A stretch of 64,000 nt of DNA from a virus (IMGVR_UViG_3300031992_000053:1-64000), one strand, 5' to 3'; counted from the first letter of the stretch, positions 1-64,000 are shown. Translations and numbers: made by a program. Notes: generated by a model from the letters alone, not told the origin.

Positions 1-2463
1 GGAAGTAATATAGCCAATTTCCATTTGGAAAGTGGTATAACTGAACTTTGGGATTGTAGTGCAGCAAGTGTTACTAGTTGCACTGATTGCGAAGAGTATT
101 TTGGTCGTGGTGGTGATAGAATATATGAAAAAATGAAAGCTTGGTATAACCAAGTTCAAAGAAACATTCTTACGTCTATAAGTAATTCTTGCTCGATGCC
201 TACTATCATTTTACCAACTGAGCTACAGTTATCTATTGATGATATGGGAGAATTTAGTATATTTTCTACAGACTATGAGCTTGGAAAAGACTATAGGGTT
301 GCACATTATGGAGATAGCGCAAATACACATAGCGGAACTGTGGTAACTATGGATGGTAACTCTATGTATCTTAGTGGGGATAGTTTAGGATTCAGTTTTA
401 ATCCTGAATATATGGATAAATATGCTTCATCATGTATGACTTGTGGATATGAAGGTGTATTTTCCGAAATTTGTCCTAAATGCGGTGGAAGAAACATAAA
501 ACATGGTGCATGGGTTTCTTATACTGAAAAATATATTAATGATAACAAAGATGAGTTCTTCACGAATGTAACATATTATACTTATGATGAAAACAATGTA
601 AAGCATACAGGAACTGGTTCAATAGATAATGCCAAAAATGAGATAAAGAAAAAACTTACAAAAATTTATCCATTAACAACGTGTGAAAATGGTTGGATTT
701 TAATTGATGGCGTGTTATATGAAATAAAGGAGGCTGAATTCGGAAAATATGACCAAAACAATATATATTTGAAGGATAACACTTATTTGGTTTTTAGAGA
801 AGATGTAACTGATACGCCATATACATTTGTAAACGGAAAGAAAATATTTGCTGATTTCTACCCTGCAAAAGATAATGGGGTGTTCTACTTTCCATTCTTT
901 CTATCTGAGGATGCTAGTTTTGTAGAAAAATGTAGTGGAAAGCTTTTCAATATTGAAAACTATATGCAATTTGAAAGGTATAAAAGGTCAAAACAGATTT
1001 ATTACATAGAATATCATGGAAAAGTATATAATTTAGGCAATGTAATTCAAGATTCTTACGAAATTGATGGAAACGAATATTATAAAGTAAATGGATATAC
1101 TGTTGATGAATATGGATATACTTTGTATTGTATAAATGGTGATGTGAAGTTTTATAATGACGAGTCTGTTATCGGTGGTTTAGAGGACTATGCATTAGAA
1201 GGTTATGGAACCCCAAGTTGTATGGTTGAGGACAATAATAATATAATAAAAATAGAGCCAATACTAGATGATGAACACAGTATATTCACAATATATAGTG
1301 TTGATGAAATAACAGGTAAAACTGTGTCTAAACTTTCAGATATTAGATTATATAATGTATTGACAGATGACATTGGTAACACCATTGAAGGTATATATGA
1401 TGTAAGGACTGTTGGTACTAGTGGCGCAACTGCTCATCAACCACCGCAAGGAACTGAGCTAGAATTAATTTATCAAGTAGGAAATACGGCTAATATACAA
1501 AGATTCAGTCAAACAAGTGACGATATGGATGGGGTTATAACCGCCAAGGCAAAAAATAAACAGAGCGATTTTAGAAACTATTTTGTTGGTGATATTATTA
1601 CAAAAATGACATTCTATTATAAAGACTATGAAGGTAATATCGTTAATGATACAGTAAGATATGTTGAGTTGGGTAGTGATGATGTTAAATATATATATAA
1701 CTATAATAGTTCTGAAAAATATAGCATACCTTCAGGTTACACATCTTTAAAGGCAATTCAATTGGCAACTGAAGTTAAAGACACATTAGAAGAAAGTGGT
1801 AAAACCAAATACATGTATGATGATATATACTGTGACATTACATACTATGTTGGTGCTACATTATCTAGAAAAGAAGGTAAAGAATATAATTTAGCATCAA
1901 AAGCTAGAGATGATAAACACAAAACAAGTAAAGATGTTTCTGATGAGCAATATCACTATTATAGTAACTACGGAGTAGAATACACAGAAACAGTAAGGTT
2001 TGTCAAAACAAACTGGGAGTATTACCTCAAAAAGCCAAAAGATGAGGATTCAATATTACCGTCAAAAAGAAAAAAACCATGTAATCACAGTGTAAGTTAT
2101 CCAATTTATGTTTACGTTCTTACACAAGACCTAACAAGGGTTGATGAGTCACAATATAAGACTGAATATTCAGTGCCTATAGCAGATTTTAAATTTGAAA
2201 TCAATATATTCAGTGGCAATGGTGATACATTTGGAGAGAAGTATCTAGAGGAAATGGCAACACACAATAATTCACAAGTATTCCCAACATATAGGGAGGA
2301 ATATAGATTTGGTGTTTCTAGCATAGAAAATGTGGACTCAGATATTTATATAGACAGAGGAATAAATGCTGCTTTTGAGAAGCATTTAAAGCTTGGTGAA
2401 GTTACAAGCCTAGAGGCTTTGGAACAATATGGTTTAAATTTTTTTAAAATAATGGAAAGTTGA
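1..2463 (+). CDS. large putative virion structural protein, 5'-truncated by window edge
   Basis: Frame is open from base 1 (the track's TTG at 25 is probably internal). Acidic and Tyr-rich, first of a co-oriented structural-looking cluster. Confidence 0.55.
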   Translation, partial: GSNIANFHLESGITELWDCSAASVTSCTDCEEYFGRGGDRIYEKMKAWYNQVQRNILTSISNSCSMPTIILPTELQLSIDDMGEFSIFSTDYELGKDYRVAHYGDSANTHSGTVVTMDGNSMYLSGDSLGFSFNPEYMDKYASSCMTCGYEGVFSEICPKCGGRNIKHGAWVSYTEKYINDNKDEFFTNVTYYTYDENNVKHTGTGSIDNAKNEIKKKLTKIYPLTTCENGWILIDGVLYEIKEAEFGKYDQNNIYLKDNTYLVFREDVTDTPYTFVNGKKIFADFYPAKDNGVFYFPFFLSEDASFVEKCSGKLFNIENYMQFERYKRSKQIYYIEYHGKVYNLGNVIQDSYEIDGNEYYKVNGYTVDEYGYTLYCINGDVKFYNDESVIGGLEDYALEGYGTPSCMVEDNNNIIKIEPILDDEHSIFTIYSVDEITGKTVSKLSDIRLYNVLTDDIGNTIEGIYDVRTVGTSGATAHQPPQGTELELIYQVGNTANIQRFSQTSDDMDGVITAKAKNKQSDFRNYFVGDIITKMTFYYKDYEGNIVNDTVRYVELGSDDVKYIYNYNSSEKYSIPSGYTSLKAIQLATEVKDTLEESGKTKYMYDDIYCDITYYVGATLSRKEGKEYNLASKARDDKHKTSKDVSDEQYHYYSNYGVEYTETVRFVKTNWEYYLKKPKDEDSILPSKRKKPCNHSVSYPIYVYVLTQDLTRVDESQYKTEYSVPIADFKFEINIFSGNGDTFGEKYLEEMATHNNSQVFPTYREEYRFGVSSIENVDSDIYIDRGINAAFEKHLKLGEVTSLEALEQYGLNFFKIMES

Positions 2464-2498
2464 GGAAAATAATAAATTAAATAATAAAACAAAATATT

Positions 2499-3419
2499 AT
2501 GAGTATCGGAGCATATGGCACTGTAATTCCTATCCATATAGCTAATGTCGATATACCTAATTTGGTGGATATTTCTTTTGTATATCATGAGACAAGAAGC
2601 TATGATTCTCTTTCAAGCGGTAAATTTAAACACTTAGATTCAAGTATTTTAACTCAAGCAAAAAGAGAACAAGAAGATACTGATGTAGATGAATATATTG
2701 AGGGTATGTACAACCTTCAATTGCCTCTTGGTGAGTTTAATAAGAAAGGGTTCTATACGGTTTTTATTAAGCCAAAAGAAATTGAGGCTATTATTACTGA
2801 TGTTGGTAATCTAACGGCATTTCCTAATGTTAGGGGGTTGGTATTAGATACAACACAAATACAAAATGCAAGTATTAGTACAAAGGCTAGAAAAAACAAT
2901 GAACTTGTTGGATATAGGGTGATTTATTTAGATGAGAATGGTAATAGAGAAAACTATTACAGAATTATTACATCTAATAACAAATGCGAGCCAGTAGTTC
3001 AAGCGCCAAATAGCTCTAGCGACAAGTCATATACATATCGTTATGAGGATAGTTCTAGCTTGATATTTGTTACCGTATCACCTTCATCAGCACCAACATT
3101 CAAGGAGAATGCTCTTCCATATATAGGCAAACCAACTCAGAAGATATTGTTGGTAAACACTTTCTTTGAGCCTATACAACTTGACATTGAACTTACAACA
3201 CATGATGCTGATACAATCAGCTACATGCTAGAGAATAGCCAGTTGAGAGATTTGGACAATGGTCTTGTTACAACATTTAACAACGAGAACGAGATTTATC
3301 ATCAAGCAGAGCACTTTACGCTTAAAGACCAATACACTGGTAATCCAGTTTATGAGGTTAAACAGAATAAGAAAAACAGTATTGATTTCAGTCAAACAAT
3401 TAATGACAAAATAGAATAA
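2499..3419 (+). CDS. putative virion structural protein
   Basis: 306-aa ORF tightly packed between two large structural-type genes, beta-rich composition. Confidence 0.5.
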   Translation: MSIGAYGTVIPIHIANVDIPNLVDISFVYHETRSYDSLSSGKFKHLDSSILTQAKREQEDTDVDEYIEGMYNLQLPLGEFNKKGFYTVFIKPKEIEAIITDVGNLTAFPNVRGLVLDTTQIQNASISTKARKNNELVGYRVIYLDENGNRENYYRIITSNNKCEPVVQAPNSSSDKSYTYRYEDSSSLIFVTVSPSSAPTFKENALPYIGKPTQKILLVNTFFEPIQLDIELTTHDADTISYMLENSQLRDLDNGLVTTFNNENEIYHQAEHFTLKDQYTGNPVYEVKQNKKNSIDFSQTINDKIE

Positions 3420-3425
3420 AAGAAC

Positions 3426-6400
3426 ATGGCTTTTATAAAATCACATTCAAATTATGTTCTGAAAAAGAATCATCAGACTATTTCAGACGGTACAATATGG
3501 GAACGTGACATTACCACTATTGGAGGTGTCAACCAGTTCTCACCTAGTCAAGTTCCAATATACAAGAGTGGTAATTTTATCATCACAGTAAGAAATGATG
3601 GTAAAGTTGCTAACCAGTATAATAAGACAAAATGGAAGGAAAACGAAAGTGGTGATACTTGGACTCTTGAGACAATTAGTGGTATGACTAGCGAGTTTGA
3701 AGACCAGAATGATGTTAAAATAGTACTAAAGCAAGATTATTATGATTTTTGTGATTTCGTATATTATGGTTCTTTGACTGAAATGTTCCGTGCATCAATC
3801 AATGACGTATTGACTAGATTTCCAGGGGAGCTATATGTTGCATATGAATTAGATGAATCTAATAACAAAACGCCAATAAATGCATATTATACTAGTGGTG
3901 TTACGTCAGACTTTGAAAAAGTTGAGGAAAGTGTAATACTTGGAGGTAATGATTATACAATTGTATCGAATCCATTTGGAATTGATATACACTCTTTGAA
4001 AAAGCCAACTGACGCAAAGGCATTGAAATATTTTGCTGAAGACGGATTTAAAAACTATGAAATAATTGATGGGGATAATGAAAATGGTATACCAATTACT
4101 TCTTGGGAAAGTACTCCTACAGAAGAAAAATTCTGCCCTGGTAAAAAGGTTGCAAATATTAAGATAAATGATAGTATTGAAATAGAAGCTTGGGTTGGTG
4201 ATGGAAATGAGGTTATATACCTATCTAAAAATAAAAGCTCATTTGGAAAACACATAAGACCATCACAAAGCGTTTTATCTGAATTCTATAATGAATGTGA
4301 CAATTTTGAAAAGTTAATTTTAAACAGAAACACAACTCCTAAATATAAGTCAGTATTTTCAGTTATACATGATAATGAAAGGGGTTATTATAGAGAAATG
4401 GAAGAGTTTATCTTCCCTACGTCTTATGGTGGATATAATATAGACGCTACTTCATTTGGATTCAATGATTACACTAGTAGGTTAGCTGAAATAGGTGCTT
4501 ATTACGATGAATATTTCACGGATAACCTATATAGGTCAATGACGCATGAAGCGATTAAAAACTTTGACTGGACATATACTCGTGAATTTACTTATGGGGA
4601 TGAAGAAGAATTTGTTCATGGCGGTGAGAAAATGCAGAAAGCACTGAGGGTTTTTGCTAGAGAGTTTGATGAAATCTTATCGTATATAAACAACATTAAA
4701 AATAATGATAGGGTAACATATGATGAAAGAAGCAACATACCTAATTATTTCTTAATTGATGAGGTTGAAAATGATGGTTGGGACGTGTGTCTAATATATC
4801 CTTATGACCTTAAGGAGTTTGAAGTTGACGAATATGGAAATTATAAGAAAGATGAAGATGGTAATAAGATTGTAATTTCAGACGAAAACTATAATGAGCA
4901 ATTTCAATTAAGCGGTGATTCAAGCACTAAATTTATTAGACAATTTACACAAAACGCTAAGACCGAAGTTTACCCATACAGAAAAGCATTATTAGGTTAT
5001 CCTGAAGGATATTTTATAACTTGTTGTAGTGGTAGTGGTAAGGTTCAAACTTGTCAGTATAGTGGGTCTCCATATTATTTCGTGTCTGCTGAAGGAATTG
5101 GAAATACATATGTTGACCCATGTAGCAAAGGAACATCTAGTATTAAAAACAGAATTAAATCATATTCTAATGAAAAGTCATATACATATCTAGATGCTAA
5201 TAATGAGTTTATGCGTAGAATGGCAATTAATTCTCCATATATCTGGCGTCATAAAGGTACAGTTGAAGGTATTGAAATGATTTTAGGCATGTTTGGCTTA
5301 CGTAGCAAAAAATGGGTTGATAGTATGCCTAAATATAGGAAAGATTGTGAAGGACTAGAACCAGACTATGAGATAACGGAATATTCGTCTTTCACAGGAC
5401 GTATTGAAGAGAAATGGGATGCAATACATCAGATGTATCGCATTGATTGGATTAATTCTACAAAATCAATAGTATATGATTATAGGTCAACATCTAACTA
5501 TACAAAGTATGGGGCACAACCAAATTATATATCATATCAAGGATTACCAGTATCTTATAGATATGAGTATTTGTCAGCAACTGCACCTTATATAAAAGTT
5601 GACAAGTTAACAACATGCGAACCGCAACAAGTAACAAGTGATTATAATGAAGCTTTTAGAGTTGCTGAGACAAATGAGGTGGTATTAAGAAGATATTTAT
5701 ATCCTAACTTTAATAAAGACGAACAGTTAGACGGAAACCCTTATTTCCAAATGGATGGCGGTTGGTTAGCTAAAACTGTAGAACATAGTGGTGGAACTAG
5801 ATATAATTTCCAATTTGATGTAAATGATAATATTGCATATACATGCTATGAGGAAAGTGGTAAAACTGAAGATGATGGTTCATTGATTGACAACCACCCA
5901 ATATACAAGGAAACTGTTAGAAATATTAAAAGGGTAGATAATGTTGCTGAACTAGTATCGACCCCTATGGAAAATCTTAAATATGGAGAAATATATTATG
6001 TTTCGTATATTGAAAAAGATGTCGCATTGATTAATGGTAAAGTATATCCAATTAAATATGAATATAGCGGAGATAATGGCAAGCCATCTAGATATATTTT
6101 ATTTACTAAAAACGATGAGTATATAAAAGTTGGTGATGATTTATTCTTTACAGATAATATATTTGTATATGATAAAAATGGAGATAGTGGTTCAACAAGT
6201 CTATCAGATAAACCAAGCGGATTTGAGGTGAAAGCGTATATCAAAAAAGATGAAGAAACTAATAAAGACTTGTTTATGTGTCAAAGTGATGCCGATGGAT
6301 ACTATACAATAGATACTTTCTGTATATTGGACGATGCTTTACCATCTGAAGGATTAACCAATTACTTTATTATTGATAATCCTTATTATTCTGACAAAAT

Positions 6401-7226
6401 TGCAAATGTAAATGATAGTGAGGATTCAGATAATAATGGATGGAGGGCATTAAAGGAGACTGACCCTGAATATATCAAGGTAAACACCATAAAAAATTAT
6501 TATGAAGGAAATAACCCTCATAATGGTAATATGAATTATGATAGTGGGCATGAATATTTCACTTATTTCAAGAGATTATTCAAAAATCCAATTGACGAAA
6601 GTCTATTTGATGAAAGGTGTTATGAAAGTTTCTTCGTAGACTTAGATAATGAAATACAGAATATTGGATTTAGTCATTTAATCGAGGATAACGAACTAAT
6701 AAGACAATATACTCCATTTATTTCTGCTGACACCAAGGTACATTATTTTGGAAGTTATTATAAGAGAACGGATACAGAAAAATCATCTGCTAAAAAATCA
6801 GATTGTAGCGATGGGGAGGTTAAATTCTATGATACCACAAAATGTACTGATGTCAAATTTTATGGTGAAGATAGAGAAAAAATAGAAGAACTTGATAAAA
6901 TGTATAAGTTCTTAGATAATGATATTTCAGTTGATAGTTATATACTTTCAGATGAAGAAAAAATTTTAGGTAAGCAATATCCTTACAGTGGAATGACTGA
7001 AGTTGAATATAAATGTGGAGATAAAACATATTCAGTTCTAGTAGATGAGGTTACAAACCAAATAATGAATAACAAAAGGTTAACAATTAAGTTTAATTTA
7101 CACGAAGCATGGTATTCTGAGAAAGGTCAATGTGAACTCAAGTATCTAGACGATATTGTTATGAATTACCTAACACAAATGATTCCTTCTACAGCAATTG
7201 TAGATATTCAATATGTTTCAAAATAA
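3426..7226 (+). CDS. putative baseplate wedge / tail structural protein
   Basis: 1266 aa. Contains IWRHKGTVEGIEMILGMFG, resembling the KGT motif of P2 gpI / T4 gp7-like wedge proteins, and ends YLTQMIPSTAIV. Confidence 0.6.
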   Translation: MAFIKSHSNYVLKKNHQTISDGTIWERDITTIGGVNQFSPSQVPIYKSGNFIITVRNDGKVANQYNKTKWKENESGDTWTLETISGMTSEFEDQNDVKIVLKQDYYDFCDFVYYGSLTEMFRASINDVLTRFPGELYVAYELDESNNKTPINAYYTSGVTSDFEKVEESVILGGNDYTIVSNPFGIDIHSLKKPTDAKALKYFAEDGFKNYEIIDGDNENGIPITSWESTPTEEKFCPGKKVANIKINDSIEIEAWVGDGNEVIYLSKNKSSFGKHIRPSQSVLSEFYNECDNFEKLILNRNTTPKYKSVFSVIHDNERGYYREMEEFIFPTSYGGYNIDATSFGFNDYTSRLAEIGAYYDEYFTDNLYRSMTHEAIKNFDWTYTREFTYGDEEEFVHGGEKMQKALRVFAREFDEILSYINNIKNNDRVTYDERSNIPNYFLIDEVENDGWDVCLIYPYDLKEFEVDEYGNYKKDEDGNKIVISDENYNEQFQLSGDSSTKFIRQFTQNAKTEVYPYRKALLGYPEGYFITCCSGSGKVQTCQYSGSPYYFVSAEGIGNTYVDPCSKGTSSIKNRIKSYSNEKSYTYLDANNEFMRRMAINSPYIWRHKGTVEGIEMILGMFGLRSKKWVDSMPKYRKDCEGLEPDYEITEYSSFTGRIEEKWDAIHQMYRIDWINSTKSIVYDYRSTSNYTKYGAQPNYISYQGLPVSYRYEYLSATAPYIKVDKLTTCEPQQVTSDYNEAFRVAETNEVVLRRYLYPNFNKDEQLDGNPYFQMDGGWLAKTVEHSGGTRYNFQFDVNDNIAYTCYEESGKTEDDGSLIDNHPIYKETVRNIKRVDNVAELVSTPMENLKYGEIYYVSYIEKDVALINGKVYPIKYEYSGDNGKPSRYILFTKNDEYIKVGDDLFFTDNIFVYDKNGDSGSTSLSDKPSGFEVKAYIKKDEETNKDLFMCQSDADGYYTIDTFCILDDALPSEGLTNYFIIDNPYYSDKIANVNDSEDSDNNGWRALKETDPEYIKVNTIKNYYEGNNPHNGNMNYDSGHEYFTYFKRLFKNPIDESLFDERCYESFFVDLDNEIQNIGFSHLIEDNELIRQYTPFISADTKVHYFGSYYKRTDTEKSSAKKSDCSDGEVKFYDTTKCTDVKFYGEDREKIEELDKMYKFLDNDISVDSYILSDEEKILGKQYPYSGMTEVEYKCGDKTYSVLVDEVTNQIMNNKRLTIKFNLHEAWYSEKGQCELKYLDDIVMNYLTQMIPSTAIVDIQYVSK

Positions 7227-7228
7227 AA

Positions 7229-7807
7229 ATGGTTAGTATTAGTGGAACTAGAAAAACTTATGAGATAGATTTAAGTAAATCTGTTGATAATAAATATGCA
7301 TTGTCAATAGATTCCAACAAATCTATTAACATAACATATGTATCTAATAAAGATGCTATATATGCTTATGTTTTTGAAAAAAATAAAATTTTCATTGAGG
7401 TTAATAAGAAAAAGTTAACAAAAGAAGGATTAATTCTTCTTAAGGATTTGAGGAAGAATGAATATAAAATAACATTAAAACCTGATTATGAGGCATTTAG
7501 GGAGCGCAATTATATATTTAAATTAGGTAAGCATAAGATTAGTGGCAATTCTATCACGCTTAATATAACTTCAAAAGAAAATGGAAATTATGAGCCTTGG
7601 TCAGTAATTACTGACATATCACCTATTTCATATGATGTTGACAAAAAGAAAACAAAAGTAACTTTAACTATGTCAATGCTATTGGCAGCAGAGGCTAACG
7701 GTAGTGTCATATTCAGACAAGATAATAGTGGTAAGGAAATTAAAATAAAGCTTAAACATATAGATAATAATTCAGTCGAGCTTTATGAAACAAAAGAAGC
7801 TGATTAA
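7229..7807 (+). CDS. hypothetical protein (possible Ig/BACON-like C-terminus)
   Basis: 192-aa ORF starting 2 nt after the previous stop. Confidence 0.5.
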   Translation: MVSISGTRKTYEIDLSKSVDNKYALSIDSNKSINITYVSNKDAIYAYVFEKNKIFIEVNKKKLTKEGLILLKDLRKNEYKITLKPDYEAFRERNYIFKLGKHKISGNSITLNITSKENGNYEPWSVITDISPISYDVDKKKTKVTLTMSMLLAAEANGSVIFRQDNSGKEIKIKLKHIDNNSVELYETKEAD

Positions 7808-7827
7808 CATCAAAAGTTAATCAGCTT
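7797..7827. terminator. bidirectional hairpin built from the 3' ends of two convergent genes
   Basis: AAGCTGATTAAC-atcaaaa-GTTAATCAGCTT inverted repeat spanning both stop codons. Confidence 0.6.
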
Positions 7828-8628
7828 TTCTTTATCCTCATCCAAATCCTCAATAGACTCAATTTCAATGTCGTATAAGCCATATTCACTCTCAAGGTCA
7901 ATGAATTTATGAGACATATTTTCAACATCCCATACTACAAATCCGTGCTGAGATACGGTCTCCCCAAATGTTTGCTGTATCAATGACCCTGGATATACAA
8001 TTTCAATATCATTATGTTTAATTACTTGACGTTTATGAATATCCCCAGCCATGACGCAAGTGCATCCATCAAATAGACTTCCTTCTGCCCCACCGTCAAC
8101 AATAGTTCCATTGTTAAGTTTTGCGCCTACAACCATACCGTGATATAAACCGATAATTTGCTTTCCTTCTGCATTCAAGTCGGCAAAACTTGGCGGTGCA
8201 TAGCCATTATAGATTGAATATAATGCCCATACGACATTATCATCTTCAACAAAGCCGCTTTCAAAGCCTAATACAGAATCAATGAACATACAATCATCAA
8301 AATTAGCAGTATCAAACAATGCTGTAAGCGTATCCGTTCTAGACATGTTATTTACTAGTAGGTCATGATTACCAGCGACAACGATAACTTTAGCAATTTC
8401 TTCCAATTGTCTTAGAAAAAAACTACTAAACGTCATCAATTCGTTTGAAATATTATTCTTTTGGTGAACGAGGTCTCCGCATATTACAATTCTAATTTCG
8501 TCTCGTTCATAATCTTTTGCAATTTCTTTACACTTTTCCACAAAATTTGTTAATTGTTCAGCATACTCATTTAGCCTCTGAAAATTTCTTATATGTATGT
8601 CTGAACAATGGATAACACATTTAATCAT
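7810..8628 (-). CDS. metallophosphoesterase, SbcD/Mre11/T4 gp47-like nuclease
   Basis: Motifs SDIH, GDLVH, AGNHD, YHG, GDIHK, YPGS. Confidence 0.85.
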   Translation of the reverse strand: MIKCVIHCSDIHIRNFQRLNEYAEQLTNFVEKCKEIAKDYERDEIRIVICGDLVHQKNNISNELMTFSSFFLRQLEEIAKVIVVAGNHDLLVNNMSRTDTLTALFDTANFDDCMFIDSVLGFESGFVEDDNVVWALYSIYNGYAPPSFADLNAEGKQIIGLYHGMVVGAKLNNGTIVDGGAEGSLFDGCTCVMAGDIHKRQVIKHNDIEIVYPGSLIQQTFGETVSQHGFVVWDVENMSHKFIDLESEYGLYDIEIESIEDLDEDKEKLINF

Positions 8629-9017
8629 TAAAAATCCAATTCGTCTAAATCGTTATTTTCGTATTCTTTATTTAAAAAATATGTTTCATGTAATGCATGA
8701 AATTTATCTATGACTTTACTACTATGCTTGAGCCAAAAGCTATCTCCTTCTTTAGTTTTTTCCCAAAGAAAAAAATATGTATCATAAAACACATCATAAA
8801 TGGTTTTGCAAGTATATATTTGATTTATGCCGTTTTGTTCTATGGTATATTCCCAAAATATTTTGCAAAGTCCAAAATCAGATAATATTTCTGACAACTT
8901 AAAAATCCATTTATATTTGTTTGATATATCATAATATGTCGTATACAAATGGTTTTTATATAAATACTTTTCAAGTATTTTTATGCCATCTTGGTAATTT
9001 TTTTTATTTTTCATCAT
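8628..9017 (-). CDS. hypothetical protein
   Basis: ORF start moved to the ATG at 9017 because a host-type promoter occupies about 9040-9072 on the minus strand. Confidence 0.55.
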   Translation of the reverse strand: MMKNKKNYQDGIKILEKYLYKNHLYTTYYDISNKYKWIFKLSEILSDFGLCKIFWEYTIEQNGINQIYTCKTIYDVFYDTYFFLWEKTKEGDSFWLKHSSKVIDKFHALHETYFLNKEYENNDLDELDF

Positions 9018-9077
9018 TCCATAACATTTTAGGTTTTTGACAAATATATAAAAAATATTTTTTAAATGCAAACAGAA

Positions 9078-10151
9078 TTACCGTTTTCTAACTAATTTTT
9101 CTCCCCACATTGTTTTATACCATTCGTATTCATTCTCATAACACCATACAAATCCTTTAGAATGTTTTCTCCATCTTATACATACTTGTCTGATTAACTC
9201 TGGTCTAACATTATAATACTCTCCAGCTTCTTTTGCATTTTTCCATTTTTTTATAATTTCTAAATTATCGTTTAATTGTAGTATTGGTTTAGATAATTTT
9301 TCAGAAGTTTTAGCGTATTGTGATTTTGGAGGTATAATTTTTTCTTTTTTATCATAAGACCATGCAAAATTATTATATAAAGAATTTCTTTTTATTGCTA
9401 ATTTAATATAATATCTTTCGTTACTGTTAGTTTTCCCAATAGCGAATGATTCTATAAATTTTCCAGTTTTAGAGTCATATTTATACACTAGTTCATCTAG
9501 GTTATTTGCTTTCCTTTTGTTTATTTTTCTTTCTTTTTTATTATAGTTAATTATTTTTTCAGTTCCTTCTCTAAATATTTGATATTTTCCGATAAATTTT
9601 CTATTTTCTTTGTAAAGTGCATTAGAAACTACGGTTGAAGTAACATTATAAAATTCTTTAACTTCATTAATTGTTTTATGTGACCTAACATAATTTCCTT
9701 CTAAATCATAAACATTTATTTTAATTTGTTTTGGATTCAGTTTATTATATTTACGAACTTTTTCACTTATTTTTTTTAAAGTTTCTACTGTTATAGTCTT
9801 GTTTAAGCATCCTCCATTTTCAATATTTACTAGTTTTCTTTTTAGAATATTGATATAAAAAATTTCAAAATCGTCAATATTTTTTAGCGTGCATCTTTTA
9901 AGAATAAAAACATCAAAAGTTTTGTACTTGTTTATAATGTTGTCTTTATAGATGTTTCTTTTTTTAGATTTATTTTTGGATTCATAGCAGTGGCTTTGTA
10001 TTCGACTTAATAAACCGAATTTGGTATTTGTTTGACCTACGTAATATTTTCCGTTAGGAAATTTTAATAAGTATATTACGTGTGTTGAGCGTAATTCTTT
10101 ATGCTCACAATGGAATTTAACTAAAACTCCTCCATATGTTAAAGTTATCAT
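9078..10151 (-). CDS. free-standing GIY-YIG homing endonuclease with NUMOD/IENR1-like C-terminal repeats
   Basis: VIYLLKF-x4-YYVGQT, catalytic-type R and E, repeated 'V/I.Q/VYDLEG...' modules, very Lys-rich. ATATTTAT motif about 18 nt upstream. Confidence 0.8.
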   Translation of the reverse strand: MITLTYGGVLVKFHCEHKELRSTHVIYLLKFPNGKYYVGQTNTKFGLLSRIQSHCYESKNKSKKRNIYKDNIINKYKTFDVFILKRCTLKNIDDFEIFYINILKRKLVNIENGGCLNKTITVETLKKISEKVRKYNKLNPKQIKINVYDLEGNYVRSHKTINEVKEFYNVTSTVVSNALYKENRKFIGKYQIFREGTEKIINYNKKERKINKRKANNLDELVYKYDSKTGKFIESFAIGKTNSNERYYIKLAIKRNSLYNNFAWSYDKKEKIIPPKSQYAKTSEKLSKPILQLNDNLEIIKKWKNAKEAGEYYNVRPELIRQVCIRWRKHSKGFVWCYENEYEWYKTMWGEKLVRKR

Positions 10152-10229
10152 TGTTTTTGTTTTTATATATAAATATATCGTCCTTCCCAAAAAAACTTAA
10201 AATATAATATATTTATATAAAAAAATATT

Positions 10230-10874
10230 ATGGTAATTTTAATTGATAATGGTCATGGCGAAAACACATTAGGTAAACAATCGCCTATATTAAAAGATAG
10301 CGGACTGAATATTTCATCTGAATTTGTTGATAAAAATAGGTTCAAAGAATGGAAATATACTAGAGTAATATCCAATTTAGTAGTATCCAAATTAAAAAGT
10401 ATGGGCTATGATGCAAGATTAGTTGTAACTGAAGATAAAGACATTTCATTATCAGAAAGAATCAGAAGAATAAACACTATATGCAACAAAGAAGGTGCTT
10501 CAAACGTGGTATTGGTTTCTGTACACTCAAATGCAGTCGGAGATTCAACTAATTGGATGAATGGAAAAGGTTGGGAAGCTTATTCAACAGTCGGAAAAAC
10601 TAAATCAGACATTCTAGCAGAGTTTTTGTATAAAAGGGCAGAAAAAAACTTTAAAGATAGAAAAATAAGAAAAGATTTGACTGATGGCGACAAAGATAAA
10701 GAAGCAAATTTTTATATAATCAAAAAATCGTATTGTCCAGCAGTGTTGACTGAAAACTTTTTCTATGATAATAAAGATGATTTAGAATATCTTACGTCTG
10801 ATGAAGGTATTCATGCTGTAGTTAGAACTCATATAGAAGGAATTATTGATTTTATAAATTATTTGGAAAAATAA
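10230..10874 (+). CDS. N-acetylmuramoyl-L-alanine amidase (Amidase_3), probable endolysin
   Basis: ILIDNGHG, E, SLSERI, VSVHSNA, PAVLTENFF zinc-amidase motifs. Confidence 0.9.
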   Translation: MVILIDNGHGENTLGKQSPILKDSGLNISSEFVDKNRFKEWKYTRVISNLVVSKLKSMGYDARLVVTEDKDISLSERIRRINTICNKEGASNVVLVSVHSNAVGDSTNWMNGKGWEAYSTVGKTKSDILAEFLYKRAEKNFKDRKIRKDLTDGDKDKEANFYIIKKSYCPAVLTENFFYDNKDDLEYLTSDEGIHAVVRTHIEGIIDFINYLEK

Positions 10875-10894
10875 TAGTTTCTAATTAAAAATTT

Positions 10895-11068
10895 ATGTAT
10901 AGAATATATAGCGAAGAAGATATTACGTGGTCTTCTATTGAGAAGTATGTACCGTATGATAAAGTGAGGTGGTATGCTAGAAAAGATGGTATACCAGTAT
11001 ATAATTTTTTTGATAAAAACGATGAAAAGATAAATATAAGTGACTATATAGACAAAACGGTTAAATAA
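10895..11068 (+). CDS. small hypothetical protein (57 aa, below ORF-track cutoff)
   Basis: ATG..TAA ORF MYRIYSEEDITW... filling the gap after the amidase. Confidence 0.55.
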   Translation: MYRIYSEEDITWSSIEKYVPYDKVRWYARKDGIPVYNFFDKNDEKINISDYIDKTVK

Positions 11069-11072
11069 TGTT

Positions 11073-11121
11073 AAATTTGGAGTGATTTTTTGGTTACTCC
11101 AAATTTTTTTCGTATATTTGC
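11073..11121 (+). promoter_or_regulatory. Bacteroidota sigmaA-type promoter fused with terminator hairpin
   Basis: TTTG 11089-92, 20-nt spacer, TATATTTG 11113-20. Inverted repeat AAATTTGGAGTGA/TTACTCCAAATTT. Confidence 0.75.
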
Positions 11122-11141
11122 ATCAAGAAAAAAAAAATAAT

Positions 11142-11357
11142 ATGAACAAAATAACATTTAAAAATCCAATAGCACTTATTTTTGAAGGCAGAATATGTGA
11201 TTTTACCATTTACATATCTGAAATAAGAGTGCTGAAGAGTGGAAAACCATATGCCGTTTATACCAAAGATGATAAACGGTATGATTTTGAATATCTTACC
11301 GATTCTTCAAAAAAACTAGTTGAAAAAATCGTAGAAAGAAACGCAAAACACCTTTAA
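11142..11357 (+). CDS. hypothetical protein
   Basis: ATG at 11142, downstream of the promoter. Confidence 0.55.
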   Translation: MNKITFKNPIALIFEGRICDFTIYISEIRVLKSGKPYAVYTKDDKRYDFEYLTDSSKKLVEKIVERNAKHL

Positions 11358-12376
11358 TATAGAAAAATCTCTTTTATTTGCTGGGCATTCGCAAGATGTT
11401 CAGCAATTTTTTTATACCCACCTTTCTCATATAACGATGATGGGTCTTCACCCTCTTCTACTGGTATGTACCTTACTTTCCCATATAAGTTTCCATGATT
11501 CAGTAGTTTATAAATCTCTTTGACTGATTGATATGCGTCAGCATCAAGGAAAATGTTGCAATTTGCATTACATTTGGATATAATATCCCAATATAGTTTA
11601 TAGTCTTTATTCAATGTTTTTCCTAGTAATGGTATTGAGTTTGGAACAACGATGTGGTCAAATGGACCTTCGACCAATGTAATGTCAGCATCCCATTGTA
11701 TTTTTTCCTCATTAAATATAATGGTTTTCTTTTCTACTTTCGGATTGTCATATTTTAGCCTCTGAGCGTATTTTTCTGACTTTGGCAGATAATCCCTACC
11801 AACCCAATAGTTAAGCTCTCCTAGGGCATTATATGATGGAATAATGATACGGAAAGACCCTTTTTTATTCTCTTCTTCTTTTTCAGTATATCCTATTTTA
11901 TATTTTTCGATTATATCCCATCCAATTCCTCTGTTTTGAAGATATTTCAACGCACCATAGTTATTTCTTTCATTTTCGTTGAAAAACTTAAAACTTGTTG
12001 GCAGCTTTAATACTTCCCTTTCGATAATCGTCCTATCAAAGTCAGAGAAATGTAATTTGTATAACTCGCTATCCTTTATTGAATGAATTACACTCGTATA
12101 TTCATCTAATAACTTTTCATTACCGAATAGCCTTATGAGTTTTTTTATCGAACCGTGCATAAGGTCATCACCCTCAGAACTACATTTCCAACATTGATAT
12201 ACCCCTCCTTTCGTAAAAGAGACCTCTAGATTGTATTTACGAGCCTCTTGGTGTCCGTATTTCTCAATACAATGAGGGCAAGGGAACTGATATTGCATCT
12301 GTCCCTCGCTGTATCCGTTCTTTGATTCGCCTAGAAATACCGTTAATATGTTGTATAGTTTTTCTAATTCGTGCAT
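11354..12376 (-). CDS. DNA primase (DnaG/T4 gp61-like)
   Basis: CPHC...CWKC zinc finger, YLQNRGI, RIIIP, KYDNP, TOPRIM VEGPFD and LDADA. Confidence 0.88.
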   Translation of the reverse strand: MHELEKLYNILTVFLGESKNGYSEGQMQYQFPCPHCIEKYGHQEARKYNLEVSFTKGGVYQCWKCSSEGDDLMHGSIKKLIRLFGNEKLLDEYTSVIHSIKDSELYKLHFSDFDRTIIEREVLKLPTSFKFFNENERNNYGALKYLQNRGIGWDIIEKYKIGYTEKEEENKKGSFRIIIPSYNALGELNYWVGRDYLPKSEKYAQRLKYDNPKVEKKTIIFNEEKIQWDADITLVEGPFDHIVVPNSIPLLGKTLNKDYKLYWDIISKCNANCNIFLDADAYQSVKEIYKLLNHGNLYGKVRYIPVEEGEDPSSLYEKGGYKKIAEHLANAQQIKEIFLY

Positions 12377-12394
12377 TATTGATATGTTTTGTTT

Positions 12395-12427
12395 GCAAAT
12401 ATATGTTAAATTATCGAGAAAAACAAA
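12395..12427 (-). promoter_or_regulatory. Bacteroidota sigmaA-type promoter for primase
   Basis: Minus strand reads TTTG-tttttctcgataatttaaca-TATATTTGC. Confidence 0.7.
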
Positions 12428-12465
12428 TATATCTAGATATTTATTTCTAAATTGGTTATATCAAT

Positions 12466-12834
12466 ATGGAAAAAAATATAATTAGACTAACAGAAAGTGA
12501 CTTACATAGAATTGTAAAAGAATCTGTACGTAAAATATTAGTTAATGAGGGTTTATTAAGCGGATTACTTGGTAAAAAGAAGGAAATATCAAGTCCACAA
12601 GTTGAAGAAGAGCCTAAAGACCATGTTTATTCAGTAAAAGAAATGCAGTGGCTATATGATAATCAAGGCAATTTATCTCCTATTGAGAGGAAAGTCTTAA
12701 GAGCAGGAATGTGGGTTAGAGCAATGCAAGCAAATTATCATGGTTATGCAAAAAATTGGCCTAACATTATTTTAAAAGATGGAGAAACCTTCTATTACGC
12801 TAAAGATGGAAGAGTTAGAAAAGTAGGAACATAA
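12466..12834 (+). CDS. IIRLTESDL-tag protein (putative internal head protein)
   Basis: N-terminal MEKNIIRLTESDLHRIVKESVRKILVNE. ATATTTAT at 12437-44. Confidence 0.6.
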   Translation: MEKNIIRLTESDLHRIVKESVRKILVNEGLLSGLLGKKKEISSPQVEEEPKDHVYSVKEMQWLYDNQGNLSPIERKVLRAGMWVRAMQANYHGYAKNWPNIILKDGETFYYAKDGRVRKVGT

Positions 12835-12853
12835 TGTTAAAATATGATAAATT

Positions 12854-13126
12854 ATGGAAAAGAAAACATTTAAAGATAGTGATATTTTAAAGGCTATGGC
12901 AGCGCAATTGGATGAAGATTCAGTTGTATTCGGTGCTAATGGTCACTATGCTGTTGGTGCATACTATGACATCACCAAGGTAAGCAGTGTATTCGGTGAC
13001 AAGGACTATAATAGCCAGAGCAATATAGATGACGCTAGTGGCACAACCGCAGCAGAGTTATATAGAACTGATAATAATGAGCTTCCTGAAGACTTACAGA
13101 AAGCCATTTGGTTAAAAGAGTTTTAA
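12854..13126 (+). CDS. hypothetical protein
   Basis: 90-aa ORF in operon. Confidence 0.55.
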   Translation: MEKKTFKDSDILKAMAAQLDEDSVVFGANGHYAVGAYYDITKVSSVFGDKDYNSQSNIDDASGTTAAELYRTDNNELPEDLQKAIWLKEF

Positions 13127-13130
13127 CGTT

Positions 13131-14627
13131 ATGAGAAGAATTGCAACATCTAATGAATTTTTCGACATATTGGATAGAATTGGTAATGGTAAATTCGTTA
13201 CCATTGGTTATGTGACTGGAGCTAACCTTAATGTCCCTACGGTCAAAAAGAAGAACCCATTAACGAATAGAATGAAAGGATACCCAGATTATAGTGTATT
13301 CACCAATGAAGGGGATGGAGAAATTGGTGCTTTAGTTAAAATCACTAGTTATAATATGCGTTATCTTAATAGACAGACCGTTGGTAAAAAATATGGCGAA
13401 TATAAAAACTCAGCAAATGCAATTAGAACTAATTTCGGTATAGACCCAATAGCAGATAGAGAAAGCTATAAGCAAGAAACGACTTGGAGTCCTAATGGTC
13501 CAGAATTATATAACGGAAAAAACAGTGACTTACAATCTCATTCATATAATCCACAAAATTTATATGGGGTTAAACCAAAAGGAATTGTATACGCTGTTGA
13601 TACAGATGGACATATAATGAAAGAATTGTCTCAAGAACAAATTAAACCATATTTAAAGGCTAAAAAAGAAGTAGATGGTGTTGCTGCTCTTAGAAAAATG
13701 GGTACTGAAGAAGAAAGAATTAATGACTATATTTCCCAGATTCAAAATTTAAAATTCAGTTATAAAAATTTTGAATCGAACTCAATTCTTTGGATAGCAG
13801 CAACTATCAATGGAGAAAAAATTGTTTACATTAATGATAACCTAGCAAGGGCTGTTGATGGTATTGATATAAGACCAGAAGATTTTAGGGCTATCGCAAG
13901 AAAAAGATACCAAATTGACTTGACTAATCTACAAGAAATGACAAGAAGAACTATGAACAAGCAAATTATTAGATTAACAGAATCAGATTTAAAACAAATG
14001 GTGGCTGAGTCATCCAAAAAAATATTATCTGAACTTGATTGGAAAACATATGCAAGTGCAGCTAGAAAAAATGATGAATTCAGAGCTAATAACCATCACA
14101 CAGCTCATCAATGGAACAGGTCTTACGATTTTAGGGACGCTGCCCATGATGCCTTTAACAAAAAATATGGCTTAGAAGGACAGTATGATAAAAGATATGG
14201 CGGTGACAAAGGTGCTATCAATTTAGACAGTATGGATGATTTTTCTATAAGTGGTTCACGTGACCATGATTTTGGTGATGGAGACCCACATGGATTAAGA
14301 CATAACGTTTATCATATGAGTAAAAAATATGGTAAAGATGGCGGTTATGGCAGAACAAGAATGTGGGATTATGCCCACGAAACAACCCCAGAGGAATTCT
14401 ATGGTGATAAAGATATGGGTAAAAAATTCCGTGATGCTGAGAAGGATGTTGAAGATTTTAATAGTGGTAAATCTCATTATGTAAATGGAAAAGGTTGGTC
14501 AAATGAATCTAAAGAAAATACTAAAATGAACAAGCAAATTATTAGATTAACGGAATCAGATTTACATAGACTTATTAAAGAATCTGTAAAAAACTATTTA
14601 AATGAGAAAGGTATTGGTGGAATGTAA
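13131..14627 (+). CDS. modular protein with two internal IIRLTESDL tags (putative processed head polyprotein)
   Basis: MNKQIIRLTESDL at 13953 and 14526. Confidence 0.6.
   Translation: MRRIATSNEFFDILDRIGNGKFVTIGYVTGANLNVPTVKKKNPLTNRMKGYPDYSVFTNEGDGEIGALVKITSYNMRYLNRQTVGKKYGEYKNSANAIRTNFGIDPIADRESYKQETTWSPNGPELYNGKNSDLQSHSYNPQNLYGVKPKGIVYAVDTDGHIMKELSQEQIKPYLKAKKEVDGVAALRKMGTEEERINDYISQIQNLKFSYKNFESNSILWIAATINGEKIVYINDNLARAVDGIDIRPEDFRAIARKRYQIDLTNLQEMTRRTMNKQIIRLTESDLKQMVAESSKKILSELDWKTYASAARKNDEFRANNHHTAHQWNRSYDFRDAAHDAFNKKYGLEGQYDKRYGGDKGAINLDSMDDFSISGSRDHDFGDGDPHGLRHNVYHMSKKYGKDGGYGRTRMWDYAHETTPEEFYGDKDMGKKFRDAEKDVEDFNSGKSHYVNGKGWSNESKENTKMNKQIIRLTESDLHRLIKESVKNYLNEKGIGGM
13953..14564 (+). 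repeat. 39-nt direct repeat pair (13953-13991, 14526-14564)
   Basis: atgaacaagcaaattattagattaac[a/g]gaatcagattta, 38/39 identical. Confidence 0.9.
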
Positions 14628-14654
14628 TGGTGCTATGAGCAGTTGCTATATATT

Positions 14655-14692
14655 AAAAAAAAGCGAGATTCAATCAAGAGTCTCGCTTTTTA
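14655..14692. terminator. bidirectional intrinsic terminator
   Basis: AAAAAGCGAGATTC..GAGTCTCGCTTTTT between convergent genes. Confidence 0.8.
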
Positions 14693-14695
14693 TGT

Positions 14696-15469
14696 TCAAT
14701 AGTTAATATAAGTTTTTCTTTCTTCAGTTTTATTCCAATATTTCACGTTATATAAAATTTCCCTAGTTCCTTTTCCATCATTGGACTCTCCAATGATTTC
14801 GCTCGAAAATTTAAGTTCACCAAATCTTTGTTTGTTTAGATAACCTAATACTGCAACATATGCGTCGCAAGCATCAAAGTTCTCTTTTTTTAGTTCTCCC
14901 TTTTTATTATATAGCCAGTCTATGTTTGGGAATAATTCTGATACTTTACCTTGAATTACTGTTTTTTTATCAATTGTCCAAGGGTATCCTCCAAATAGCA
15001 CTAATTTACAGTCTTTAATTTCTTTATGAATTTTGGAAAATTCATATTGTTTTTCATCCTTTCCATATTTTCTTATAGACATTAGTTCTGGAAAACTATA
15101 TTCCCTAGCATCATATGAAGAAATATACTGTGGAACAATGCCAAGTGTATTATATACGCAATCAGAAACCATTCCATTAAACCTTAATAAAGTAGATACG
15201 GTATTTACATTGTTTGACCTTAAAAGTGGTTCTTCAATTATGACCTCATCTATACCAAAATCTTTATATTTTATTAAAAACTCTTCAAAGATTTTTTTCT
15301 TCAAGAATAATTGCTCAATCCCCTTAATCTTAGAAGAAACTTTAGGGTTTATGTGCGTTAATTCCGCTATTTTACCATAATCTGAGCCATCATCAATTAA
15401 TATGCAGATACCAATACATGCGGTACTGACATCAAGCCCTAGTGCTATTTTGTTTCCGTTCTTATCCAT
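14696..15469 (-). CDS. RuvC-like Holliday junction resolvase / RNase H-fold nuclease
   Basis: LGLDVSTACIG, IIEEP, DKK, FDACDA acidic catalytic pattern. Confidence 0.75.
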   Translation of the reverse strand: MDKNGNKIALGLDVSTACIGICILIDDGSDYGKIAELTHINPKVSSKIKGIEQLFLKKKIFEEFLIKYKDFGIDEVIIEEPLLRSNNVNTVSTLLRFNGMVSDCVYNTLGIVPQYISSYDAREYSFPELMSIRKYGKDEKQYEFSKIHKEIKDCKLVLFGGYPWTIDKKTVIQGKVSELFPNIDWLYNKKGELKKENFDACDAYVAVLGYLNKQRFGELKFSSEIIGESNDGKGTREILYNVKYWNKTEERKTYINY

Positions 15470-15546
15470 AGTATATTAAATAATATTAATTATTATTATA
15501 AATTATATATAATATTATTATAAATTTAAATAATTTTAACAATTTA

Positions 15547-15580
15547 TTTGGTTTTATAACATTTTTTTTATATCTTTGCA
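15547..15580 (+). promoter_or_regulatory. Bacteroidota sigmaA-type promoter
   Basis: TTTG-N~19-TATCTTTGCA upstream of the 15593 operon. Confidence 0.7.
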
Positions 15581-15592
15581 AAAAGATGTTAA

Positions 15593-15946
15593 ATGGGTAG
15601 ATTATATATTAACACTACACTAGAGAAATCTATAAGGTCTTACTGTGACTTAAACGGAATAGAAGACATTAACGCATTTGCAAATCGTTGCGTAATGCAA
15701 GGATTCAGTATAATTAAATTTGGAATGTCGCCAAAAGACAACATAGAAAGAGAAAATAACGGAATCAAAGATATTAAGAAAAATACACCACGAAAGGAAA
15801 AAGAAGACGCTCCTAGGCAAGATGTTGGAGAACAGACAGAGCAAAAACAAACTAGAAGCCAAACAGACGAAAAAGAAGTCAAGCCAACTGAAGAAAGAAA
15901 AGAAAATGTCACAGTAAGAAAAATACGAATCATCAAAAAACAATAA
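15593..15946 (+). CDS. hypothetical protein
   Basis: 117-aa ORF with a charged low-complexity tail. Confidence 0.55.
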   Translation: MGRLYINTTLEKSIRSYCDLNGIEDINAFANRCVMQGFSIIKFGMSPKDNIERENNGIKDIKKNTPRKEKEDAPRQDVGEQTEQKQTRSQTDEKEVKPTEERKENVTVRKIRIIKKQ

Positions 15947-15947
15947 T

Positions 15948-18320
15948 ATGATTGACGTTAAAAATAAATCAAAAGTAAATATACACTGGAAGGTTTCTCC
16001 TTATGACTATTCTAAGGAGAAACTTAATTCGTTGATTGCCAAAGCAAGTAAAAAATATGGGTTAACAAAAGATAGGATAAAGGTTATACCAGAATTCATT
16101 ATGAATGATGGTGGTGATGGAGAGATTTCATTAGCAACGGATATTATCCAGAACATACAAGACCCACAGTTTCAGTTGAAATTGTTTCAAGATTATCTTA
16201 ACTTAAACAAAATCACTGATTATGATTTTGAATTAATAAAAAAAATAGATTCTGAAATAAATGCAAACATTGATTACCAAGTTTACGATAAGTATAGGAG
16301 ATATTCTATCAAGTGGATACGATGGGATAATTTTCTCAGTTATGGAGCCAGCAACTATTTCGATTTTACAAATATTAAACATCTTGTTTTGTTGAGTGGT
16401 GAACCAGCAAATCAGAGTGGTAAAACTACTTTTGCCATAGATTTGTTGCATTTTTTATTGTTTGGTAGCACCAATAGGTTTAAAACACAAGATAAACTGT
16501 TTAACAAACACATTCCAGAAGCAGTAAATGTTGTAGTAGAAGGTTGCATCAACATTGATGGGGTTGATTACGTAATCAAGAGAACATTATCTAGACCATC
16601 TTTGGAGAAAAGAACGTCAAAGAGTAAAACTACTCAAAAGGTTGAGTATTACAAGATTATAGGCGGTAATAAGCAAGAATTGGAGGATTATGTTGACAAC
16701 CAGCAAGAAGAAAACAGCATCCAAACAAATAAAGCAATTAAAGAGGCAATAGGTAAGGAAAGCGATTTTGACCTAATAATTTCTGTTACCGAATCCACTC
16801 TTGACGAACTTATTGACAAGAAAGAAGCAGAGAGAGGTAGGCTTCTTTCACGATGGATAGGTCTTTTACCAATTGAGGAAAAAGATTCATTAGCAAGGGA
16901 GAAATTCAATTCTGAGGTTAAGTCTAAATTGGTCTCTAATCAGTTTGACGAAGAGACATTAAGGCAAGAAATAAGCGCATACGAACTCAATATCAAAACA
17001 TTAGCAACTGAAAACAAAAAATATATCAAAGCCAATCTAGACCTAGAAAAAGAGATACAAAATCTAGAAAACAGTAAATCAGTATTATTGTCATCTAAAA
17101 GACAAATAGATGAAACCTTGTTAAAGATAGATATTACAACGCTTAACGCAAAGATAGTAAGGAATATCGAAGACGGAAAGAAAAAAGCAGAAGAAATTGA
17201 GTATATTGATAAAGAAATTAAATCAATTGGCGAAGTGGAGTTTTCCGTTGAGAAATATGACAATGCGATACAAGAGCTATCTTCTTTGAGAGAAAAAAGA
17301 GGAAGTTTGCTTGAAAAACACAATACTGTGAAACACAACCTAGAGCATTTAAAAGGTAGTGAATATTGCCCAGTATGTAAAAGGAAACTAGACAATGTGG
17401 ACAACTCTGCCCAAATAAAAGAAACAGAATGCCAACTCAAGAAAATTATTGAAGAAGGAACTGAAATAGGCAAGAAGATAACTGAGTTGGAAAAATCCAT
17501 AGCGTCAATGAAAACTAGTAGAGAACTCTATAACAAGAAGTCGCAGTTATCTGTTAAGAAATCTGCATTAGAGGTAAACGTTGAACGTCTAAGAAATGAA
17601 TATAAGGAAAACAGAACCTTGAAAAAGGAGTATGAAAAGAATAGCGAAGCCATTGATAAGAATAATGAGATAGACATCCAGATTAGAAATACTGACGTAA
17701 TTTTGCGTGATAAAAGGAATACAAGAGAGGCAAATTCCGCATTAGTTGCGAAAAATGAATCTGAGATTAAGATGCAAAGAGAACAGATTGAAACTAGGAA
17801 GAAAATCATCAACAAGATAAAAGAAGAAGAGGTTCTTGTTAAAAACTGGAAGATTTATCTTGAACTAGTTGGTAAAAATGGAATTACTAAAATGGTTCTT
17901 AGAAAAACGCTTCCAATCATTAACGCAAGGTTAGCGCAATTGTTAGGCGATGTGTGCGATTTTGATGTGGAGGTAGGAATAAACCTTAAGAATGAGGTTA
18001 TGTTCTATTTAATTAAAGATGGGGTATATTCTGACCTATATAGTGGAAGTGGCTTTGAGAGAACAGCAGCAGCATTAGCATTAAGGGCTGTATTAGCAGA
18101 TATGTCAACAATACCTCGTGCCAATTTTTGTGTTTATGATGAAGTGCTTGGTCGTGTGGCAAAAGAAAACTATGACAATATAAAGCATTTAATTGAAAAA
18201 ATACTTACTGGTTATGATTTCATCATTAATATAACACATTTGGATGATTTTAAGGATTTCTGCGATTATCATATTACAGTGTCTAAAGAAAATAATGTTT
18301 CAAAGATTTCTTTGAAATAA
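15948..18320 (+). CDS. SbcC/Rad50/T4 gp46-like SMC ATPase
   Basis: Walker A NQSGKTT, long coiled coil, CPVC zinc hook, signature SGSGFE, Walker B VYDE, H-loop ITH. Confidence 0.9.
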   Translation: MIDVKNKSKVNIHWKVSPYDYSKEKLNSLIAKASKKYGLTKDRIKVIPEFIMNDGGDGEISLATDIIQNIQDPQFQLKLFQDYLNLNKITDYDFELIKKIDSEINANIDYQVYDKYRRYSIKWIRWDNFLSYGASNYFDFTNIKHLVLLSGEPANQSGKTTFAIDLLHFLLFGSTNRFKTQDKLFNKHIPEAVNVVVEGCINIDGVDYVIKRTLSRPSLEKRTSKSKTTQKVEYYKIIGGNKQELEDYVDNQQEENSIQTNKAIKEAIGKESDFDLIISVTESTLDELIDKKEAERGRLLSRWIGLLPIEEKDSLAREKFNSEVKSKLVSNQFDEETLRQEISAYELNIKTLATENKKYIKANLDLEKEIQNLENSKSVLLSSKRQIDETLLKIDITTLNAKIVRNIEDGKKKAEEIEYIDKEIKSIGEVEFSVEKYDNAIQELSSLREKRGSLLEKHNTVKHNLEHLKGSEYCPVCKRKLDNVDNSAQIKETECQLKKIIEEGTEIGKKITELEKSIASMKTSRELYNKKSQLSVKKSALEVNVERLRNEYKENRTLKKEYEKNSEAIDKNNEIDIQIRNTDVILRDKRNTREANSALVAKNESEIKMQREQIETRKKIINKIKEEEVLVKNWKIYLELVGKNGITKMVLRKTLPIINARLAQLLGDVCDFDVEVGINLKNEVMFYLIKDGVYSDLYSGSGFERTAAALALRAVLADMSTIPRANFCVYDEVLGRVAKENYDNIKHLIEKILTGYDFIINITHLDDFKDFCDYHITVSKENNVSKISLK

Positions 18321-18324
18321 TTTA

Positions 18325-19062
18325 ATGTACCAATTCAATATGAACCAATATGCAAATGATTTTAATGATACCGTTAGAGTTTATTATGACGATTTGAAAA
18401 AATATAAACCCCTTACTAGAGCAAAAGAGAAAAGACTTTTAAAAAAATGTAAAAAAGGTAATTTAAAAGCTAAAAATGAGATTATAGAGTCCAACTTGAG
18501 ATTTGTATTTGATATTGCAAAACGTTATACTGGACGAGGGGTTTCAATCTCTGAACTAATATCAGATGGGAATATGGGCTTACTTAGGGCAATTGATAAG
18601 TTCGATGAAACTAAAGATGTTAAATTTATTTCATATGCCGTATGGTGGATTAGACAAGCCATGTTAGAATCAATCAAGAAAAAGAATCTGTTGAGTTTTG
18701 TTGAAATGAAACCAGATGAGGATAATGAAACGTCATTAGATAAAAAACTTATTGAAGATGAGGAAGATGATGTACAAACAAAAGACACCTTTTCAGACGA
18801 AATAGAAGTAAAGTCTAGAGAAATAAATGAGAATCAGAGAATCGTTATTTCAGATTTAATTAGTTCCTTATCATACAGAGAACGAGACATTCTTGAGAAT
18901 TATTACGGGCTAAACGATAGGAAAGAACTAACTCTTACCGATATAGGTAAAAAATATGGACTTAGTAGTGAAAGGGTTAGGCAAGTAAAGTTAAAAGCGT
19001 TGAGAAAACTCCGCTCAAAAATACTATTGTGTGATGATAAAATCGAAGATTTGTTTATTTAG
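18325..19062 (+). CDS. phage sigma70-family RNA polymerase sigma factor
   Basis: NLRFVFDIAKRY, GNMGLLRAIDKFD, KFISYAVWWIRQ, region 4 LSSERVRQ. Confidence 0.92.
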   Translation: MYQFNMNQYANDFNDTVRVYYDDLKKYKPLTRAKEKRLLKKCKKGNLKAKNEIIESNLRFVFDIAKRYTGRGVSISELISDGNMGLLRAIDKFDETKDVKFISYAVWWIRQAMLESIKKKNLLSFVEMKPDEDNETSLDKKLIEDEEDDVQTKDTFSDEIEVKSREINENQRIVISDLISSLSYRERDILENYYGLNDRKELTLTDIGKKYGLSSERVRQVKLKALRKLRSKILLCDDKIEDLFI

Positions 19063-19094
19063 TAATATTTATATAAAATAAAAGTTATAACAAT

Positions 19095-19526
19095 ATGGCA
19101 AAAAAAGAAATCGTAAAAAAAAGTACAGCCAAAAAAACAACAAAAAAAGTTGCAACTAAAAAGGTTGAAAAAACAGAAGAAGCGGCAATAATTGAACCAG
19201 TACATAGTGAGGAAATAGTTGATGTAAAAGCCCCTGAATTGAATTATGAGGATTTATATAAGGAGTCTGATAAGTCAGTTGTAGTGGAGAATGAGCTAGA
19301 AGATGATAAGGTGTTTCAAGAGCAAGTAATGAGACACGTTGCTAGTGAGATATTGGTGGAAAAAAACAACAATATAGACGAACTACTCGCCATGAACGAA
19401 GAGGAAAAGGTTGAGAAAGCTAAAGAAAAGATTACAGAAATTAAAAAAGTAAATAATGAAAGGGTCAATCAAAGAATAGATAATTTATTTGGTTATCTCT
19501 GGAATGGTCAAGAAATGGATTACTAA
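19095..19526 (+). CDS. hypothetical protein with Lys/Ala/Thr-rich N-terminus
   Basis: 143-aa ORF. ATATTTAT at 19065-72. Confidence 0.55.
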   Translation: MAKKEIVKKSTAKKTTKKVATKKVEKTEEAAIIEPVHSEEIVDVKAPELNYEDLYKESDKSVVVENELEDDKVFQEQVMRHVASEILVEKNNNIDELLAMNEEEKVEKAKEKITEIKKVNNERVNQRIDNLFGYLWNGQEMDY

Positions 19527-19527
19527 T

Positions 19528-20103
19528 ATGGCAAGTGAAATGAGTATTACAAAGAAGATGCTGGCGACTCTTAGAGAAGGTAGATACACTAAAGAGGTAG
19601 AGGCATCTAAGGTGTTTGTTAATGAGAAGAAAGAGAATGATAATTTCATTACAAGGTCAAAAATTCTAATGGAAGAGGCGATAAATGATAAAAAAAAAGT
19701 CTTGACAGAGGAAGAGAAAATAGATGATGACCATAAAAAGACTTTCGACATCAATAAGAACACACCTCAGTTTGGTGATGTGAGGACATCACAAGAAGAG
19801 GCAATTAGAAAAGCGATAAATGACAATGTGACATTCGAATCAAACGCTTTGAAGTATTATCCAGATGCCAATGATATGACGTTGGATGGTAAAATCCCAA
19901 CATTGAACCTCACATTCCAATTCCGTTATTCAGACCCATCTGGTGATGGCTGTTATGTATGGTGTGATGCAACACAGTTAACAGAGTCTAATGCAAGACT
20001 ATTAGGTAAAATTAGGGATGCATTCGGAAACTGGAAAGACTCAATCACACAAGATGGTGATTTAATGGAGAAACTTAAAAAAGCGGCAAATGATAATGAT
20101 TAA
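19528..20103 (+). CDS. hypothetical protein
   Basis: ATG at 19528, 1 nt after the previous stop. Several (L/V/I)-x-E sites in the N-terminal part. Confidence 0.55.
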   Translation: MASEMSITKKMLATLREGRYTKEVEASKVFVNEKKENDNFITRSKILMEEAINDKKKVLTEEEKIDDDHKKTFDINKNTPQFGDVRTSQEEAIRKAINDNVTFESNALKYYPDANDMTLDGKIPTLNLTFQFRYSDPSGDGCYVWCDATQLTESNARLLGKIRDAFGNWKDSITQDGDLMEKLKKAANDND

Positions 20104-20109
20104 AATATG

Positions 20110-20140
20110 AAATGCAGTCAGAAATGGCTGCATTTTTTTG
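20110..20140 (+). terminator. intrinsic terminator
   Basis: AAATGCAGTCA-gaaa-TGGCTGCATTTTTTT. Confidence 0.8.
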
Positions 20141-20173
20141 TTTACAAACTATTTATAATAAAAAATAAGTATT

Positions 20174-20383
20174 ATGATTTCAGATGATAGGATTAAGCAA
20201 ATAATAAATGAGGAAATTAGCAAGACTGATGTGGAGTCAATTGTTTCTCGCAAACTTTCTTCCTCTTACGACTCAAGGGATTTTAAAAAAGCCGTAAAGG
20301 AGGTTACTGCTGATGTTATTGAGGATTTGTTTAGAACTCTTTGGAATCGTAGCAGCACATGGAGAGGGGGAGTTACAAGATGA
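20174..20383 (+). CDS. small hypothetical protein (degenerate tag IKQIINEE)
   Basis: 69-aa ORF with CTATTTAT upstream. Confidence 0.55.
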   Translation: MISDDRIKQIINEEISKTDVESIVSRKLSSSYDSRDFKKAVKEVTADVIEDLFRTLWNRSSTWRGGVTR

Positions 20384-20727
20384 AGTTAATACATTTGAGC
20401 GAATCTAGATTTAACACGATTCTTGGAGAGAAAAAAGAATTGCCTTTCCAGACATTTTATGAAGAGGTATTGAAATTTATAAAGGGATTGCTAAATGACC
20501 CCATCGGAACTAAGCCTAGCGAAATATTAAGGGAATATGGGCTGCATAATGGAATGCTGAGAAAGAAATTGCTAGATTTCAATGTTATTACCAAGGAAGA
20601 AGATATAAGAGAGCCTTATGATGAAACTGATGGCAATCAAACATCAAGATATTATGTTAAATACAGTGTTCCTAGGGAGAATTTCAAGGATAAGCTAAGA
20701 AAACTACATACAAGTTTATATCAATAA
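20380..20727 (+). CDS. hypothetical protein with degenerate tag (MKLIHLSESRFNTILGE)
   Basis: ATGA overlap with the previous gene supports a start at 20380. Confidence 0.55.
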   Translation: MKLIHLSESRFNTILGEKKELPFQTFYEEVLKFIKGLLNDPIGTKPSEILREYGLHNGMLRKKLLDFNVITKEEDIREPYDETDGNQTSRYYVKYSVPRENFKDKLRKLHTSLYQ

Positions 20728-20754
20728 TAATGATAAAGTAAAAAAATAGAAAAA

Positions 20755-20907
20755 ATGAAACAAAAGATTAGAACTCTTGATTTTTATGGATATGATGATG
20801 GTTGTATAACCAAGGAAGGTACTAATTTCATAATGAACCCAGATAATAGTGGTGCTACAATTTCTAAAAATGCGGAATATAATGTAGTTAACAGAATAGG
20901 AAAATGA
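20755..20907 (+). CDS. small hypothetical protein (50 aa)
   Basis: MKQKIRTLDFYG... ORF with ATGA overlap into the next gene. Not in ORF track. Confidence 0.5.
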   Translation: MKQKIRTLDFYGYDDGCITKEGTNFIMNPDNSGATISKNAEYNVVNRIGK

Positions 20908-21173
20908 AAAATATCATCAAATTAACAGAGCAAGACCTTCGAGGTATTGTTGAAAATACAGTCAAAAAGGTTTTAAAAGAGGCTGAAAATGGAGGATGGG
21001 TTGTTGATTCTTCAGAAGCCCAAGAAGCTTATAATTTAGCTGTTCAAGAAATGGGCGAGGAAACTATTAATAGTGCTATTGTAAGATGTTTAGGTGATGA
21101 AACATTAGCCCAGTGCCTTGCATATATTTTCAGACAATATGATTTCAGGCAGTGGAAAAGCAAATATGAATAA
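20904..21173 (+). CDS. IIRLTESDL-tag protein
   Basis: MKNIIKLTEQDLRGIVENTVKKVLKE. Confidence 0.6.
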   Translation: MKNIIKLTEQDLRGIVENTVKKVLKEAENGGWVVDSSEAQEAYNLAVQEMGEETINSAIVRCLGDETLAQCLAYIFRQYDFRQWKSKYE

Positions 21174-21201
21174 TAATTAAAATATAAAACGTTTTATATA
21201 A

Positions 21202-21636
21202 ATGGATAATAATAAAGAATCAAATCAGCCAATTAGGTTAACAGAACAAGACATTCATTTTCTTGTGGAAGAAGCCGTGAAAGGCTATCTTGTTGAGAAT
21301 GGTATGGATGAAGGTATTTGGGGCGGTTTAAAAAATGTTGCGCAAAAAGGCGCATCTGCCGTAGGAAGAGGACTTCAAAATGCTGGACGAAACGTTAGAA
21401 GTACAGCGACTAATGCATATAATAATGTCACTGGAGCCACTAGTAATGCAGTAAATCAAGTTAAGACAGCTTATCAGCAAGGTAATGCTCAACAAGACTT
21501 GAATAATGTAAACAATGCATTAAAACCAATGGTTCAAAAAGGTATTATTGACCAAAATACCTACAAACAAATTTTAGGTAGGCTTAATAGAGCGATGAGA
21601 AATCAAGGTGGACAAAATATGCAAGGTATTCAATAA
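21202..21636 (+). CDS. IIRLTESDL-tag protein with Gln/Asn/Ala-rich helical cargo
   Basis: PIRLTEQDIHFLVEEAVKGYLVE followed by DEGIWGGLK. Confidence 0.6.
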   Translation: MDNNKESNQPIRLTEQDIHFLVEEAVKGYLVENGMDEGIWGGLKNVAQKGASAVGRGLQNAGRNVRSTATNAYNNVTGATSNAVNQVKTAYQQGNAQQDLNNVNNALKPMVQKGIIDQNTYKQILGRLNRAMRNQGGQNMQGIQ

Positions 21637-21642
21637 CTTAAT

Positions 21643-21678
21643 TAAAAAGGCACTGAGGTTAGTTCAGTGCCTTTTTAA
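21643..21678. terminator. bidirectional intrinsic terminator
   Basis: TTAAAAAGGCACTGA..TCAGTGCCTTTTTAA. Confidence 0.8.
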
Positions 21679-21868
21679 TTTTTTCATAATCTTCTTTTAA
21701 ATAGCCATTTCGATATGCTATTTTGATTTTTCCCCAAAATGAGCATCCAATTGTAGTTTTTTCGGTAAATGGCTTATTGATTTGATTATTTTCAATCGAA
21801 ATCTCATCATATCCCCATTTTTTAGCCTTTTTATTATAGGCTTCAATCATTTTTTGAATTTTTTCCAT
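21659..21868 (-). CDS. small hypothetical protein with its own host-type promoter
   Basis: 69 aa. Minus-strand TTTG-N20-TACCTTTGC at about 21900-21932. Confidence 0.6.
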   Translation of the reverse strand: MEKIQKMIEAYNKKAKKWGYDEISIENNQINKPFTEKTTIGCSFWGKIKIAYRNGYLKEDYEKIKKALN

Positions 21869-21977
21869 ATTAATATTATGTTTATTTTTGTTTTACATCG
21901 CAAAGGTACGAAATTATTCCGATATAACCAAATAATTTAACTAATATTTATATTTATTAATAAATAAGCATTTTTAT

Positions 21978-22601
21978 ATGAAAAAAATTATAAGATTGAC
22001 TGAATCTGATTTGCATAATATCATAAAAAAATCAGTGAATAGGGTTTTAAGAGAATCAGAGTATCTTGATGCTGAACCTTATGACATTGATATTTTTGAT
22101 AACACGTATGATGATGATTTTGATAATATTATGTCTGATTATTCAAAGATGCCAGATGGATATGACGATGACATTGACCCATCACATTTGGACACAGATA
22201 AAATTGCCATGCTTAACAAAAACTATGAAGCAGAAGCATTCCCATATTTGAAGGGCGTACAGAATAATGCATCTTGGCAAGCATTTGATGACGATGTGAG
22301 AAGAAATCGTGATATGTGGGAGTCAATAATCAGAAACTCTATTAGCAAAGTACTAAAAGAAGATGGTGAAATTGGCGGTGGTGGCGCAACCAATTGTGTT
22401 GGCATCAATGTAGGCGGTGCTGCTGGTCAAGCCAAGAACCATATTGATGCTGCTCCTTTTAGCAATAAACCATTAAAACAGAAACATAACCTTGGCAATC
22501 CAACAACAAAGAAAGCCAATATGGTAGATATAACTCCAGCATTGGATAGAACTCCTGGATTTTCAATGGGTGAACGTGTTGGCGATAAAAAGAAGAAGTA
22601 A
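21978..22601 (+). CDS. IIRLTESDL-tag protein, acidic
   Basis: MKKIIRLTESDLHNIIKKSVNRVLRE plus internal half-copy IIRNSISKVLKE. Tandem ATATTTAT at 21944-57. Confidence 0.6.
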   Translation: MKKIIRLTESDLHNIIKKSVNRVLRESEYLDAEPYDIDIFDNTYDDDFDNIMSDYSKMPDGYDDDIDPSHLDTDKIAMLNKNYEAEAFPYLKGVQNNASWQAFDDDVRRNRDMWESIIRNSISKVLKEDGEIGGGGATNCVGINVGGAAGQAKNHIDAAPFSNKPLKQKHNLGNPTTKKANMVDITPALDRTPGFSMGERVGDKKKK

Positions 22602-22603
22602 CT

Positions 22604-22747
22604 ATGATAGATTACGAAGCAAATGCTGATACCATTAAGAAAGTCAAGGAGATAAATGATAAACTTGAAGATGAAAGAGATGGTAAAGCAAGAACGAAAT
22701 TAATGTTTGAACAACTATTAAGAGGATTATATATAAATCAATTTTAA
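22604..22747 (+). CDS. small hypothetical protein (47 aa)
   Basis: MIDYEANADTIKK... fills the gap between co-oriented genes. Confidence 0.55.
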   Translation: MIDYEANADTIKKVKEINDKLEDERDGKARTKLMFEQLLRGLYINQF

Positions 22748-22762
22748 TAAAAATATTATATT

Positions 22763-23584
22763 ATGATTACAAAAATAAGCGTAGGCGAATTGAGAAGAGT
22801 TATCAAGGAAAGTCAAAACGAGTTTAAACCTGTTGTTTTTGGAAATGATGAGTCTAAAAAAATCAACGACAAGGCTTACAGCGACATCAAGAAAGAGACC
22901 GAGAAATATGATGGAGGTCTTTCTAAAGAAAGCAAGAAACTTGGTGGGGGCATCGGTGCAACTGATAACAAAGGTATGCATGACTTAACTTACGATAACA
23001 TCAACAAACCTTTTAAAGAGAGAACTAAATCCCAGATGAAGGGGTATGTATCTAAGGATGCTGAAGATAAGCACAAGAATGATGAATTTGGCAATGCCAC
23101 ATTCGATAATGATGGAAAAATCTATGACGCAGCAAAAGACCATGCAAAGGCAGTCAAGCAAGGAAAGGATACTGCTGCTGAAATTGGATTAACTAGTCGT
23201 GAGTTAAATAAAAATGATATAGAAAAAAATACTGAAACAATGGAAGAATCTAAGAAAATCAAGATGCTCTCCTTCAAAAATACTAAATTCCTTTCAGAGG
23301 GTCATATGATGACGATGATACCAGATGAGTTTAAGGTAGAGGGAAAGAGATTCATTATGAAAGATGGTGCTGACAACCAATATCTTGTAGAATGGTCAAC
23401 AAAAAAAGAACCTAGCGTAACTAAGAAACTTAATATGACGCTTGTTAACGAGCAAAAAGAAAGGATTAAACAACTTTGGGGATATAAGAGCGCAGAAGCA
23501 AAGACTAGTACCTCAAGTTTCAGAATACAAGAGGATAAAGAGTTTTCAGATATGGTTAATAAGGCTAGAAAGTTAATGAAATAA
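22763..23584 (+). CDS. putative prohead core/internal protein
   Basis: Degenerate tag KISVGELRRVIKE, multiple (L/I/V/M)-x-E sites, highly charged. Confidence 0.45.
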   Translation: MITKISVGELRRVIKESQNEFKPVVFGNDESKKINDKAYSDIKKETEKYDGGLSKESKKLGGGIGATDNKGMHDLTYDNINKPFKERTKSQMKGYVSKDAEDKHKNDEFGNATFDNDGKIYDAAKDHAKAVKQGKDTAAEIGLTSRELNKNDIEKNTETMEESKKIKMLSFKNTKFLSEGHMMTMIPDEFKVEGKRFIMKDGADNQYLVEWSTKKEPSVTKKLNMTLVNEQKERIKQLWGYKSAEAKTSTSSFRIQEDKEFSDMVNKARKLMK

Positions 23585-23610
23585 CAATTAATTAAAATTT
23601 ATGTTTAGAA

Positions 23611-24393
23611 ATGAAAAATAGTGACATAAACATTAACATAAATCCTCAGTCTGAGGAAAAGAAAGAGCCTATTTACACGCAAGTCGGGAAAAAGATAAGT
23701 AGTACTATTGCAAATGCAAAATGGTCTAAGATACTTAAAGTTTATTTTGTTACGTTTTTCTTTCTAGCCACAGGATTATTTTTTTATTTCTCTTATCGTG
23801 CAGTTAGTGACGATGATATTATGAAACAAACTGCAATGAAAATGGCAAGCTCTGAAAAAGAGGAAAACATCAGGGATTATATAGTTACGCCTAAAATTCA
23901 ACATGACTTGGATATTTTAGTTTATACCATAAATGCTGATAGGGCATTTCTTTTTGAATTGCATAATGGCAAGAAAAACACAAGTGGTCTTCCATTTCGT
24001 TTTGCTGACATGACATATGAAGAAACAAATGAAGACAGAAAAGTTGATAAAGTCGCAATGGAGTTTCAAAATATTCCATTGACGCTGTATAAATATCCTA
24101 ATTATCTACAGAAAAAGAAAATAATAATCGGAACAGTTGATGAAATTGAAAAAGTTGATAGGGAGTTCGCAAGACACGTCAAAGATATTGGAGGCGTATA
24201 TCTTGGAATGATATATATATCAAATAGGGGCATTCCTTTAGGATTTTTATGCATTTCATACCATAATATGAATGATGTGCCAAGTAAAGATGTTATTGAT
24301 AGAAAATTGAGAGAACACGACCAGTCATTAAAACAATTATTGGATTTGCAAACACAAATTAACACTGAAATTGATGTTACAGATGAAGTTTAA
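23611..24393 (+). CDS. single-TM protein with GAF-like soluble domain, possible T4 T-type holin
   Basis: One hydrophobic helix (VYFVTFFFLATGLFFYF) then ADRAFLFELHNG...LGFLCISY GAF-like pattern. Confidence 0.5.
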   Translation: MKNSDINININPQSEEKKEPIYTQVGKKISSTIANAKWSKILKVYFVTFFFLATGLFFYFSYRAVSDDDIMKQTAMKMASSEKEENIRDYIVTPKIQHDLDILVYTINADRAFLFELHNGKKNTSGLPFRFADMTYEETNEDRKVDKVAMEFQNIPLTLYKYPNYLQKKKIIIGTVDEIEKVDREFARHVKDIGGVYLGMIYISNRGIPLGFLCISYHNMNDVPSKDVIDRKLREHDQSLKQLLDLQTQINTEIDVTDEV

Positions 24394-25090
24394 AGAATTA
24401 ATGCATAATAATAAATTTTTATGGTTTTTAAACACTATAATGGTGACATTATGGCTGTTATCCATATTGTTTATGTTCAAATGCTATAACGAGAAAGTCA
24501 GCAGCACGAAGAGGCTAGTTGATGAAATTGAGTATAAAGATAATATGAACAGATATAATAAATTATATTATGATGCTCAATTCAAAAATTTGAAAAAGAC
24601 AAATAGAGAGTTGTATGATTCTTTAAAAAATTGCAAAGATGAGATAGGATATTTGCTTCAATTTAAATATGATAAGGAATATTCTACTGGTGTTGTACAC
24701 GTTCAAAAAGATACTTTAAAGGATAGCGTTTTTCAAGGCATAATAGCAGAGCCTAGAACTTTTGAATATAGTAGCGAACCTAATGATACATTCCAATACA
24801 AACTTAAAATAAATTCGCAGACAGAACCTAATTGGTATTCTCTTAACACTAAGTTTTCTGATAAGTTTACAATTGTGAACAAAGAAGATGGGAACGGATT
24901 GAATCACATAACAATAGGAAGCAGTACTAGTGGGGATATATCCGATGTTACAGTTTTTAATAAAAAAGAAAAACGTAAGTTTCTAAGTAGATTTAGTGTA
25001 GGTCCATCTGTTACGGCAGGTTATGACATAATAAATAAACAATGGGGAATAATGGCTGGTGCTTCAGTTACGCTTGATTTAACAAAATAA
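24383..25090 (+). CDS. membrane-anchored coiled-coil protein, possible spanin-like lysis protein
   Basis: N-terminal TM helix, coiled coil, C-terminal amphipathic beta hairpin (FSVGPSVTAGYD...GASVTLDL). Start uncertain (24371-24401). Confidence 0.45.
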   Translation: MKFKELMHNNKFLWFLNTIMVTLWLLSILFMFKCYNEKVSSTKRLVDEIEYKDNMNRYNKLYYDAQFKNLKKTNRELYDSLKNCKDEIGYLLQFKYDKEYSTGVVHVQKDTLKDSVFQGIIAEPRTFEYSSEPNDTFQYKLKINSQTEPNWYSLNTKFSDKFTIVNKEDGNGLNHITIGSSTSGDISDVTVFNKKEKRKFLSRFSVGPSVTAGYDIINKQWGIMAGASVTLDLTK

Positions 25091-25950
25091 TGGTAGACAA
25101 ACAAAAACAATTTGAACTTATCACTAATGGCAATCCATTCAATTCAGAACTAGGCAATCATACATGGATTAAAGATGTTTCTGATATAAAGACATATGAA
25201 GAGGCGTGGGAAGACGAAGGAGAAATATATGGGATAACACCAGATTTCTCTAGAGAAGATGCAATAAAGGCGTTGAAAAGTGGTATTATTACAGTGTATA
25301 GTTCCTACCCGATAAAACAAGGTATATTTGTTACTCCGTCTAGGATGGAAGCCCAAAGCTACGCTGGCAGCAATAGAGTGTTTTCCAAAACTGTCAGATT
25401 GAGTGATGTCGCTTGGATTGACCCAACGCAAGGACAATATGCCAATATAAATGAAAACAAAAAGTATATGAAAAAGATAATTAGATTGACAGAATCAGAT
25501 TTACGAAGAATAGTGTCGAACTCTGTTAGAAGAGTACTGAAAGAAGGATATAATCAATTTTCAGACGGAGATTTTGCTAGTGATGGGAATCCATATGAAT
25601 TAGAGGATGACAATGTAGACCCAACAGCAGATGTATCTCACATAACTCCTAATGATTTGAGGAAAGTTTATGTATGGGATACTGGAGACTCATACTATGA
25701 GTTTGAAGCTGATTATGGAGAAGGAATGAATGAGGCAGTATCTTTTAGAGGCTCTTTTGATGGTGATTTCACAATAGATGATGTAGTATTGGGGCATAGT
25801 GGATTTGGACGCCAGATGAACCCAAATGACTTAAAAACGCCACAATTTGAAAATTGGTTTAACTCAACCCTTGGAGATAGTTTATCAAGAATTATCTATC
25901 AGAAAATAAATAGTGGAGATTTCTCAAACGATGCAGAAAGTGGTTATTAA
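25090..25950 (+). CDS. two-module protein with internal IIRLTESDL tag, N-module possibly ART-like
   Basis: ITVYSS..GIFVTPSRMEAQSYAG..VAWID module, then MKKIIRLTESDL at 25468. Confidence 0.5.
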   Translation: MVDKQKQFELITNGNPFNSELGNHTWIKDVSDIKTYEEAWEDEGEIYGITPDFSREDAIKALKSGIITVYSSYPIKQGIFVTPSRMEAQSYAGSNRVFSKTVRLSDVAWIDPTQGQYANINENKKYMKKIIRLTESDLRRIVSNSVRRVLKEGYNQFSDGDFASDGNPYELEDDNVDPTADVSHITPNDLRKVYVWDTGDSYYEFEADYGEGMNEAVSFRGSFDGDFTIDDVVLGHSGFGRQMNPNDLKTPQFENWFNSTLGDSLSRIIYQKINSGDFSNDAESGY

Positions 25951-25957
25951 ATATATA

Positions 25958-25997
25958 AAATGCTTAACAAGACTTTAATTGTTAGGCATTTTTTTTA
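25958..25997 (+). terminator. intrinsic terminator
   Basis: AAATGCTTAACAA..TTGTTAGGCATTTTTTTT. Confidence 0.7.
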
Positions 25998-26059
25998 TTT
26001 TTTATGTAAAATGAAATATTTACTTAAGTAAGTAAAATATTAAAAAAATTGATTGAGTT

Positions 26060-26254
26060 ATGATAGCAAGTTTAGTATTAGAATTGAAAGTTTTTCTTTT
26101 CATTATGGCGATATTTGCCGTATTGGTTGGTATTTTACATACTGTTACAGTTTTTAGGCTGCAAAGTGGGAAATTAATATCTTCTGAAAGAGGATTAATT
26201 ACCTTCGGCTCTGCTGTAGCATATATAATAACAATGTTAATTTGTGGTTTTTAA
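26060..26254 (+). CDS. small two-TM membrane protein
   Basis: Two hydrophobic segments in 64 aa. Confidence 0.6.
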   Translation: MIASLVLELKVFLFIMAIFAVLVGILHTVTVFRLQSGKLISSERGLITFGSAVAYIITMLICGF

Positions 26255-26263
26255 ATTGATATT

Positions 26264-26737
26264 ATGAAAACTTTACAAGAAAGAATGAATGACATGAAGC
26301 CTTATTTTCGTGGAATTGAAATGTATAATGAGGCTATCATGGTAAAAGTTGCGTACCCCAATAAGTGGAAAGCATACCCAAGTGAAGATGGTAGGATTAA
26401 GATAACGCCTTCAGATAGTGACCCTAATTTAACATATTATTATGCCGATTCAAAAGATACGACATATGAGGAAATGTTTGACCTTGTAGAACAGACGATT
26501 AAAGCAAATCAAGATATAGTGTTAAAGCTTAAACTGTTAAGGGATAAAGTGGAGGAACTGAAGGAACTGTTCCAGAATACACCATATGATGACCTATTGA
26601 ATTTGCAATTTGTTGTGGGAAAGAAACCAAAACGTAAATATGTGAAAAAAAAGAAAGAAGAAAAACTTGAAGCAGTTGAAGAGGAAAAAGAAATAACAAA
26701 CGATAAAGAAGAAAATAAGATAGAAGAAAATGATTAA
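26264..26737 (+). CDS. hypothetical protein
   Basis: 157-aa ORF in operon. Confidence 0.55.
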   Translation: MKTLQERMNDMKPYFRGIEMYNEAIMVKVAYPNKWKAYPSEDGRIKITPSDSDPNLTYYYADSKDTTYEEMFDLVEQTIKANQDIVLKLKLLRDKVEELKELFQNTPYDDLLNLQFVVGKKPKRKYVKKKKEEKLEAVEEEKEITNDKEENKIEEND

Positions 26738-27098
26738 TATTTTTATTTATATATTGTTTGCATATGGATTAAGTAATCTCTTAGTATTTGGTATGGGTCC
26801 TTATGATTTGCTTGAATGGGTTCGTAAAACAGCGAAAAAGGTTTTTGGAAAGTTAGGTAATATGCTTGATTGTATGATGTGTACGTCAGCTAACATAGGA
26901 TGGGTTGCATCATTACTAAACATAGTATTTATTCCAACGATACCATTAACGCCAATGATGGTACTATATAGTGGCTTAATACCTTGGTACATCATTATAT
27001 TTGGTGATTTATGTATAACTAGTGGCGCAGTTTGGCTAATCAATACGGTACAAGAAGCAATAGAACGAAGTAATGCATATGGAGAAGGAAATGAGTAG
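26730..27098 (+). CDS. membrane protein with CxxC (DUF1360-like)
   Basis: Hydrophobic helices and LDCMMCTSANIGW. Confidence 0.5.
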   Translation: MINIFIYILFAYGLSNLLVFGMGPYDLLEWVRKTAKKVFGKLGNMLDCMMCTSANIGWVASLLNIVFIPTIPLTPMMVLYSGLIPWYIIIFGDLCITSGAVWLINTVQEAIERSNAYGEGNE

Positions 27099-27306
27099 GG
27101 AGATACAATCTCTATACAGCGAGAAAAGGATGGATAGGTTGGCTTTAAAGGGTCATCAATGGACTATTGCGCAGCAGTTGAATGGCTCTATGGGTCAAGA
27201 CATGAAAGACATTCTAGATGGTAAAAAAACTGTTAAGTTATCTTTCTGGAAAAAAATAAAACATAAAATAGATAGTTTTCTATGGAGTTTAAGTTCGGAA
27301 CAATGA
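27091..27306 (+). CDS. hypothetical protein
   Basis: Overlapping operon ORF, likely start MSREIQ. Confidence 0.5.
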   Translation: MSREIQSLYSEKRMDRLALKGHQWTIAQQLNGSMGQDMKDILDGKKTVKLSFWKKIKHKIDSFLWSLSSEQ

Positions 27307-27530
27307 GCATATATGAATTGGGGCAATTCATATCTGACAAGTTGCATGATGATGGAGTGAAGGAACAAGCTGTATTGACAGTCTATGTGAATAATGAAGA
27401 ATTCAAGAAGGTTGATGAGGATTTGTATTATAGGAATAAGACAGATGAAAACCAAGAGTTTGTTCCGTCAGATGGGGAGATAATAGTTAATTTTGATAAT
27501 GTGAAAATATTAATAAAAGTTAAAAGTTGA
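27282..27530 (+). CDS. hypothetical protein
   Basis: 82-aa operon ORF. Confidence 0.55.
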   Translation: MEFKFGTMSIYELGQFISDKLHDDGVKEQAVLTVYVNNEEFKKVDEDLYYRNKTDENQEFVPSDGEIIVNFDNVKILIKVKS

Positions 27531-27570
27531 ATTGATATTTTGTCAGTTCAACTTTTTTTCGTACATTTGC
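27522..27570 (+). promoter_or_regulatory. fused terminator / sigmaA-type promoter
   Basis: 15-bp hairpin 27522-36/27542-56, TTTG 27539-42, 19-nt spacer, TACATTTG 27562-69. Confidence 0.8.
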
Positions 27571-27594
27571 ATCAAATTAAACAAATAAGTATTT

Positions 27595-28221
27595 ATGATT
27601 ACAATTAGCGGAAAAGATTTTATTGACAACATTATTAATGTGTTTAGAGACAATGGTATAACCACTATTGGAAGTGGTGATGTGCTTAACTATGAATCTT
27701 ACCAAAAGATTCCAGATGATATAAAACCATTGTTTATATTTGTTTATGACAAAAGAGTAATAGGCTCTAAAAAATTTATTTCGGCCGAGTTTAAAGACAT
27801 ATATACATTAGGCTTTTATTACTATTTTTTCTTTAAGGCTAATGGCTATGAGCCATTTGATTTTGCATCTGAATTATATGACCGCTTGCATGTAGGTACT
27901 ATATACAGCTGGAGTAGCGATAATTTCAGTATTTGTACCCAAAAAAAGAAAATAAATAATAAAATAACCGTTAGCTTTTTATATTATGCCAATGATGTTA
28001 CTACTGATTTGCCAATGTTTTACGAGGAAGAAGAAAAAGAAGAATTTTTAGTAGAAGCAGATAATGGAAAATTTTTATATTCTTTACGTAGGTTTAACAA
28101 TATATTTGAATCTCCATTTAGTAATTTTTGTGATGATGGGTTGGTTGAAAAGATTGAAGAATCTATTAAGTTGAATAAAAATGCTTTGAAGATTTTAAAG
28201 AAAATTAAGAGTGAGAAGTAA
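27595..28221 (+). CDS. hypothetical protein
   Basis: 208-aa ORF behind a host-type promoter. Confidence 0.55.
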   Translation: MITISGKDFIDNIINVFRDNGITTIGSGDVLNYESYQKIPDDIKPLFIFVYDKRVIGSKKFISAEFKDIYTLGFYYYFFFKANGYEPFDFASELYDRLHVGTIYSWSSDNFSICTQKKKINNKITVSFLYYANDVTTDLPMFYEEEEKEEFLVEADNGKFLYSLRRFNNIFESPFSNFCDDGLVEKIEESIKLNKNALKILKKIKSEK

Positions 28222-28237
28222 TTCTCGCTCTTATTTA

Positions 28238-28930
28238 TTATGGTCTGGTGCAATGCCTCGTGATTTTTCTACGATTCCAGTGTGTCAATTGCTGTATTCT
28301 ATCAATCCAATTAATTTTATATTTGCTGTGCGCAGTGTCTCCCATAAATGCGATGTATTTGATTTTATTATCCATGCACCATTTTTCAATTTGGTTATAT
28401 AATCTTATACAATCGTTTTTGTTTTTACAGATGACCATTTCTAAGTTTCCGTTGCAGTCAATAAGGAGTTTGTTTTTATATATTTGAATTGATTTAAACA
28501 TATATTTGTTTTTTGAATCTTTTCTGATAAAGTTATCAAAAATCCATTCAAATGTTTTCCTCTGTAGTTTTGGATGATACCCATATACCCAAAACGTTTC
28601 TTCCATATTGTAATTTGCACGGTCAATGACAATCCAACCATCTTCAACAGTTTCATAGTTGGTATATTGACCATATTCATCCCTTATCTTATTAACGTCA
28701 CTATCCCCAAATTCCTTACATTTTATAATAATTAGTTCGTATTGTGACTCTACTATTACATCTTTTCCGTTATTGTATTGGACTGGAAATTTGACTTTTT
28801 TATTCTCCTCCAAAAGTTCATTAAAACGTTTATATATCTTATTTTCAGTTTCTTCACTGCAAATAGTTCTCAAACGTTTATTATGACTTGTAAGTATTAT
28901 CGTATATATTTTTTTCTTATTTCTATGCAT
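28238..28930 (-). CDS. hypothetical protein
   Basis: 230-aa ORF. Confidence 0.55.
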   Translation of the reverse strand: MHRNKKKIYTIILTSHNKRLRTICSEETENKIYKRFNELLEENKKVKFPVQYNNGKDVIVESQYELIIIKCKEFGDSDVNKIRDEYGQYTNYETVEDGWIVIDRANYNMEETFWVYGYHPKLQRKTFEWIFDNFIRKDSKNKYMFKSIQIYKNKLLIDCNGNLEMVICKNKNDCIRLYNQIEKWCMDNKIKYIAFMGDTAHSKYKINWIDRIQQLTHWNRRKITRHCTRP

Positions 28931-28976
28931 ATTTTTACAAAAAATAATTTTGTTTTACTTTTGTTAAATATATATT

Positions 28977-29009
28977 TTGTTTTTTAACTTTTTTTATATA
29001 TCTTTGCAA
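28977..29009 (+). promoter_or_regulatory. Bacteroidota sigmaA-type promoter
   Basis: TTTG-N~19-TATCTTTGCA. Confidence 0.65.
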
Positions 29010-29014
29010 AAAGT

Positions 29015-29215
29015 ATGAGAGTAGGCGATATTGTTGAATACACGGATGATTGGATAAAAGGAAGAAAATGGTATTTATTGTCTTTTAATGGTAATGGTTT
29101 GTGTACCATTGTAATCATTAGGGATGGAAAGTATACCAATGAGAAAAATGGAGAAGTCAGATTAAATGCAAATATTGTAAATTTAAATATACAAAAAATA
29201 AAACTTATTAAATAA
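29015..29215 (+). CDS. small hypothetical protein
   Basis: 66 aa, MRVGDIVEY SH3-like start. Confidence 0.5.
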   Translation: MRVGDIVEYTDDWIKGRKWYLLSFNGNGLCTIVIIRDGKYTNEKNGEVRLNANIVNLNIQKIKLIK

Positions 29216-29226
29216 TAATTCAAATT

Positions 29227-29697
29227 ATGGCAAAATTTTTTGAGACATCACAAGATGTTGCTGAATTGGTACAAAGCAAGTGGGAAGATACTGGACTTGC
29301 TCAGATGGGAATTGAACTTAAACTGCTTTCTATAACAAAGGCAAAGAATATTCTTAAAGCATCTAAAGCTGGTGCTACAGTTAATTATCTAACAAGAAAG
29401 GATGCGTTTTTAGTTATATATGAAGAAGCATTCGATAGGCTTTCAGATGAGTTTAAAGAGAAATTGATTGAAGGGTGCTTATCAAATATCTCATATGATG
29501 CAGAACACGATAAATTGAATGTTGAAACTGATATTGCGAAAGAAATGTTCAGAATGCGCAGAAAGTACGAAAATTACGTTGATATTATGGAGGCTTCATA
29601 TCTCACTATTGAACAGATTGAGGACGAAGAGCGCAGACGTAAGGAAGAGGAGAAACTAAAGAAAGCGGAAGCAAGAGCAGCTAAGAAAAAGCAATGA
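29227..29697 (+). CDS. hypothetical protein (possible degenerate phage metallopeptidase-like fold)
   Basis: 156 aa, no intact HExxH. Confidence 0.45.
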   Translation: MAKFFETSQDVAELVQSKWEDTGLAQMGIELKLLSITKAKNILKASKAGATVNYLTRKDAFLVIYEEAFDRLSDEFKEKLIEGCLSNISYDAEHDKLNVETDIAKEMFRMRRKYENYVDIMEASYLTIEQIEDEERRRKEEEKLKKAEARAAKKKQ

Positions 29698-30068
29698 AAG
29701 CGATAATTGATAGAGACGATTTTGGCAGTATTCTCAGATTATTGAAGAGTTCAAACTTGACACAGATAACAGATAGGGATGAGCTTTGTAGTTGGACTGA
29801 TGGTGATTGGGGAGAGTATTGGTATCTCTTTAAGAATGATGACGATACGATAAGGGTATCATTCATAGATTCTTACAATCATGATAAGACACTAATTGAT
29901 ATATCCTTTTTGAAGGAGATATTCAGTTTCGGCAAGAAGCTCTATGGAAATACTCTCAAATTCGTATTTGAAAACAGATTAGAGCCAACTGATTTAGCTG
30001 CCATGTGTAGGTGGAACGATATAGTTTTCACCGATTTGGAATTTAAATATGGTTTAAACAAAGACTAA
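29694..30068 (+). CDS. hypothetical protein
   Basis: ATGA overlap with the previous gene. Confidence 0.55.
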   Translation: MKAIIDRDDFGSILRLLKSSNLTQITDRDELCSWTDGDWGEYWYLFKNDDDTIRVSFIDSYNHDKTLIDISFLKEIFSFGKKLYGNTLKFVFENRLEPTDLAAMCRWNDIVFTDLEFKYGLNKD

Positions 30069-30289
30069 TGGGTAAGGTTGTTGGAAAAGCCCCACGTCCA
30101 AGGGGCAATAAGAGTAGAAAAAAGAACAAGGTTAGGGAGCAAGCGTTTAGGGAAATTGTTAAGCAATATCCTAATCTCGTAGATTCTGAAGAAAAGAAAA
30201 AAGAATTAATGGACATCATTGGTAATATTGATGTTGCCGTTGATGGCACTGGACAAATGAGAATGTTTTACAAAGGAGAAGAAAAATAA
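30068..30289 (+). CDS. small basic hypothetical protein
   Basis: TAATG overlap. Confidence 0.55.
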   Translation: MGKVVGKAPRPRGNKSRKKNKVREQAFREIVKQYPNLVDSEEKKKELMDIIGNIDVAVDGTGQMRMFYKGEEK

Positions 30290-30310
30290 TATTTTTAAAG
30301 TAAACTAATA

Positions 30311-31015
30311 ATGGCAAATTTGAACGCAAAGTGGTTGAATCTAGTATTCATCATTGACAAAAGTGGTAGTATGTACCCATCAACTGCCGATGTAATTGGC
30401 GGTTTTAACAAGATTATCGAAGAGCAAAAAGCAATTAAAGACGGTAAGGTAACTGTTTCTCTTTTTACGTTTAATGAGAAAGTTACAGAGGAATATCTTG
30501 GTGTAGATATTAATGATATTAAAGAATTTAACTATTCCGCTGGAGGTTCTACAGCAATGAATGATGGTATTGGCGTAGGTGTCTATAATGTTGGTAGATG
30601 GCTTCATGAGAAAGATATAAATGGTGAGGAAATGCCAGGAAAAACACTTGTGGTTGTAATGACCGATGGTATGGAAAATGCATCTAAGGAATATACATTG
30701 AAACAGATTCAAGACACCATCAAGGAGCAAACAGAAAAGTATTCTTGGGAATTTATGTATCAAGGATGTGATATTACATCGTCAAAGGCTGCTGATGAAC
30801 TTGGTTTCAAGTTTAAGACTTATGGCTCTAGAAAAAAATTCTCAAAGAACTATGATATGATTAACTGTGCTGTCAGCAACTATAGAGGGCTAGCAAATGC
30901 TGGAGCTACAATGGATGAGGCAACACTTTCTTTCTGTGACACACTTAATAAAGAGGCGTTGAGGGCAACAACTGAATATGAGAAGGAAATTGGTAAGAAA
31001 ATTACATCAATTTAA
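30311..31015 (+). CDS. von Willebrand factor A (vWA) domain protein
   Basis: MIDAS DKSGSM, T, VMTDGMENAS. Confidence 0.85.
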   Translation: MANLNAKWLNLVFIIDKSGSMYPSTADVIGGFNKIIEEQKAIKDGKVTVSLFTFNEKVTEEYLGVDINDIKEFNYSAGGSTAMNDGIGVGVYNVGRWLHEKDINGEEMPGKTLVVVMTDGMENASKEYTLKQIQDTIKEQTEKYSWEFMYQGCDITSSKAADELGFKFKTYGSRKKFSKNYDMINCAVSNYRGLANAGATMDEATLSFCDTLNKEALRATTEYEKEIGKKITSI

Positions 31016-31022
31016 ATAAGGT

Positions 31023-31053
31023 AGGGGAGTTATAAAGTTTTTAATTCCCCTAT
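31023..31053 (+). terminator. probable terminator hairpin
   Basis: TAGGGGAGTTA..TAATTCCCCTA. Confidence 0.55.
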
Positions 31054-31072
31054 TAATAAATTATAAAGCTGT

Positions 31073-31372
31073 ATGGATACAAAAAATGAATTACAAAAAA
31101 TTGTTGGCGAAATAATTTTACTAACCGAAAAACTTAAAACAAAAAGAAGTAATATTGGTATTATTGATAAAAAAAATGATGAATACGGCACTAAAACAAT
31201 AACATTGTGTGGTGGTCTTAACGGATGTGGAAAATGGGGGGATTATTTTAATGATTTGGCTGACATATTTGCCAAATTAGATGAATTTGGATATAAAGTT
31301 TGGGTTATTAAACTAGACAACGATTGTCTTGATGATATATTTTATTGCACAATTGGTATAGAGAAAAAATAA
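31073..31372 (+). CDS. hypothetical protein
   Basis: 99-aa ORF. Confidence 0.55.
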   Translation: MDTKNELQKIVGEIILLTEKLKTKRSNIGIIDKKNDEYGTKTITLCGGLNGCGKWGDYFNDLADIFAKLDEFGYKVWVIKLDNDCLDDIFYCTIGIEKK

Positions 31373-31378
31373 GAAAAA

Positions 31379-32272
31379 ATGAGTGATATAAAATTACTTG
31401 AGAAAATAAAGAATTATGATAAAGATTGGTGCTATCAATACCAGAAACGAATTGATACATTAAGCGAGGACATGGAAAAATATGGATGGACTCAAAACGA
31501 TGTTGATAATATATCTTTAAATGATTTTGAATTTTCTTTCATAGATTCTAAAAACGATAAAAAAGAAGCAACTGAATTCATTAAACGATATGAATGGTTA
31601 GGCACAATCGGGTCATTTCCAACGCATTGGTTTACCGCTAGATACAAAGGTATTTTAGGAGGGGTCGTTATAATGGGTATGCCGAATGCTTTTAGTAAAT
31701 TATTGGGTGATGATACTAAAAACATAGAAAGACTTATAGCAAGAGGTGCTTCTGCTTCATGGTGTCCTTTCAATTTGGGAAGCAAATTCCTTATGTGGTG
31801 TATTAAATGGATGGTTGATAACACACAATATCGTTTATTCACTTGTTATAGTGACCCACAAGCTAAAGAAATCGGGAGCATATACCAAGGGCTTAATTTC
31901 TATTATCTAGGGCAAGGAAGCGGAACGTCAGTAAGATGCGTAAATCCATACAACCCAAATGTAATGATTTCAGATAGGGCGTTTAGAGCTAGAAGCATGT
32001 ATAAAAAGTATGCGAAAGATTTGGGAATAGAATGGCAGAAAAATTGGAGTAATGACCAATCCGTTTTATGGGATAATGTACCAGATGAAATTGAGAAAAA
32101 GTTAAGGGATTACTCAAAAGAAATGTTTAACAAAGCGGAAAAAATATATTTTCCAAGTAAACATAAATATGCATTTCTTCTAGGCAGAGACAAAAAAGAA
32201 ACAAAACAATTAAGAAAAAAGTTTTTAGAATTAAATAAAACATATGACTATCCAAAAGAAAGGGGAAAATAA
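31379..32272 (+). CDS. Mom-like (GNAT-fold) DNA adenine modification protein
   Basis: FIKRYEWLG, LGGVVIMG, TCYSDP..EIGSIYQGLNFYYLG, KHKYAFLL pattern resembling the Mu Mom family. Confidence 0.65.
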   Translation: MSDIKLLEKIKNYDKDWCYQYQKRIDTLSEDMEKYGWTQNDVDNISLNDFEFSFIDSKNDKKEATEFIKRYEWLGTIGSFPTHWFTARYKGILGGVVIMGMPNAFSKLLGDDTKNIERLIARGASASWCPFNLGSKFLMWCIKWMVDNTQYRLFTCYSDPQAKEIGSIYQGLNFYYLGQGSGTSVRCVNPYNPNVMISDRAFRARSMYKKYAKDLGIEWQKNWSNDQSVLWDNVPDEIEKKLRDYSKEMFNKAEKIYFPSKHKYAFLLGRDKKETKQLRKKFLELNKTYDYPKERGK

Positions 32273-32337
32273 ATGGAGACGAAAGATACAAAAATACATT
32301 CTAATATATTCACATATACTTTAGGAGGACAGAAGAA

Positions 32338-32526
32338 ATGAAGGGATATAAAATAAGGTATGGCGAATATGGTCATGATTGCTGGGGAGCAAGCGAGTGG
32401 TTTGGATGGTACGATTATGATAATGTAATTTATACTGATTTACAAAAGGCTAAAAACGTTTGCTTAAGTCTAGAAGAGAAAGAGAGGGATAAAACTTTTG
32501 AAATATATAATGTTGAAATAAAATAG
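32338..32526 (+). CDS. small hypothetical protein
   Basis: 62-aa ORF. Confidence 0.5.
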   Translation: MKGYKIRYGEYGHDCWGASEWFGWYDYDNVIYTDLQKAKNVCLSLEEKERDKTFEIYNVEIK

Positions 32527-32528
32527 AA

Positions 32529-33050
32529 ATGGCAATTGTAGTTAATTTATTTGCTGGACCAGGAGTTGGTAAGAGCACAACAGCGGCTCGTATATTCGCT
32601 GAATTAAAAATGCATGGGGTCAACTGTGAAATGGCACTTGAGTTCGCCAAGGATAAAGTTTGGGAAGAATCATTTAAGACAATGGATGACCAGATTTATA
32701 TTTTTGGCAAGCAATTTCATAAAATATGGAGACTAAAAGATAAGGTTGACGTGATAATCTGCGATTCACCATTACCAATATCAATAGTGTATGACAAGGA
32801 AAACTCAGAGGCACTTCATACACTGATAATGGAACAATTCAATAAGTTTGACAATTACAATGTTCTTCTTACGAGAAGTGGTGAATATCAAAAAGAAGGT
32901 AGGGTTCAAACTGAGGAAGAAGCCAAAGGAGTGGATGAAATGGTTAAAAAAGTGCTAAAAGATTATAACATAGTCCATAGAGTAATGCCGATTGATGGGG
33001 CTGCTATGAAGATAACGGAAAGAATTCTTGAAGAACTTAAAAATAAATAA
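32529..33050 (+). CDS. P-loop kinase/ATPase (NadR/AAA_28-like)
   Basis: GPGVGKST, VIICDSP, GRVQTEEEA. Confidence 0.75.
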   Translation: MAIVVNLFAGPGVGKSTTAARIFAELKMHGVNCEMALEFAKDKVWEESFKTMDDQIYIFGKQFHKIWRLKDKVDVIICDSPLPISIVYDKENSEALHTLIMEQFNKFDNYNVLLTRSGEYQKEGRVQTEEEAKGVDEMVKKVLKDYNIVHRVMPIDGAAMKITERILEELKNK

Positions 33051-33052
33051 AC

Positions 33053-33727
33053 ATGAAAGATTTAACAAAAGATTTTAGAAAATTTGCCATTAGCAACACA
33101 AATGTTAATGCAACAGTGTTAGATGACCAGATTAAAAAAAGTCAAAACATCATCACACCTTATATTTTGGAAGAAAGGCAGTTAAATGTTGCAACATTTG
33201 ACGTATTTTCAAGATTGATGTATGACAGAATCATCTATTTTACTGGTGTAGTTGATGAAGACTCTTGTAACACAGCAGTCGCACAGTTGCTTTATTTGTC
33301 ATCAACTGATGAAAGAGACATCAGCATGTATATAAATTCTCCAGGAGGCTCTGTTGTAGATGGACTAGGTTTAGTAGATACTATGAACTATATCAACTGT
33401 GATGTCGCAACAACTTGTATTGGTATGGCAGCATCTATGGGTTCAGTCTTGCTGAGTAACGGTACTAAGGGTAAAAGATTTGTCCTACCTCATAGTAGAG
33501 TGATGATTCATCAAGTATCCTCAAGTCAATCTGGAACTCTTGCTGACCTTGAAATAGAGATTGAGCAGACAAGAAGGTGCAAGAACGATGTATATAAAAT
33601 ACTTGCTGATAATACAAATCACTCATTTGAGGAAATGGAAAAACTTTGCGATAGAAATAATTGGTTTATCGGTAAAGAAGCAGTTGATTTGGGAATCGCT
33701 GATAAAGTGTTAATAAAATCTAAATAA
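33053..33727 (+). CDS. clpP: ATP-dependent Clp protease proteolytic subunit
   Basis: DVFSRLMYDRII, YINSPGGSV, GMAASMGS (catalytic Ser), RVMIHQ, DR. Confidence 0.95.
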   Translation: MKDLTKDFRKFAISNTNVNATVLDDQIKKSQNIITPYILEERQLNVATFDVFSRLMYDRIIYFTGVVDEDSCNTAVAQLLYLSSTDERDISMYINSPGGSVVDGLGLVDTMNYINCDVATTCIGMAASMGSVLLSNGTKGKRFVLPHSRVMIHQVSSSQSGTLADLEIEIEQTRRCKNDVYKILADNTNHSFEEMEKLCDRNNWFIGKEAVDLGIADKVLIKSK

Positions 33728-33766
33728 TTTGGTATTCTCATCTTTTTAACATATATTTGCTCTGTT

Positions 33767-34303
33767 ATGAAGAATAATAAGATTTTTATGCCTCCTTATG
33801 ACTATGATAATAGTGAACATACAATAGATGGTGTAATGCCATTGAATTTATTCCTAGGAGGTACAATAGACAATGGTGAAAGTTTAGATTGGCAGAGTGC
33901 TCTAACGGATGAACTGTGTTCTAGTGATACGGTTCATCCTATTATGATTTATAATCCAAGGAGAGCAGAGTGGCCGAATGGCGATAATAAAGAAGAAATT
34001 GACAAACAGATTAATTGGGAATTATACCATCTTGAAAGGGCTGATTTAATAGTTATGAATATATTGGGGAATTCAAAATCTCCAATATCTCTTATGGAAA
34101 TTGGCTTGTTTGCCAAAGAGCATAAATTAATCGTGTTTTGTAATCCTAATTTCTATAGATACGATAATGTAAGAATAGTGTGCGAAAGATACAAAGTTCC
34201 ATTGTATAACACAAACGATATTTTAGTGATAAAAAATAAAGTTTTGCAGTTTGCAAATATGGATAAAAATGTGCGCTATATAACTTGTAATCGGTATGTC
34301 TGA
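33767..34303 (+). CDS. nucleoside 2-deoxyribosyltransferase-like protein
   Basis: LFLGGTID, DWQ, YNPRR, QINWEL, SPISLMEIG. Confidence 0.8.
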   Translation: MKNNKIFMPPYDYDNSEHTIDGVMPLNLFLGGTIDNGESLDWQSALTDELCSSDTVHPIMIYNPRRAEWPNGDNKEEIDKQINWELYHLERADLIVMNILGNSKSPISLMEIGLFAKEHKLIVFCNPNFYRYDNVRIVCERYKVPLYNTNDILVIKNKVLQFANMDKNVRYITCNRYV

Positions 34304-34332
34304 GAATATTAAAAAATAGAAAGATACGACAA

Positions 34333-34752
34333 ATGACATTCAAAAAATTTACAAAAGAAGAGAGAAGTACGTTTCCTTATTGGTGGAATCATTACTTGGC
34401 ATATAATTGGGTTGCATGGAAATTAGGTGTATGGAAACCTAAGTATCTTTTACATGACATTGAAAAACCTTGGCTAAAGCTTATTTGGGGCGATTATAAA
34501 AAAGTACAGAAATGGCATAAACACCATAATAAACATCACATATTTTCTGGACGCCATTATGGACTTAATAAAATAGATTGGCTTGCAGCAGTTATTGACT
34601 GGGAATGCGGACGATACACGAAATATGCTTGCCCTAGAAATGCAAGGGAAGAAGTAGATTATCTACTAACACAAGTTGATAAGTATACTGATGACGAAAG
34701 AGAAGAAATAAGAAAAAATTGTTATCCAATTTTAGATTATCTTGGATTATAA
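34333..34752 (+). CDS. HD-like metal-dependent phosphohydrolase (DUF5662-like)
   Basis: H...LLHDIEK...HKHHNKHH...IDWEC. Confidence 0.6.
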   Translation: MTFKKFTKEERSTFPYWWNHYLAYNWVAWKLGVWKPKYLLHDIEKPWLKLIWGDYKKVQKWHKHHNKHHIFSGRHYGLNKIDWLAAVIDWECGRYTKYACPRNAREEVDYLLTQVDKYTDDEREEIRKNCYPILDYLGL

Positions 34753-34848
34753 TTATTGGATATGTAATGATTTTAACGAAAAATAAGGGTAAACATTGAG
34801 TATTTTTTATTCCTTTGTATATTTATAATACAAAAGAAATAATTTTCG

Positions 34849-35310
34849 ATGAAAAAAATAATTAGATTAACTGAGTCAGATTTGCGTGGTATAGTCCAAC
34901 GTAGCGTCTTAAGAGTCTTACAAGAGCAGAACGATTTTGGTTTGCTCTTGCAATCAATTGCGCAATCAATTGTTCAAAAAAACGAAATTGACGTAAATCC
35001 AGGAGAAAACGATTTGGAGGTGGAATTGCAAGATGGACGATTAGTATACATAAAATACAATGTTTTATGTAACCCATATTTACATCAAGGAATGAAAAGT
35101 AGTGACTACGATGTGCCAGATGACCCAGATGAAATAATTGATGATTGGGATGTAGAAATCATAGACATCTGTTTATATGATTATGATGACAATGAGGTTA
35201 CAATTAATGATAATGGAATTGTTAGAGAATCATTAAAGCGTGTATTACAGATTGATTACAGCAACTATGATGTTCCAAGCGAAAAAGAATTCTTTTATTA
35301 TGAGGACTAA
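34849..35310 (+). CDS. IIRLTESDL-tag protein, acidic
   Basis: MKKIIRLTESDLRGIVQRSVLRVLQE. ATATTTAT at 34819-26. Confidence 0.6.
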   Translation: MKKIIRLTESDLRGIVQRSVLRVLQEQNDFGLLLQSIAQSIVQKNEIDVNPGENDLEVELQDGRLVYIKYNVLCNPYLHQGMKSSDYDVPDDPDEIIDDWDVEIIDICLYDYDDNEVTINDNGIVRESLKRVLQIDYSNYDVPSEKEFFYYED

Positions 35311-35336
35311 TAACGTTATTAAAATATATAAAGATT

Positions 35337-35468
35337 ATGGCATGTGGATGTAGTAAAAACAAAGGTAATACTGCTGCCGTTAATAAGGTAACAGCACCAA
35401 CAAGACCAAGTAGACCACTTAGTGAAGGTGGAAGAATTAGAAGAGCGGAAAAAAGAATTATTCGTTAA
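35337..35468 (+). CDS. small basic protein MACGC... (43 aa)
   Basis: ATG..TAA ORF not in track, Cys-Gly-Cys N-terminus and Arg-rich tail. Confidence 0.55.
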   Translation: MACGCSKNKGNTAAVNKVTAPTRPSRPLSEGGRIRRAEKRIIR

Positions 35469-35483
35469 TTTTCTCTAAATTTA

Positions 35484-35563
35484 TTTGGTTAATTGAAAAA
35501 TTTTTCATATCTTTGCATCGTGAATTGGGAAACAAATCTCAGTTTACGATGCAATTTTATTTT
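35484..35563 (+). promoter_or_regulatory. sigmaA-type promoter overlapped by an 18-bp hairpin
   Basis: TTTG 35484-87, TATCTTTG 35508-15. Hairpin 35513-30/35537-54 with three G.U pairs, then a T-rich tract. Confidence 0.7.
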
Positions 35564-35577
35564 ATGAAAATAAAAAT

Positions 35578-35979
35578 ATGACAGAAAATTTTAAAATCAA
35601 TGAGAATACGAAATGGGCGTTCAATGAGTTGTCAAAACAGCTATTGTTTGCGTCTAGTGAATTCACTAAAGCGAAAGGTGACACAGAAAAGTATAGGCTG
35701 CAAGCGAAAACATTAGCTTTTAATGAATTTGAAAGGGAAGCAATATTAAAAGAAATCTATGAGCATTTAATAGATTTCTTGCATAACGATAAGAATTATC
35801 AGATAAAAAAATTTGTAGATAGGAAATTAATCGAAAATCATCTTCATAGCGACATAAATGAAGCATTAAAAGATGGTATCGAATTTTTTAATACCCCAAC
35901 GGAATCACAAAAATATGTCGTTGTGAAAGATATATATAACGTAAATAAACGTCCCATACTAGAATTAGGGGAATGGTAA
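35578..35979 (+). CDS. hypothetical protein
   Basis: 133-aa ORF preceding the RNA cluster. Confidence 0.55.
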   Translation: MTENFKINENTKWAFNELSKQLLFASSEFTKAKGDTEKYRLQAKTLAFNEFEREAILKEIYEHLIDFLHNDKNYQIKKFVDRKLIENHLHSDINEALKDGIEFFNTPTESQKYVVVKDIYNVNKRPILELGEW

Positions 35980-36213
35980 TTTTGTAGCCGAGGCGATTAG
36001 GTGAGTGGTAGGAAGGAGACAGATATGGTCTCGTGTAGGCTGCAAAAATGAAAAATACCTAGACAAGATGTATTCCTAGTCTTGTTAAGTTAATTGAATG
36101 ATAGGAGTTGAGGTTTAGTATTGCAGAAACCCACAGCTAATGCTAAATCAATGAAAACGTACAGTGATGGACGGTTTGATGCTGGGGATGACTTTTTGGT
36201 GGAACAGCAACCA
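35980..36213 (+). ncRNA. candidate structured non-coding RNA of unknown class
   Basis: GC-elevated, ORF-free, several helices (TGTAGCC/GGCTGCA, GAGAC/GTCTC, ACAAGA/TCTTGT, TTTAGTATT/AATGCTAAA). Ends ...CAACCA just before tRNA-Leu. Confidence 0.45.
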
Positions 36214-36218
36214 TATAT

Positions 36219-36305
36219 GGCTCTGTGGCGAAATTGGTAGTACGCACTAGACTCAAAATCTAGGGAGGGTAAAACCTCGTGTGGGTTCGACTCCCACCAG
36301 AGCTA
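36219..36305 (+). tRNA. trnL: tRNA-Leu(CAA)
   Basis: GGCTCTG/CAGAGCT acceptor, CTAGA-CTCAAAA-TCTAG anticodon arm, long V-arm, GTTCGAC T-loop, A discriminator. Confidence 0.93.
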
Positions 36306-36459
36306 CTTCGTTTTCATAGATGAAATGTTGGGTTTTTAAGTCACGTTTTACTTACTATAGTAGAGAAAACGGACAAGTGGGTATTGTGCGCCTTAGTCGG
36401 AATTGCAAATGCCCACATTTATGGCTCTGTGGCGAAACTAGGTAGTACGCATCAGACTT

Positions 36460-37203
36460 TGAAAGAAATTGGGAACTATCACAAATTTGTCCACTTCTAT
36501 TTAGTTTTTTATGGTATACGCTAATATTTATATAAAAGCGTACTAACAATGAAAAGAGTTAAATATACCAAAGAACTATTAGAAGAAAAGGCTAAAGATT
36601 GTTATTCTTTTGCCGAACTTTGCAGAAGACTTGGGTTATCTACTGAGGGTAGTAATCCTAAAACTGTAAAAAGAAAAATGGATGAATTCAATGTTGATTA
36701 CTCGCATTTCACTGGTAAAGTTTGGAATAAAGACCCAAACAATCCAGTGTATAGAGGAAAGTATCTTCCTAGCCTATGTGAACATAGTTCACTTTCATCT
36801 GCGAATGCAAAAATACTTGTATATAGGTTGGGGCTAAAAGAGAATAAATGCGAGTGCTGCGGTTTATCTGAATGGAGGGGGAAGCCGTTGGTTTGTGAGT
36901 TACATCACGTCAATGGAATACCTAGTGATAATAGAATAGAGAATTTACAAATTCTTTGTCCTAATTGTCATAGTCAGACAGATAACTTTAGAAGTAAAAA
37001 CCGCAAAGGTAATGAGTGCTCAGAGGGAAACCTTTGAAGTAGAAGTCGGCTAATTAGGCGAAGGTATCAGCCTTTAAAAATAAATGATAATAACGCCTAG
37101 CTAAGTTCACTATAATGTGATAAACGTGTAGAGACTATATACCGACAGCCTAAACTTTTTGAGCATGGCTAAGACATAGCCCAAGGGTAATCCCAAACCT
37201 ACG
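36460..37203 (+). mobile_element. group I intron with homing endonuclease
   Basis: Exon ends in U and intron ends in G. P3 GTCGG/CCGAC, P4 TAGGCG/CGCCTA, R element GTAGAGACTA, S element AAGACATAGCCC, P9 GGG-taat-CCC. Confidence 0.88.
36549..37037 (+). CDS. intron-encoded HNH homing endonuclease
   Basis: CECC...ELHHVNG...DNRIENLQILCPNCHS, N-terminal helical DNA-binding region, ATATTTAT at 36524-31. Confidence 0.9.
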   Translation: MKRVKYTKELLEEKAKDCYSFAELCRRLGLSTEGSNPKTVKRKMDEFNVDYSHFTGKVWNKDPNNPVYRGKYLPSLCEHSSLSSANAKILVYRLGLKENKCECCGLSEWRGKPLVCELHHVNGIPSDNRIENLQILCPNCHSQTDNFRSKNRKGNECSEGNL

Positions 37204-37272
37204 AAAATCTGAGGTCCAGGAATGGACGTGTGGGTTCGACTCCCATCAGAGCTACTATCTTTATTTAATCAA

Positions 37273-37343
37273 TGGACTATGGTGTAATGGTAGCACAAGA
37301 GAATTTGGGTCTCTTTGTATCAGTTCGAATCTGGTTAGTCCAA
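37273..37343 (+). tRNA. trnQ: tRNA-Gln(UUG)
   Basis: TGGACTA/TAGTCCA acceptor (U1-A72), AGAGA-ATTTGGG-TCTCT anticodon arm, GTTCGAA T-loop. Confidence 0.85.
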
Positions 37344-37349
37344 CGACAT

Positions 37350-37439
37350 TGCCTGGTGGTCGAGAGGCTTAAGACGGAGGATTTTGGTCCCTCTATGGGT
37401 GTTAGAAACCCATCGCAGGTTCGAATCCTGCCCAGGTAA
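37350..37439 (+). tRNA. atypical long-variable-arm tRNA with UUG (Gln) anticodon
   Basis: TGCCTGG/CCAGGTA acceptor, GTC/GAC D-stem, loop TTTTGGT, V-arm ATGGGT/ACCCAT, GCAGG-TTCGAAT-CCTGC T-arm. Confidence 0.8.
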
Positions 37440-37456
37440 CAATAACTATAAGAAAT

Positions 37457-37660
37457 ATGTCAAAGGGAAAAAAGTATAAAACCCCCAAAAGATTTTGGAA
37501 TAAGAATCCTCATAAAAAATCTTGGAAGGCTCATGTTATGAGCAGTGACCATAAAAAATTCAAATGGTTTTTCAGAAAGAAAAAATGGTTCACCGATGAA
37601 TTTATTAAGAGGATGTCAATGAGATTCCCAATGTCTCATGAAATATGGGGTTGGGATTAA
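37457..37660 (+). CDS. small basic hypothetical protein
   Basis: 67 aa, Lys/Trp-rich. Confidence 0.5.
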   Translation: MSKGKKYKTPKRFWNKNPHKKSWKAHVMSSDHKKFKWFFRKKKWFTDEFIKRMSMRFPMSHEIWGWD

Positions 37661-37713
37661 AATTAAAAATTAAAATAAATCCTATATGTTGACCTTGAAA
37701 ATAGGTCTTTTTG

Positions 37714-37751
37714 AATGCAATTGCTTGTGAAAGTGGTTGCATTTTTATTTT
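37714..37751 (+). terminator. intrinsic terminator
   Basis: AATGCAATTGCTT-gtga-AAGTGGTTGCATTTTTT. Confidence 0.7.
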
Positions 37752-37789
37752 TGACAGTAATGATATATTTATTTCTAAAATTTAATATT

Positions 37790-37963
37790 ATGGAAAATAT
37801 ATACATTAGTGATAAAATAGAAATAGGATATGATTCTCGTGAAAGGGAGTTTACTGTGAGCCTATATGACTTATATGGACATTACATAGACTCTACCAAA
37901 CTTGACAGAGACGATATGAAAGCATTATATGAATCTTTAGATAAGATAAAAGATGTGTTTTAA
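37790..37963 (+). CDS. small hypothetical protein
   Basis: ATG at 37790 (MENIYISD), 18 nt after ATATTTAT. The longer track ORF runs through a terminator. Confidence 0.55.
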   Translation: MENIYISDKIEIGYDSREREFTVSLYDLYGHYIDSTKLDRDDMKALYESLDKIKDVF

Positions 37964-38018
37964 TTTGTTTTTAAAAAATATTTTTTATATATTTGCCAAA
38001 AATTAAAAATTTTATTAT

Positions 38019-38225
38019 ATGGCAAATATGTTTTTGAAGAAGACTATGGCATCAATGCTTAATATGCCTAGCGAACAAGTGGAGGCAATTCTGAATGCAG
38101 CAGAAGCCTTTAAGAGCAATGAGATAGATAGAAACTTAGCAATTAAGTTATTTGACAAATTTTCTAAGAAATCTCCAAAAGAAATCAATGAGATACTTAG
38201 ATACGTAGACGAGAATTTCAAATGA
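38019..38225 (+). CDS. small hypothetical protein
   Basis: Behind a TTTG-N-TATATTTG promoter at about 37965-37996. Confidence 0.55.
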   Translation: MANMFLKKTMASMLNMPSEQVEAILNAAEAFKSNEIDRNLAIKLFDKFSKKSPKEINEILRYVDENFK

Positions 38226-38725
38226 CAGCGACACAAGTCTTTTTAATGTTTCTGAAGAAAAACTGTATATTGGATGAATACCTATTCTTCAGAAAAATCA
38301 TAACTAACGATAACGGAAACAAATATTTCCTCAAGAGAAGGCTATACAAAAATACCTTTGTTGAAGATTATTTATCTAGGAATAATAGAGCTTTAAATAA
38401 TTTTATGACTAGGTTATTCATTCTTGCGCCAAATCTTAAGAATAAGCTATCTAAAAATCCTCGTTTTTTTATTATTAGAGATACGTGGATAAAAGAGCAT
38501 GGGAACAAACCTTATGAAATAAAAGTTAAAAATGGTAAAGGTGAAGTATTATTCACAAGACCTAGAATAACAAAATGGAATGAGCGTAAAGGTGTTGGGA
38601 TGTACGTTGTATATTATAGGCGTTTATGGAACAAGTTTTTGAATGAGTACATTGATGATAGTGAGAAAAAGATAAACAGCCCTTTCAAAAAAGGAGAGTG
38701 CTACAATTTTAAACTGAAGAAATGA
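38222..38725 (+). CDS. hypothetical protein
   Basis: ATGA overlaps on both sides. Confidence 0.55.
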   Translation: MTATQVFLMFLKKNCILDEYLFFRKIITNDNGNKYFLKRRLYKNTFVEDYLSRNNRALNNFMTRLFILAPNLKNKLSKNPRFFIIRDTWIKEHGNKPYEIKVKNGKGEVLFTRPRITKWNERKGVGMYVVYYRRLWNKFLNEYIDDSEKKINSPFKKGECYNFKLKK

Positions 38726-39129
38726 TACACGTAATTAACATACACAATGAGGATAGGTCTAATGAAGAGTGCTATTATTATTGTGGAAGACATAGAAATC
38801 CCAAGACGAAACAGAATGACAATCCTTTAGGTAATCCATTCACGCATAATGGCGTGAAAACTAGTATAGCAAATTTATCGTTTAAAACTAGGGAGGATGC
38901 TATTGAGGCTTTTGGCAAATATTTCGATAAAATGTATGGGAAAGATAAAGAACTTACAGAAGCATTTGACGAAATATATAACAATTATAAAAACGGAAAG
39001 GAAATATGGCTAGGGTGTTTTTGTAAACCGAATTCTTGTCATTGCGATATAATTGCTGATAGGCTCCAGAGAAAACTAATTAAGGAAAAATTGGAAGAAA
39101 GAAAAAAGTTAAATAGGGTTAAAAGTTGA
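38722..39129 (+). CDS. DUF4326-like protein
   Basis: YCGR, LGNPF, REDAI, LGCFCKP..CHCD. Confidence 0.75.
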   Translation: MIHVINIHNEDRSNEECYYYCGRHRNPKTKQNDNPLGNPFTHNGVKTSIANLSFKTREDAIEAFGKYFDKMYGKDKELTEAFDEIYNNYKNGKEIWLGCFCKPNSCHCDIIADRLQRKLIKEKLEERKKLNRVKS

Positions 39130-39170
39130 ATTAATATTTTGTTGGTTCAACTTTTTTTCGTACCTTTGCA
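39121..39170 (+). promoter_or_regulatory. fused terminator / sigmaA-type promoter
   Basis: Hairpin 39121-36/39140-55, TTTG 39138-41, 19-nt spacer, TACCTTTG 39161-68. Confidence 0.8.
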
Positions 39171-39188
39171 ATAGAAAATTTAAATGTT

Positions 39189-39512
39189 ATGATTACAAGA
39201 CAGAAGACTCTTAAACTTATAAAAGAGAAAGTTGACTCACGTGCATCTGGTAAGATTAAACTGAAGAAACAATTTACGTGTGAGTTTGTGGAAGGTACGT
39301 TCAAGCACACAGAACGTAGGAGAATTGTATCCTTGATTAAGCAAGGCAACTCTGTTATGTGGATAGATGACGCATATGCAATGCGCAATATCAACGTACT
39401 TGACACAAAAGATTTGCATAAGATTATGTGGCAGAATCTGAGTGATAAGGAGAAAGGGAAAATTGCGTTAGAGCATTTGATTTCAACAAAAACATATTTA
39501 GAGGAGAATTAA
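39189..39512 (+). CDS. hypothetical protein
   Basis: 107-aa ORF. Confidence 0.55.
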   Translation: MITRQKTLKLIKEKVDSRASGKIKLKKQFTCEFVEGTFKHTERRRIVSLIKQGNSVMWIDDAYAMRNINVLDTKDLHKIMWQNLSDKEKGKIALEHLISTKTYLEEN

Positions 39513-39514
39513 TT

Positions 39515-40159
39515 ATGAGGGAAATTTATATCACCGTCAACGGGGTCGGTATGACCAAAGATGAATATAAAGCTTATCGTGCATCAAAGGATACAAGCAA
39601 GAAGATTGTTAAACCCAAGAAGCGTGTAAAAGAAATAAGTGCGGTTGCATATGAGATTGAGAATATGTTAAAGCAGATGGGAACGCTGAAATCCGTTCAA
39701 GTGTATAAGAACCATGCATATCGCTCGTGGGGAACGATTGCCAATGAGATTCTTGCATATCACGGAATCAGAAAGCCTATGGCTGAATATTGTGTAAGGT
39801 TCGGTGAGCTTAACTGCCTGTTGGAGGAAATCCAGAAGATGGCAAAAAGAAACGAGAAAGCTGCATATCAGTATGTTGACAAGATGGCTTGGAAGCTAGA
39901 CGATATGAAGGCAAACATCGTTGATATGATGAGAGCCGTTAACGAGAGTGAAGTGTGTAAGCGTTTCGAACACCATGAGGCAATTAATGGCAAGGGAAGG
40001 CAACTAGGTTTGGGTACGATTGTTAACAAATGTTATGGGGCATTAACAAAAATCGAGGAGACCATTAAGGAGTTGAAGAGAATTGCAGATGAGGGAACTG
40101 ACCCATTTGCTGTAGGAGACCATATGAGTGCTAGGACAAGAGCAAGGTGTTGGGCATAA
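39515..40159 (+). CDS. hypothetical helical protein
   Basis: 214-aa ORF. Confidence 0.55.
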   Translation: MREIYITVNGVGMTKDEYKAYRASKDTSKKIVKPKKRVKEISAVAYEIENMLKQMGTLKSVQVYKNHAYRSWGTIANEILAYHGIRKPMAEYCVRFGELNCLLEEIQKMAKRNEKAAYQYVDKMAWKLDDMKANIVDMMRAVNESEVCKRFEHHEAINGKGRQLGLGTIVNKCYGALTKIEETIKELKRIADEGTDPFAVGDHMSARTRARCWA

Positions 40160-40175
40160 TTAAGGTTTTAAAGAA

Positions 40176-40676
40176 ATGGAACAAAATAAATTAAAACTTG
40201 GTGATTTAATTGCTTATTGTACAGCTACAAAAAAGTTTGTGCGAATAAGGAATTACATTAAGATTAAAGGAAAGACAGAATGGTTAATTCCCATTGCTAT
40301 ATATTGTTTTGATGGCATTAGTTTATATTTAAAAGATTTTAAAGGGATAAATTGGTATGATTCAATTATTAAAGTCAAAAACATAACGATAAAAAATGTT
40401 TTAAAGATAAGTTTTTTTGTTGGGGATGTAGAAACTTTAAAAAAGTTAATTAAGCATAAAGATATTTTGAATGATTGCATGCAAAAATTGTCCGAATATT
40501 CAATTGAATGCGATTTTATAGAAGATTTCACTTGGTTTTGGTCATTTACCGATTCTCAGTACAGTGATTGCAGTGCGATGTATGTCAGTGTGGGTACTAG
40601 CTGTGTGTACACCTATAGAAAGTCTACTTCTCGTCCGTATCTCCGTGTGAGGGCTTTCGCAGCTTTGAGCGTTTAA
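40176..40676 (+). CDS. putative DGR target protein (C-type-lectin-fold / DUF1566-like C-terminus)
   Basis: C-terminus WFWSFT..QYS...AMYV.....V....K......RVRAFAAL, with a GC-shifted 3' end rich in NNY codons. Confidence 0.6.
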   Translation: MEQNKLKLGDLIAYCTATKKFVRIRNYIKIKGKTEWLIPIAIYCFDGISLYLKDFKGINWYDSIIKVKNITIKNVLKISFFVGDVETLKKLIKHKDILNDCMQKLSEYSIECDFIEDFTWFWSFTDSQYSDCSAMYVSVGTSCVYTYRKSTSRPYLRVRAFAALSV

Positions 40677-40680
40677 CTTT

Positions 40681-40720
40681 TGTGCTTTGTCATACTACTA
40701 CTGACAAGGCACATTTTTTG
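40681..40720. terminator. hairpin after putative VR (terminator and/or DGR target hairpin)
   Basis: TGTGCTTTGTCA-tactactac-TGACAAGGCACA then TTTTTT. Confidence 0.7.
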
Positions 40721-40746
40721 TTTTGTTAAAATAGTTTTTTTCCTTT

Positions 40747-41217
40747 TTATCGTATTGGGTGGTCGAGTTCGCATAAAATATCTCCATGCTCTTTTAATTT
40801 AGTGTTAAAATCTTCAATTTGTTTTTTCATTGAATCTTGGTCATAAACTCTTCCATATCTATCTGGTTTATCAAAATTCATCCTTATTGGTACAATTCTA
40901 GTAGTGAAATAGAATGGATTATCTTTTAATGCTTCGATAGTCTTTTCCTTTTCCTCACAAATACCCCTAAAAGCCTTTGTGTCGCTTTCAGACAGTTCAA
41001 ACCATTCCCCTATAAGGTTTGATGATTTGAAGTGATTGTGGAGCATTTTTTCAAGTTTGAAAGGATGTTCTGTCTCATAATACTCTTTTATAAAGAGTTC
41101 AGAAGAGTTCCCAGTTTGTAGCTGTTTCAGCCTCTTGTTAACATCTTTTGCCTTGGTAGAACCTATCTTATATCTGCCTTTATTATCTATTTCACCTATC
41201 AAATAAACGTATCCCAT
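40747..41217 (-). CDS. T5orf172/MUG113-type GIY-YIG-like protein with prohead-protease-like tail
   Basis: YVYLI..YKIG..RLKQLQTGN..LEKMLH..GEWF, and C-terminal DRYGRVY...ELDHP. Confidence 0.8.
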   Translation of the reverse strand: MGYVYLIGEIDNKGRYKIGSTKAKDVNKRLKQLQTGNSSELFIKEYYETEHPFKLEKMLHNHFKSSNLIGEWFELSESDTKAFRGICEEKEKTIEALKDNPFYFTTRIVPIRMNFDKPDRYGRVYDQDSMKKQIEDFNTKLKEHGDILCELDHPIR

Positions 41218-41344
41218 AATTAATTAATATAAACCTTACAAAATATACTTTCTTTTTCCAAAAGCTAAATATTTATTATAAAAATAATAAATTAAGCAAG
41301 TCATTACTTGCTTTTCTTAATAAACTATTTAGTTAATTTAAATT

Positions 41345-44300
41345 ATGGCAAAAGACAGAAAAAAACTGGTACATATCCATAGTAAAATAACGGATAAACA
41401 GCCAAGACCAGAAGCCCTTGAGGTTGGCGAAATTGCGGTTAATAATGGTGTTAGTGGTAACACTGACCGCTCATTCCTTTCAATTAAAAATGCAAATGAT
41501 AAAGTTGTAAGATTTTCATCTGATGAACAGATGATTTTCTGGACTGAGAAGAAAGAAGTCATTCCTTTTGAGGGTCAAGTAAGAGGTGAAGATGGCCCAG
41601 AATCAACAAAGGATAGCGGTGATTATGGCTCATATGGTATTACCAATGATGACCTTCTTAACAATAAATCAAACCTTGTTATTAAGTTTAATCAAGTAGC
41701 AGCTTCTAATACCCCTAAGTCTGAAAAAATTAATGGCGGTAAAGACATTTATGGTAAACTAGTTAATGGAACACCTGATGCTTCTAGAGAAGGTGCTGGT
41801 ATTGCTATTGATATGTCTCGTTACGCTATGCGTGGGGCTAATCCTTCATTCAGTTCTTTGACAATTACTAATGACACAACATTGAGGGGTAACTTGAATG
41901 TTAGTGGGAATACCAAGATTGGTAATGGACTTAATGTGACAGGTGCCACCAACATTAATGGCGCAACTAAGATAACAGGTGACACAACTTTTAACGGTAA
42001 TGAAACCGTTAATGGCAATTTAACAGTTACTGGTAACACTAACATTAGTGGTGACACAAGAATCAAAAAGACCTTAACTGTTGATGGTGCTACTAAAATC
42101 AATAACAATTTAACAGTAACTGGTGACACTAACATCAGTGGTAACACAAGAGTTGATAAAAACTTGACTGTTAGTGGTAATACTAATGTTAGTGGTAATA
42201 CTACCATTAAGGGTGATACTAATATAAGTGGTAACACAACAATAGATAAAAATTTAACTGTAAATGGCGATACCAAGTTGCAGAAGCTTTCTGCTACAAC
42301 AGCAAATGTAACCAACTTATATGCAACTGGTAATATAAGTGGTTCTTCTTTAACAGCTACAACTATTAGCGGAACTAACGCAAATATTACAAATATAACT
42401 GCTAGTACTGAGAACGTAACTAATTTAACAGCCACAACTATTAGTGGTGGTACACTAAATGTCAGTGGTAATACAACTCTTAATAAAGTAACAGCAAATA
42501 CTATAAGTGCATCGAGTGTTAATAGTGTAAGTGGTAGTATAGATAATTTAACAGCAGTAACAGAGAATGTCACAAACTTAACTGCAAACACCTTCAGTGC
42601 ATCAAGTATTAGTGCTGCAAGCATTAGCGCTGCAAGCATTGATATAAAAGGAGGCTTATCTCACAAAATTACGTTCTCCTCTGGAAATACACCATCAATT
42701 ACAAATCCTGTATTTAATGGTTCGGCAGATACTACTGTTGTGATACCAACTGTTAGTGGTTATCCAGATAAAGCAGAATACAATTCAACAGACAAGAAGA
42801 TATACTTTAAGCATAACAACGCCACATTGACTTCAATGACGATTGATGCAACTGATTTTATTAAAGATGGAATGATTGAGAGTGTTGAAGTTGTTCCAAG
42901 TGGTGGTACATCATATCTTAAAATTGTGTGGAATTTAGACGGTAGTAGCGGTAGCACAAAAGATACTATATATCTAAACATTGGTGACTTATTCGAGGCT
43001 GACAACTATTTTACAAGAGACCAATTAACTGGTACTACCAATTATGTAACAGTAAGAAAGGCATATAGTGCAAACACTGCTTCCACAGTTGATTTAGCTG
43101 GTGTTACAAATGCAGATGACCTTAAGGCAATTGAGGCACTTACTGGAACTAGTGGTTTACTTAAAAAGACAGCGGCTAATACTTGGACTCTTGACACAAC
43201 AAGTTATCAAAATAAACTTACAGCTGGTAGGGCAATTAATATTGATAGCGATAATAAAATTTCATTTACTCTTCCAATCAGTGCTAGTACTGGAGTAAAT
43301 AGTATAATCGAAGGTAGTGGAACAAAAGCAATTGGTCATTATTCTCATGCTGAAGGTCGTTCAACAACAGCAAGTGGACAGTCTTCTCACGCTGAAGGGC
43401 AAAGCACAACAGCAAGTGATAGTTTCTCTCATGCTGAAGGTTATTACACAACAGCAAGCAATTGGGCTTCTCACGCTGAAGGGCAAGGCACAACAGCAAG
43501 TGGTTCTTATTCTCACGCTGAAGGTAGTGGAACAACAGCAAGTGGCGAAAGTTCTCACGCTGAAGGAAAAAGTACAGTAGCAAATGGTTTTGTTTCTCAC
43601 GCTGAAGGAGGTTATACAAAAGCAAATGGTTCATCTTCTCACGCTGAAGGACAGAACACAACAGCAAGTGGTGATTATTCTCACACTGAAGGTTATGAAA
43701 CAACAGCAAGTGGTGAAAGTTCTCATGCTGAAGGTGGTGGAGCAGCAGCAAGTGGTGATTTCTCTCACGCTGAAGGAAGTAGCGCAAAAGCAAATGGCAC
43801 ATCTTCCCACGCTGAAGGAAATTCCACAAAAGCAAATGGTTATTGTTCTCATGCTGAAGGAAGTAATACAATAGCAAGCGGTACATGTTCTCACGCTGAA
43901 GGAAATGGAACAACAGCAAGTGGACACTCTTCTCACGCTGAAGGTCAAGGAACACAAGCAATTGGTGACCAATCTCATGCTGAAGGTATGAATACAACAG
44001 CAAGTGGTTATTTCTCTCACGCTGAAGGACAAACCACAACAGCAAGTGGTAGTTTCTCTCACACTGAAGGCTATGGAGGAATAGCAAGTGGTAGTTCTTC
44101 TCACGCTGAAGGATATAGTACAAAAGCGATTGGTGGTTCTTCTCACGCTGAAGGATTTAATACAGTTGCAAATAATGATTCAGAGCATGCTAGTGGTAGA
44201 TATAATGTATCGTCTAGCGCATCCACAACGTTTGGTAACGCTGGTAACACATTATTCTCAGTCGGTAATGGTACAGCAGAAAATGCAAGACATAATGCAT

Positions 44301-45646
44301 TTGAGATTCGTCAGAATGGTGACATTTATATCACAAGTGGAGGTACTGACATTAAGCTTCAAGACCATTTAGGTGGTGGTGGAGGTACAAGTGGTTTTAT
44401 AAAAATTATAAACCCAACGGCTAGCACAAAAGTTGGACTTGTAAACAGCTTATCACAGTATTATGACACCAACATTGGCAAGGGTGCTGTAATTGAAGGC
44501 GATGGATATGATGATGACGGTACTATTTATAATATAGTTGCAAGTGGTATATATTCCCACGCAGAAGGTTCTTATACACAAGCAAGTGGTGTACAATCTC
44601 ATGCTGAAGGAGACAGTACAATAGCAAATGGTACTTGTTCACACGCTGAAGGTAGTGGTACACAAGCAATTGGTCCTTTTTCTCACACTGAAGGAAGTGG
44701 TACACAAGCAAGTGGTACTTGTTCACACGCTGAAGGTGGTAGTACACAAGCAAGTGGTGATTGTTCTCACGCTGAAGGAAGTAATACGATAGCGAGTGGT
44801 GACTCTTCACATGCTGAAGGAAGATACACAAAAGCAAATGGCACAGCTTCTCACGCTGAAGGAGATGGAACAACAGCAAGTGGCAGTTGTTCTCACGCTG
44901 AAGGACAAAGCACAACAGCAAGTGGTGATTATTCTCACGCTGAAGGTAGTAGTACAAAGGCAAATGGTGGTTATTCACACGCTGAAGGAGAAAACACAAT
45001 AGCAAGTGGTTCTTATTCTCACGCTGAAGGATTTGGTACAACAGCAAGTGGTCATTATGGTTCTCACGCTGAAGGTTTAAGTACAAAAGCAAATGGTAGT
45101 TCTTCTCACGCTGAAGGGTGGTACACAGTTGCAAATAACCAATCAGAGCACGCTAGCGGTCAGTATAATGTATCATCTAGTGCTTCCACGACATTTGGTA
45201 ATGCTGGTAACACATTATTCAGTGTGGGTAATGGTACATCAAATTCAACAAGACATAATGCATTTGAGATAAGGCAGAATGGTGACACTTATTTGAACGG
45301 TAAACTAAGTGTAACTGGTGATGTTACAGCAAACGCTTTCTACGCAACATCGGATGAAAGACTGAAGGAGAACATTGAAAATGTTTCATATGCTAAGATG
45401 GCAAATGCGGCAAACGTTAATATTAAGTCATTTAACTTCAAGAGTGATGAAGAGAAGAAGACTGTTATTGGCGTGATTGCGCAAGATGTTGAAAAGGAAA
45501 ACCTTGGATTCATTGTATCAACTTCAAGTGATGGCATGAAAGCTGTTGATTATACAGGTTTAAGTCTTCTTAAGATTGCATATCTTGAGCAGAAGATTAA
45601 AGAGCTTGAGAATATCATTAATGAATTAAAACAAAATAAACAATAA
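41345..45646 (+). CDS. tail fibre / receptor-binding protein with beta-helix and SHAEG repeats and C-terminal peptidase S74-type chaperone
   Basis: NLTVTGNTNISG repeats, 34 SH[A/T]EG repeats (YadA-head-like), terminal SDERLKENI..GVIAQDVE..VDY and coiled coil. ATATTTAT at 41269-76. Confidence 0.85.
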   Translation: MAKDRKKLVHIHSKITDKQPRPEALEVGEIAVNNGVSGNTDRSFLSIKNANDKVVRFSSDEQMIFWTEKKEVIPFEGQVRGEDGPESTKDSGDYGSYGITNDDLLNNKSNLVIKFNQVAASNTPKSEKINGGKDIYGKLVNGTPDASREGAGIAIDMSRYAMRGANPSFSSLTITNDTTLRGNLNVSGNTKIGNGLNVTGATNINGATKITGDTTFNGNETVNGNLTVTGNTNISGDTRIKKTLTVDGATKINNNLTVTGDTNISGNTRVDKNLTVSGNTNVSGNTTIKGDTNISGNTTIDKNLTVNGDTKLQKLSATTANVTNLYATGNISGSSLTATTISGTNANITNITASTENVTNLTATTISGGTLNVSGNTTLNKVTANTISASSVNSVSGSIDNLTAVTENVTNLTANTFSASSISAASISAASIDIKGGLSHKITFSSGNTPSITNPVFNGSADTTVVIPTVSGYPDKAEYNSTDKKIYFKHNNATLTSMTIDATDFIKDGMIESVEVVPSGGTSYLKIVWNLDGSSGSTKDTIYLNIGDLFEADNYFTRDQLTGTTNYVTVRKAYSANTASTVDLAGVTNADDLKAIEALTGTSGLLKKTAANTWTLDTTSYQNKLTAGRAINIDSDNKISFTLPISASTGVNSIIEGSGTKAIGHYSHAEGRSTTASGQSSHAEGQSTTASDSFSHAEGYYTTASNWASHAEGQGTTASGSYSHAEGSGTTASGESSHAEGKSTVANGFVSHAEGGYTKANGSSSHAEGQNTTASGDYSHTEGYETTASGESSHAEGGGAAASGDFSHAEGSSAKANGTSSHAEGNSTKANGYCSHAEGSNTIASGTCSHAEGNGTTASGHSSHAEGQGTQAIGDQSHAEGMNTTASGYFSHAEGQTTTASGSFSHTEGYGGIASGSSSHAEGYSTKAIGGSSHAEGFNTVANNDSEHASGRYNVSSSASTTFGNAGNTLFSVGNGTAENARHNAFEIRQNGDIYITSGGTDIKLQDHLGGGGGTSGFIKIINPTASTKVGLVNSLSQYYDTNIGKGAVIEGDGYDDDGTIYNIVASGIYSHAEGSYTQASGVQSHAEGDSTIANGTCSHAEGSGTQAIGPFSHTEGSGTQASGTCSHAEGGSTQASGDCSHAEGSNTIASGDSSHAEGRYTKANGTASHAEGDGTTASGSCSHAEGQSTTASGDYSHAEGSSTKANGGYSHAEGENTIASGSYSHAEGFGTTASGHYGSHAEGLSTKANGSSSHAEGWYTVANNQSEHASGQYNVSSSASTTFGNAGNTLFSVGNGTSNSTRHNAFEIRQNGDTYLNGKLSVTGDVTANAFYATSDERLKENIENVSYAKMANAANVNIKSFNFKSDEEKKTVIGVIAQDVEKENLGFIVSTSSDGMKAVDYTGLSLLKIAYLEQKIKELENIINELKQNKQ
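43340..44160 (+). repeat. 42-nt (14-aa) tandem repeat block 1, 20 units
   Basis: Core tctca[c/t]gctgaagg....acaacagcaagtgg. Confidence 0.9.
44553..45120 (+). repeat. 42-nt tandem repeat block 2, 14 units
   Basis: Same core, one unit carries a one-codon insertion. Both blocks are followed by a duplicated neck module (about 44161-44330 and 45122-45290). Confidence 0.9.
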
Positions 45647-45652
45647 ATAATA

Positions 45653-45692
45653 AAATGGCTGTGTTGTAACAGAATTATAATGCAGCCATTTA
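45653..45692 (+). terminator. hairpin / probable terminator
   Basis: AAATGGCTGTGTTGTAA-caga-TTATAATGCAGCCATTT-type pairing. Confidence 0.6.
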
Positions 45693-45711
45693 TTAATATT
45701 AGTTAAATGAT

Positions 45712-46296
45712 ATGGCATATAAAATAGCAAATATAAAATGGCTTAGAGACCAAGGTTGGAGTATTTCATCATCTTATGCAAGCGGCTTGTGTCCAACATA
45801 TAATGAAATTGTGAATGAAATTCCAAAAGGCTCGATTACAGTTGATGTCAATGGAACTTGCGTTGCAACGTCTAAGGCATATACAAATAATCAATTGGTT
45901 TGTGAAGGTGATATAAGTATTGGTAGTGCTCCAACTTGTACTTGTAGCAAGATAAATGTTACAACAACTGAATTAAATATTAGTGCTAGCTCTGCATTAA
46001 CTCAAGTTGGTACTATTACAGATAGCAGTTGTACTTCTAATGTAACATATGAATCAACACAGTCAACTTGGTTAACTGCTTCTACAAGCGGCACTAATAT
46101 TAGAATTGAATGCTCTAAAAATACAACATTTAACAGTAGAAATGGCTCTGTTAACATTAAAATGAATGGTACTACATGTGCAACAGTTAATGTCACACAA
46201 AATGGTATAACTTGTCCACAATATCAGATAGTACTAGATAAAGAAGTTACATGCGATGGTGGTGCAGTGCATTTTAGTATTGCGACAAACGCATAA
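45712..46296 (+). CDS. BACON-domain tail-associated protein
   Basis: STWLT...SKNTT...RNGSV...VNVTQNG pattern, Cys-rich. Confidence 0.7.
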   Translation: MAYKIANIKWLRDQGWSISSSYASGLCPTYNEIVNEIPKGSITVDVNGTCVATSKAYTNNQLVCEGDISIGSAPTCTCSKINVTTTELNISASSALTQVGTITDSSCTSNVTYESTQSTWLTASTSGTNIRIECSKNTTFNSRNGSVNIKMNGTTCATVNVTQNGITCPQYQIVLDKEVTCDGGAVHFSIATNA

Positions 46297-46322
46297 AATA
46301 ATATATCTAATAATATAACAAT

Positions 46323-47363
46323 ATGGCAACATGGAATTCAACTCCGAATGTTCCACATACTGATGATGGAACATTCAATTTTCCACAAAACACTACCGAT
46401 GATGATATTGTATATGCAATAAATTACACAGACGATAGTGGATGTACTGCATCAACAACATATACAGTTCCAAGTTGTAGTTGTGGCAGATATAAGTTTT
46501 TTGACCTTGGAACAGAGGTTGCAGCAAGTGGTGGAACACAAGCATTATGTTATTCAACAGTTAAAGAGTCTGCTCTAGTTTTTGACGCTGCAAAATCAAC
46601 CTCTTGGATAACATATACAAGAACACAATCTGGAAAGGAATATCAAAGTTACATATGTACAGTTTCTCCAAATGAGAACAGTTCGTATAGAATTGGAGAT
46701 GCTGTTTTCACTTCAAGCGATGGTTGTGAGTTCACCGCAAGTGTTACGCAAAAAGGTGCTATTGATTGCAGTGTATATGGTTTTGTAGACCAACACTATC
46801 AGTTGTCTGCCAATTCTGGTAATGGTGTAGTTGCTTTGTCATCTGTAAGTGCTGGCACATTAACGTTTTCTAGAAGTAAATCATCAAATTGGATTTCATT
46901 TGTTAGTGTACAAGGCGGAGGTATGATAAATGCATATGTATGTTCAATTGAAGCCAATAACACTGGTGTTGAAAGAGTTGGTTATGCAGTGTTCTCATCG
47001 CTTGATGGGTGTGAGTTTAGTGGAACTGTCACACAATCATCAGAAGTACCTGTACAAAAAGTTGAATATAGGGTGGTGTTTGCTGAGAACAACAACCCTA
47101 ATGTAGAGAACATTACGGACTTGAGATTCGCTTTCACTAATGGAAGCGATGAGCGTAGTTATGATACAACAGACAAACCAAGTGGTGGATTTAGAGTTGG
47201 TACTGAGGCAAAACTTTATGCAGATGCTGGCTATACATATAACAGAGTCATTAGTCTAGCAGTTAACAATGGAACACCAAGACCACCTTCTGACTTGACA
47301 GTTACATTTGACAACGCCTCAAAAACTATAACAGTGAAATACACATACACTGGTAAAATCTAA
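46323..47363 (+). CDS. tandem BACON-domain protein
   Basis: Two copies of SWI...V.PN....R.G...F.......VTQ. Confidence 0.7.
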   Translation: MATWNSTPNVPHTDDGTFNFPQNTTDDDIVYAINYTDDSGCTASTTYTVPSCSCGRYKFFDLGTEVAASGGTQALCYSTVKESALVFDAAKSTSWITYTRTQSGKEYQSYICTVSPNENSSYRIGDAVFTSSDGCEFTASVTQKGAIDCSVYGFVDQHYQLSANSGNGVVALSSVSAGTLTFSRSKSSNWISFVSVQGGGMINAYVCSIEANNTGVERVGYAVFSSLDGCEFSGTVTQSSEVPVQKVEYRVVFAENNNPNVENITDLRFAFTNGSDERSYDTTDKPSGGFRVGTEAKLYADAGYTYNRVISLAVNNGTPRPPSDLTVTFDNASKTITVKYTYTGKI

Positions 47364-47441
47364 ATAACATTGCTTCTAGCGAATGAGGAAACAATAAGTT
47401 CAGCTTTAAACGACCTTAATTTACGTTTAATCATGACTTAA
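47364..47441 (+). pseudogene. relic coding fragment (NEETISSALNDLNLRL)
   Basis: In-frame open stretch after the TAA of the BACON gene with coiled-coil character and no convincing start. Confidence 0.35.
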
Positions 47442-47451
47442 TGAATAGGAA

Positions 47452-47485
47452 AAAAAAAGGAGAACTGCCTAGTTCTCCTTTTTTA
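47452..47485 (+). terminator. intrinsic terminator
   Basis: AAAAAAGGAGAACT-gcct-AGTTCTCCTTTTTT. Confidence 0.85.
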
Positions 47486-47534
47486 TTTTTTAGTTTAAAA
47501 TTAGGTAAATGGTATAGCAGTTGGCATAAAATAT

Positions 47535-47569
47535 ATGGGTGAGTCAACCGAGACCCACCCATTTTTTTT
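47535..47569 (+). terminator. second intrinsic terminator
   Basis: ATGGGTGAGTC..GACCCACCCATTTTTTTT. Confidence 0.7.
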
Positions 47570-47663
47570 ATGGCTAGCAAGTATATAGTTCCCATTATTT
47601 TGTTTAAATTAAATTTGTTTTTTTAATATATTTTATATATCTTTGCAAAAAAATTGTTAAATA

Positions 47664-47816
47664 ATGACTAAGAAAGAGGCAGATAATATAATTAAATTCA
47701 TTACGGATAGAACATGGCATGGCTACTCTTGTCTAGGAAGTTGGGGGCATTTCAATTCTTCTGATGTTGTTGATGTCAAACCTCTCGTTGCAAAAATAAA
47801 AAGAATGATAGAGTAA
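47664..47816 (+). CDS. small hypothetical protein (50 aa)
   Basis: Behind a sigmaA-type promoter at about 47614-47646, TAATG overlap with the next gene. Confidence 0.55.
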   Translation: MTKKEADNIIKFITDRTWHGYSCLGSWGHFNSSDVVDVKPLVAKIKRMIE

Positions 47817-48661
47817 TGAAAAAAATAGTAGTTAATGGAGAACCAAAGGAAGTTACAGTTATAAGAAACAAGATACTAAAGGAATTCAAAGACCTTGAAT
47901 TTATTGAGGATGGGCATAAATATTTCCTAAATGGAATGCAATTACCCTCAGTATCGGAGGTAACGCATAAATTCTGCCAATATCCTTTTGACACGGAAGC
48001 ACAAGCAATTGCTTATGCTGAGAGGCATGGAGAAACACCTCAACATTGGCTTGATGAATGGAGGTTTAAGAATCTTAGAGCAACGACAACTGGTACATTA
48101 GTACATGCTTACGGGGAATCATTGGGATGGTTGAGGAATGGTCATCCAGAGTTTATAACTGAAGAAAATAAATGCAAATTTATCAAGGATAAAAATTGGT
48201 TAATTCCAACAAGACCAAAAGAAGAAGCAATATTAAAATTCTATAATGAGTTGCATTCAAATCTTCATTTTGTTTTGGCTGAGACAAAGGTTTATACTGG
48301 AAAAAACAAGGAACTTACAAACTTAAAACAAGACTATTGTGGTACGTTTGATATATTGTTTTACTACAAGGATGAAGAGGATGATTCCAAGAGTGGATTA
48401 TGTATATTTGATTTTAAAACAAACAAAGAATTAACCAAACAGTTTAGTCACGAGGCTAACAAATTTCTTCTGCCTCCTTTTGGCGATTTATATGAAGAGC
48501 CTTTGTCATATTATACGGCTCAGTTGAGTTGCTACCAAATTCCATTGGAAGATATTGGGTTAAAGGTAATTGCGAGAAGAATTGTATGGTTAAAGGATGA
48601 TGGTGACTACGAATTAATACCTTTACAAGACGTTACAAATAGATTAAGACAAGTGTTATGA
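47816..48661 (+). CDS. PD-(D/E)xK exonuclease (RecB/Cas4-like phage nuclease)
   Basis: HKY..LPSVS, GTLVH, E, GTFD, IFDFKTN, QLSCY. Confidence 0.8.
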   Translation: MKKIVVNGEPKEVTVIRNKILKEFKDLEFIEDGHKYFLNGMQLPSVSEVTHKFCQYPFDTEAQAIAYAERHGETPQHWLDEWRFKNLRATTTGTLVHAYGESLGWLRNGHPEFITEENKCKFIKDKNWLIPTRPKEEAILKFYNELHSNLHFVLAETKVYTGKNKELTNLKQDYCGTFDILFYYKDEEDDSKSGLCIFDFKTNKELTKQFSHEANKFLLPPFGDLYEEPLSYYTAQLSCYQIPLEDIGLKVIARRIVWLKDDGDYELIPLQDVTNRLRQVL

Positions 48662-48816
48662 AAACAAGAGCTAGAAATTTTATAATTGGCAGTGCGATAG
48701 GAATGTTCCTACTACTTTCAATTCTATCATCAGTTACATATGGTAGTTATAAGAGAGAGACAAGGAGATTGAATTTTGACTTTTCAAATTGGGGGGAGGA
48801 GTTTATAGATGAATAA
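48658..48816 (+). CDS. small membrane protein (52 aa)
   Basis: ATGA overlap, one TM helix. Not in track. Confidence 0.5.
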   Translation: MKTRARNFIIGSAIGMFLLLSILSSVTYGSYKRETRRLNFDFSNWGEEFIDE

Positions 48817-49231
48817 TTGTTGGAGTAGAGTAAAGACAGAATATACGAATAAAAAATGGGATTTGGATACTATGAAAATAAAAATTAAAAATCTAGAAAA
48901 AATAATCCCAGTTCATATTGTAGGCATATATCTTTCTATAAATAAGGCGAATGCGAAAAGTGAGTGGGATGCATATTATCTTACTTATTATGAACTAAAA
49001 GATATGTTTCTTAAATATAAAAGGTCATCTTTTGGTAATACTGCTAAAAATATAAAAATTATAAATGAATTAAATTGGGATATATTGGATGAACAACTTA
49101 TTGAAGCAGCGGCAGTAAGACTTTCGTCTAATTTTACTAATACATATATTAACAATTCTATTTATGGGTATTATAATGTTTACGATGGTTATCCGACCAA
49201 TCTAGTAGTGGACTATGATGGAAGATTATAG
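48809..49231 (+). CDS. hypothetical protein
   Basis: 140-aa ORF. Confidence 0.5.
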   Translation: MNNCWSRVKTEYTNKKWDLDTMKIKIKNLEKIIPVHIVGIYLSINKANAKSEWDAYYLTYYELKDMFLKYKRSSFGNTAKNIKIINELNWDILDEQLIEAAAVRLSSNFTNTYINNSIYGYYNVYDGYPTNLVVDYDGRL

Positions 49232-49249
49232 GCTATTAAAAAAAAAGAA

Positions 49250-49822
49250 ATGAAAATAGAAGTTTTATCTCATTATTTATTTGATGAGAAAATGAGGGAT
49301 ATGAATTTGGACGATTCCAATATTGAGAGCACCAACATTGCTTGCATATCAATAATAGGCACTGAAAAATGTTTGAAGTATTACCTTGATGAAGAGTATA
49401 CTAAACATTATTTCAAAAATCATCCAAATGTGTTGAATCTTGATTTCGATGATGTTTCTACAGATGTAGAATATGATGGATATATATTTAGGACAATGAC
49501 AATGGAACAAGCAGAAAATGCCGTTGATTTCATTGAAAGAATAATAGAGTCTTGTCCAAATACTATTTATGTCCATTGTCGAGCTGGATATAGCCGTTCT
49601 AGGGCTGTGGCTGAGTTTATTTACCGCTACTGTGTAGAACATCACATCGAGGTAGAATATGCTGACAGAAACGATTATTCCACGTTTTTAAATCAAGGCG
49701 TATTAAGAAGACTAAACAATGCATATTGGAAGAAACATAAGGAAAATGGTTATGATGAAGAAGGGAAGGGATACCCAGAAGATTTATTAGACCATACTCC
49801 AAGACATGTTGAAGTTGATTAA
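49250..49822 (+). CDS. cysteine-dependent (PTP/dual-specificity) phosphatase
   Basis: LDFDD acid loop and VHCRAGYSRS (HCx5R). Confidence 0.85.
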   Translation: MKIEVLSHYLFDEKMRDMNLDDSNIESTNIACISIIGTEKCLKYYLDEEYTKHYFKNHPNVLNLDFDDVSTDVEYDGYIFRTMTMEQAENAVDFIERIIESCPNTIYVHCRAGYSRSRAVAEFIYRYCVEHHIEVEYADRNDYSTFLNQGVLRRLNNAYWKKHKENGYDEEGKGYPEDLLDHTPRHVEVD

Positions 49823-49838
49823 TGGAAAAAATTAAAAT

Positions 49839-50327
49839 ATGAATAAATATGACGGGATTATAGATGAAGTTCTATATTATAGTGAAAGAAGCGAAAATGG
49901 TAGGTGGATAATTCCAATTGAGGTTGATTGGGATTACACCCTTACCAAATGTTCGAATTGGCAACAAAATGAAATGGTTTTAAACCCAGAGGGATTTGAA
50001 GTCATGAGACGTTGGGTTAAAGACTACAACGTTGGATGGATATTAAATTCAATGCGGCATGACGAAATTTTAAAAGAACCATTAGAAACTCTTGAAAAAG
50101 AGGGGATAAAACTTTATGGTTTAAGAAAGAACCCAATGCAAGATAGAGACGGTAACTCTGTGAGCAAGGCTTTTGCCGTTTTTTCCATTGATGATAGAGG
50201 TATTGGAATCCCGCATAAATGGTTGGATGGGTGCAACAGACCATATGTTGATTGGGTTGAAGTCGATAAAATAATGTCACCGATATTGAAACATATCAGT
50301 GACACCTTAGACAAAATTAAACTATGA
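49839..50327 (+). CDS. HAD-superfamily hydrolase
   Basis: VDWDYTL motif I, S-x-R, K, IDDR motif IV. Confidence 0.7.
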   Translation: MNKYDGIIDEVLYYSERSENGRWIIPIEVDWDYTLTKCSNWQQNEMVLNPEGFEVMRRWVKDYNVGWILNSMRHDEILKEPLETLEKEGIKLYGLRKNPMQDRDGNSVSKAFAVFSIDDRGIGIPHKWLDGCNRPYVDWVEVDKIMSPILKHISDTLDKIKL

Positions 50328-50524
50328 ATGAAAAGTATGTATTAATTAAACCTTACGAATGCCAATATGGCACAATACCAAGTGGTAGTGAAATAATTTG
50401 TTTTAGAGGACAAGTCTGGGTTAATGGTGGTCCTATTCCACCTTCATATAACAGCATATTCTTAGATTTAATAAATAATGATGAATATGTTAGGAAAGTG
50501 AAAATTCAAAAAAATATGTTTTGA
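50324..50524 (+). CDS. small hypothetical protein
   Basis: ATGA overlap. Confidence 0.55.
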   Translation: MNEKYVLIKPYECQYGTIPSGSEIICFRGQVWVNGGPIPPSYNSIFLDLINNDEYVRKVKIQKNMF

Positions 50525-50559
50525 AAAAATAATTTTTTAATTTAATACTATTAATATTT

Positions 50560-50967
50560 ATGAAGACAAAGTTTTATTCAATGTATGCTATCTGTGAAGA
50601 TTCTAATGGAGTTAAGCATACGGTTACTGTAGTTGGTAAATTAGAGCAGACAAGAGAGCGGCAAATGGTTCAAGAGATTGTTCCAGTAGAGGTTAAGGAA
50701 GGGTCATTTGTGGATGGTGTGCTGACTTATCCATCAAATAAACTTCTTAGCAGAAAACTGACATTGGGTATGTCAATTTGTCACCCACATGACATATTTG
50801 ATGAAAATGTTGGCATTGAGATTGCTAAAAAGAGGATTGAAAATGGAGAGTCCATTGGTTCTCTTGAGACATCTGATGTCACAATGCTAACAGAGGATGC
50901 AATTATGGGTGAAATATTGGTTAAGCTAGCGTATATAACATCCAATATAGAGGAATATCTTCCTTAA
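50560..50967 (+). CDS. hypothetical phage protein
   Basis: GMSICHPHD.FD...G.EIA.KR pattern seen in small phage proteins. Confidence 0.55.
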   Translation: MKTKFYSMYAICEDSNGVKHTVTVVGKLEQTRERQMVQEIVPVEVKEGSFVDGVLTYPSNKLLSRKLTLGMSICHPHDIFDENVGIEIAKKRIENGESIGSLETSDVTMLTEDAIMGEILVKLAYITSNIEEYLP

Positions 50968-50994
50968 AGAATACAATTGCGTTAAAAATATATA

Positions 50995-51044
50995 AAAAGT
51001 TGGGATAACATTTGGTTATTCCAATTTTTTTACGTATCTTTGCA
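50995..51044 (+). promoter_or_regulatory. fused terminator / sigmaA-type promoter
   Basis: AAAAGTTGGGATAAC-atttg-GTTATTCCAATTTTT, TTTG 51011-14, 20-nt spacer, TATCTTTG 51035-42. Confidence 0.8.
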
Positions 51045-51094
51045 TAGAATTTTAAGAGTGCCATTTAGTGCTAAATTTTGAAGTTTGATTTGTT

Positions 51095-51379
51095 ATGAAA
51101 ACAGCAAGAGATTTAAGATTAAGGGACAAAGTGTATTTTTATAATAATGATGGGAAATACATTTGTAGTAGAACTGTTAAAGAGTATGGCTTGATGGGAA
51201 ACCCTAAAGATGTATTGTATTTCCATTTTGGGTTTGATAAAAATGGCAAAACCATCAATGCTCATCCAAAATTTACAGACACATATTCAAAAGTGGTTAG
51301 TTATCCCACAGTAAAAACGCATGATAATGAGATTATCTTTTTCTCAAAAGAAGCTGCAATTGAATTTTTTAAAAAATAA
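51095..51379 (+). CDS. hypothetical protein
   Basis: 94-aa ORF. Confidence 0.55.
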   Translation: MKTARDLRLRDKVYFYNNDGKYICSRTVKEYGLMGNPKDVLYFHFGFDKNGKTINAHPKFTDTYSKVVSYPTVKTHDNEIIFFSKEAAIEFFKK

Positions 51380-51384
51380 ATAGT

Positions 51385-51401
51385 TTGGCACGATATTTGC
51401 T
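51385..51401 (+). promoter_or_regulatory. sigma54 (-24/-12) type promoter
   Basis: TTGGCACGATATTTGCT matches YTGGCAC-N5-TTGCW exactly. Confidence 0.65.
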
Positions 51402-51406
51402 TAAAT

Positions 51407-51667
51407 ATGGGTGTAAAAGAAATGTATCTCTGTGATGGCGAAATAGTAGGTTCTAAATATTTGCTTACCGTCCATGAAGATGGGTTTTTGAGGTTAAAAT
51501 GGTATTATGATGACATATCAAAAACACAAGTAAACCCAATCATGGTTAAGGTAGGAAATAAAATGATGGTTGAATATGGAGACCCTAATTTATTTCATAT
51601 TAAAATAAGATTACCTTTTACAGATGAAAACGGCAAATTAGAGCCGAAATGGACTAAAATAAAATAA
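51407..51667 (+). CDS. hypothetical protein
   Basis: 86-aa ORF (alternative ATG at 51422). Confidence 0.5.
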   Translation: MGVKEMYLCDGEIVGSKYLLTVHEDGFLRLKWYYDDISKTQVNPIMVKVGNKMMVEYGDPNLFHIKIRLPFTDENGKLEPKWTKIK

Positions 51668-51689
51668 TTAGAAATATAAAATAAGATTT

Positions 51690-53585
51690 ATGGGAAAAGT
51701 TATTGGAATTGACCTCGGAACTTCAACATCATGTGTTAGTGTTTTTGAAGGAGGACAGCCTACTGTTATTGTGAACAGTGAGGGTAATCGTACAACCCCA
51801 TCTGTTGTAGGTTTTGTAAATGGTGAACGTAAGGTTGGTGATGCAGCACGTAGACAAGCAATCACTAATCCAACTAATACCGTATACGCAATCAAGCGTT
51901 TTATGGGTATCACATTCGATAAGGCTTCAAAAGAGGCTGACCGTGTGACTTACAAGGTCGTTAACGATGGTGGTTATCCTCGTGTAGATATTGAGGGTCG
52001 TAAGTACACTCCACAAGAGATTTCTGCAACCATTCTTCAGAAAATGAAGAAGACCGCAGAGGATTATTTGGGTACAGAGGTAAAGGATGCTGTTATCACG
52101 GTTCCAGCTTATTTTGATGATAGTCAGCGTAAGGCAACCATCGAGGCTGGTGAGATTGCAGGACTTAATGTTCTTCGTATTATCAATGAGCCTACAGCAG
52201 CAGCACTCGCTTATGGTGTAGACAAGGCTAATAAGGACATGAATATCGTTGTCTACGATATTGGTGGTGGTACGTCAGACGTATCTATTCTTAACTTTGG
52301 CGGTGGAGTGTTTGAGGTGATTTCTACCAATGGCGATTCACATCTTGGAGGTGAGGACTTTGACCAAGTTATTATAGATTACCTCGTTGAACAGTTTAAG
52401 AATCAAGAGGGTGTTGATGTGTCTAGCGATGCAATGGCAATGCAGCGTTTGAAGGAAGCTGCTGAAAAGGCTAAGATTGAACTTTCTACTGCAACTTCAA
52501 CAGACATCAATCTGCCTTATCTTGCTCCAGTGAATGGTGTTCCAAAGCACTTGAATCTGACGCTTACTCGTGCTAAGTTTGAGCAGTTGAGCGATAAGTT
52601 GTATACTAAGTTGGTTAACCTTTGTAAGGAAGCGTTGAGGCTTTCAAAACTTGAGACAAAGGATATTGATGAGGTAATCCTTGTAGGTGGTTCTACTCGT
52701 ATTCCAAAGGTTGTAGAGGCTGCTAAAAGTGTATTTGGCAAAGACCCATCTAAGGCAGTAAACCCAGATGAGGCTGTGTCATTGGGTGCATCAATTCAAG
52801 GTGCAGTCCTTAACAAGGAAGATGGTGTTGGTGACATTGTTCTTCTTGATGTTACTCCACTTAACCTTGGTATTGAGACGCTTGGTGGCGTTATGACAAC
52901 CCTTATTGAGGCTAATACTACAATTCCTTGCGATAAGGAGGAAGTATTCTCAACTGCTGCTGATAATCAGACTGAGGTTACGATTAACCTTCTTCAAGGT
53001 AATCGCCCAATGGCTAGTCAGAATAAGAGCATTGGTAGGTTTAATCTTACTGGTATACTTCCCGCAAAGCGTGGTATTCCTCAGATTGCTGTGAAGATTA
53101 GCATTAACGCTAATGGTGTTATTGAGGTCAGCGCAACCGATAAGGGTACTGGTAAAGCACAGTCTATCCGTGTGGAGGGTTCTAGCAGTCTTTCTAAGGA
53201 AGAGATTGAGCGCATGAAAGCAGAGGCAGAGGCTAATGCTGATGCAGACAAGAAAGAGCGTGAAATTGCAGATGCTGTAAACAAGGGTGACAATATTGTT
53301 TTCTCACAAGAGAAGATGATTGAGGAACAGAAGGATAATATCACCTCAGATGAGAAGACCAAACTTGAGGGTTTGGTTAGCGAAATGAAACAAGCTGTTA
53401 AGGATAAGAATGTTGAGAAAATCAACGAGATTGAAGGTACTATCAATAACGTTTGGAATGAGATTTCTCAGCGAATTTATGCAAACAATCAGAATCAGTC
53501 AACTGCACAGCAGCCATCTGATGAAGAGGTGGCAGAACAGCCTAATGACGTTCAAGATGCAGAATTTGAGGAAGTTAAAAGCTAA
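51690..53585 (+). CDS. dnaK: Hsp70 chaperone DnaK
   Basis: [52 protein letters not shown]-terminal DAEFEEVK. Confidence 0.98.
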
Positions 53586-53616
53586 CATGACTTGGCAAGG
53601 CTGAATTATAATTGCA

Positions 53617-53655
53617 AATCTGAGGGGCTTCCCAACAAGTCTCTCAGATTTTTTG
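53617..53655 (+). terminator. intrinsic terminator
   Basis: AATCTGAGGGGCTT..AAGTCTCTCAGATTTTTT. Confidence 0.8.
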
Positions 53656-53727
53656 CGTTTTTATTTGTCTTTTTAAAATAAAAATTATATCTTTGCAATA
53701 AATTTATAACTTAGATAAAGAATAACT

Positions 53728-54795
53728 ATGTCTAGAAAGGATTATTATAAAATTCTTGGGGTTAATAAAGATGCTAGTCAAGAAGAGATACGCAAGGCTT
53801 ATAAGAAGTTAGCCTTAAAGTATCATCCAGATAGAAATCCAGGAGATAAGAATGCCGAGGAGAAATTTAAAGAGGCTGCTGAAGCCTATGAAGTTCTTGG
53901 TAATAAAGAGAAGAAAGAAGAGTATGACAACCCACATTCTGAATTTGATTTCAGAACGAGTGGAGGACCAGATTTTGGCGGTATGGGAATGGAAGACATT
54001 CTTCGCCATTTTGGATTCGGAGGAATGGATTTTGACTTTGGCAGTCCTCGCAGAGAGCCTAGAAACGTTAAGGGTACTAACATCAGAATCACATTGAAGT
54101 TAACGTTAGAGGACGCATATAATGGCATAACTAAGAAGATAAAATATAAAAGGTTTGAACCTTGTGACCATTGTGGTGGAAGTGGAAAAACTGACAAAAC
54201 CAAAGAGAAAATATGTAGAACGTGTGGTGGCACTGGATTTATATTTTCTCAAAATGGGTTTATGTCAATGCAGCAAACTTGCCCTACTTGTGGCGGTGTC
54301 GGTAAACAAATAGAAAATCCTTGTCCGCATTGTCAAGGACATGGTATTGTTCAGAAAGTAACTGAAACTGAAATAAAATTAGGTAAAGGTCTACTTGATG
54401 GTATGAGCGTGATAATTGGTGGAAAAGGAAATTTCCCACCTCACGGTAAGGGAACTGTTGGTGATTTAATCGTTCAAATACAGATAGTAGATTATGGAAA
54501 ATATGAAGTTGATGGTAATAACTTGTATTTCCCAATTGAATTGAATGTTATTGATGCTATTCTTGGGTGTGATATTAATGTAAAAGCCGTTGATGGTAGG
54601 GAACTGACAGCGAAAATACCTAATGGAACTAGTGATGGGCATAAACTCAGGTTTAGGGGTTATGGTATTCCTAAGTATGGTACTAATTCATGCGGAGACA
54701 TGATAGGCATCGTTAAAATCAAGATACCTAGTAAAGTTAATGACGAAGAGAAAAAAATTCTTCAAAACCTTAAAGAACACGAAAATTTTAAATAA
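53728..54795 (+). CDS. dnaJ: DnaJ co-chaperone
   Basis: J domain with HPD, G/F-rich linker, four CxxCxGxG repeats. Own sigmaA-type promoter at about 53664-53696. Confidence 0.97.
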
Positions 54796-54804
54796 ATTCA
54801 AGAT

Positions 54805-55857
54805 ATGGAAAATAAAGAGCGTAATTATGAACGTTATCTTAAGCAAGGAAACAATTATGAACCAATAGGAGAAACAAAAGACATTTTGCCTAGTGGCTTC
54901 TACAGACCAGTTTATGATAGTTATCATGGCAGAGTATATCTAACTAGTAAAGAGGTTATTATGCCTAGACTTTATGTATTGCCAAATGATATACAAAATG
55001 CTATTTTGGATGATATTCAAATGTTCTGGCAATCAGAAGAAAGGTATAGGAAATTTGGTAATGTTTACAAAAGAAATATACTGTTGTATAGTTTACCAGG
55101 AAATGGTAAAACATCATTAATTAACATTATCGCTAATAAACTTATTACTGACTATGATGGTATTGTAATCTTCATTGATAGTGTTGAGGATTTGTCATCA
55201 TATAGGGTAGTAATGGAGAGATTTAGAAGCGTAGAACCTAATAGGAAAGTTGTTACAATTATAGAGGATTTTGAGCGTCTTGCGAAGGATGACAGATTGA
55301 CCGCAATGTTGCTTCAAACTCTTGATGGTAATGGACAATTCGATAACGTGGTTACTATCGCAACGACTAATTATCCAGAGATTCTAGAAAAACGGTTTAC
55401 GTGTAGACCTAGCCGTTTCAATATGGTTATCGAGTACAAAAAACCAAACGCTGAAATAAGGAAATCGTATATAGAAATGAAACTATCTGACAGTGGAATT
55501 GATATTAACGAAGAATCTGTAAAGGCTGACATAGAGAGATATGTTTCAAAAACTGAAGGGTATACATTTGATTTTTTGAAAGAAGTTATTCAAGGTATAT
55601 ACGTAGATGGTATCAGCGAAGTCGGAGTGTTTGATAGACTTGAAGACCTTATCAAAAAAAACGGTAAAATTAGGGTTAGTGAGGACGAGGCTAAACGTGT
55701 TGGTTTCTCTACAGAAGACTCAGAGAATTATACTGTAGGCGGTAATGTTCAGAAAGAAGCTGAAGCTAGCATGGATGAACCATGTTATAATCCAGATGTT
55801 GTAGAAGCCACTGAGCCATTAAACAAACGAATTAAAGTGATAAAAGGGTTTGGGTAA
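54805..55857 (+). CDS. AAA+ ATPase
   Basis: ILLYSLPGNGKTS, IIEDFE, LLQTLDG, ATTNYPE, RPSRF. Confidence 0.85.
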   Translation: MENKERNYERYLKQGNNYEPIGETKDILPSGFYRPVYDSYHGRVYLTSKEVIMPRLYVLPNDIQNAILDDIQMFWQSEERYRKFGNVYKRNILLYSLPGNGKTSLINIIANKLITDYDGIVIFIDSVEDLSSYRVVMERFRSVEPNRKVVTIIEDFERLAKDDRLTAMLLQTLDGNGQFDNVVTIATTNYPEILEKRFTCRPSRFNMVIEYKKPNAEIRKSYIEMKLSDSGIDINEESVKADIERYVSKTEGYTFDFLKEVIQGIYVDGISEVGVFDRLEDLIKKNGKIRVSEDEAKRVGFSTEDSENYTVGGNVQKEAEASMDEPCYNPDVVEATEPLNKRIKVIKGFG

Positions 55858-56465
55858 TGGTTAAAATCATTAAAGATGTTGATATATATGACCATTTCAA
55901 CGAATATGACGTAATATTAATTGGTACTAATCTTTATTGTACTATGTCTCAAGGCGTTCAATTGAAAGTAATGCTGAATTATCCATATGTTTTCAATAAA
56001 AACTTAGAGACGAAATATGGAGATAAGGATAAACTAGGAACTATTATAGAATGTACATCTGATAATGAGCCTACTTTTTGTTTATGCTTTATAACAGAAG
56101 GATATAACTTTAGACCAGATAAACAAAAGGATTACCTTTCATATGAAGCATTAGAAAATGTTCTGAAACTAGTCAACATAAGATATAAGGGGAAAAATAT
56201 TGCTTGCCCTTTACTTGGCTCTAGTAGGTTTGACGGAAACGGAGATAAAGATAAAATACTAGATATATTTAACAATTGTCTCAAAGATGTTAAATGTACC
56301 GTTTTTGACTATTTCCAGAAGTCTAGAGACGAAGAAACTTTAGAGGTGATGAGAAAAGAATTGGAAATGAGAGACAAAGACAAAGAAGAATATAGTAGGA
56401 TGGTTAAGGAACGTAAGAGAAAAGCAGAAGAAAGATTTAGGAAAAATGGACATAGAAGATACTAA
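55857..56465 (+). CDS. macrodomain-like protein
   Basis: DI....DVILIGTN..CTMSQG, LGT, YEALENVL, IACPLLGS..GNGD pattern (degenerate). Confidence 0.55.
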   Translation: MVKIIKDVDIYDHFNEYDVILIGTNLYCTMSQGVQLKVMLNYPYVFNKNLETKYGDKDKLGTIIECTSDNEPTFCLCFITEGYNFRPDKQKDYLSYEALENVLKLVNIRYKGKNIACPLLGSSRFDGNGDKDKILDIFNNCLKDVKCTVFDYFQKSRDEETLEVMRKELEMRDKDKEEYSRMVKERKRKAEERFRKNGHRRY

Positions 56466-56490
56466 TTGATAGAATAAAGAATTTAAAAAT

Positions 56491-56862
56491 ATGATATTAC
56501 ATTTGAATCTAACTGAAGACCACTTAAAACTAGTGAGGTTTTTAAATGTGGAAGACAAAGACGATGATTTTCTTAAAATCAATAAGAAAGTCATGTTAAC
56601 AATGCAAACACATATCTTGGATGATATTGCAATGATTCTTGGCTTGAGGGATAAAGCCATTAAGGGAACGGAGGAAGACGCTGATGGCGCAGCATATCCA
56701 GATGATGTGGAAAAATATATGCTTGACACATATCACTATGTATCAGACAATCTGTATTTGATAGAAACTTTATTGCACCAACATGTGTTTGATGGGGTAA
56801 AACCCACTCATTATCGTGCGAAGGATTCTGATTTAGTATGGGAAGAAGTGAAAGATGAATAA
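56491..56862 (+). CDS. hypothetical protein
   Basis: 123-aa ORF. Confidence 0.55.
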   Translation: MILHLNLTEDHLKLVRFLNVEDKDDDFLKINKKVMLTMQTHILDDIAMILGLRDKAIKGTEEDADGAAYPDDVEKYMLDTYHYVSDNLYLIETLLHQHVFDGVKPTHYRAKDSDLVWEEVKDE

Positions 56863-57208
56863 ATTAGGAAAATTTAACAAAAAAAATTTTGCCAAGTCGA
56901 AGAAAATTCGTACATTTGCATCCGATGACGATGAGCCAACAGCATTGGCAGTCGATAGTGGGAAACCTATTCCGACACTAACTGGGGAATCGGCACGTAT
57001 ATTTCTTGAACGTGCTGAAAAAGTGGAGGAAGAGGCTAAAAGGCGTATGAATGAGTCTCCTACTTTGGAGTACCTAAAGCGTGAACTCACGTTTCAGAAG
57101 TTTTTTCTTGAGACAGAAGAAAAACAAATTCAAGAACGAAAAGACAAAATTAAAAAAATAGAAGACAAAATAAAAGAATTAGAACAAAATTCAAATGGCA
57201 AAAGCTAA
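56855..57208 (+). CDS. hypothetical coiled-coil protein (true start possibly TTG 56945)
   Basis: The 5' part contains a TTTG-N19-TACATTTG promoter (about 56888-56918). Confidence 0.5.
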   Translation: MNKLGKFNKKNFAKSKKIRTFASDDDEPTALAVDSGKPIPTLTGESARIFLERAEKVEEEAKRRMNESPTLEYLKRELTFQKFFLETEEKQIQERKDKIKKIEDKIKELEQNSNGKS

Positions 57209-57719
57209 GAAAAACGATTTTTCTTCAAAGTTTCGTGTGAATGACGAAATCAGAGTTATTGGCAATGTAAGAATTGTTGGAGAAGGTATTAAGAGTGAGG
57301 TAGTTCCAATATCTAAAGCTCGTAAAATCGCTGAAGATATGGAACTTGACCTTGTTGAGTTGCAAGGCAAGTCGGATGTTCCAATTGTTAGGGTTTGCAG
57401 TTATGAGAAAATGATTTATGAGTTGAAAAAGGCCGCTAAGAAGAATAAGCAGCCGAAGCCTTTGAAGGAGATACAACTCAGTGTAAATATTGCAAAACAC
57501 GATTTGGAAACTAAAGTCAACAATGCTAAAAAATTCATTGAAGACGGAAGTAGGGTTAGAGTTACCCTTTCAATGAAAGGAAGAGAACTTGCTAGAAGAG
57601 AGGACAATAAAAAATCAATTCTAGAGTTCATAGTTATGATGGATGAAGTTGCAACTCCTGAGTCAGCGCCAAAAGATGAGGGAAATAAAACAACTGTAAT
57701 CTTGAAAAAAAAGGCGTAA
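57195..57719 (+). CDS. infC: translation initiation factor IF-3
   Basis: RVNDEIR, ELDLVE, LKEIQLS.NIAKHDLETK, KFIEDG, KGRE. Confidence 0.93.
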   Translation: MAKAKKNDFSSKFRVNDEIRVIGNVRIVGEGIKSEVVPISKARKIAEDMELDLVELQGKSDVPIVRVCSYEKMIYELKKAAKKNKQPKPLKEIQLSVNIAKHDLETKVNNAKKFIEDGSRVRVTLSMKGRELARREDNKKSILEFIVMMDEVATPESAPKDEGNKTTVILKKKA

Positions 57720-57747
57720 ATTGTTAAATAATAAAACACTAAAATAA

Positions 57748-58701
57748 ATGGGATTTGTTATAAATCTAAAAGCAGAAACAGGTCTTGTAGACCGCTCAGA
57801 AAACACTACAAGGTATTACAAAGACATAAAAGATTATAAAGCTTTCACGAAAGAAGAGGAAATTGAATGGTTTACTAAATTAAAAGAAGCAAGGGAGAAA
57901 AAGTTAAGACTAGAGAAGTCTAGTAATAAACAAGAATATTTTAAAGCTTGTCGTGACTATGATTCCATTAAAAATCACATCATTTTGTGTAACCAAAGGT
58001 TAGTAATTGCAGCAGCTAAGAATTACTCTACCACTGATACGCTTACAGATTATATCAACGAAGTTAATTTTGGGCTTATTGAAGCAATTGATAAGTATGA
58101 TGTAACTAAAGGGGTTAAGTTTGCAAGTTATGCAATGTGGTACATTATCCGTGCCATTAATGTCTATAGATATGGTGATGCTGAGTTGGTTAAAAAAAGC
58201 AATCTGTATAAAACATTTCACGTTATCTCTAAAGCAAAAAACAAGTTTATGCAAAAGTTTGAGCGTGAACCCACTACTGATGAGTTGCTAGAAATCGTCA
58301 ATAACGTATATGGAAAAGATATTAGGGATAAAAATGATTTGCTAGACATAAATTATTCAAGCATTGATACGGATTCATCTGATGATGAAGATAATTACAC
58401 TGGTGGTGATGTAGTAGCATATAATAAAAAAAGTGCTGCAATTAATGGTTGCGAAAATGTTATTTCTAACGATTTCAATTCAGCTTTAATTTCGTCACTA
58501 TTGGATGTTTTGCCACCAAGGGAAAAACAAATTATACAGATGAGGTTTGGTTTGTATGATGATAATGGGCTTAGACGTGAGTATGAACTCAATGAGATTG
58601 GGGATGTTATAGGTCTTACGTCTGAAAGAGTTAGACAATTAGAGCTAAAAGCAATGAAAACTCTTAAAGAAGAATACCAAAATAGAATTAAAGATTTTTA
58701 A
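57748..58701 (+). CDS. second sigma70-family sigma factor (RpoD/RpoS-like)
   Basis: NQRLVIAAAKNY, GLIEAIDKYD, KFASYAMWYI, REPTTDEL (region 3), LTSERVRQ. Confidence 0.92.
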   Translation: MGFVINLKAETGLVDRSENTTRYYKDIKDYKAFTKEEEIEWFTKLKEAREKKLRLEKSSNKQEYFKACRDYDSIKNHIILCNQRLVIAAAKNYSTTDTLTDYINEVNFGLIEAIDKYDVTKGVKFASYAMWYIIRAINVYRYGDAELVKKSNLYKTFHVISKAKNKFMQKFEREPTTDELLEIVNNVYGKDIRDKNDLLDINYSSIDTDSSDDEDNYTGGDVVAYNKKSAAINGCENVISNDFNSALISSLLDVLPPREKQIIQMRFGLYDDNGLRREYELNEIGDVIGLTSERVRQLELKAMKTLKEEYQNRIKDF

Positions 58702-58894
58702 AAAAATAAAGAGAAGCGCATTTAACCATTAATTAAAAAATGATACAAGTAAGCAAACCAAGGTGGAAGAATAAAGAATGGACATTTAACATAATTCCAT
58801 ACTTTTCGATAACAAAAATATCCAATTTAGTGCTTGCAATTAATGTTGGATGGCTATTTTGGGGGATAACAATTAGTAATGATTTTTAAAAAAA

Positions 58895-58925
58895 TAAAGG
58901 GAAGTGTTTATTCACCTCCCTTTTT
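58895..58925. terminator. bidirectional terminator
   Basis: AAAGGGAAGTG-tttatt-CACCTCCCTTTT. Confidence 0.65.
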
Positions 58926-59403
58926 ATTTAACAGCAATTTGCCCTCTTGAAATCATTTTCTCTAATTTGGATGCGACATCTTTTGTCATTGGGCGTTCTC
59001 CAGTAAGAATTTTACGAAGTTGAGATTGAGCACCCTCTTCTGTATGGTCTGGAAATACACTTCTTGCCACAGCAGCAATATCGGTGTTTTCCATGTCTAC
59101 TGTATTTTTAATGCTATCTGAATCACCTTTACTAATTTTTCTATGTTTTCTTTCGTAGTCGTTATAGTCGTAATACATTTTACCACCGTTTTTTGTTCTA
59201 CGAAGTTTCTTTGTTCCTTTTTTCTCTTTTTCAGCTTTCTTTTTTAACTGACGTTCTTTTCTCAAATCCTCACTAGATAGGTTTGATTTTCCTTTATATG
59301 CTTTTAGCAAGTTTTTAATGTCATCAAGTACACTTTCTGAAAGTATCTCTCTGTTAACGCACTCACTAATTGTTTTTTGGATAATATTATCTATTCTATT
59401 CAT
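58924..59403 (-). CDS. basic protein with degenerate tag and C-terminal HTH-like region
   Basis: MNRIDNIIQKTISECVNREILSE and IAAVARSV...SQLRKILTGERPMT. ATATTTAT on the minus strand at 59432-39. Confidence 0.55.
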   Translation of the reverse strand: MNRIDNIIQKTISECVNREILSESVLDDIKNLLKAYKGKSNLSSEDLRKERQLKKKAEKEKKGTKKLRRTKNGGKMYYDYNDYERKHRKISKGDSDSIKNTVDMENTDIAAVARSVFPDHTEEGAQSQLRKILTGERPMTKDVASKLEKMISRGQIAVK

Positions 59404-59468
59404 ATTAATTTTATTTATAACGTTATATACCATAAATATCATTTTATTGCAAAAAAAGTGTTAAAACA

Positions 59469-59502
59469 TTTGGTTATTCCAATTTTTTTTCATATCTTTG
59501 CA
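59469..59502 (+). promoter_or_regulatory. sigmaA-type promoter (no upstream hairpin arm)
   Basis: TTTGGTTATTCCAATTTTTTTTCATATCTTTGCA. Confidence 0.75.
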
Positions 59503-59532
59503 TTACGATTTGAAAACAACAAAAATAAGCAT

Positions 59533-61209
59533 ATGAATACAAAGACAGCAACAAAGACAAACGCATTTATTAATGCAGCAAACTTTAGGTCTACAACTTT
59601 GACAGAGAATGGTGCAGTAACAAATGTTACGACTGGCAGCGCAATTGTTGACCAGTTTGGTAAGGCTGGTAATTTCAGAGGCCGTCCAATTGAGGAGGTC
59701 TTTGCTGACCAATCTCGTATTTGGGAGGAGAATGCAGAGGCTGCTTTGCGTTTTCCATTTTACCTCCGTATGGTAACACGTAAGGTCAAGGTGAACGCTG
59801 ACAATGAAACCGATAAGGTTCAGAATGGACAAGGTGCTCGTGATGAGTCGTTCAAGCGTTTGCTTTGGATTGCAAAAGAGAAGCCAGAGGCTTTCTATAA
59901 CAACATTTGGGCATTGCCACTTGTCGGTTCATGGAAGGACATGTGGACTCTTATGTTCTATGACATCAAAGAGGATTTGAATGTCATCAATCAAAAGGCA
60001 ATGTTCGAGATTATCGCACAAGGTTTGCTTTGCGACACTCACGTTGACCTTGTTAAGAAGTATATGCCTCGTATTGAGAGCCGTAGCAAGTGTACGACTG
60101 ATTGGAACAAGATAACGAATGACCTTGCAAAGGCATTTGCATCTTTCATGGGTATTTCTTACAAGGAGTACAACAAGACAAAGAGTAGTGGTAATGCGCA
60201 TACATTCCAAAAGCTCATTTGTTCTCGTAACTATGATGCTTTGAATTGGAATCATATTCCAGGTCGTGCCCTTAACCTTCTTGTGACTAGCAAGTTCCTT
60301 TCTAATCACAATTTGAGAGACACTTATACAAAGTGGATTATGCAGCAGCCAGTTGCTAAGTTCACTGGTTACGTTTTCGAGCTTGCACGTAAGCTTCGTG
60401 AGGCTCGTGGCAGCAGAGGCTATTACAGCGCACCAAAGACCATACCAGTTGAGGTAAAGCATACTCTTGACGCACAGTTTAAGGGTCTTGTTGATAAGGC
60501 TCGTGCTGATGGCAAGATTACTGAGAACGTATGGTGCTGTTTGGATACTAGCGGTTCAATGAATAAACGAGTGGATGGTCTTAATGACATCACTTGCGAG
60601 GATATTGCAAGTTCGCTTGCTTTGTTTTTCTCTGACTTGAACACTGGTCCTTTCCACAATAAGGTCATTATGTTCGATAATGTTTCTACTCCATACGATA
60701 TGGTTGGTGATTCATTCTGTGACCGCATCATGAACTTACCTAGTGTAGGTTGTGGTGGCACAAACTTCCAATCAGCAGTTGATGTGATTATCGACATTAG
60801 GAAGAAGCATCCAGAAATCCCTCTTGAGCAGTATCCTACAACTATCTTGGTTGTGAGCGATATGCAGTTCAATCCAGTTAATTATGGTTGGAGCTCAAAA
60901 CGTTCAGAGCCAACTAACTATGAGTATTCTGTGAAGTCGTTGAAGACTGTATTCCCTGAAGAGTTCGTGGACAACATGAAGTTCATTTGGTGGGATTGCG
61001 CTTCTAGACATGGTAACACCCATTATGAGGGTAAAAGTATCGAGCCTGGGTGTACTTTCCTTAGTGGTTTTGACCCTTCAATCATTACTATGTTGATGGG
61101 AGAGACTAAAGTTGTTGACGAGAAAACTGGTGAGGTACGACAAATGACTGCGGAAGAGTTGGTTGCGAAGGCTCTTAACCAAGAGATTCTTACATATGTT
61201 AATCTCTAA
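59533..61209 (+). CDS. TROVE/Ro60-like helical domain plus vWA protein (DUF2828-like)
   Basis: TLTENGA N-terminus, GQGARD, GSWKD, KYMPR, C-terminal MIDAS DTSGSM, GGTNFQ, VSDMQF, SGF. Confidence 0.75.
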   Translation: MNTKTATKTNAFINAANFRSTTLTENGAVTNVTTGSAIVDQFGKAGNFRGRPIEEVFADQSRIWEENAEAALRFPFYLRMVTRKVKVNADNETDKVQNGQGARDESFKRLLWIAKEKPEAFYNNIWALPLVGSWKDMWTLMFYDIKEDLNVINQKAMFEIIAQGLLCDTHVDLVKKYMPRIESRSKCTTDWNKITNDLAKAFASFMGISYKEYNKTKSSGNAHTFQKLICSRNYDALNWNHIPGRALNLLVTSKFLSNHNLRDTYTKWIMQQPVAKFTGYVFELARKLREARGSRGYYSAPKTIPVEVKHTLDAQFKGLVDKARADGKITENVWCCLDTSGSMNKRVDGLNDITCEDIASSLALFFSDLNTGPFHNKVIMFDNVSTPYDMVGDSFCDRIMNLPSVGCGGTNFQSAVDVIIDIRKKHPEIPLEQYPTTILVVSDMQFNPVNYGWSSKRSEPTNYEYSVKSLKTVFPEEFVDNMKFIWWDCASRHGNTHYEGKSIEPGCTFLSGFDPSIITMLMGETKVVDEKTGEVRQMTAEELVAKALNQEILTYVNL

Positions 61210-61226
61210 GAATAACATATAATCTT

Positions 61227-61262
61227 AAATGAGCATCAATGTGAATTGGTGCTCATTTTTTG
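61227..61262 (+). terminator. intrinsic terminator
   Basis: AAATGAGCATCAAT-gtga-ATTGGTGCTCATTTTT. Confidence 0.85.
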
Positions 61263-61340
61263 TTAAAACGTGTTAATATATTTTGTTAAGTGGCATATTT
61301 TTCATATATTTGCAAAAACGAAATAATATTTGTATAAACT

Positions 61341-61502
61341 ATGTTCTTTTTTTTCAAGAAAAGTAAATCAAGTAGGAAAAGGAAAAGAGGGAAAACAACA
61401 ACCCCTTCTAAAAAATATGGAATTAGCAGCACACAAATGGCTGCAATTTCTGAAACCATTATGAGGAAAAAAAGATTAATGGTTTATGTAGAGTCTTTCT
61501 GA
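61341..61502 (+). CDS. small basic hypothetical protein (53 aa)
   Basis: MFFFFKKSKSSRKRKRG... behind a sigmaA-type promoter at about 61282-61313. Confidence 0.4.
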   Translation: MFFFFKKSKSSRKRKRGKTTTPSKKYGISSTQMAAISETIMRKKRLMVYVESF

Positions 61503-61545
61503 TGAAACGGTGTTGAATGTTTAAATTTTAAATTAATAATATAAA

Positions 61546-62826
61546 ATGAATCCATTAATCAAAGAACTTGAAAAGAGGGGGCTGATTGCTAGTACTTCTG
61601 GAAACCTAGAAGAATTACTCAAAACTCCTACAACTTTTTATGTTGGTACTGACCCAACGGCAGATAGTCTTCATTTAGGGCATTTGCTTGCGTTTACAAC
61701 AGCCAAACTTTTGCAGAAGTATGGGCATAAGCCTATTGTTCTTCTTGGTGGCGCAACTGCGTTTATTGGAGACCCATCTTTTAAGTCAGAGGAAAGAAAA
61801 CTTTTGAGCGCAGAGACAGTTGCCCATAACATTAAAGGCATACATGCACAAGTTAGCAAGCTCCTCGATTTCAACTCAAACGAGGAAAATGGTGCAATTA
61901 TGGTTAACAACTATGATTGGATGAAAGATTTCTCTTTCATTGATTTCGCTCGTGAGGTAGGAAAATGTATTAGTGTAAACTATATGATGGCAAAGGAGTC
62001 TGTTAAAAAGCGTCTTGAACGTGATGGAAACGGAATGTCATTCACAGAGTTTACATATCAGCTTATACAAGGTTATGATTTTGTAGAGTTGTATAAGAAA
62101 TACAACTGCAAATTGCAAATTGGTGGTAGTGACCAATATGGCAATGGCACAACAGGTATCGAACTTATTCGCAGAATGGTCGGTGGACAAGATGCGTGTG
62201 TGCTGACTTGGCCGTTGGTGACAAAGGCTGATGGCACTAAATTCGGTAAGTCAGAAAAGGGTAACATTTGGCTTGATGGTGAGAAGACAAGTCCATATGA
62301 GTTTTATCAGTTCTGGCTTAATCAGTCTGATGAAGATTCTGAACGATTCATTAAGTTGTTCACAATGATTTCTCTCGAAGAGATTGACGAACTTATTGAA
62401 AAACACAGAGAGAGCCCAAGCAAACGTCTTTTGCAGAAAACATTAGCCGAATACATGACAGAAATGATTCATGGAAAGGATGCCCTTAATGGCGTTGAGC
62501 AAGCAACTGAATTCTTATTTGGTGGTGCTGATGTTAACGATATTGACGATAATGCTTGGAAATTCATAAAATCAGAAGTGCCAACGGTTGAAGTATCCAA
62601 AGATACGTTTGGTGATGGTATAAGTGTCATTGACCTTGCCAATATGCATGAGAAAGTTCCTTCCAAGTCAGAGGCTCGTAAACTTATTAAGGGAAATGGC
62701 TTTTCAATTAATAAGATTAAAGCGAATGCCGAAAAGGAAGTTGTTTCTAGTAAATACCTTATCAATGGTAAATATCTGCTATTAACAAAAGGTAAAAAAG
62801 ACCACTGTCTTGTAGTTGTAGGGTAA
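61546..62826 (+). CDS. tyrS: tyrosyl-tRNA synthetase
   Basis: YVGTDPTADSLHLGH, IGDPS, EFTYQLIQGYDF, QIGGSDQYGN, KFGKS, C-terminal S4-like domain. Confidence 0.97.
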   Translation: MNPLIKELEKRGLIASTSGNLEELLKTPTTFYVGTDPTADSLHLGHLLAFTTAKLLQKYGHKPIVLLGGATAFIGDPSFKSEERKLLSAETVAHNIKGIHAQVSKLLDFNSNEENGAIMVNNYDWMKDFSFIDFAREVGKCISVNYMMAKESVKKRLERDGNGMSFTEFTYQLIQGYDFVELYKKYNCKLQIGGSDQYGNGTTGIELIRRMVGGQDACVLTWPLVTKADGTKFGKSEKGNIWLDGEKTSPYEFYQFWLNQSDEDSERFIKLFTMISLEEIDELIEKHRESPSKRLLQKTLAEYMTEMIHGKDALNGVEQATEFLFGGADVNDIDDNAWKFIKSEVPTVEVSKDTFGDGISVIDLANMHEKVPSKSEARKLIKGNGFSINKIKANAEKEVVSSKYLINGKYLLLTKGKKDHCLVVVG

Positions 62827-62840
62827 TATTAAATAGTGTT

Positions 62841-62890
62841 AAAAAATTGAGGTAGTATTTGGCTATCTCAATTTTTTTTCGTATATTTGC
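62841..62890 (+). promoter_or_regulatory. fused terminator / sigmaA-type promoter
   Basis: AAAAATTGAGGTAGT-atttg-GCTATCTCAATTTTT, TTTG 62858-61, 20-nt spacer, TATATTTG 62882-89. Confidence 0.8.
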
Positions 62891-62900
62891 AAAAAAATAT

Positions 62901-63551
62901 ATGAAATACTTAACAGACGATTGGCTCAGAGAGTGGGTTAGAATACATTGTAAGACTAAAGAGGAATTAGAAAAAGAAAAAATTGCTCTTGAAAAAGAGA
63001 CAGCCAACATTTTTCTAAACAAAATAGATGACGTAGAGATTACTACAGAACCAATAATTTTTGATTCTAAAGAATTCTCTACAGATAGGGCATTTGCTGC
63101 CGCAATGCTTATCGCTGGGAAACATTATGCTGATACCGATGACATTATTGTGAGATATGCGAAGCCAGAGAATAAAGAAACACACGAGGTGTCTATTCAG
63201 TTTCATATTCTTAAGAGTAAGGCTAAAATATTTCAGAATCATGTAAGAGAAAACAATGTCTCATTTGAATTTGTATTATCTTCAAGCAATGAAATAAAGT
63301 CTTGCGTGAAATTACTGAATTCATTAGGGGTAAAAGGCGAAAACGGAGAGCCATTGTCATCAAAAGAAACTGATTATGCAAAGGATATGAAAGATTCCTT
63401 TAAGAATGGCGAGAACAAGGTATATGTGTTCGTGGAATACGACAAAGATAATGATACCGCACTATTGGGGTGGAACTTAGTAAATACAGACTATGTTGCA
63501 CCTAATTATAATGAGCTGAAAGCAAATATTGATTCTATTATTAAATCGTAG
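62901..63551 (+). CDS. hypothetical protein
   Basis: ATG at 62901 downstream of the promoter. Confidence 0.55.
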   Translation: MKYLTDDWLREWVRIHCKTKEELEKEKIALEKETANIFLNKIDDVEITTEPIIFDSKEFSTDRAFAAAMLIAGKHYADTDDIIVRYAKPENKETHEVSIQFHILKSKAKIFQNHVRENNVSFEFVLSSSNEIKSCVKLLNSLGVKGENGEPLSSKETDYAKDMKDSFKNGENKVYVFVEYDKDNDTALLGWNLVNTDYVAPNYNELKANIDSIIKS

Positions 63552-63556
63552 ATATT

Positions 63557-64000
63557 ATGGAATTGTTTATAGCGTTAATCGTCATAGTATTAGTCTACGC
63601 ACTAAAACAATCATATGATGAATTTCAAACAGATGAAGATAAAATAAAACAGTCTGTTAATTTGGATTACAATTACTTAGTAAATCAATGTGTAAGAGAC
63701 CATATTGTTTTGAATTGGCTGACTACACTAGAATCTAGGTTTAAGAAGTTTATTGAAAGCGATGAATATGCTACAACTGTACCATATGATAAGTTTATGC
63801 TTAATATTCCTCATAAAACTCATTCATATATTGCTATTAGAGCATTTATTACCGTAGATAAAAAACGCAATCTTAAATTAACTATCAGTTTTGGGTCGTC
63901 TGGGTATGATGAAGGTAGAAGTGATAAATATCTAAAATATTGTGTTGGTATTAACAGTGATGGTAGTGACAACGGTTTGTCTAGTTTTATCGAAAAATGC
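63557..64000 (+). CDS. hypothetical protein with N-terminal TM helix, 3'-truncated
   Basis: MELFIALIVIVLVYALKQ..., apparently open to the window end. Confidence 0.55.
   Translation, partial: MELFIALIVIVLVYALKQSYDEFQTDEDKIKQSVNLDYNYLVNQCVRDHIVLNWLTTLESRFKKFIESDEYATTVPYDKFMLNIPHKTHSYIAIRAFITVDKKRNLKLTISFGSSGYDEGRSDKYLKYCVGINSDGSDNGLSSFIEKC

Follow-up and report, generated by a model that had tools for sequence, protein, structure and literature searches.

In bacteria and in their viruses, a long variable arm is taken, in textbooks as well as in the software used to find tRNA genes, as the mark of the tRNAs specific for leucine, serine, tyrosine and selenocysteine. The gene discussed in this article, which belongs to a virus, associates such an arm with the glutamine anticodon UUG, and the described systems that come closest to it are of several kinds. 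There is first a laboratory construct: an amber tRNA-Ser of Escherichia coli, with anticodon CUA, became a glutamine acceptor after two changes in its acceptor pairs, placing glutamine identity in pairs 1-72 and 3-70 (Rogers and Soll, 1988, as reported in PMC9976931). Then come the allo-tRNAs of Clostridia, Proteobacteria, Acidobacteria and some phages (Mukai et al., PMC5389517), discovered in metagenomes, which combine a long arm with anticodons other than those of serine, leucine or tyrosine; that article describes them as having an 8/4 or 9/3 branch, long anticodon and D stems and G73 or U73, and as predicted or shown to take serine. The nev-tRNAs of nematodes (Hamashima et al., PMC3333845) also put a class I anticodon in a class II shape, conserved within one lineage; as presented there, they derive from tRNA-Leu, have kept its leucine determinants and are charged with leucine only. 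Finally, the tRNA-Tyr of phage SP15 has a longer variable region that, according to PMC12673091, lets it escape a nuclease acting on the variable loop. To these must be added, as the natural term of comparison, the ordinary class I tRNA-Gln(UUG), with its variable loop of 4-5 nt and its D stem of 4 bp. In the full-text literature that we searched, in which subscription journals are for the most part not covered, neither a long-arm tRNA-Gln nor the phage tRNA set to which it belongs was found described.

The gene and its setting

The window analysed here, that is, the whole stretch of 64,000 nucleotides, makes up the first 64 kb of a virus record of 94,993 bp, with a CheckV completeness of 48%, where ARAGORN finds 32 tRNA genes and a tmRNA. 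It encodes ClpP, DnaK, DnaJ, IF3, two sigma factors, a TyrRS, a protein with a BACON_2 domain and a tail fibre. No near relative was found among deposited phages: a blastn search with positions 36000-38000 against 50,697 records returned only tRNA-sized or HNH pieces, and a 1266-aa protein of the window had no tblastn match in deposited phages. The best deposited matches of ClpP are with the Lak megaphages of Prevotella and with other huge phages, at 45-51% identity, which, together with the BACON_2 domain, gives a weak hint that the host may belong to the Bacteroidota. The features of interest are the following.

36219..36305, plus strand: tRNA-Leu(CAA), first gene of the local same-strand tRNA cluster (ARAGORN, Rfam)
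37273..37343, plus strand: ordinary short tRNA-Gln(UUG), 71 nt, with U1-A72, G2-C71, G3-C70, A73 and the loop AUUUGGG
37350..37439, plus strand: long-arm (class-II-shaped) tRNA-Gln(UUG), 90 nt up to the discriminator A73 (ARAGORN, Rfam RF00005, covariation)
37350..37356, plus strand: 5' strand of the acceptor stem, pairing with 37432-37438, with U1-A72, G2.U71 and C3-G70
37359..37375, plus strand: serine-type D arm, GUC/GAC (3 bp), G13.A22, loop AGAGGCUU-A with G15 and G18G19
37377..37393, plus strand: anticodon arm GAGGA/CCCUC with A31.C39, loop UUUUGGU, anticodon UUG at 37384-37386, G37
37395..37413, plus strand: variable arm, 6-bp helix AUGGGU/ACCCAU (37395-37400 with 37408-37413) and 7-nt loop GUUAGAA
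37415..37431, plus strand: T arm GCAGG-UUCGAAU-CCUGC
37432..37439, plus strand: 3' strand of the acceptor stem, CCAGGUA, followed by the discriminator A73 (37439)

The long-arm gene starts 6 nt downstream of the short tRNA-Gln(UUG), on the same strand. ARAGORN calls it as tRNA-Gln(ttg) at 37350-37440, and it matches Rfam RF00005 at 37350-37439 with 44.3 bits (E 3.4e-7 in a 6-kb search, for a gathering score of 29), a lower score than the approximately 57 bits of its neighbours. The acceptor stem (UGCCUGG/CCAGGUA) has 7 bp and the T stem 5 bp, making a 7/5 branch; the D loop counts 8 nt, from A14 to A21. The variable arm is preceded by U44 (37394) and directly followed by C48 (37414). As no CCA is encoded after A73, the following bases being CAA, this terminus is presumably added after transcription; the molecule would presumably be cut from a precursor common with its neighbours in the cluster. 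A first-pass annotation, made from the DNA alone, had proposed a glutamine anticodon on a serine-like scaffold, and direct reading of the gene agrees with its description: the loop UU-UUG-GU, the 3-bp D stem with its large D loop and the A31.C39 mismatch are all in place, the 6-bp arm does run straight into C48, and U1-A72 and A73 are both found in the neighbouring short tRNA-Gln. The term serine-like suits the D arm and the G15/C48 pair, as well as the geometry of the variable arm.

The minimum-free-energy fold reproduces the acceptor, variable-arm and T helices and draws the D and anticodon arms differently, at -34 kcal/mol (z -2.08), with 4 of 200 shuffled sequences folding equally well. 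We rejected the 9-nt anticodon loop that appears in this fold as a sign of frameshift decoding, because the relatives of the gene show regular 5-bp stems and 7-nt loops. As for the sequence that interrupts the neighbouring tRNA-Leu, no group I intron match was found in Rfam at E values up to 1.

Comparison with the described systems

The long-arm tRNA-Gln looks like a natural counterpart of the 1988 exchange of serine for glutamine, which is its closest functional parallel. Both molecules have a serine-type long-arm body, U35 and a changed first acceptor pair (U35 and G36 with U1-A72 in the phage); they differ in that, as summarised in PMC9976931, one is a laboratory mutant of an E. coli amber suppressor, while the other is natural, conserved, directed to a sense codon and predicted as to its charging. 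The phage tRNA further departs from the construct by its A73 and, for most members of the family, by G2.U71.

With allo-tRNAs the gene has in common the long arm, an anticodon foreign to serine, leucine and tyrosine, and its presence in metagenomes. It has, in contrast, a covarying 7/5 branch, an anticodon stem of 5 bp, a D stem of 3 bp, A73 and U1-A72; the branch, the stems and the G73 or U73 that define allo-tRNAs are all missing, and we do not place it among them. The likeness with nev-tRNAs is in the class II shape, the class I anticodon and the conservation in a single lineage. Here again membership was rejected: the acceptor end follows the amino acid of the anticodon, the A15-U48 pair is missing, and the nearest paralogues are not leucine tRNAs. 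Beyond its orthologues, indeed, the gene of the window is closest to the long tRNAs for tryptophan, threonine and asparagine of these phages, and less like their serine, leucine, tyrosine and short glutamine tRNAs, which suggests either a common chassis or exchanges among the long-arm genes.

The tRNA-Tyr of SP15 may be likened to it as a phage tRNA with an extended variable region, with the difference that a tRNA-Tyr has a long arm anyway and that, in PMC12673091, the effect was shown by experiment, whereas the arm of the tRNA-Gln is known from its sequence. The ordinary tRNA-Gln(UUG), lastly, shares with the long form the anticodon, U1-A72, G10, the A73 of the phages' short copies and the position in the cluster, and differs from it where the latter shows a variable region of 21 nt and a D arm of the serine type.

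Conservation and covariation

A search with ClpP in IMG/VR gave eight related loci, some of them on contigs of about 412 kb. Seven loci have a syntenic tRNA cluster, with the long-arm Gln(UUG) in three and the short tRNA-Gln only in the four others. A relaxed pattern (D-loop motif, U33 followed by UUG, a gap of 22-36 nt, T loop) matched 9 stretches in IMG/VR, 76 in metagenome contigs and 2 in species-representative bacterial genomes; as it tolerates no departure in the T loop or in the D-loop motif, the lack of a match elsewhere is not to be read as absence of the gene. Both bacterial matches were placed outside the family: one (L052), which has no tRNA at that place, was most likely matched by chance, and the other (L053) is an odd, allo-like tRNA in an Acidobacteriaceae MAG.

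Over the loci L031-L129, ARAGORN found 87 long tRNA(UUG) genes, representing 48 distinct sequences. Forty-five of these share U1-A72 and A73; the three others (L051, L074 and L107) are serine-like UUG tRNAs, with G73 and an encoded CCA, and were left out of the alignment, which thus comprises 46 sequences from phage-like contigs, the window and these 45. The structure listed above is paired in 97.9% of the cells of this alignment, and in 20 of its 25 pairs both partners change. It scores 0.575 for covariation, where shuffles score 0.194, and none of 500 shuffles reaches its value, although the 46 sequences are mutually related, many coming from similar samples, so that the shuffle tests overstate their independence; when the partners are slid along the alignment, pairing drops to 29-45%. 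Compensatory changes are seen in all five helices. The D and T stems are paired throughout (100%), with two of three and four of five pairs covarying, respectively, and in the helix of the variable arm, paired in 97% of cells, all five aligned pairs covary. The arm makes a hairpin of 17-23 nt without conserved sequence: since its pairs covary while its loop is free to vary, it must have been kept as a helix by selection. The invariance of the D loop, of U33 with UUG and of the T loop, on the other hand, holds by construction, because the search pattern fixed them. Conservation in related phages, which the first-pass annotation had named as a way to check its reading, is thus borne out, with a covarying arm in 46 distinct sequences.

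These observations bear upon the least attractive way to account for the gene, namely that it is a decaying duplicate, or that its extra arm is removed before use. The Rfam score, well under that of the neighbours, and the A31.C39 mismatch could be read as signs of decay. Yet a mismatch of that type occurs in 9 of the 46 family members, and the compensatory changes that run through its five helices argue that the gene is no pseudogene, a possibility which they largely refute. Removal of the arm would have to deal with a hairpin that has no conserved sequence, and we know of no bacterial mechanism for it. RNA-library contigs of four runs were also compared with positions 35900-37800. The gene was covered in one of them (X1, labelled sheep gut metagenome), by a single contig of 1108 nt that corresponds to 36406-37513 without any difference, arm included, spanning the split tRNA, the short tRNA-Gln and the long one, and no joint skipping the arm was seen among the contigs over the gene in that run. 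Such a contig, which may stem from DNA and is no proof of transcription, counts as no evidence against expression. Taken together, decay or excision of the arm appears extremely improbable.

Conserved as it is where present, the gene is dispensable: the long-arm pattern finds no match in G003, a complete relative, and four of the seven syntenic loci make do with the short tRNA-Gln.

A glutamine-type acceptor end on a serine-type body

In our best explanation, the gene would specify a functional elongator tRNA that carries glutamine and reads CAA, probably CAG too, on a class II body of the serine type (3-bp D stem, large D loop, G15/C48, extra arm of 5-7 bp). We consider it probable, from the arrangement of its identity elements, that this is a working glutamine tRNA charged through the glutamine pathway of the host. 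The five related records, four of which are complete, contain neither a Glu/GlnRS catalytic domain nor a class II core of the Ser/Thr/Pro/His/Gly type, so that host enzymes must do the charging; this would be the task of GlnRS or, in a host devoid of GlnRS, of GluRS together with an amidotransferase. GlnRS belongs to class I and approaches the tRNA from the side of the D arm, leaving the variable region on the solvent side. Of the features that the glutamine enzymes read, the anticodon (U35 and G36), U1-A72 and G10 are kept, and the discriminator is that of the phages' own short tRNA-Gln; those read by SerRS and LeuRS, the arm excepted, have been replaced.

The counts behind this view are as follows. 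U1-A72 and A73 are found in 46 of the 46 aligned sequences, and neither was part of the search pattern; among the 22 distinct short tRNA-Gln of the same loci, they are found in 17 and 21, respectively. Position 10 pairs as G10-C25 in 44 of the 46. The anticodon UUG itself was fixed across the family by the pattern and hence brings no independent support. A long-arm Gln(CUG), at locus L067, has anticodon and extra arms nearly identical to those of the window, with C34 in place of U34 and one different base in the arm loop, and this likeness is the normal look of a pair of glutamine isoacceptors. According to the review of identity elements in PMC9976931, U1-A72 is read by GlnRS, by GluRS2 and by amidotransferases. 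When set beside the elements reviewed there, the long-arm tRNA appears to keep the marks of the glutamine enzymes without the acceptor marks of SerRS or the A15-U48 pair of LeuRS.

Other counts go against this best reading. The discriminator of tRNA-Gln is G73 in E. coli, and the identity set of that organism is only partly present: A73 replaces G73, the second pair is G2.U71 in 38 of the 46 sequences, window included, and C-G stands at 3-70 in 18 of them (the window among these), against G-C in 28, so that the G2-C71 and G3-C70 of tRNA-Gln are both missing in the window. We also count against it, in the window copy, G37, U32 and the A31.C39 mismatch.

The first-pass annotation had left the choice between a novel long-arm tRNA-Gln and a reader of CAA and CAG codons charged with serine, or a decoy. 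The former is favoured by the invariant U1-A72 and A73, by the CUG partner and by an anticodon module that recurs in a short tRNA-Gln, while the latter fares less well. Charging with serine would make the gene a missense tRNA, loaded by the host SerRS and causing CAA and CAG to be read in part as serine during infection. The core of the molecule does have the required aspect: the 6-bp arm, the 3-bp D stem, G13.A22, G15 and C48, three bases after G19 and an arm with a single unpaired base at either end, as in the tRNA-Ser of these phages. Serine-like tRNAs with anticodon UUG do exist, as the three sequences set aside above illustrate. Furthermore, it is chiefly the arm, not the anticodon, that defines a serine tRNA, G73 having in E. 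coli but a moderate weight, which the acceptor stem reinforces (PMC9976931), for which reason some serylation is possible. It is at the acceptor end that the hypothesis meets its difficulties. The tRNA-Ser(UGA/GCU) of three of these phage genomes have G1-C72, G2-C71 and G73 in six of seven ARAGORN calls, and these marks are missing in the long-arm tRNA-Gln, which shows instead, besides the constant U1-A72 and A73, the G2.U71 of most of its family. It was by changes in acceptor pairs that the amber tRNA-Ser was moved from serine to glutamine, in the account of PMC9976931. The glutamine marks of the acceptor would be pointless in a target of SerRS, as would the discriminators proper to the long-arm tRNAs for tryptophan, cysteine, threonine and asparagine, ten isotypes besides glutamine having a long arm and keeping their own discriminators. 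The genes of the phage, lastly, write CAR at conserved glutamine positions: in a hand count of its DnaK against the E. coli chain, 9 of 20 glutamines align with glutamine and 2 with serine. CAA and CAG being written as glutamine, a tRNA(UUG) loaded with serine would therefore mistranslate, not recode. We find charging with serine improbable on these grounds.

A73 combined with a long arm also fits leucine or tyrosine, U35 being in addition a determinant for tyrosine (PMC9976931), and one may ask whether an enzyme that needs A73, the host LeuRS or the TyrRS of the phage, would put leucine or tyrosine at glutamine codons. This TyrRS (61546-62826 in the window) is encoded in all five records, some tRNA-Tyr of the relatives also begin with U1-A72, and the nematode nev-tRNAs provide a precedent of leucylation against the anticodon (PMC3333845). 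Against leucine, G15 and C48 are invariant in the family, where the tRNA-Leu of the phages have A15 and U48, and leucine identity involves A73 together with the A15-U48 pair, the latter being essential for leucylation in the review already cited (PMC9976931); the D loop, too, is of the serine and not of the leucine type. Against tyrosine, U34 and G36 depart from the anticodon GUA, and the relative G003 has the TyrRS yet no match to the long-arm pattern. Misloading by one or the other of these enzymes is in our opinion very unlikely.

A last possibility would do without translation altogether, the RNA acting as a mimic that would lure or soak up some nuclease or tRNA-binding defence protein of the host, or as a regulator. 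Its anticodon duplicates that of the adjacent short tRNA-Gln, its presence varies among close relatives, its window copy has a mismatch in the anticodon stem and G37, and some allo-tRNAs are, according to PMC5389517, charged yet unused in translation. But G37 is common in the short tRNA-Gln too, and the complete module A31/UUUUGGU/C39 recurs in the short tRNA-Gln of locus L047. In the relative G004 the long form is the only UUG call made by ARAGORN in the regions around the Rfam tRNA hits of that record, which speaks against a mimic. So do the full 7/5 branch, the T loop, U33 and an anticodon loop of 7 nt, all canonical, as well as the invariant aminoacylation marks and the existence of a CUG isoacceptor, and we regard this role as unlikely.

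Long arms across the phage clade

The premise from which the first-pass annotation had reasoned, that long arms are confined in bacteria to the tRNAs for leucine, serine, tyrosine and selenocysteine, is broken by this clade of phages, and this across many isotypes. The record itself contains four further long-arm tRNAs with class I anticodons, all located beyond the window.

Record beyond the window: long-arm tRNA-Arg(UCU), 82 nt
Record beyond the window: long-arm tRNA-Arg(ACG), 90 nt, a weak candidate at 25.6 bits
Record beyond the window: long-arm tRNA-Thr(UGU), 84 nt
Record beyond the window: long-arm tRNA-Trp(CCA), 90 nt

In the complete relatives G001 (412,435 bp) and G004 (409,537 bp), ARAGORN finds long-arm forms for proline, valine, asparagine, threonine, methionine, cysteine, arginine (CCU and UCU), lysine (CUU) and glutamine; long-arm Glu(UUC) and Gln(CUG) occur at other loci. 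This brings to ten the isotypes which, besides glutamine, have a long arm in the clade of about 410 kb: Trp, Thr, Cys, Arg, Asn, Pro, Met, Lys, Val and Glu. Among these long-arm isotypes, the covariation test was confined to the glutamine family.

In the record of the window (G000) and in these two relatives, the discriminator of a long form is the one found in the short form of its isotype, with the exception of one of five long methionine-like genes. Discriminators other than A are kept in all five isotypes concerned (G for Trp, U for Cys, U for Thr, G for Asn, U for Gly). The first pair mostly agrees as well between long and short forms (A1-U72 for Trp, G1-C72 for Cys and for Thr, C1-G72 for two of three Pro), and differs in the case of Asn. 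For cysteine and for Arg(CCU), the long and short versions are plain homologues, with the insertion of the arm as the difference. Genomes may also differ in which version of an isoacceptor they have, the short or the long one, as is the case for Trp, Arg(ACG), Arg(CCU) and Cys.

What the arm may be for

RtcB, an RNA repair ligase, reseals tRNAs that have been cut. Its gene stands beside the main tRNA array in the five records (65939-67162 in the record of the window, outside the latter). The shape of the variable region is, for one tRNA at least, a proven battleground: Retron-Eco7 cuts the tRNA-Tyr of the host inside its variable loop, and the tRNA-Tyr of phage SP15 needs its longer variable loop to defeat this system (PMC12673091). 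It is plausible that the arm of the tRNA-Gln brings a benefit of the same kind, in that a nuclease directed against tRNAs, made by the host or by the phage, would no longer cut or bind a variable region of altered shape. The first-pass annotation had already raised evasion of nucleases as a possibility. This proposal is founded on the analogy and on the presence of RtcB, and, granted that the tRNA works, we hold it tentatively, as the likeliest benefit, yet at well short of an even chance. The main alternative is a tolerated, drifting add-on, which fits with the arm being often gained and lost and with the absence of the gene in G003.

One may go further and imagine that the clade of gut phages of about 410 kb has moved much of its tRNA set (Gln, Glu, Trp, Thr, Cys, Arg, Asn, Pro, Met, Lys and Val) onto one serine-type long-arm chassis, each isotype keeping its own acceptor and anticodon identity, and that the arm would be a mark of shape conferring immunity to a nuclease. 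The latter would cut, or measure, a short variable loop, and could come from the host, as a defence, or from the phage, as an enzyme for shutting off the host. This extension is speculative, and we think it doubtful as a whole.

Consequences for tRNA identity and for the phages

A conserved, natural tRNA-Gln with a long arm, accompanied by some ten sister isotypes, means that the arm is separable from amino-acid identity in nature. This has an immediate consequence for annotation, since isotype calls based on the anticodon and those based on shape may disagree on such genes. It also makes the long-arm tRNAs of these phages ready-made starting points for investigators who wish to engineer tRNAs with an extra arm. 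At the level of the enzymes, we have to ask how SerRS and LeuRS avoid these tRNAs, and how well the enzymes for glutamine, tryptophan, cysteine, arginine and others tolerate the arm. At the level of the phages, the question raised is whether tRNA shape is itself targeted when phages and tRNA-cutting defences confront each other. Should the common chassis be true, the clade would possess a general counter-defence, based on shape and independent of the isotype, and with it a natural set of tRNAs partly insulated from the enzymes of the host.

Long variable arms on tRNAs with class I anticodons

The class-II-shaped variable arm of the tRNA-Gln(UUG) at window positions 37350-37439 (+) is also found on further tRNAs with class I anticodons, four of which lie beyond the window in its own record (G000).

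G000:C1 80569-80650, long-arm tRNA-Arg(UCU)
G000:C1 81558-81647, long-arm tRNA-Arg(ACG), weak at 25.6 bits
G000:C1 83706-83789, long-arm tRNA-Thr(UGU)
G000:C1 89688-89777, long-arm tRNA-Trp(CCA), which retains A1-U72 and G73

Long-arm tRNAs for Pro, Val, Asn, Met, Cys, Arg(CCU), Lys(CUU), Glu(UUC) and Gln(CUG) are present in the complete relatives (G001 and G004, each about 410 kb) and in the pattern-matched loci L050, L060, L067, L081, L099 and L122. One and the same isoacceptor may be short in some genomes and long in others.

Three unrelated contigs carry a long-arm tRNA(UUG) of another kind, with a Ser-like acceptor end, G73 and an encoded CCA, and these genes are better candidates for truly Ser-charged readers of Gln codons.

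L051 289-374, Ser-like long-arm tRNA(UUG)
L074 286-369 (-), Ser-like long-arm tRNA(UUG)
L107 286-381 (-), Ser-like long-arm tRNA(UUG)

As for the short tRNA-Gln, that of the window (37273-37343, +) and those of loci L031-L129, most have G37 on the 3' side of the anticodon (loops AUUUGGG, UUUUGGA/C/U and UUCUGGC), whereas E. coli tRNA-Gln has A37. The A31.C39 mismatch recurs in two short tRNA-Gln of these phages.

A split tRNA-Leu and other genes related to RNA

The tRNA-Leu(UAA) gene of the window is interrupted between U34 and A35 by an insert of 744 nt (36460-37203) ending in G, at the position of the cyanobacterial and plastid tRNA-Leu group I intron.

36423-37254 (+), split tRNA-Leu(UAA), exon 1 36423-36459, exon 2 37204-37254
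36549-37037, HNH endonuclease ORF within the insert (HNH_3, E 5.9e-5; 23.1 bits, slightly below the Pfam cut-off of 24.8)

The insert gave no group I intron match in Rfam at E up to 1, and no spliced exon joint was seen among RNA-library contigs. An RNA ligase gene, rtcB, has matching places in G001-G004, and in all five records the main tRNA array lies a few kb from it.

G000:C1:65939-67162, RtcB RNA ligase, beyond the window
61546-62826 (+), phage TyrRS (tRNA-synt_1b and SYY C-terminal domain)
G000:C1:73958-74044, tRNA-Tyr(GUA)
G000:C1:74248-74319, conserved tRNA-like gene, with counterparts in G001 and G004
G000:C1:92964-93290, phage-encoded tmRNA, tag peptide GENVDSPAYEYAIAA, beyond the window

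The first pair of this tRNA-Tyr is C1-G72, the archaeal and eukaryal Tyr identity pair; a second type, with U1-A72, is also present in the relatives. In the tRNA-like gene ARAGORN reads an anticodon of only 2 nt ('tt'), the printed loop window being AUUUUAC.

An amber-anticodon tRNA in the clade

Both complete relatives encode a 77-nt amber suppressor tRNA with anticodon CUA, labelled 'Pyl' by ARAGORN; none was seen in the window's record, itself incomplete.

G001:C1:276410-276486, tRNA(CUA)
G004:C1:136577-136653, tRNA(CUA)

Its presence in the two genomes hints at read-through or recoding of TAG within the clade.
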